Source of the DNA: Octopus vulgaris
Lineage: Eukaryota
Reading direction: 5' to 3'
Length of the DNA: 64,000 nucleotides
Assembly: GCA_951406725.2 (NCBI GenBank)
Contig: OX597834.1
Coordinates: forward strand, 32,798,001-32,862,000
The notes beneath the pieces are model-generated. The model had not been told where the DNA came from and did no database searches. It worked only from the letters and a program-made list of their open reading frames with translations. Each line of letters begins with the position of its first letter. The first letter of the stretch is position 1. Of the stretch, positions 1 to 64,000 are shown in pieces. A program made the translations under genes and the position numbers.

Positions 1-27683: not shown

Positions 27684-27899
27684 GTCTGTGTGTGTATATG
27701 TATATCCGACGATCCAGCTTTCTGTGATGAGGCTATGAAACTTCAAGATGCATGGAATTCGATCAAAGTATTTTAAGCAATAATATCTGTATAACTCCTA
27801 TTAAATGTGTTGTGTACCTCTTTCCCTGTGGCACAGTACGGCACCCGCGAAAGGGAGAGTAAGTCGCCTTTTCCGTCCGAAGACTTGGATGACACTTTG

Positions 27900-28152
27900 G
27901 TGAAAGTTATTTCCCCGAGTTATACCGACTTATAAGGGTCGGTTTCCCGGTTTCCATGGCTACTATATTCCCCACCTGGACGAAACACCTGTCCGTCGCA
28001 CGGTTGCTCTATTTTGCCATTTGAGTGGAGTGAAACAACGTGAAATGGAGTGTTTTGCTCAAGAACACAACGCATCGTCCGGTCTAGGAGTCGAACCCAC
28101 AATCTTACGATCATGAGTCTAACACCCTACACCACTAAGCCACGTGCCTTCT
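27900..28152 (-). mobile_element. SINE family 3 (tRNA-derived). Related pieces near 31520-31725 (-), 47089-47148 (-) and 55035-55150 (+)
   Basis: Minus strand GTGGCTTAGTGG...GGTTCGACTCC (A/B boxes), followed by TTCTTGAGCAAAACAC. Confidence 0.8.
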
Positions 28153-28551
28153 CACAGGCACCTTGGGTATGTGCTAGCGGCTCCGTAGCACCCCGTGCTA
28201 GAGATAGGGTGAAGACGTCGGCAGCAGGACGTTGGATAACCGACAAGGAGGATGCAGGATGAGTCTGAGACCAACGTCTTGAAGGGTATTGCGGCCAAGC
28301 GGATCAACAAGCGAGTGAGTTGCCACTGCGGGACAGCCTCATAGTCGACTTTGCACGTTGCTCCCTTTAACACTACTGGGGATTTAGCATGAAGGCCCAC
28401 GGAGGGAATCTGGTGCTAATGGACTTCGACTGCCTCACTCACCGGCCACGGATTATATTTCCGAACAGAAGAACAGTCAAACAGTCACCGTCTCGACCTA
28501 CGACGGTGAGCCGACGACGACTACGAAGTCGACAACGCACATACATACACA

Positions 28552-28594
<43 letters not shown>

Positions 28595-28652
28595 CAAACG
28601 CAGTGGAAGCTAGCTAGATAAACAGATAGACAGACAGACAGATAGATAGATT

Positions 28653-28776
<124 letters not shown>

Positions 28777-28791
28777 TACAGACAGACTGAC

Positions 28792-28850
<59 letters not shown>

Positions 28851-28944
28851 CAGAGGTAGAGAGAGAGATAATACACGCACACATATACATATACGTGTAT
28901 AGATATAGACAAAGAACCAAGCAGAGAGTGAGAAAGATATTTCA

Positions 28945-29290
28945 TACATAAACAACGGTATCAGACCTATTATGTTTGTGCTTGGCACAAGTGGAATGTT
29001 CCACTAATACGCCTTGCGTTGATACGTATATGCGTATATTGAATAACAATAAGCATTGTGTATATTTATATGCTGTCCAGTCTTTCCTGCCTCTGGCATT
29101 GTACATTGTTTTAGCAACAACATCTTGTCGTAATGCAAGGTAGTACCTTGGTGACATTTTCGGGTGATTGCTGATCACGTGGCTGATGTCTTCTAACGGA
29201 AGTGTGACATACTTACGCTGTTGCATTATGGGGGTTTTTGAGAGCTTTGCTGTCTCTTTTGTTTGCTTTGAGTTTTCGTAGCTGTTTCTA
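28945..29290 (-). mobile_element. Second R4/Dong-like LINE fragment (zinc-knuckle to endonuclease region)
   Basis: EDISHVISNHPKMSPRYYLALRQDVVAK resembles H..S.C......Y..RHD.VAK; KHNRSD resembles HNRPD. Confidence 0.7.
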
Positions 29291-29315
29291 GCTCTCGCCT
29301 TTGTAAATAATATTT

Positions 29316-30980
29316 ATGTATGCATGTATGAATGTATGTATGTGTGTATGTATGTATGTATGTATGAATGTATGTATGTATGTATGTATGAATGTATGTA
29401 TGTATGTGTGTATGTATGTATGTATGTATGAATGTATGTATGTATGTATGTATGAATGTATGTATGTATGTGTGTATGTATGTATGTATGTATGAATGTA
29501 TGTATGTATGTATGTATGAATGTATGTATGTATGTGTGTATGTATGTATGTATGTATGAATGTATGTATGTATGTATGTATGAATGTATGTATGTATGTG
29601 TGTATGTATGTATGTATGTATGTGTGTGTATATATGTATGTATGTATGTATGCATGTATGTATGTATGTGTGTATGTGTGTGTGTATGTATGTATGTATG
29701 TATGTATGTATGTACGTATGTACGTATGTACGTATAAGTGTATGTGTGTATGTATGTATGTATGTATGTATGTATGTATGTATGTATGTATGTACGTATG
29801 TACGTATAAGTGTATGTGTGTATGTATGTATGTATGTATGTATGTATGCATGTATGTATGTATGTGTGTATATGTGTATGTATGTATGTATGTATGTACG
29901 TATGTATGTATGTATGCATGTATGTATGTATGTACAAATGTATGTATGTATGTATGTATGAATGTATGTATGTATGAGTTTATGTATGTATGTATGTACG
30001 AATGTATGTATGTATGTATGTATGTATGTATGTATGTATGTATGTATGTATGTATGTATGCATGTATATATGTATGTATGTGTGTATGTATGTATGTATG
30101 TATGTATGTATGTATGTGTGAGTTTGTATGTATGTATGAATGTATGTATGTATGAATGTATGTATGAATGTATGTATGTATGTATGTATGTATGTATGTA
30201 TGTATGTATGTATGTCTGTGTGTATATGTGTATGTATGTATGTATGTATGTATGTATGTATGTATGTATGTATGTATGTATGTATGTATGTATGTATGTA
30301 TGTATGTATGTATGTATGTACGTATGTATGAATGTATGTATGTATGTACGAATGTGTGTATGTATGTATGTATGTATGTATGTATGTATGTATATATGTA
30401 TGTATGTATGTATGTATGTGTGAGTTTGTATGTATGTATGAATGTATGTATGAATGTATGTATGAATGTATGTATGTATGTGTGTGTGTATGTGTGTATG
30501 TATGTATGTATGTATGTAAGTATGTATGTATGTATGTGTGTGTGTATGTATGTATGTTCGTATGTATGTATGTATGTACGTACGTACGTATGTATGTATG
30601 TATGTATGTATGTACGTATGTATGTATGTATGTATGTAAGTATGTATGTATGTATGTGTGTGTATGTATGTATGTATGTATGTACGTACGTATGTATGTA
30701 TGTATGTACGTATGTATGTATGTATGTATACATGTGTGTGTATGTATGTATGTATGCATGTATGTATGTATGTATGTATGTATGTATGAATGCATGTATG
30801 TATGTATGTATGTGGGTGTATGTGTGTATGTGTGTATGTATGTATGTATGTTTGTATGAATGTATGAATGTATGTGTGTATGTATGTATGAATGTATGTA
30901 TGTATGTATGCATGCATGTATGTACGTACGTACGTACATACGTATGTGTGTATGTATGTATGTATGTACGTATGTATGTA
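29316..30980. repeat. ~1.65 kb degenerate (TATG)n array
   Basis: Seen directly; variant units (TGAA, TACG, TGTG) recur in blocks. Confidence 0.97.
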
Positions 30981-31400
30981 TAGACGCTTGCAAACAGACA
31001 TGTATGTATATATTCATGCGTGCAAGCATGTATATATGCATGTAGATATGTATATGCTGTATACATGTATGTATGCATGCAGGCGTGTATGTATTTGCGC
31101 ATGTAGAGCACCTACATCAGTAGCAGGGCGTAGAAGGGAGAGTAAATCGCGCTTTTTGCACCATTGGGCAAACCCTAGCAACCCCTTAGCCTCTCGTGCC
31201 ACATATATATATGCTATGCGTCTATACATACATACATACATACGTACGTACATACATACATACATACATACATGCATACATGCATGCATGCATACATACA
31301 TACATACATACATACATACGTATGTATGTATGTATGTATGTATGTATGTATGTATGTATGTATGTATGTATGTGTATATATATATATATATGTATGTGTG

Positions 31401-31449
<49 letters not shown>

Positions 31450-31830
31450 ACACACATATATATATATGTAAGAAGAAAAAAAATTAAAAGAATAAATGTC
31501 CAGCTAGAGGCTTAGAGAATCATAAGGCTGGTTCCTCGGTTTCTGTGACGTGTATTCTCGCCGATCCCCGGGGCGGCTCATTGATCTTTCACAGGATTGA
31601 TCCTTGGAGAAACCTGAAATGAAGTGTTTTGCTCAAGAACGCAAATCATTGACTAGTCTAGGAATCGAAACCACAATCTTATGATCAGGAGTCCGACATG
31701 CCTAACCACTAAGCCACGCACCCCCACTAGTTTGTAATACGTGCTTGTATATGACATTAGATAGACATGTGGAGATAAGTGTGTGTGTGTGTGTGCATGT
31801 GTATATGTATGTGTGTGTGTGCGTATGTGC

Positions 31831-31874
<44 letters not shown>

Positions 31875-33503
31875 AGAATTTACAACAAAAAAAAGACAAA
31901 GACAGGTGGTGTAAACAACTAACAGATGTATTAGTTTAACGTTCTGGAAGTGAGAAAGTCTTTTACGTTTCGAGTCTAAGCTCTTGGACAGAAACGAATA
32001 GGCATAGAAAATAAAATAAAATATATATATAGGTACAGGAGTGGCTGTGTGGTAAGTAGCTTGCTTACCAACGACATGGTTCCGGGCTCAATCCCACTGC
32101 ATGGCACCTTGGGCAAGTGTCTTCTACTATAGCCTCGGGCCGACCAAAGCCTTGTGAGTGGATTTGGTAGACGGAAACTGAAAGAAGCCCGTCGTATATA
32201 TATATATATATATCTGTGTGTGTGTGTGTGTTTGTACCCCCCCCCCAACATCGCTTGACAACTGAAGCTAGTGTGTTTACGTCCCCGTAGCTTAGCGGTT
32301 CGGCAAGAGAGAACGATAGAATTAGTACAAGGCTTACAAAGAATAAGTCCTGGGGTCGGTTTGCTCGACTAAAGACTGAAACAAGTAAAAGAGTAAAAGA
32401 GTATATATCTTTCAGTTTCCGTCTACCAAATTCCACTCATAAGGCCTTGGTCAGCCCGCGCTATATGAAAAGACATTTGACCAACGTACCACCCAGTGGG
32501 GGCGAAACCGGAACCATGTGGCTGGGAAGCAAGTTACTTACCGCACAACAACGCCTACGTGGCTGCGTGGTGTGCGTGTGTATAACATTGTTCAGTTTAA
32601 TATCAAGATTTCTTCCCAATAGAAAAAGTGCCGGTTTCTAACCTAGACCTAAGGCTCCTTCATTGGAATTTCAACATCAACAACAGGGTATTTTTGTATG
32701 TTTGTACGTACGTATGTGTACAGATTTGTATGCTTTCTTTTATGTATGTATTCTCATGCATACAGTTACATATCTAGACATGTTCATATATATTTAAACA
32801 ATAAACTTCTAGAAAGTTTTACGGATTTTTACAGTTCCTATGATGGATTGGATCTGCAGTCTTCGAATTAGCTTTCTCCTTTCTGGCTTTGAGAAGCCTA
32901 ATTTCTCAAGATTCGTATTTAGGTAGTGTGTTACATATCCTAGGGCCCCAATATGTATGTATGTACGTACGTACGTATGTATGTATGTATGTATGTATGT
33001 ATGTATGTATGTATGTATGAATGTATGTATGTATGTATGTATGTATGTATGTATGTATGTATGTATGTATGTATGTATGTATGTATGTATGTATGTGTAT
33101 GTATGTATGTATGTGTATGTATGTATGTATGTATGTATGTATGTATGTATGTATGTATGTATGTATGAATGTGTATGTATGTATGTGTATGTAGGTATGT
33201 ATGTATATATGCATGTGTGTGTATGTATGTATGTATGTATGTATGTATGTATGTATGTATGTATGTATGTATGTATGTATGTATGTATGTATGTATGTAT
33301 GTATGTATGTATGTATGTATGTATGTGTGTGTATGTATGTATGTATGTATGTATGTATGTACAATATTAGTATCTAGTCACAAGGACAAATTATTTTGTT
33401 GTTAATTCCTACGATAAAATAATGGCTGACACAATTTTTTTTATTTTCATTTTCAATTTTGTTCCGTGTCAACTTGGTGACTTCATCAGCGGGCAATAAA
33501 TTG

Positions 33504-33571
<68 letters not shown>

Positions 33572-33632
33572 AACACGCACATTCTCTCTTTTTTTCTCTT
33601 TTACTTTCCCTCTATCTTTCTCTCACCACACC

Positions 33633-33702
<70 letters not shown>

Positions 33703-34031
33703 AAAGCCACTCTCTTATTTGATGTTATGGATATTAGCTGTTGTGAAATCCTGGTGCGGCATGACGTCACAGCGTTATGGCCGAGCCTAGAACAGGAGAC
33801 ATGTGCAGGTGGTGGTGGTGGTGGCGGTGGAAGTGGAAGAGGTGGCGCTGGTGGGGGTGCTGGTGGATATGGTGGAGGAATGGTGGTGGTGGAGGAGAAG
33901 GTGGTGTCTATGTGGGGGTGGGGGGTGCGATGATAGCGTTGGTGTGTGGTGGCGGTTTCGGTGGTGATGTCCTCTCGAGCCGATAGACTCTCCCAAAAAG
34001 GCTGCTGGCACCAAGAATATCAACACCACAC

Positions 34032-34074
<43 letters not shown>

Positions 34075-35089
34075 AATGCTGCCATTAACAAATCCACCAC
34101 CATCACCATGTACAACAACAACAACATCACGAGTCGTAGAACAGAGCCACTGTATAACCTTTAATATAAATAAGAGAAAGACGGGATGGGCACGGCTGGC
34201 ATACATTTGATTAAAGGTCTACTCATTGAGGGAAGGTCTGAGGTTAAAACAGCAACAACAACAACAACGACAATAATGAGGTCGGCGAGGGATCTTTTTC
34301 TTGGTCACTCGATCTTCTAGGAACCATAGCCAAATCTCCGTCAAATCTAGCAACGTGTCTGCGGGTAGGGGTAGGGATGGGGCGACGCAGCCGGTCCGAA
34401 CCAGATGATGCTTTTGTGGGGGGTGAGGCGGCACTTTTGTGTCTGCTGTATAAGTCTATAACAGGTTTGGCGGCCCGAGGTGCAGCGGGAAACACGGACC
34501 GAGCGGGAAACACCCCGGTCGGCACACGATCTTGTTACCCCGCAGCTCAAATCATATCCTTTGAAAAACTTAGTTAACCTCGATAAGGCCTCTAATCAGC
34601 GCTGGATTAACCATTAAGCAAAATGACCGTGTCCTTAGGCCATCAAAGGAAGCAGGGGCGTCACAGAAATGGTAAATAGTTTACGGCACAAAAGAAATCG
34701 CTTAAAACTCGCTAAAATAATACTGAAAGTGATTTCTATGATCGGAAATAGAATTTCGAAGTGTTCTTGATGTGATCTGATCAAAGACTTAGCAGCTATA
34801 AGAAAAAGTCGAAAACTCTCTCTCTGTCTCTCTGTCTGTCTGTCTCTCTCTCTCTCTCACACACACACACACCAGACACACATGCACACACACATGCACA
34901 CATACATGTACACACACATACACACACAGATGTGCATGTCTGTTTATGTATGTATGTATGTATCTATTTATATACTATCCATCCATCCATACAAATATAT
35001 ACATATGTATATATATATATATGAAGAAAGGTATGGTCCGAATGTATGTGTATACATAAGTGTGTGTGTGTGTGTGTGTGTACGTATAC

Positions 35090-35124
<35 letters not shown>

Positions 35125-35799
35125 CGTTTGTTTGTGTATATATATATACACGCATACCCACACATATATATAAATACATGCATACATATATGGAGAAAGG
35201 TATGGCTCGAATGTATCTATATATATATGTATTTGTATGGGTGTGTGTGTATATATATATGCGCACATGTATTTAAACATATATATTAACACACACACAA
35301 ATTACGCGCACATGTTCGGGTCATACCCTTCCTTCAACACCGTAGAAATAATTGATGCAGCTGACGACACAAACCCATCAATATAGGTGACCACATCAAA
35401 GACACTTACGAAGAAGACAGCACGAAAAACTACTCTACCACAACAACAACCACAACAACAACAACAACAACAACAACAGCAACTACAACAACAACAACAA
35501 CAGCAACTACAGCCACAACAGTTCGAGGCTGGCGACCATGATGGCGGACGACAACGATGGCGGACGACGTACAAGAAGACACATTGCGTTCTATAGATAG
35601 ATACTATTTATATGAAATTGGCCACGGACGGTGATTCTATCCTCATCCATCACACTTCAATGGGCTTCTAGTGGCTAGCCATTGGTACTACACTCGTGTA
35701 TTTGCTATTGTCTTCTATTTCTGGTTCCTCTTGATCACGACACCTGGACAGCGCGTGTGCATGTGTGTGTACAAATGTCTGATTGTCTTGCACATGTGG

Positions 35800-35832
<33 letters not shown>

Positions 35833-35888
35833 CAAGTGTTTTCCAAAAATGCACCTAAGTGCGCTTCTGTATGTCTTCATAAATATGC

Positions 35889-35945
<57 letters not shown>

Positions 35946-36156
35946 TATGTATACAAACATATATGTGTAGATAAACAAATGCATATATATGTGTATGTAT
36001 ACATGTATGTGTGTGTGTGTAGTGTGTGTGCTTTCGAATGTCTATTGTCTGATTCCAGGTATAGTGATTTATTTTTAGGCTGTAATAATGGTCAGTGTAT
36101 ATTTATATACACTCCTTTGTGATATTTATATCAGCTGCACACGAACAGGCAACACC

Positions 36157-36201
<45 letters not shown>

Positions 36202-36232
36202 TACACACACGTACATATATATGCATACATAA

Positions 36233-36289
<57 letters not shown>

Positions 36290-36499
36290 TACATACATAC
36301 ACACACATATAGATAGAACAATAGAGAGAGAAGAGAGAGAGACGGACAGAGATACATAAATAGATATATAAATATAGAATAGACATACATATATGTATAT
36401 GAATTTGTATATGTTTCATATACAGCATATATATATATATATATATATACGTACATTTTTACGCACATTTATACATGCATATATACTAACCATCAACAT

Positions 36500-36535
<36 letters not shown>

Positions 36536-37098
36536 TCCTCTGTATATCCATACACACACAAACACACACATATACGTAGCCTTCTCATGCACTGACAATC
36601 ATACACACAGACAACTACACACACACACATGTATATATACATAATACATACTCAATAACACGCTCACACACACACACACACAAACACGCACACACATACA
36701 CACACACACGTTGTAAGTCCATCACATACACACATCGCATCGTGTACAAAATTTTGTCACTCTTGTGCGACACAAGAAAACCAGATATGCACATGTCGGT
36801 ACACGTGCACCGAAAGAGCTAATTGTAAACCATATAACAACTCTAAAATGGAGATCTGTGCAAGATATACGCGGTTATCAGCTTCTATTTGTGCAGCAAA
36901 GTGATGCAATGTGCAGCAATGCAATATTAGCTCTCATCTCTAAAATGTCAAACGCAACTAGCCTACCTGTAATTAAAACTCAATGCTACAGGTATGCCAG
37001 CGGCGAGACTGTCCTTTGAATCGAAGTATGTAAGAGGCAGACAGATCGACAGACAGACAGACAGATAGGGACGGAGATATACATACATACATACATAT

Positions 37099-37187
<89 letters not shown>

Positions 37188-37248
37188 TATATGTATGTAT
37201 ATTTATGTATGTATATCACTGTCCCTATCTGTCTGTCTTTTACATACT

Positions 37249-37351
<103 letters not shown>

Positions 37352-37649
37352 ATACACACACATACATATATGTGCGTATTTATATCTATGTGATACTTTA
37401 CTAAATGGAAAAGCATAGAAACACACACACACATTCATAGAGGATGAGAGAGATTGATAGACAAACAGAAAACGGATGGACGGATGGATGGATGGATGGG
37501 TGGATGGATGGATGGATGGATATATGGATGGATGGATGGATGGATGGATGGACGGATGGATGGATGGATAGACGTCTGGGTAGATCAAGAGCGAGGTATA
37601 TAAATAGATACGTTGAAGAGATGAAAATGACAGATGGATAGACAGATTA

Positions 37650-37698
<49 letters not shown>

Positions 37699-37880
37699 GA
37701 AAGATAATTAGATAGCTAGACAGATAGATAGATCGATAAATAGATACATAGAAACACACATACACACTCACAAATACACACCCATGTATGTATGTATGTA
37801 TGTATGTATATGAGTGTGTCTATGAATTGATTGTGTTTACAAACGAATATGAGAGCACTCCACAGAATAAGGATAACCAA

Positions 37881-37960
<80 letters not shown>

Positions 37961-38173
37961 CATTGGACGCTGAAGGGTATTTGGTTTCGAGTCGTTACTC
38001 CGAGTTTCACTTTGCTGGTTAAATATTTAAGCGTGACACCTTGGGCAAGTGTCTTCTACTATAGCCTCGGGACGACCAAAGTCTTGTGAGCAGATTTTGT
38101 AGACGGAAACTTAAAGAAGCCCGTTCGTGTTGGTGTTTTTTCTTGCTTGTTCATGTTTGGATTGACTATATAT

Positions 38174-38237
<64 letters not shown>

Positions 38238-38239
38238 AT

Positions 38240-38292
<53 letters not shown>

Positions 38293-38293
38293 C

Positions 38294-38327
<34 letters not shown>

Positions 38328-39164
38328 GTGTGTGTGTGAGTGTGTGTACGTATGTATGTATGTATGTATGTATGTATGTACATATGCATGTATGTCTTTG
38401 TGTCTGTTCTTCCATCACCATTTGACAACTGCTGTTGGTATGTTTACGTCCCTGTAGCTTAGCGGTTCGGCAAAGCAGATCGATACAATAAGTACTGCGG
38501 GTCGATCTGTTCCACTGAAACCCTTCAAGGCGGTGCTCCAGTTTGGCCGCAGTCAGACGACCGGAACAAATAAAAAAAATAAATCAGATCTTTGCTTCTC
38601 AATAAGGGTCCATGTGCCCCCCCCCGTTGGTCCATATATTTTTTCGGGGTTCGCAAAAGCAGAATAGTAAATTGGGGTTCCACGGTAATATTTTAAGGGT
38701 TCACGAAAAGAAAATTGCATTTATTGCAAGAAACAGCAATGTTTCTTTCTCTTATGTTTTACAAAGTTCCACATGTTTCCGGTCACATGTTTCCGGTCAC
38801 TGAAGCATGCTCTTTCAGTTGGATGCCATTTGAAACTTACGGAGGTGTGGCCTTGTGGCAAGAAGATTGCTGTGAAGAGCCCTGTGAGTGGATTTGGTAG
38901 ACGGAAACTGAAAGAAGCCTGTCGTATATATATATATGTATATGTGTGTGTGTGTGTGTATATGTATATGCTTGTATGTCTGTGTTTCTTCCCCCACTAT
39001 CGCTTGACAACTGATGTTGGTGTGTTACGTCCCCGTAACCTAGCGGTTCGGCAAAAGAGATCGATAGAATAAGTACTAAGTCTACAAAGAATAAGTCCTG
39101 GGGTCGGTATGCTCGACTAAAGGCGGTACTCCATCATGGCTGCAGTCAAATGACTGAAACAAAA

Positions 39165-39216
<52 letters not shown>

Positions 39217-39385
39217 TAATTACTCAATAGTCAAGATAAAACTCTGAGTTTCAGATGCCGAAGTGGTGAAACTCAGAGTTTTATCTTGACTATTGAGTAA
39301 TTGTAACATATATTTTATAGATAAATTTCCTCTATTTACATAATATTGAGGTCTCTTTCTTTCTTTTGTTATCTTACCGTTTTTA

Positions 39386-39435
<50 letters not shown>

Positions 39436-39601
39436 ATAATATATTATTAATATTAGGAAATCAATATTAAAACTCCTCAGAAAGATATACACGTGTGAAA
39501 AATAATTGTTGTATTAAAAATATATAGATAAATAAATATAAATAAGTATAAATATATAATGTATATGACAGTTTAAATTTTTGATTAAATTCATTTAAAG
39601 C

Positions 39602-39690
39602 ATCTTACGATCGTTTCACAGAAGAGTTGTCCCTATAATGAAATCCTATATTGATAAGCATTTATAGACAATGCTTCTGCTCTTCAGATA
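39602..39690 (-). ncRNA. Hammerhead ribozyme-like motif with long stem II
   Basis: CUGAAGA; stem II GCAGAAG/CUUCUGU extended by UUGUC/GACAA; GAA; palindromic ACGAUCGU; GUA site; weak stem I. Confidence 0.65.
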
Positions 39691-39849
39691 TATAAAAGTT
39701 GAATTCTGTATAACATATCGAATGGTAGGTTTTTTTTTTATATTTGAAGTAAAACTATAAAATGGTGTTTGTTTTGTACTTTCTCCTGCACCTGTTCTTT
39801 CTTTTGCTCTTTCTTTTGTTCCTTTTCCGTTGTCTCTTTGCTTTGTGTA

Positions 39850-40345
39850 AATTCATATAAGGGACACTCAGTCCTTATGTGTCCTCGTACTCCGTCCGCA
39901 TGTATAGCAATTAGGTCTCCTTCCCTCGGCTACAACGTTTAACGTCATTTCATTCTCAACCTCGATCTGGAAGGGGATTCTCTCGATGTCTTCAGTTGTG
40001 GCGACAAGCCACATTTCGACTCCGAAGCCCCGCCAGTTCAACGTATTTGTTTCACCTACTGGACCCAGTTCGAGTTCGTCCACTGTAGGCGCCAGTATCG
40101 CTGCAACCAACCATTCAGTTTTTATTTCCGGAGGCACTCTCTCGATTTTGACCCTGACGCTTCGTCCTCCTCTGTAGGTGGGCAACAATGCAATCCTTTC
40201 CGTTCTTAGGATGGTGGTGGAGTGCGAGGCCGCCTCTTCCTTAGTGGTAAACCTCACCTCCACCGTACCGAATTTCTTCCCTCTGCCAACATAGGTTGCT
40301 TTTTCCATCACTTCTCCAAGGCACTCTTCAATTTCTTCCTGAACT
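39850..40345 (-). mobile_element. LINE ORF1 (gag-like) fragment with CCHC zinc knuckle broken by a 4-nt duplication
   Basis: RSVRVKIERVPPEI...VVAEGRRPNCYTCG; removing the duplicated CGGA restores CYTCGVRGHIRTECP (CX2CX4HX4C). Confidence 0.85.
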
Positions 40346-40363
40346 TTTTTGTTTTATTTCAAA

Positions 40364-40747
40364 CTAGCAGTATCGCCCGGCGTTGCTCAGGTTTGTAAGG
40401 GAAATAACTATAAAGCATTTTTAGAGAGTTATAGCCAAAAAATAGCAAAAAAATGGAAAAAAAATGATGGTAAATTTTTTTTGAGAGTTAAAAAAGGTAG
40501 AGTTGCGTCCCCTAGACGGTCTGTGGTTTGGGTTTCTAATTCTCGACCCCATGTCGAATTTATCGATTTTTTCAGAACTGGGGGAACTTTTCAAAATTTT
40601 CGCTGCGTTAGTTTTGAATTATGACATTGGGCTATGTGTGTGTCAAGTTTCATCAGAATCGGTTGAAAGCCGTGGTCAGAGTGAGGGTACGAGAAAACAG
40701 ACACACAGAAACACGCACAGACAAACTGCCGTTTATATAGAGAGAGA
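40364..40747 (-). mobile_element. Non-autonomous Helitron, same subfamily as 56683-57066
   Basis: TC...hairpin-CTAG ends, A|T insertion site, close match to the 56683 copy. Confidence 0.85.
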
Positions 40748-41043
40748 TAAGTCCTGGTATTGATTCCTTCTATTAAACATGCTTCAGGGCGATGCCCCAG
40801 CATGGCCGCATTCTAATGACTGATACTAATAAAATTTAAATCGAACAAGAGAATGGGACTTTGTGTTTCTGGGGCGTGGTTTAAGTAATACTCGGTTGCT
40901 ATTTCTAGCAGTTTTAACAACCTCCTGAAGGCAATCTCATCCATCATTCTCGCCGTCGTAGCCGTCATCATCATCATCATCATCATTATCATGATCATCA
41001 CCACTACCACCACCATCTCCACCTCCACCACCACAATCATCAA

Positions 41044-41078
<35 letters not shown>

Positions 41079-41152
41079 CCATCATCATCACCATCATCAT
41101 CATCATCATCATCATCATCACCATCACCATCACCATCACCATCATCATCATC

Positions 41153-41237
<85 letters not shown>

Positions 41238-41609
41238 GCAGCAGCAGCAGCAGCATCAGCATCATCGTGTCATCAACCTCTTTCTCACTCTTGAACGCCG
41301 TTCCCCACCACCACCACCACCATCACCACCATCACTTTCTCTCACCTTTGCATCCACACACAACCACCGTCCCCTCCCTCCACTCTCCCCACCACTTCAT
41401 TCCCCCACTCCACTCCACACCGACAACGCCCTCCTCCTTCTCCACCATCATCACATCGCATCTCCATCTTGACCTTTCATTGCTTGTCATTCCAACCGTC
41501 GTCGTCGTCATCAAAAAACACCTTTCCTCCATTGCTCCCGCAGTTGCCGCTGTAGTTGCTGCTAGTGATGGTGGCGGCGGTGGTGGTACTCATGGTGGTG
41601 ACGGTGTGG

Positions 41610-41641
<32 letters not shown>

Positions 41642-41809
41642 GCAGTTGGTGATGTTGTTGTTGTTAGTGTCGTTAAGTAGAGAATGTGTCACAGCTGTTG
41701 TTGTTCTTCAGGTGAAAACTGCTAATAACTTCAATAGTAAAAGAAATACAGAAACAATGCCGGTTCCCTCTTCTCTGTGTGTGTGTGTGTGTGTGTATGC
41801 GCTCGTGTA

Positions 41810-41840
<31 letters not shown>

Positions 41841-41959
41841 CTGTACGTGCGTGTGAGTGTGTGTGCGTGTGTGCCCGATCGTGTATATAAGTGTATATAT
41901 AAGTATATGTAAGCCTATATGTATGTGTGTGTACGTATATATATGTGTGTGTGTATATG

Positions 41960-42085
<126 letters not shown>

Positions 42086-42089
42086 TTGG

Positions 42090-42158
<69 letters not shown>

Positions 42159-42371
42159 CCCTCCGTCCATCCATCCATACATACATACATTATCTTCAGT
42201 GAGCTTTTCGTATTTCGAATTAGCACAGAGATGTGAGTCGTTAGTTTATTATTAAGTACGACAATATACGAGCCATTTACATGTTTTCGGCTACTGAAAC
42301 AAATTTGTAGTGATTTTTCAATGCTAATTGTTAAGTAAATTCATTATTTTCCTTCATCATTTATATTATTA

Positions 42372-42415
<44 letters not shown>

Positions 42416-42514
42416 AACACGTACACAATACATCAACATACATTCATATGCGATATATATGATATATGTGTATGTATGTATGTCTCTATATCTAACTATC
42501 TATCTATCTCTCTC

Positions 42515-42794
<280 letters not shown>

Positions 42795-43315
42795 TCAAGA
42801 CATCATAAAGAAGAATGGAGGATTTATACATCTTCAAAACTTGTTTATTACATTTTTTATTCTCATTAAATTCACATTAGATTGCAATCCGACACGTGTT
42901 TCTGCTGCATAAGTGTCGTAACGCCAATTGCACCAGTATTTATGTGCATTCAGTTGACTTAAATTTAAAATTAGTTGCAGTGCAGATTTATCCATGGTAG
43001 AAACTCCTATACGGCTCTGTTCAATGCTTTGCCCATGCCAGTGGGTGAAACGCATCCACCCACATGGGTGAAACGCATCTGCCCACATGGGTGAAACCTT
43101 GAAGAAAGCTGCATAAGAACATCTACTCTTGATGAATAAGTATTGCAACTGAACCGGCTAAATGCACATAAATGTTGCACTAAAGGAAATGAGGATACTT
43201 ATGCAGCAGAAACACGTGTCGGATTGGAATCTACCGTGAATTTGATGAGAATAATTCTTTAAAAAAACAAGTTTTGAAGACTTATAATTCTCCATTCTTC
43301 CTTACGATATCTCGA
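42795..43315. mobile_element. Penelope-like inverted-repeat element beside a ~260 bp (TA)n tract, with a hammerhead-like motif at 43097-43222 (+)
   Basis: ~120 bp inverted arms (42795-42914 and 43197-43315); UUGAAGA, 10 bp stem GCUGCAUAAG/CUUAUGCAGC, GAA-ACACGUGU-C. Confidence 0.65.
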
Positions 43316-43528
43316 TTATCTGCTCTGTATGCCGTATAAAGTCCAGTGACGCCAACTTAGGGTTTACCCACCGAGTAAAGTACCGTGTACGTGTTTATTT
43401 TAAACAATTTTACAGGTTCGATGTGGTTAACCGGAACTAGGATTATATTCGAGTGTTAATAAGGTACCTGCCCGGATTCCAAATTTCCATTTATGTGTTT
43501 TATATATATATATTTACATATGTGCATA

Positions 43529-43592
<64 letters not shown>

Positions 43593-43595
<3 letters not shown>

Positions 43596-43803
43596 CGGGA
43601 AGCTTTATGAAAATAAACAAAAGACGAAGGCAGGTGGAATACAAACAAACAATTGTATTAGTATGGCGCTCAGGAATATAAATAAAACAAGTCTTTTACG
43701 TTTCGAGCCTACGCTCTTCAACAGAAAGATACACAGAAAAGAAACACGGAGAGAAACAAGGAGAGAAAAAAATGCGTGCAGAAACTCGCGAATCAACATG
43801 GCA
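43593..43803 (-). mobile_element. ~210 bp non-autonomous element in (TA)n with a minimal hammerhead-like motif at 43693-43728
   Basis: Near-identical copy at 63357-63567; motif CUUU-CUGUUGA-A-GAGC-GUAG-GCUC-GAA-ACGU-A-AAAG. Confidence 0.8.
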
Positions 43804-43949
43804 ATATATATATATACATACATACATACATACATATGCATATTGGTTTTAATTGCTATAGCCACCTATATTATAATGTATTTAATGCTATTTATATAAA
43901 TGTGTGTGTGTGTGTGTGTGTGTACATTGTGTCTCCTATTTCTGTCTGG

Positions 43950-45600
43950 TCGAGGACAGATTAGGGTTTTTCGAGGGTTGCTTCGAATCGTACTTTGTGA
44001 TGTGTGAAAAGGGAAGTTGTGCGGGACCCATGTCCGACAAATAGAGAAGTCTTCAAACGTTGTGGCAGAGAAGACGTTTTGAATACTACCAAGTGATACA
44101 GGTAGCCAAGAATGTGAAACCTGTTACGAGCCCCCCCACCCTCTGAAGGTAGTTCATAAGCAGAAGAGACTGTAATGGGAAGAAGAATACGTGAAGGTAG
44201 ATTTTTCAACAGTCCCGTTCACTGACGAATGCCGTGCTACCCTTGACGGATCAGATGGCTGGAGTAAAAGGTTGGGTACCAATCAGCGGGAACCGTCCTC
44301 AACAAGGGAGAGGTGGGGGTCATGTTTTGGGCTGGCATCATTGGTGGCATTATAGTCAAGCCATAGAAGGTCCCCGATGGCATTAAGATGACATCAAAAA
44401 CATATGTTACCTTCTTGAAGGACAATTTCTAACCGTGGTTCAAAAAGCAAAAACTTTCATTCAAGAGAAAGCTGGTCTTCATGCAAGATAATGCCTCGTC
44501 TCGTGCAGCGAAGCATTCTAAGCAATATCTGCAGCAAATTAGCTTCTCTGGAGGTAGTTTGATGGAGTGGCCACCTTGTATCCCTGACTTAAACCCGATC
44601 GAGAACCCGAAGAGTGACCTGAAACGGTGCGTTTACCATAATGGACGGATCAATCAGCGGGAACCGTCCTCAACAAGGGAGAGGTGGGGGTCATGTTTTG
44701 GGCTGGCATCATTGGTGGCATTATGGTCAGGCCATAGAAGGTCCCTGATGGCATTAAGATGACATCAAAAACATATGTTACCTTCTTGAAGGACAATTTC
44801 TAACCGTGGTTCAAAAAGCAAAAACTTTCATTCAAGAGAAAGCTGGTCTTCATGCAAGATAATGCCCCGTCTCGTGCAGCGAAGCATTCTAAGCAATACC
44901 TATTTCTTTACTACCCACAAGGGGCTAAACACAGAGAGGACAAACAAGGACAGGCAGACGGATTAAGTCGATTTTATCGACCCCAGTGCGTAACTGGTAC
45001 TTAATTTATCGACCCCGAAAGAATGAAAGGCAAAATTGACCTCGGCGGAATTTGAACTCAGAACGTAACGGCAGACGAAATACGGCGACGCATTTCGCCC
45101 GCCGTGCTAACGTTTCTGCCAGCTCGCCGCCTTTAATACCTGCAGCAATACCTGCAGCAAATTAGCTTCTCTGGAGGTAGTTTGATGGAGTGGGCCACCT
45201 TGTTCCCCTGACTTAAACCCGATCGAGAACCTGAGGAGTGACCTGAAGTGGCGTGTTTACTATGATGATCGGCAGTTTTCAAGTAAAGTTATCCTCTGGG
45301 ATGCTATTGTAGATGCTGTTCAAAGCATGACTCAAGAGGGTATCATCACCTTGATAAATTCAACGGATTAGCGTATAAGAAAGGTTATTACATATGGAGG
45401 ATCATACATCAAAGATTAGGATCTGAATGACATTATAAATCCCATGATTATTTTCATTCGAACGTATTATTATCTTTACCATTAAATCCTTTTATGAATA
45501 AATTTTTGTCTTAAACCTTTGCTGTTGAATTAAAATAAATGTTTGTTCTGACACAATTATCATTTTTATTATACTTGCCGAATAATTTGTGACGGTGAAC
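43950..45600 (+). mobile_element. Decayed Tc1 (DD34E-type) transposon with internal 371 bp duplication and a SINE2 insertion
   Basis: GVMFWAGI, FMQDNA(S/P)SRAAK, MEWPPCIPDLNPIEN; duplicated units start at 44280 and 44651; SINE at ~44900-45134. Confidence 0.88.
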
Positions 45601-45688
45601 ATGTTGCCCAATCACAAAAATGGCCGTCATTTGTTGGCGTCTGCGCAGATCCGATTTTTTTTAACAGAATGTGCGCAGATAGGTGTGT

Positions 45689-45806
<118 letters not shown>

Positions 45807-46067
45807 TAATAAATAAAATATATGCATACAAACATACATATATGTACGTACCTACATCTACATGTATATATACATGCATATATAAATATATATACGTGAG
45901 TACAGGACACCACACATAGACGTAGAACTCAACGAGAAACGAAAACGTAAAAACAAGCATGGAACGGACCTTTTTTTTAACAACGACAAAACAAAGTACA
46001 GGACAAACACACAAGGAAAATCCCCTTCATCAGCTGTCCCTAGTTCAACTCCAGCGTGTTTCGAAGG

Positions 46068-46120
<53 letters not shown>

Positions 46121-46721
46121 ATTAAGGTGACTATACACAATTTGAAAAGAAAAAGGAAATAATTCACCGTCACTGAAAGTGACCAAGTGTGTAGTGGGTA
46201 TATATATATGTGCACACACACACACACATACTTACACACACACATTCACACATACATATGTGTGTGTGTCTCTGTGTGTGTGTGCGTGTGTAAGTGTGTG
46301 TGCATGAGGATAACAGCCTGGAACATCGTAAAACTCGAAAAGTGTCAACAAACGAAGCACGCCAATGGACTCAATAACAAAGAGCGTTCAAATGTCATCA
46401 TAGTTTTATATAGGTATATATATATATATAGGTATATAAATAGATCTGTTAGTCAGAGCAATCACTCTCTCACTCACACGCCTGCACACACACACATACA
46501 CACAGACACACACACACACACACAAGCGCACGCACGCACAAGGATATAGGAGCAAGTGTACTCGTGTGGTAAGAAGCTTGTTTTCCAACCACATGGTTTC
46601 GGGTTCAGTCCCACTGCGTGACAGTTTTGGTGAATGTCTTTGACTCTACTCGTGGGTCGTCCAAAGCTTTGTCACTGGATTTGGTTGACAGAACTGAAAG
46701 AAGCTGTCGTATGCATACATG

Positions 46722-46782
<61 letters not shown>

Positions 46783-46999
46783 GAATGTATGTATGTATGT
46801 ATGTATATATATATATATATATATACATACACATGTATATATAAATACATATATCTATATACATAGATATATATATATATACATACATATGTATTTATAT
46901 ATATATGAAGGCGGTGCCCCAGCATGACTGAAACAAATAAAAGTTATACACACACACACACACCTGGGTTCTCATTCCTAAGGCATTTTTCGATGTTAC

Positions 47000-47056
<57 letters not shown>

Positions 47057-47159
47057 TACTACTATTATTATTATTATTATTATTCAATGCCTGGAATCGA
47101 ACTTGGAATCTTGGAGTTAGTAGCCCGCGTTCTTAACCACTACGCCAAATTTCCCCAAG

Positions 47160-47203
47160 ACACCTGATGAAGGCTGGGGGGTATATCAGCCGAACAGTTG
47201 TGT
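47160..47203 (+). ncRNA. Minimal hammerhead-like motif, mutated at position 15.1
   Basis: ACAC-CUGAUGA-A-GGCUG-loop-CAGCC-GAA-CAGU-U-GUGU; stems I and II are perfect. Confidence 0.6.
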
Positions 47204-47510
47204 TAACAACAAACAAGAAGAGGACAAATCTCCGTCAAATGTAAATAATGTAAATAATGTAAATGATGTAAATAATGTACCTAATTCCTCATCACTTAAG
47301 AACTGTGAGAGAACAATTATTTATTCAAGTTTGTATCTCGAGACGCTGGCGTTCGTGTGTATGTGTATGTGTGTGTGTATGTGTGTGTGTGAGTGTGTGT
47401 GGGTGAGTGTGTGTGTGTGTGTATGCTTGTACATGTCTATAAGCTTATATGTTTGTAACTGGTGAGTTGGGAACGGTAAGCAAAGATACAGACAAATAGC
47501 TGAAGGAGAT

Positions 47511-48283
<773 letters not shown>

Positions 48284-48692
48284 AAGAAGAAGAAGAAGAA
48301 GTAACAAATCATCATCATCATAAGTTATTTTTTATTTATTATAATTTATTTATTTATTTTTTGAGTGATTGTCTTAAAGAAGACTATCACTTTCGCCCTA
48401 TTTATTCCTTTATTTTATCACATATCCTTCCCCCCCCCCCCGCCCCCCTTACAAACACGAAAAGGACATAAAACATTCTTCACTTTCCGACAAGATATAC
48501 TTTCAACAAAATCTCTTCTAGTTATATGATTCGTTGAAAATTACCTTTGAATAAACCTGTCAATCAAAAAAGAAAATGCCTCAGAATAGCCAAGAGTTGG
48601 TGCAAGAGATGCGCCATTATCGGCACGTTACGGGAGGACGTGGAATAAGTAGAGTGTTGTTGGACGCCCAGGAAAGGAAAATAAGAAGGAGG

Positions 48693-48727
48693 ATTTAACG
48701 TTTCGAGCGGTGCTCTTCGTCAGAAAT
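48693..48727 (-). ncRNA. Minimal type I hammerhead motif with intact core
   Basis: AUUU-CUGACGA-A-GAGC-ACC-GCUC-GAA-ACGU-U-AAAU. Confidence 0.75.
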
Positions 48728-48796
48728 ATAGAAAAGTCCAAAGAAGGGAAGACGGAGAAAGAAAATCGCCAACGATACACACGCAGTCACATATTG

Positions 48797-48919
<123 letters not shown>

Positions 48920-48944
48920 TATACATATATATACATATATATAT

Positions 48945-48975
<31 letters not shown>

Positions 48976-49017
48976 GTTAACGGTTTTATAGCCGTTATCT
49001 CAACAAGCATATCCTTA

Positions 49018-49096
49018 TCTCTGAAGAGATTCATCTTACGATTTTAATTTTATAAATTAATTATCTTAAGATTTCTGAATCGAAACAGCTGTCAGA
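49018..49096 (+). ncRNA. Type I hammerhead motif with canonical core and GUC site
   Basis: UCU; CUGAAGA (49021-49027); GAUUCA/UGAAUC stem II; GAA; palindromic ACAGCUGU; C49093; AGA. Confidence 0.8.
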
Positions 49097-49273
49097 GATG
49101 TTGTCATATTTTATAATCAACAAATAATTGTATTAATTACCTCTCCAATTCTTCCTTATTCTCTAAACATAAATATATGAACCATGTTTTATATGGTTAC
49201 CCTATGGTTGAACTTTCTGTGAATTTTCGTTGGATTTATGATCCCTTAATGAAATTAATTACCTTTACTTGAT

Positions 49274-49316
<43 letters not shown>

Positions 49317-49474
49317 CATAACATTCGCATGTAAGACAAGGTATTCACATATAAATAATTACCTATCTTTGTTATAGACGAAAAAAGAGAAACTTTTATA
49401 CAAAAATGTAATTACGTAATACATATATATGTATATATATATATATATCACCACATACACACACGCGCGCATAC

Positions 49475-49583
<109 letters not shown>

Positions 49584-49751
49584 CTAAGATACACACACGC
49601 ACACACATACACTCTGTCTGTCTCTCTCTCTCTCTCTCACACACACACATATATATACAGAGAAAGAGAGAAAGAGAAAGAAGGAGGGAGAGAGGACGGT
49701 GGAAGAAAGAAAGGTGTGTCTACATTTGCGTGTATTTTTTATGTGTGTATG

Positions 49752-49791
<40 letters not shown>

Positions 49792-50026
49792 TGTGCATTT
49801 GTTTATTTGCGTGTTTTATGTGTTTGGGTACTTGTTCGCGAGGTGGTGTGTGGGGGAGTAACTGTGGGAATGTTACTGCGTATGAGGGTGGGTGCAGGTG
49901 GGTGTAGGGTGTGTGTGTGTGTGTGATTGTTTGTGTTTGTGTATGTGAAGTTGTGTGGGAGTAACTGGGTGAATGTAAATGTTTATGGAGGTGTGTATGT
50001 GTATGTGTGTGTATGTGAATGTGTGT

Positions 50027-50063
<37 letters not shown>

Positions 50064-50329
50064 TGTGTGGAGGGGAGAAGTGTCGGTGTGTTTAATGTGA
50101 GGACAAAAGCTTACATGTTTATTGCACACACGTTTTTCCTGTCCACACCTACAACTGACAATATGAGAAATAAGTGATTTCATGCATTAACAGCGTTGAC
50201 AACAACAATAACACAAGAACGACGACGACGACTACGACGACAACAACACCAACAACAGATGTAGCAATAAGAACAGGAACTAAAAAAGCAAACAGGAACA
50301 ACAATAACAACAACAGCAGCAGCAGCAGC

Positions 50330-50750
50330 AGAAGAAGAAGAAAAAGAAGAAGAAGAAGAAGAAGAAGAAGAAGAAGAGAAGAAGAAGAAGAAGAAGAAGA
50401 AGAAGAAGAAGAAGAAGAAAAGGAGGAGGAGGAGGAAGAAGAAGAAGAAGAAGAAGAAGAAGAAGACAAAGAAGAAGAGGAAGGGGAGGAGGAGGCGGAG
50501 GAGGAAGAAGAAGGAGAAGACAAAGAAGAAGGTGAAGAAGAAGAAGAAGAAGAGGAGGAGGAGGAGGAGGAGGAGGAAGAAGAAGAAGAAGAAGAAGAAG
50601 AAGAAGAAGAAGAGGAAGGGGAGGAGGAAGAGGAAGAAGAAGAAGAAGAAGAAGAAGAAGAAGACAAAGAAGAAGGTGAAGAAGAAGAAGACAAAGAAGA
50701 AGAAGAAGAAGAAGAAGAATTGGAAGAAGAAGAAGAAGAAGAAGAAGAAC
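50330..50750. repeat. (GAA/GAG)n purine tract
   Basis: Seen directly; flanked by (AAC)/(CAG)/(TAG) repeats. Confidence 0.95.
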
Positions 50751-51086
50751 AAAGAGGACAACAACAAAGAGGACAACAACAACAACAGCAGCAGCAGCAG
50801 TAACAACAATTGCGATATGAACGACAATAACAACATCAACAACGACTGCAGGAAAAAAAGAAACAACAGCGGCAAAACAGGAACTAAAAATAAAACCAAA
50901 GCAACAACCACAAAAGCAAAAACAACAAGAACGTTAAAAGTAGCAGCAGCAGCCGTAGCAGAAGCAGCAGTAGAAGCAGTAGCAGTAGTAGCAGCAGCAG
51001 TAGTAGCAGCAGTAGTAGCAACAGTAGCAGCACCAACAGTAGCGTAAAAATGAACACGGGTTGCAAAAATTATAACGGTAATTACT

Positions 51087-51168
<82 letters not shown>

Positions 51169-52215
51169 GGAGACATAAAATGCAGAAAAGCAGAAATTGA
51201 TAGATTATAATTTAATTATTTCCAACAGCTGTTTCAGTAGGAACAAGCATAATTAATTCTATAATTACGTAATTAAGGTATATAAGTAATGGTTTCAAAA
51301 TTTGGCACAAACCCAACAATATTAGGGGAGGGGTTTAAGTCGATTATATCGACCCTATTGCTTAATTAGTATTATGTTATCGACCCCGAAAGGATGAAAG
51401 GCAAAGTCGACCTCGGTAGCATTTGAACTCAGAGCGTAAAGGCGGACGAAATGTCGCTAAGCATCTTGCCTGGTGATGTAACGATTCTGCCAGCTCGCGG
51501 CCTTATTAAGATACATAATTAATGAAAATTATAATTAAAAGCACTGCTTATCCCAGATCCTGAAACTTTAATTAGTGTGACGCACACACATACATACAGA
51601 CCCACACACGTGCGCACCCACAAACTAACCTTTTAGTGAGGGAGTACGGCGCTACCCAAGTTCGTTGATAGACCTATAGAGATAGGTGAAGGGGAGGAGG
51701 GAGGAAAGGGGAGAGGAAGAGAAGGAGGTAATCTCAAACCAGAAACCGTGCCTAATAACTGCTACGGAATGAACTCTGCTAAAAGGCACCCAATGTGAGA
51801 GGAAGTACAAATGGGTGTGAGGTGAGGAATTAAGTGTCTCACCCAGAGAGGCCATAGCAGTTTTCGAATTCCGAACCCCAAAAGCCGGAACGAATAGTAC
51901 AGAACATCCGTTTTGTCATTCTCACAATTCCGCCAATCCACAGCCTCGAACAGCTTATCTTTTCATTGACCCAAATACGAGAAGCAAAATGAGCTTCGAC
52001 TGGATTTGAAATCAGGGCACAGAACAAATTACTCACAAAGGTATCACAAGGCAGGCTTGGTTGCGTGTTAAGTAGCTTGCTTGCCAACCACACGGTTCCG
52101 GATTCAATCCCACTGAGCGGCACTACGGGCAGGTGTCTTCTACTATACCCTCGGGCCAACCAAAGCCTTGTAAGTGGATTTGTTAAACGGAAACTGAAAG
52201 AAGCTCATCGTATAT

Positions 52216-52421
52216 GTGACCGCGTGTGTATCGTTGGCGATTTTCTTTCTACGTTTTCCCTTCTTTGGACTTTCTTTATATTTCTGACGAAGAGCTCTGC
52301 TCGATACGTGAAATCTTCCTTCTTTCTTTCATTTCCTGAGCGTCCAGTAACACTATATTTATTCCACATCCTCGCGTTGTTGTTTTCTCTTTGTTCATGT
52401 TTGGATTAACTACATATATAC

Positions 52422-52454
<33 letters not shown>

Positions 52455-52625
52455 GGGAGAGTTTACGAAAAAAACAAAAGTCGAAGACAGGTGGTGTACA
52501 AAACAAACAGATGTATTAGTATAACGCCCAGGAATAGAAAAAGTCTTTTACGTTTCGAGCCTACGTTCTTCTACAGAAAGAGACACTGAAGAAAAAGGAG
52601 AGAAAAAATGTGTGTAGTGGCTAAT
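52216..52625. mobile_element. Two related hammerhead-bearing short elements, tail-to-tail around (TA)n
   Basis: Plus motif at 52280-52314 (CUGACGA..GAGC-UCU-GCUC-GAUACGU) and minus motif at 52545-52580 (CUGUAGA..GAA-ACGU-A). Confidence 0.7.
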
Positions 52626-52626
52626 G

Positions 52627-52688
<62 letters not shown>

Positions 52689-52689
52689 A

Positions 52690-53625
52690 GATTTGTAACG
52701 GTAACACACGAGTAAGTAGATATTTATGAAAAACAAGAACGAAAATGCTACTTTCTTAAAATTGAGTTCATTTTAATTTCCCTTTTATATGTTTCGGATT
52801 TTGAAAAAAAAACCTTACCAAAAATATGTACTAAAATGGAATATGTAAAGAGAAAAGAACTATTAAAAAAATTAAATTAAGATTAAATTTAACATTCATA
52901 GTTTACTCTCCGTTTTCCTGCAAGAACACGTGATAATATCCTTTGGATCTGATAGCATGACAAGTTCAACTGACTGTGACCGCGAATTACTATTATCTGT
53001 TTTCAAAACGGATACTAGTAATTTGCGGTCACAGTCAGTTGAACTTATGCTACCAGAACCAAAGAATATCACGTGCTCTTGCAAGAAAAAAAAGTAAACT
53101 ATGATTGTTAAATTTAATTTAATTTTTTTAAATAGTTCTTTTTCTTTACATATTCCATTTTGGTGCATATTTTTGATAAGGTTTTTTTCTCAAAACCCGG
53201 AACATGTAAAAAGGAAATTAAAATGAACTCAATTTTAAGAAAGTAGCATTTTCGTTCTTGCAACGTGGAAGGTGTTTGTAAGCCATTTAAGAAACACACA
53301 AAAGCCGTTCGATTCACTTCAACATTTGTCAAAATATTTTCCTCGCTAAAATCCGCGACCTGTTCACTGACAAAAATCCGTGCTGCATTTTTGTCAGTGA
53401 ACAGGTCGCGGATTTTAGCGAGGAAAATATATTGACAAATGTTGAAGTGAATCGAACGGCTTTTGTGTGTTTCTTAAATGGCTTACAGACACCTTCCACG
53501 CTGCAATTGTTTTCGTTCCAGCACACGATCTCAGATCAAATCACTTGCTATGCGAGTACATCTCCGTAATTTTCGTTCTTGTTTTTCATAAATATCTACT
53601 TACTCGTGTGTTACCGCTACAAATC
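52690..53625. mobile_element. Y-shaped fold-back element: ~57 bp outer inverted repeats enclosing two long hairpins
   Basis: Outer arms 52690-52746 and 53569-53625; hairpin 1 ~52735-52991 and 53017-53260; hairpin 2 ~53260-53377 and 53387-53505. Confidence 0.88.
53325..53374 (-). ncRNA. Hammerhead-like motif with G3-C8 core variant; inverted copy at 53390-53439 (+)
   Basis: UUUGUCA-GUGAACA-G-(G)UCGC-GGAUUUUA-GCGA(G)-GAA-AAUAUU-U-UGACAAA. Confidence 0.55.
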
Positions 53626-53832
53626 CTTAGATTGAGGTTCAGGAAGAATGAAAACTTATTTGACGTTTCGAGCATACGCTCATCCACGGAGAAGAATAAA
53701 AGGGAGAGAAGAAAGTGTGCCTAGATTTACTGTTTCACATACTTATTGCATGTATGTATGTATGTATGTATGTATGTATGTATGTATGTATGTATGTATG
53801 TATGTATGTATGTATGTATGTGTATGTATATG

Positions 53833-53867
<35 letters not shown>

Positions 53868-54005
53868 ATGTATATACACACATAATACATATATATATAG
53901 ACATACTCACACACATGTACACTCGCAATCATTGATGAGGCTCGAATAACGACCTATGAGGTGTTAGATTAATATAAATAACGTATCGTGGAATGTGTCT
54001 GTGTG

Positions 54006-54083
<78 letters not shown>

Positions 54084-54087
54084 ATCA

Positions 54088-54195
<108 letters not shown>

Positions 54196-54576
54196 GTCTC
54201 TACAATTTATTTCTATGCAGAATCATATAATATGTTCATGGTTGAGAATGTGTGTGTGTGTGTGTGCGTGTGTGTATGTGTGTGTGCGTGTGCGTGTGTG
54301 TGTGTGTCTGTACGTATGATGTATGCGTCGTATTTATTTATTTCTTGAGAGTAGATATATAATGCCATAAACTCTGACACTCGTCATCTTCCATTGCATC
54401 AGTGAAGGTAAGGAGAGGAAGAGGAGGAGCAGGAGTGAGAAGAAGAGGAGGATGTGGGAAGAAGGGGAATGGAGAGGAAGAGAAGGACGAGGAGGAGGAG
54501 GAGGAAGTGTGAAAGCGTCCGAGTGACAGACGAGAGTTATTTTATTGCTATTTGCTTGGTCTCCAGCGGAAGGATC

Positions 54577-54994
54577 GTGGTGGTGGTAGTAGTTGTAGTA
54601 TAGGTGGTAGTAGTAGTGGTAGTAGTGGTGGTGGTGGTAGAAGTGGTGGTGGTAGTAGTGGTGGTGGTGGTAGTAGTGGTGGTAGTAGTTGTAGTATAGG
54701 TGGTAGTAGTAGTGGTAGTAGTGGTGGTGGTGGTAGAAGTGGTGGTGGTAGTAGTGGTGGTGGTGGTAGTAGTGGTGGTAGTAGTGGTGGTGGTGGTGGT
54801 GGTGGTGGTGGTGGTAGAAGTGGTGGTGGTGGTAGTAGTGGTGGTGGTGATAGTAGTTGTGGTCGTGGTAGTAGTGGTGGTGCTGGTAGTGGTGGTGGTA
54901 GAAGTGGTGGTGGTGGTAGTAGTGGTGGTGGTGGTGGTGGTCACTCTTAACACTATATCAATCACCACCACCACCACCACCACCACCACCACCA
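54577..54994. repeat. (GGT/AGT)n tract with a 78 bp higher-order duplication, followed by inverted (CAC)n
   Basis: AGTTGTAGTATAGG block repeats 78 bp apart; (CAC)n at ~54963-54994. Confidence 0.9.
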
Positions 54995-56469
54995 CGATCG
55001 CCTATGTTCACTTTCACTTATACACATAAATTCACGCATGGCTCAGTAGTTAAAGGTGTTGGACTCAAGATCGAATGATTGTGGTTTCGATTCCTGAACC
55101 GAGCAAAGCGCTGAGTTCTTGAGCAAAACACTTCATTTCACATAACTTCGCTAAGCTTGAACTGGAGTTCAAGCTGAGTGGCTCATACACGCCTCATCAT
55201 AGGTGCTTTCCAACCACATGACTCCGAGTTCAATCCCACTTCGTGACACGTTGGACAAGTGTCTTCTACTATAGCCTTGGTCAAAATCTTGTAAGTGTAT
55301 TTGGTAGACGGAAACTGAAAGAAGCCCATCGTATGTATGCATGTATGTATGCATGTATGAATGTATATATGCATTTATGTGTGTATGTGAGTCTGTCTCT
55401 GTCCTCAGCCCCTCACTGCTTGACAACCGGTGTTGGTGTGTTTATCTACTAGTAACCTAACAGTTCTGCAAAAGAGATCGATAAAATTAATTACCAGGTT
55501 TAACAAAAATCTAAGTTCCGAGGTCGTTTCGATCGGCTAAAAATTCCTCAAGGCGGTGCCCCAGCATGGCCGCAGTCTAATGCCTGTAACGAGCGAAAGA
55601 CAAAAGATAACTACGAGTAGTTTGCACATCAACGCTGACGCTGACAGGATCAATGGCAAACGGAGGGATCGAGGCAGAGGTATAAAACCCACTTCGAATG
55701 GCCTTTAAAACGCCGCTTCGTTTCCTTGTGAACAACATACAGAGAAAGGGAGACATCACGTGTTTGCATTTGGGAATTCATTAGGAATACTCTGCCAAAA
55801 AATATTTACGATTTTCATAGAAAATTCAAGCCTTGAATTCAAGAGTTGAATCGCTCGAAAGTTCTGCATATTCTTCTTAGCTTTTAATGGCGGATGTTTT
55901 ACGCGCTCTACAACAACCGTGAACGGATTTTTGGATTCAATCCAATTGGTAATGCCTAATTCTGGCAAAAAAATATTTCTGGAAATTGCTTTCTCCAAAT
56001 GATCAATTATTATTTGCTTGATCAAACCAAAATTCTATGCATTTTCAAAAATAAAATCCTGTTCATCGGAGAACATTTCTAATTCATAATTTTCTGTTTA
56101 GCATGTCGCTATGCTTTATTTTTGTTTCTGTGAAAGCTTAAATTTTAGATTCAAATAGGAAAATATTGGTGTTCTCTCCTTTTAGAGGCATTAAATTCAT
56201 TAAGTTTTCCAAAACCATTCAACAAATAGCATAATTTACAAAACCAATCTTCTTTGTGAAACAAATTAGCCAAATCTGAATTTCGTTACGACAGGAATAT
56301 TACGACTTCATATTTTAAATTCTAATGGCTGTTCCAAAGCTCATTCATTTGAGAAACATAACGCTTCTGTTTCCAATAAAACTTTGCTGAAATTAGATTC
56401 CATTTCGCAAAAGAGATTTGCAGAGAGGCGTCTATTGAGTACACGATTCTTCGCCTGTCTTGTATATCA

Positions 56470-57208
56470 GATAGGATACACAGGGCATATTTCCTTGGTG
56501 CTCATACACCATCCATGATATCGCATTCCTAATTTTGTCTGTTCTGTTTATCACATATGAAACACAAAACATATTTCCCTGGCATCCACGCAACATACAT
56601 GATACACATTCCCAATATTGCTCGTATGGTGTACCACATGTGATACACAGGATATACTTCTCTGGTGTCCATGTATCATATACTAGCAGTATCGCCCGGC
56701 GTTGCTCGGGTTTGTAAGCGAAATAACTATAAAGCATTTTTAGAGAGTTATAGCCAAAAAATAGCAAAAAAATGGGAAAAAAATGATGGTAAGTTTTTTT
56801 TTTTAGTTAAAAAGGTCGAGTTGCGTCCCCTAGACAGTCTGTGGTTTGTGTTTCTGATTCTCGACCCCATGTCGAATTTATCAATTTTTTTCAGAACTGG
56901 CGGAACTTTTCAAAATTTTCGCTGCGTTAGTTTTGAATTATGACATTGGGCTATGTGTGTGTCAAGTCTCATCAGAATCGGTTGAAAGCCGTGGTCAGGG
57001 TGAGGGTACAACCTAACAGACACACAGAAACACACACAGACAAACTGCCGTTTATATAGAGAGAGATGAAACACAAAACATATTTCCCTGGCATCTACGC
57101 AACATACATGATACACATTCCCAATATTGCTTGAATGGTGTATCACATGTTATACACAGGACATTCTTCTCTGGTGTCCATGTATCATATATAATACACA
57201 TTCCCAAT
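56470..57208. repeat. Minisatellite of ~42 bp subunits forming a ~126 bp higher-order unit, split by a Helitron
   Basis: TGAAACACAAAACATATTTCCCTGGCATC...GGTGTCCATGTATCATATA at ~56557-56682 and 57067-57191. Confidence 0.85.
56683..57066 (-). mobile_element. Non-autonomous Helitron
   Basis: TC...CCCGAGCAACGCCGGG hairpin, CTAG, A|T site. Confidence 0.85.
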
Positions 57209-57309
57209 GTTTTTCAACCACCACAGTAATTTAGGACTAATGAAAGGAAAGCTGCTATATGTAAATCTCATAACGAGAGACACTCAGCAACAGTACTTTG
57301 GAGTAAAGA

Positions 57310-57528
57310 TTATTTGCCAACATAACATGGCAGTCCTGGTTTAGGACAAATGTTGCCGTAATTTAGCCTCTGGAGACATCGTCTCCAGCTGGCCATACGA
57401 CACGATCTGCGTCCTTATATTTTCGACACAGATGGAGTCGTATAGCCAGCTGGAGACGATGTCTCCTGGGGCTAAATTACAGCAACATTTGTCCTAAACC
57501 AGGACTGCCATGTCACGTTGGCAAATAA
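57310..57528. mobile_element. Fold-back MITE with ~90 bp inverted arms
   Basis: TTATTTGCCAAC..GGCAGTCCTGGTTTAGGACAAATGTTGC..GGAGACATCGTCTCCAGCTGGC is mirrored after a ~45 bp spacer. Confidence 0.8.
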
Positions 57529-57929
57529 AGGACAGCTATATATTATTCAGAACGTATGAAACAAGAACTTACTAAAAATCTATAAATAAACACGGACGTT
57601 TAGGAGAAATTTATGAAAATACTTCGGACAGGCAAAGGATTAATGAATTTAATAATTTTTACTGCATCTTGCAACACTGCATTCAGATCTGCAGGAACTT
57701 TTTAAAGACATAAACGCCTCTCGGTGGATCATATAATGAGTGAAGGTGACAGGATTTTGGCTTTACAGATTTGATTTTAATTTGAAATCCAGTTTTCTCC
57801 GTGAAATAACTGTCGTAACAATGTGCTTTCAGGTTGAGTCCCACTGCGCGGTACTTTGTGCAAGTGCCTTCTATTTATAGCCCCAGGCTGAGTGAATTTG
57901 GCTGACGGAAACTGCGTGGAAACCCGTCG

Positions 57930-58033
<104 letters not shown>

Positions 58034-58055
58034 TGTATGTATGTATGTATGTATG

Positions 58056-58091
<36 letters not shown>

Positions 58092-58117
58092 CATAGATAT
58101 GTACATATGTGTGCATG

Positions 58118-58149
<32 letters not shown>

Positions 58150-59155
58150 TGTATGTATGTATGTATGTATGTATGTATGTATGTATGTATGTATGTATGT
58201 ATGTATGTATGTATGTATGTGTTTGTGCTTGTGTTTATTGGTAACGGCTTGTTTATCATCTTGTAATCTAAGGATTCAGCAAAAGAGACCGCTAGAATAA
58301 CCGCGAAACTTTAAAAAGAAATAGTGTGTGTGGCGGTGTGGCGGTGAGAGAGGCGACTTGTTGTACTAAACCTTTCAAAGCGGTGCTCCAGCATGACCAC
58401 AATCCTATGCCAGAACCAAATAAAAGATAAAAGAGAAGAAGACTTATTTCACTTCTTGCAGGAAGTTCCTCGCCATATTGGTTACCATTAATTTCTGAAA
58501 TACGAAAAGCAACAAAATTATTTGAATGAGTAAATTTCCTTAATTCACAAACTTCAATTTTTTTCGGTAATTCTGCGAACAATTTCTGTCATTTTAATCG
58601 TTGCTGTTAACACAAATTCTTCGCCGATGCTGGGTGGATTTTTTCTTTTTTTAAATTTTCTAACTGTTGCATTTAAATAACCAATATCAAAGGACGTCCT
58701 TAAGTATTTCACTGTGTCGATTCTATGAATAGGTTTCTCAGAAGATTGCTTCTGTTTACTGAAATATTCCAATAGCCTTTCAAAATGAATAAATACAACC
58801 CAAAAAAGACCTCTATAGGCTTACTGCTCGTATAGGAGGAATGTCTTGAATCAAAACGTGTCTTTTTCCTTTTTTGCTTTATTAGCTTCATACTCTCGGC
58901 CGTCAAACAATCGTTACAAATTAAGCAGACAGACATTTCTTAGTTATTTTTCAAAGCAAAAGTAAATCCATATTGGAAATAATAACATTCATTACACATT
59001 TCCTCTTTTCTTTACGTTTTTGCTTTGTTTTTTTTTGTTGTTGCTTTTTTTTGCTTTTTTCCTGCGAAATTTTGTCTAAATCTAAATTTGGTTGTTTTGC
59101 TTGTTTCTGTGTGAGTTTAATGGTACTCCTTTAAAGTCGGTGGCACTTCAGTTTA

Positions 59156-59167
59156 TATCATCAACAC

Positions 59168-59257
<90 letters not shown>

Positions 59258-59322
59258 TATCATCGTCATCATCATCATCATCATCATCGTCATCATCGTC
59301 GTCATCATCATCATCATCATCG

Positions 59323-59404
<82 letters not shown>

Positions 59405-59466
59405 TATCATCGTCATCATCATCATCATCATCATCGTCATCATCGTCGTCATCATCATCATCATCG

Positions 59467-59511
<45 letters not shown>

Positions 59512-59625
59512 CCATCACCATCATCACCATCATCTTTATCATCGTCATCATCATCACCGTCATTATCATCAACACCATTATCACCGCCACCGCCGCTGCC
59601 AATACCATCATCATCGTCGTCGTCG

Positions 59626-59658
<33 letters not shown>

Positions 59659-59870
59659 CCACCACTACCGCCGCCGCCACCACCGCCACCGCCGCCACCA
59701 CCACCACCACCACCACCACCACCACCACCACCACCACCATTACCACCATTATTACCACCATCACTGCTGCTATTATCATCATCATCATCATTATCATCAT
59801 CGACGTCGTCGTTGTCGTCGTCATCATTATCACCCTATCCCTGTCGTCATCATCATCATCATCATCACTA
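59156..59870. repeat. (TCA/TCG/CCA)n compound trinucleotide tract
   Basis: Seen directly. Confidence 0.95.
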
Positions 59871-60251
59871 CGAACCCCAGCTAACGCCAACACAACTGCC
59901 GCCGCCGCCGCCGCAGATATTAAACTGCAAATCAAAAATTACACTTGTATTAAAAATTGAGCAGAATGATGGTAAATTTCGTAGTAAAAAAATCAAAAAT
60001 AAAATCGTATGTTTTCGTTTTCTGTAATGCTTTAGGAGTGGCGGAGTTGCGGGCGGATGGAGCCACGTCCACGTAGAATGAGATTTAAAATGCGAAACCT
60101 TTCATTTTCATTTTCATATTTATCGACACGGTCTTCAGTAAATTTTAAGATTGTGGATTTCTTTTTGAATGTATAACTGCAAAAGTATTCATACACACAT
60201 ACATGCATGCATAGATACATACATACATACATACATACATACATACATACA

Positions 60252-60287
<36 letters not shown>

Positions 60288-60426
60288 TATGTATATATAA
60301 GTGCAAACAAGAGAGACAGAGAAAGGCAGACACAAGGAAAATGCCACTTATATTTGAACACTATACAAATATTCCTTTAAAAAAACTTTTCTTTTAATTT
60401 TTCTAAATTTAATTATTTAATCGTTA

Positions 60427-60464
60427 CAGTTGAAAAGGTCTCAAAATGACCGAAACCGGTACTG
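60427..60464 (+). ncRNA. Minimal hammerhead motif with U3-A8 core variant
   Basis: CAG-UUGAAAA-GGUC-UCAAAAU-GACC-GAA-ACCGGU-A-CUG. Confidence 0.72.
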
Positions 60465-60510
60465 AAATGTTCTTTATAAAATTATTTTAGCATTTTCTAT
60501 CTTGACTTGT

Positions 60511-60586
<76 letters not shown>

Positions 60587-60767
60587 CAAAGTGGAGTTGT
60601 AGGGTACCGCACGAGTGGAATTAAATACGAAAGGTTTGAAAATGCAATTTTTAAAAATTGCATTTTCAAACCTTCTTTCGTATATATATATATATATTTC
60701 AAAATGTAACCGGGTGTATCGTTGGTGATTTACTTCCTCCGTCTTCCCTTCCTTTGGACTCTACTCC

Positions 60768-60802
60768 ATTTCTGACGAAGAGCAAAGCTCGAAACGTTAA
60801 AT
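60768..60802 (+). ncRNA. Minimal type I hammerhead motif with intact core
   Basis: AUUU-CUGACGA-A-GAGC-AAA-GCUC-GAA-ACGU-U-AAAU. Confidence 0.75.
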
Positions 60803-60944
60803 CCCCTTTCCTTCCTTTCCTGAGCGTCTGATAATACATTACATAATTAATTAAAAGACTTTTCCAGGTGATGCTATTGAGTTAGTTATGGCTGGGCCGA
60901 TAATGGCCGAAACCAATCTAAGTTATCTCAGTTATATATATATG

Positions 60945-60991
<47 letters not shown>

Positions 60992-61246
60992 ATATATATA
61001 TATCTATATATATATATGCATGTATATGTGTATGCATGTCTATACAGTCCAACCGCTTGGCACCTTGGACAAGTGTCTTCTACTATAGCCTCGGGCCGAC
61101 CAGAGCCTTGTGAGTAGATTTGGTAGACGGAAACTGAAAGAAGCCCATCGTATATATATATATATATATATACGCTCTTTCTTTCTCACTCTTTTCTCTC
61201 CTCCTCCTCTCTCTACACGTATATCATACGTGTGTATCTCTATGTA

Positions 61247-61287
<41 letters not shown>

Positions 61288-62506
61288 GTATCTATGGTGT
61301 AGATGTGTGAGAACGTATGTCAGTAAATTTATGACTATACATACATGCATAGGAAAACCATTTTTTCTGTCGAGGGCTTATATGCATACACACACAGACA
61401 CACACACACAGACACTTGTGTGTGCGTGTGTCAGTGTATATATATATATATACACTGACACATATATATATACATTCCTAGATACATACTTACATACACA
61501 CACACACACATATATATATCTACCCGCGCGCGCATATAGTGCCTTCTGTGTGTACGTCCATTCTTATACACCTCTCCCTACACACGTGTCATATACACCC
61601 GTCCAACCTCCCAGTCACCCGAGAGGCCATAAATATGACCGCGTGAGCAACAACTCCATCCTCCACCCGCGACACCCCATCACCATAAACCTACCCTTAT
61701 TTGTTTCACTTCCTCTATACCTCTACCTCCAACACACACACACACACATACGCACACACACGTACACATACATGCACACACACACGTATAGATATATATT
61801 CATGCATGTATACCCATATTATACCCATATTATACCCGCCCTATCTCGCGCACATCCGCCTCATAAAAATATGTCTACCTTTGTCACTGCACGTGATGTA
61901 TGTGCTATACTAGATTGTGTGTGTGTGTGTGTGTGTGTGAGCGCGATTATGTGTGTGCGTATCTGATTAGGTATTTTGGACGAGATAGACATACACACGT
62001 GCGAACGCAGACAATCGCCCATACACACACACACACACGCACGCATACACACACACACAAACGCACATACACACACACACAAACACACACACAAACACAC
62101 ACACACATACACCCATACTAAAATGCAGATATATGCATACAAATAATTATATACATTTGTGTGTATGTATGCATGCATGTATACATATCTCCTGGCATAT
62201 ACATACATACATAAATACATACATGTAAACATACATACATACATAAGTACATACATACATACATACATACATACAAACATACATGCATACATACATACAA
62301 ACATACATACATACATACATACAAACATACATACATACAAACATACATACAAACATACATACATGCATATATACATGCATACATGCATAAATACATGCAT
62401 ACATACATACATACATACATACAAACATACATACATACATACAAACATACATACATACATACATACATACATACATACATACATACATACATACATACAT
62501 GCATGC

Positions 62507-62539
<33 letters not shown>

Positions 62540-62838
62540 TACATATATATATATATGTGTGTTTGTATGTGTGTATGTGAGTGTGTATAAAACACACACA
62601 CATACACATACATTTGAATATATACGTATATGCCTTTATATGATTATATATATATGTGTGCGTCGTTGTCGTGTGTAAGTGTGCGGACGTGTGAGTCCGC
62701 TTTGTGTCTCGACGGGGTTTGTTTAATAAACATCCAGAAACTCCTTCGACTACATTTAATACCAATAAACTGCAGAGATAGAATTTGACAAGCTCTACGC
62801 AGCTACCGTCGTTGCCGGATGGAAATGTGTAGAGCTGC

Positions 62839-62899
<61 letters not shown>

Positions 62900-62927
62900 A
62901 GCACGTGCGTGTGTATATACATATTTC

Positions 62928-63028
<101 letters not shown>

Positions 63029-63144
63029 GGCCTTCAAGCTGCTGTGGTGTTACTTTTCATTCTTATCTGTTAGGTTTCGTTTTTTGGTGTCGTAGTAGAA
63101 TGCTCTCCATCTTATTCTGATTATAACGGCATACACAATACATG

Positions 63145-63289
<145 letters not shown>

Positions 63290-63290
63290 G

Positions 63291-63356
<66 letters not shown>

Positions 63357-63359
<3 letters not shown>

Positions 63360-63567
63360 CGGGAGGCTTTATGAAAATAAACAAAAGACGAAGGCAGGTG
63401 GAAAACAAACGAACAATTGTATTAGTATGGCGCTCAGGAAATATAAATAAAACAAGTCTTTAACGTTTCGAGCCTACGCTCTTCAACAGAAAGATACACA
63501 GAGAGAGAAAAACACAGAAAGAAGGAGAAAAAAAATGCGTGCAGTAGCTAACGAATCAACATGGCGA
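63357..63567 (-). mobile_element. ~210 bp non-autonomous element in (TA)n with hammerhead-like motif at 63458-63493
   Basis: Close copy of 43593-43803. Confidence 0.8.
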
Positions 63568-63649
63568 TATATATATATATATACATATGTATGTATGTAT
63601 GTTTGTATAACAGACAAATAATGGGCTTTATATATTTACCGGTGCATTA

Positions 63650-63765
63650 TAGACTTACACTTGTTTCAGACATCAGTTTTGGGTGCGTTAAAGGATTAGT
63701 TTAGTCAATCGATAGATTGAAAATTTAGTGAATAACCGTTGCAATACTCTCTTCGTTAGAGTCTA
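63650..63765 (-). ncRNA. Degenerate hammerhead-like motif (G5A) with long stem II region
   Basis: UAGACU-CUAACGA-AGA...UCU-GAA-ACAAGUGU-A-AGUCUA; perfect 6 bp stem I. Confidence 0.5.
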
Positions 63766-64000
63766 CCAAATCAACTACCAAAGGAAAGGAAAAGAAAGAA
63801 GAGGAGAAAAGGAAAGAAGAGGCGCCAAAGAGAAAGGAAGTTGGCATGTGTGGCTACGTGGTAAGAAGCTTGCTTCCCAACCTCAAGGTTCCAGTTTCAG
63901 TCCCCTGTGGGGCTCCTTGAGTAAGTGTCTTCTACTATAACCTCGGGCCGACCAAATCGTTGCGAGCGGATTTGGTATGCGGAAACTGAGAAAAAGCCCA

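What the first reader, a model, noticed from the sequence alone, without database searches (positions are those of the whole stretch)
52690..53625. ~940 bp Y-shaped fold-back element with two inverted G3-C8 hammerhead-like motifs at one hairpin tip
Seen: 57 bp outer inverted repeats close a structure with a ~255 bp-arm hairpin and a ~118 bp-arm hairpin (9 nt loop). The short hairpin has a hammerhead-like motif on each strand. The GAACGAAAAT segment is shared by the outer stem and hairpin 1, so alternative folds are possible. Both motif copies share a G-G mismatch at the stem II closing pair, suggesting one arm was copied from the other. Inference: repeated snap-back priming during PLE-type reverse transcription. 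A transcript would be long dsRNA, a potential ADAR or siRNA substrate.
Basis: partly seen in the sequence, partly recalled or inferred. Interest (0 to 1): 0.72.

Follow-up and report, generated by a model that had tools for sequence, protein, structure and literature searches.

The report
Nested Penelope-type ribozyme hairpin insertions
The Y shape is two repeat hairpins, one sitting inside the other between two copies of a 13-letter stretch, and both are likely ordinary insertions of ribozyme-carrying Penelope-type retrotransposon ends in a probable octopus genome rather than one functional element.

Summary
The inverted repeats and hammerhead-like motifs are real, but the Y is not a unit. 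The 'shared segment' is a 13-nt direct repeat (53248-53260 = 53569-53581) around an insert; removing the insert leaves one 615-bp hairpin (X). Contigs of four public runs put the insert (Z, 53258-53570) in a family with about 100- to 1000-fold more summed depth than X. Z is a head-to-head pair: an inverted partial copy plus a forward copy with a 64-nt extra tail, both starting at recurring family ends; 11 of 15 listed joints show other head-to-head Z copies. In the family majority the stem II closing pair is intact, so the G-G mismatch is a defect of this copy, shared by both arms. X carries a second, overlooked U3-A8 hammerhead-like pair. This matches the published Penelope-like layout (inverted pseudo-LTR, one-sided tail, short target duplication); no partner protein was found. 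In the full fold the ribozyme stems tested do not form, and no evidence of transcription or editing was obtained. Unexplained: X's outer 92 nt are 99% identical, its inner arms about 85%, with the boundary near the predicted cut. New member of a known kind; interest 0.3.

The parts
52627..52684 (.). (AT)n microsatellite on the left flank, 5 nt before the outer arm
52690..53003 (-). Hairpin X, left arm (inverted copy of a medium-copy repeat; sense on minus)
   Evidence: one 314-nt contig covers 52688-52976 at about 88%, 31/38/17/0 contigs show the majority letter at 52818
52783..52824 (-). U3-A8 minimal hammerhead-like motif, degenerate (one core change at 52818, one loop-3 change at 52788); predicted cut after 52786
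   Evidence: majority letters table 3 conform to the core at 52818 (all depth in the 3 runs that cover it) and to the palindrome at 52788 (82-92%)
53005..53260 (+). Hairpin X, right arm, inner part
   Evidence: records 7 and 23 match 53035-53258 and 53035-53244 with 1 other letter and 3 gap letters at the depth of ordinary single contigs
53170..53211 (+). U3-A8 minimal hammerhead-like motif, degenerate (one core change at 53200); 6-bp stem II, palindromic loop 3, 3-bp stem I; predicted cut after 53208
   Evidence: 0 of 2000 shuffles of the arm give a hit at these thresholds (set after seeing the motif)
53248..53260 (+). Target-site duplication, first copy (13 nt; 8 nt if the 3- and 2-nt overlaps with the insert ends are not counted)
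53258..53389 (-). Insert Z, inverted partial copy; begins at the family's short 3' end and runs to the family's 5' end
   Evidence: loose ends at 53388 in 78/107/50/9 contigs
53325..53374 (-). G3-C8 minimal hammerhead-like motif: 7-bp stem I, extra base after A9, stem II with broken closing pair, palindromic stem III
53378..53389 (.). Tip of the short hairpin: 9-nt loop that is inverted-copy sequence, joined to the forward copy over a 3-nt overlap
53387..53570 (+). Insert Z, forward copy, ending at the family's long 3' end
   Evidence: loose ends at 53569 in 52 contigs of X1 and at 53570 in 75/81/42/7 contigs
53390..53439 (+). G3-C8 minimal hammerhead-like motif, forward copy; G at 53422 where the family has C; predicted cut after 53432
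53507..53570 (+). One-sided 64-nt tail of Z (between the family's two recurring 3' ends)
   Evidence: loose ends at 53507 in 19 contigs of X4 (only listed there) and at 53569/53570
53569..53581 (+). Target-site duplication, second copy
53582..53625 (+). Hairpin X, right arm, outer part displaced by the insert
53626..53720 (-). Flanking, 3'-truncated copy of a third repeat family with a degenerate canonical C3-G8 hammerhead
   Evidence: 72-84% matches to 4 other places in the window

Best explanation
The Y is a 615-bp hairpin (X) with a second, younger hairpin (Z) sitting in its right arm between two copies of a 13-nt stretch, and both hairpins are likely head-to-head insertions of short, non-coding Penelope-type ends that carry minimal hammerhead motifs. 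Shown: the nesting, the duplication, the two repeat families, the two 3' ends of Z, the shared private changes. Inferred mechanism for Z: a Penelope-type endonuclease/reverse transcriptase cut both strands of the target 8-13 nt apart and primed both ends on Z RNA, the top strand at the short start site (equivalent to 53506) and the bottom strand at the long one (53570). The top-strand cDNA ran to the RNA's 5' end and was continued over a 3-nt overlap, either by folding back on itself or by annealing to the second cDNA; fill-in gave inverted copy + forward copy + one-sided tail + duplication. X likely arose earlier in the same head-to-head way from another family; its arms then diverged and the outer 92 nt were later made alike again, probably by template switching or conversion. 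The motifs in this copy are predicted to be inactive: each has a core or closing-pair defect, and the stems tested are sequestered in the long duplex.
For: Exact 13-nt direct repeat at both insert ends, not extendable, whose removal restores arm-to-arm alignment (per-base match 0.28, 7e-8 for 13 nt at a given pair of places, 4e-5 for 8 nt). Summed contig depth 1.9e5-3.0e6 in the nine bins 53262-53585 against 93-6970 in the 17 X bins of run X1, same step in all 4 runs (table 2). Family ends coincide with the insert's junctions (table 7). 11 of the 15 joints shown (124 not shown) join the inverted 5' end (53380-53389) to a forward copy starting at varying places 53437-53546; one joint shows another X copy folding back at a different place (52875/52929, runs X1 and X4). 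Family majority keeps G10.1-C11.1: 97-99% of depth at 53342 and all depth at 53422 in 4 of 4 runs. Motif has the minimal-hammerhead traits listed by PMC4209133. Layout equals that described for Penelope elements in PMC3846280 (inverted pLTR, tail on one side, 8-10 bp TSD) and PMC8557442; PMC11167929 shows cutting and extension of both strands, two RT start sites bounding the tail, and an ATT cut preference; the duplication here begins with ATT.
Against: No autonomous Penelope ORF could be tied to X or Z: Pfam 0 of 3 frames, no homolog for a 60-aa Z frame among longer proteins, one spurious hit for a 37-aa X frame. The tail (64 nt) is longer than the published 30-40 nt. The short 3' end is listed for one run only. 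The snap-back hairpin at the tip has no predicted stability. X has no target-site duplication and its hammerhead has only a 3-bp stem I with thresholds chosen after the fact. No listed contig spans either tip or any X-Z junction by 31 letters on both sides. Identity of X's outer arms (91 of 92) against about 85% inside (P 0.0006 for the outer end, 0.017 anywhere) is not predicted by this model and needs an added event.
Confidence: 0.72

Rival explanations
1. The Y is one mobile or functional unit made by repeated snap-back, with a structural switch and a dsRNA role.
For: Very stable branched fold; the 13-nt segment can pair with either copy.
Against: Parts differ 100- to 1000-fold in depth; target-site duplication explains the shared segment; arms of the two hairpins differ in age; longest listed piece covers 289 of 1060 nt; stem II pairs of the two plus-strand motifs have probability 0 in the full fold.
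Confidence: 0.04
2. Z first inserted as a plain forward copy; the inverted arm was added later by a replication template switch.
For: Would also give arms sharing private changes and 3-nt overlaps at both junctions; template switching at inverted repeats is documented (PMC8604942 passages).
Against: The inverted arm starts exactly at the edge of the duplication and at a recurring family 3' end, and ends at the family 5' end; many other Z copies are head-to-head with the same 5' end.
Confidence: 0.08
3. Z is a SINE-like RNA mobilised by a LINE (RTE or L1/Tx1 type) with twin priming, not by a Penelope-like element.
For: 13-nt duplication with short overlaps at both ends and 5' inversions are known LINE traits (own knowledge); LINE fragments are in the window and LINEs and unclassified SINEs are abundant and active in Octopus vulgaris (PMC13282606).
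Against: No poly(A) or tandem 3' tail; fixed 3' ends 74 and 138 nt after a minimal hammerhead; inverted duplication of 120 nt rather than inversion without duplication.
Confidence: 0.1
4. X is a fold-back DNA transposon (MITE) with long imperfect terminal repeats, into which Z inserted.
For: Best arm identity at the outer ends, as in many terminal-repeat elements; MITEs are reported in O. vulgaris.
Against: No target duplication; one-base tip; another copy folds back elsewhere and listed contigs run on 27-179 letters unlike the window near the tip (tables 5, 8); hammerhead-like motif 96 nt from each outer end, like the about 100 nt of the canonical families in the window.
Confidence: 0.12
5. 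Assembly artefact (fold-back chimeric reads).
For: No contig or long read spanning the tips was seen; Penelope inversions are known to trouble assemblies.
Against: Arms differ by 35 of 314 columns and 3 of 120; an exact duplication and family-typical ends would not arise from a chimera; the right arm is found almost letter for letter in 2 independent runs. Polishing cross-talk in the outer 92 nt alone is not excluded.
Confidence: 0.03

Closest known systems
Inverted pseudo-LTR insertions of Penelope-like elements (Adineta vaga Pen2/Pen2a, PMC3846280; general layout in PMC8557442)
   Same: Head-to-head inverted copy, extension on one arm only, short target duplication, short overlap at the inverted junction, insertion into another Penelope-type copy, AT-rich surroundings.
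   Different: No ORF between the repeats; unit only about 190 nt; tail 64 nt instead of about 31; forward copy nearly full length, so 120 nt are duplicated.
Minimal type I hammerheads of metazoan PLEs (PMC4209133)
   Same: Core boxes with a compensated 3-8 pair, extra base between 9 and 10.1, G10.1-C11.1 in the family majority, palindromic stem III; dual motifs 100-700 bp apart on opposite strands were already seen in Schistosoma, as was U3-A8.
   Different: G3-C8 rather than C3-G8 or U3-A8. In the parts read G3-C8 appears only as an engineered, partly active double mutant (PMC11167929, PMC8495972); Lunse et al. (PMC5785218), which from recall describes further natural core variants, was not available.
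Poseidon PAc of Anolis (PMC11167929)
   Same: Both strands extended; two RT start sites downstream of the hammerhead bounding a tail; ATT preference.
   Different: PAc is autonomous, with starts about 85-92 nt after the cut; Z ends lie 74 and 138 nt after it.
Animal non-LTR retrozymes (PMC7229834; bioRxiv 10.64898/2026.07.22.740005)
   Same: Short non-coding repeats with a type I hammerhead, proposed PLE derivatives.
   Different: Retrozymes are head-to-tail tandem units of about 170-400 nt; this copy is head-to-head. Head-to-tail Z joints appear only in run X4.

Membership tests
Minimal type I hammerhead of PLEs (Z motif) | Core boxes N3-UGA-N-N8-A and GAAA with a paired 3-8 position | tested here: met
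   G3-C8 on both arms. No other letter at these places among the 40 rows shown (85 rows not shown).
Minimal type I hammerhead of PLEs (Z motif) | G10.1-C11.1 closing pair, in this copy | tested here: not met
   G opposite G in both arms; this copy is therefore filed as degenerate, not as a ribozyme.
Minimal type I hammerhead of PLEs (Z motif) | G10.1-C11.1 closing pair, in the family majority | tested here: met
   97-99% of depth at 53342, all depth at 53422, 4 of 4 runs.
Minimal type I hammerhead of PLEs (Z motif) | Extra base between 9 and 10.1; palindromic stem III; stem I | tested here: met
   Minus-strand copy: one extra base, 6-nt palindrome, 7-bp stem I; plus-strand copy has one change in the palindrome.
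Minimal type I hammerhead of PLEs (X motif) | Core, stem II, palindromic loop 3, stem I | tested here: inconclusive
   One core change per arm at different places, 6-bp stem II, 3-bp stem I, no extra base after A9; 0 of 2000 shuffles, thresholds post hoc; majority letters only partly conform (53200: 38% X1, 76% X4; 52795 shows another letter in 16-53%).
Minimal type I hammerhead of PLEs | Self-cleavage (as a dimer) | not testable with these tools
   Needs an in vitro assay.
Penelope-like element insertion | Inverted 5' copy in head-to-head orientation | tested here: met
   This locus and 11 of 15 joints shown.
Penelope-like element insertion | One-sided 30-40 nt tail between two start sites | tested here: inconclusive
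   One-sided tail present but 64 nt; short end listed in one run (19 contigs).
Penelope-like element insertion | Short target duplication in AT-rich DNA (Z) | tested here: met
   8-13 nt. None found for X.
Penelope-like element insertion | Sequence shared with the pLTR of an RT + GIY-YIG ORF | tested here: inconclusive
   Short peptide queries found nothing; no genome held. Membership is therefore likely, not shown.
Non-LTR retrozyme | Head-to-tail tandem units each with a hammerhead | tested here: not met
   Head-to-head at this locus; two head-to-tail joints of high depth in X4 only (table 5c) leave the family open.
Non-LTR retrozyme | Circular RNA | not testable with these tools
   Only contigs available.
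MITE / fold-back DNA transposon (X) | Target duplication at the ends of the terminal repeats | tested here: not met
   No direct repeat abutting both ends.
MITE / fold-back DNA transposon (X) | Copies recur as a whole with the same centre | tested here: inconclusive
   No listed contig crosses the tip; one other copy folds at 52875/52929; contigs cannot show absence.

The most novel reading that the evidence does not exclude
Hairpin X is a palindromic retroelement that moves as a unit and regenerates its outer ends at the ribozyme cut: its arms are identical from the outer end to within about 2 nt of the predicted hammerhead cut (52787 against 52786, once the change at 53212 that runs X1 and X4 lack is set aside) and diverged inside it, as LTRs are reset in each cycle. 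Together with a very abundant natural G3-C8 hammerhead family whose head-to-head copies record two-strand priming, this would give a genome-wide readout of how Penelope-type ribozymes act in transposition.
Probability: 0.08. Interest if true: 0.7.

Novelty: new member of a known kind. Interest (0 to 1): 0.3.

Why it matters
As a locus it matters little: a nested pair of dead repeat insertions. The family behind it has some value. How Penelope-like elements make inverted and tailed insertions is called an open question in PMC8557442, and PMC11167929 has only begun to answer it in vitro. Z is short, likely present in thousands of copies, and has two 3' ends and many head-to-head junctions, so one octopus assembly would allow a count of which start site primes which strand and of snap-back against two-cDNA joining. 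A natural G3-C8 core kept at high copy number would also test whether slow ribozyme chemistry matters to these elements. Such hairpins are easily mislabelled as MITEs or SINEs in cephalopod repeat libraries.

Tried and rejected
Rfam at gathering thresholds: 0 matches in the window; minimal hammerheads are missed by it. No whole genome is held. Other copies of X or Z inside the window: none. Pattern scans: X pattern 0 hits in metagenome contigs; Z patterns 1 hit in viral contigs and 1 in metagenome contigs, both without similarity beyond the pattern on reading, rejected as chance. Earlier findings: 3 look-ups, nothing. Protein link to a Penelope ORF: nothing. No RNA holder listed; run X11 is only guessed to be RNA, holds Z far more than X, and shows A>G at 5 of 21 places against 15 of 79 in DNA run X1; contigs cannot show level, strand or editing, so this is not used either way. 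Snap-back stability at either tip: none predicted. My first reading of contig depths of 30-55 as 30-55 copies was dropped: such depths are those of ordinary single contigs in these runs. The left-arm letter at 52818 is in no contig, and record 7 runs unbranched through the stretch shared by both arms; contigs drop rare variants, so no conclusion was drawn. Viroid-like ambisense circle, densovirus terminus and DIRS-type ends were considered and dropped: the arms are copies of genomic repeats and the branch is explained by the duplication. The relaxed descriptor at whole-window scale gives 0-2 chance hits per shuffle (3 shuffles), so single weak hits elsewhere are not claimed.

Full report
Context. 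The window is AT-rich, full of microsatellites and SINE/LINE fragments. The only named protein hit for a window ORF (39871-40353) is from Octopus bimaculoides at 46% identity (1 of 2 hits); I take the host to be an octopus, which is likely but not shown. No genome was held, so evidence from elsewhere rests on contigs of 4 of the 24 listed public runs (20 hold part of the stretch; organisms A, B, C laid, D not).

Observation. The G3-C8 motifs are there on both strands, with G opposite G at 10.1-11.1, and are beyond chance: a descriptor demanding stems I, II and a palindromic stem III gives 3 hits in the window (the minus-strand motif and two canonical C3-G8 motifs) and 0 in 30 shuffled windows.

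The Y is a nest. 53248-53260 and 53569-53581 are the same 13 letters, not extendable either way. Leaving out what lies between gives a single 615-bp hairpin X whose arms align end to end (279 of 314 columns). Laid contigs confirm two families: in X1 the nine bins over 53262-53585 have summed depth 1.9e5 to 3.0e6, the 17 X bins 93 to 6970; the step is seen in 4 of 4 runs. The longest listed piece covers 289 of 1060 nt; 32 pieces were shown, 28,668 not.

Insert Z. Loose ends mark the family's 5' end at 53388 (on the inverted arm) and 3' ends at 53569/53570 and, in X4 only among the rows shown, 53507. The inverted arm starts at the place equivalent to 53506 and the forward copy ends at 53570, so the unpaired 64 nt are a tail on one arm. 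The 9-nt loop is inverted-copy sequence and the arms join over a 3-nt overlap; the outer junctions overlap the target by 3 and 2 nt. Of 15 joints shown (124 hidden), 11 join the inverted 5' end to a forward copy at varying starts, several in more than one run: head-to-head insertion is normal for this family. The family majority has C at 53422 (all depth, 18/18/6/2 contigs) and G at 53342 (97-99%), so the closing pair is intact; it also has about 7 more letters near 53327/53437 and another stem II loop near 53353.

Majority letters conform at 52818 and 52788, less clearly at 53200 and 52795. The right arm is matched with 1 other letter in X1 and X4, probably the same locus in other animals. 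One other X copy folds back at a different place. No target duplication was found; the right end cuts into a third, canonical-hammerhead repeat. The arms are 91 of 92 identical outside and about 85% inside (27 events; P 0.0006 or 0.017); the step lies at the predicted cut within the resolution of about 8 nt that the differences allow. Conversion or template switching is the plain explanation; the coincidence is the basis of the novel case.

Mechanism. PMC3846280 (11 passages) describes Penelope copies with an inverted pLTR, a tail on one inverted repeat, 8-10 bp duplications, nesting in other Penelope copies, and reads junction palindromes as self-priming. PMC11167929 (parts 1-2 of 4, the whole main text) shows both target strands cut and extended, two RT starts bounding the tail, ATT preference, and partial activity of the engineered C3G/G8C core. 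PMC4209133 (parts 1-2 of 4) defines the minimal hammerhead traits and reports U3-A8 and opposite-strand pairs. From these I infer two-strand priming at Z's two start sites. The loop's orientation means that any snap-back happened on the top-strand cDNA, which cannot supply the tail, so a second priming is needed in every version. Snap-back explains the shared changes most simply but has no predicted stability; annealing of two cDNAs from one source is the alternative. These steps are inferred; the protein partner was not found.

Function. In a transcript of the plus strand the stem II pairs of both plus-strand motifs have probability 0 (minus strand not computed), and every motif here has a defect. 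A read-through RNA would be duplex, like that of any inverted repeat, but nothing shows that the locus is transcribed or edited.

Literature on novelty. Searches for hammerhead + octopus + Penelope, hammerhead + cephalopod + ribozyme + genome, G3-C8 terms and twin priming + Penelope + inverted returned no description of these families. Also seen: PMC8557442 (12 of 21 passages), bioRxiv 10.64898/2026.07.22.740005 (part 1 of 5), PMC13282606 (part 1 of 3 and passages; 31 recently active Penelope-like families, 893 unclassified SINE families, no mention of ribozymes), PMC6765202, PMC7229834, PMC8604942, PMC6962438, PMC6155905, PMC8495972 (passages); PMC3884650 (search listing only). Lunse et al. 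(PMC5785218) was not held; that it covers natural core variants is recalled, not read. No supplements or repeat libraries were opened, and Z or X may be listed there under another label.

Verdict. Observation confirmed; interpretation partly supported. A one-off nest of two likely Penelope-type hairpin insertions; new member of a known kind; interest 0.3.

Noticed in passing
window 42790-43330: Another long fold-back beside (TA)n, arms about 78% alike in the outer 150 columns, short tandem repeats at the centre; no hammerhead hit with my descriptor.
   Followed up: partly
window 57310-57528 and 60622-60686: Two further palindromes (88% over 219 nt; a 65-nt hairpin), so fold-backs are common in this window.
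   Followed up: no
window 48697-48723 (-), 60772-60798 (+), 43697-43724 (-), 63462-63489 (-); degenerate near 31960, 52284, 52550, 53660: At least two families of short repeats with canonical C3-G8 minimal hammerheads, several beside (TA)n; Rfam misses all.
   Followed up: partly
window 60430-60461 (+): Further U3-A8 candidate with intact core, 4-bp stem II and a 6-nt palindrome; single weak hit.
   Followed up: no
table 5c, joints 53376 to 53324 and 53377 to 53266 (run X4): High-depth head-to-tail joints (3227 and 1588) that imply tandem units of about 59 and 115 nt holding the G3-C8 motif in organism B; possible retrozyme-like arrays allowing dimer cleavage.
   Followed up: no
window 53373-53388 (-): An ATG lies 15 nt before the Z core, recalling the ORF start that overlaps the hammerhead in PAc; the frame stops after 19 codons here.
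   Followed up: partly
window 52892-53002 (-) and 53006-53101 (+): One reading frame stays open in both inner arms of X (37 and 32 aa, 69% identical); could be the end of a parent ORF, no hit found.
   Followed up: yes
window 2198-2767, 13210-14076, 28942-29313, 39868-40353: Fragments that look like LINE reverse transcriptase, DNA transposase, restriction-like endonuclease and LINE ORF1 (labels from own knowledge).
   Followed up: no
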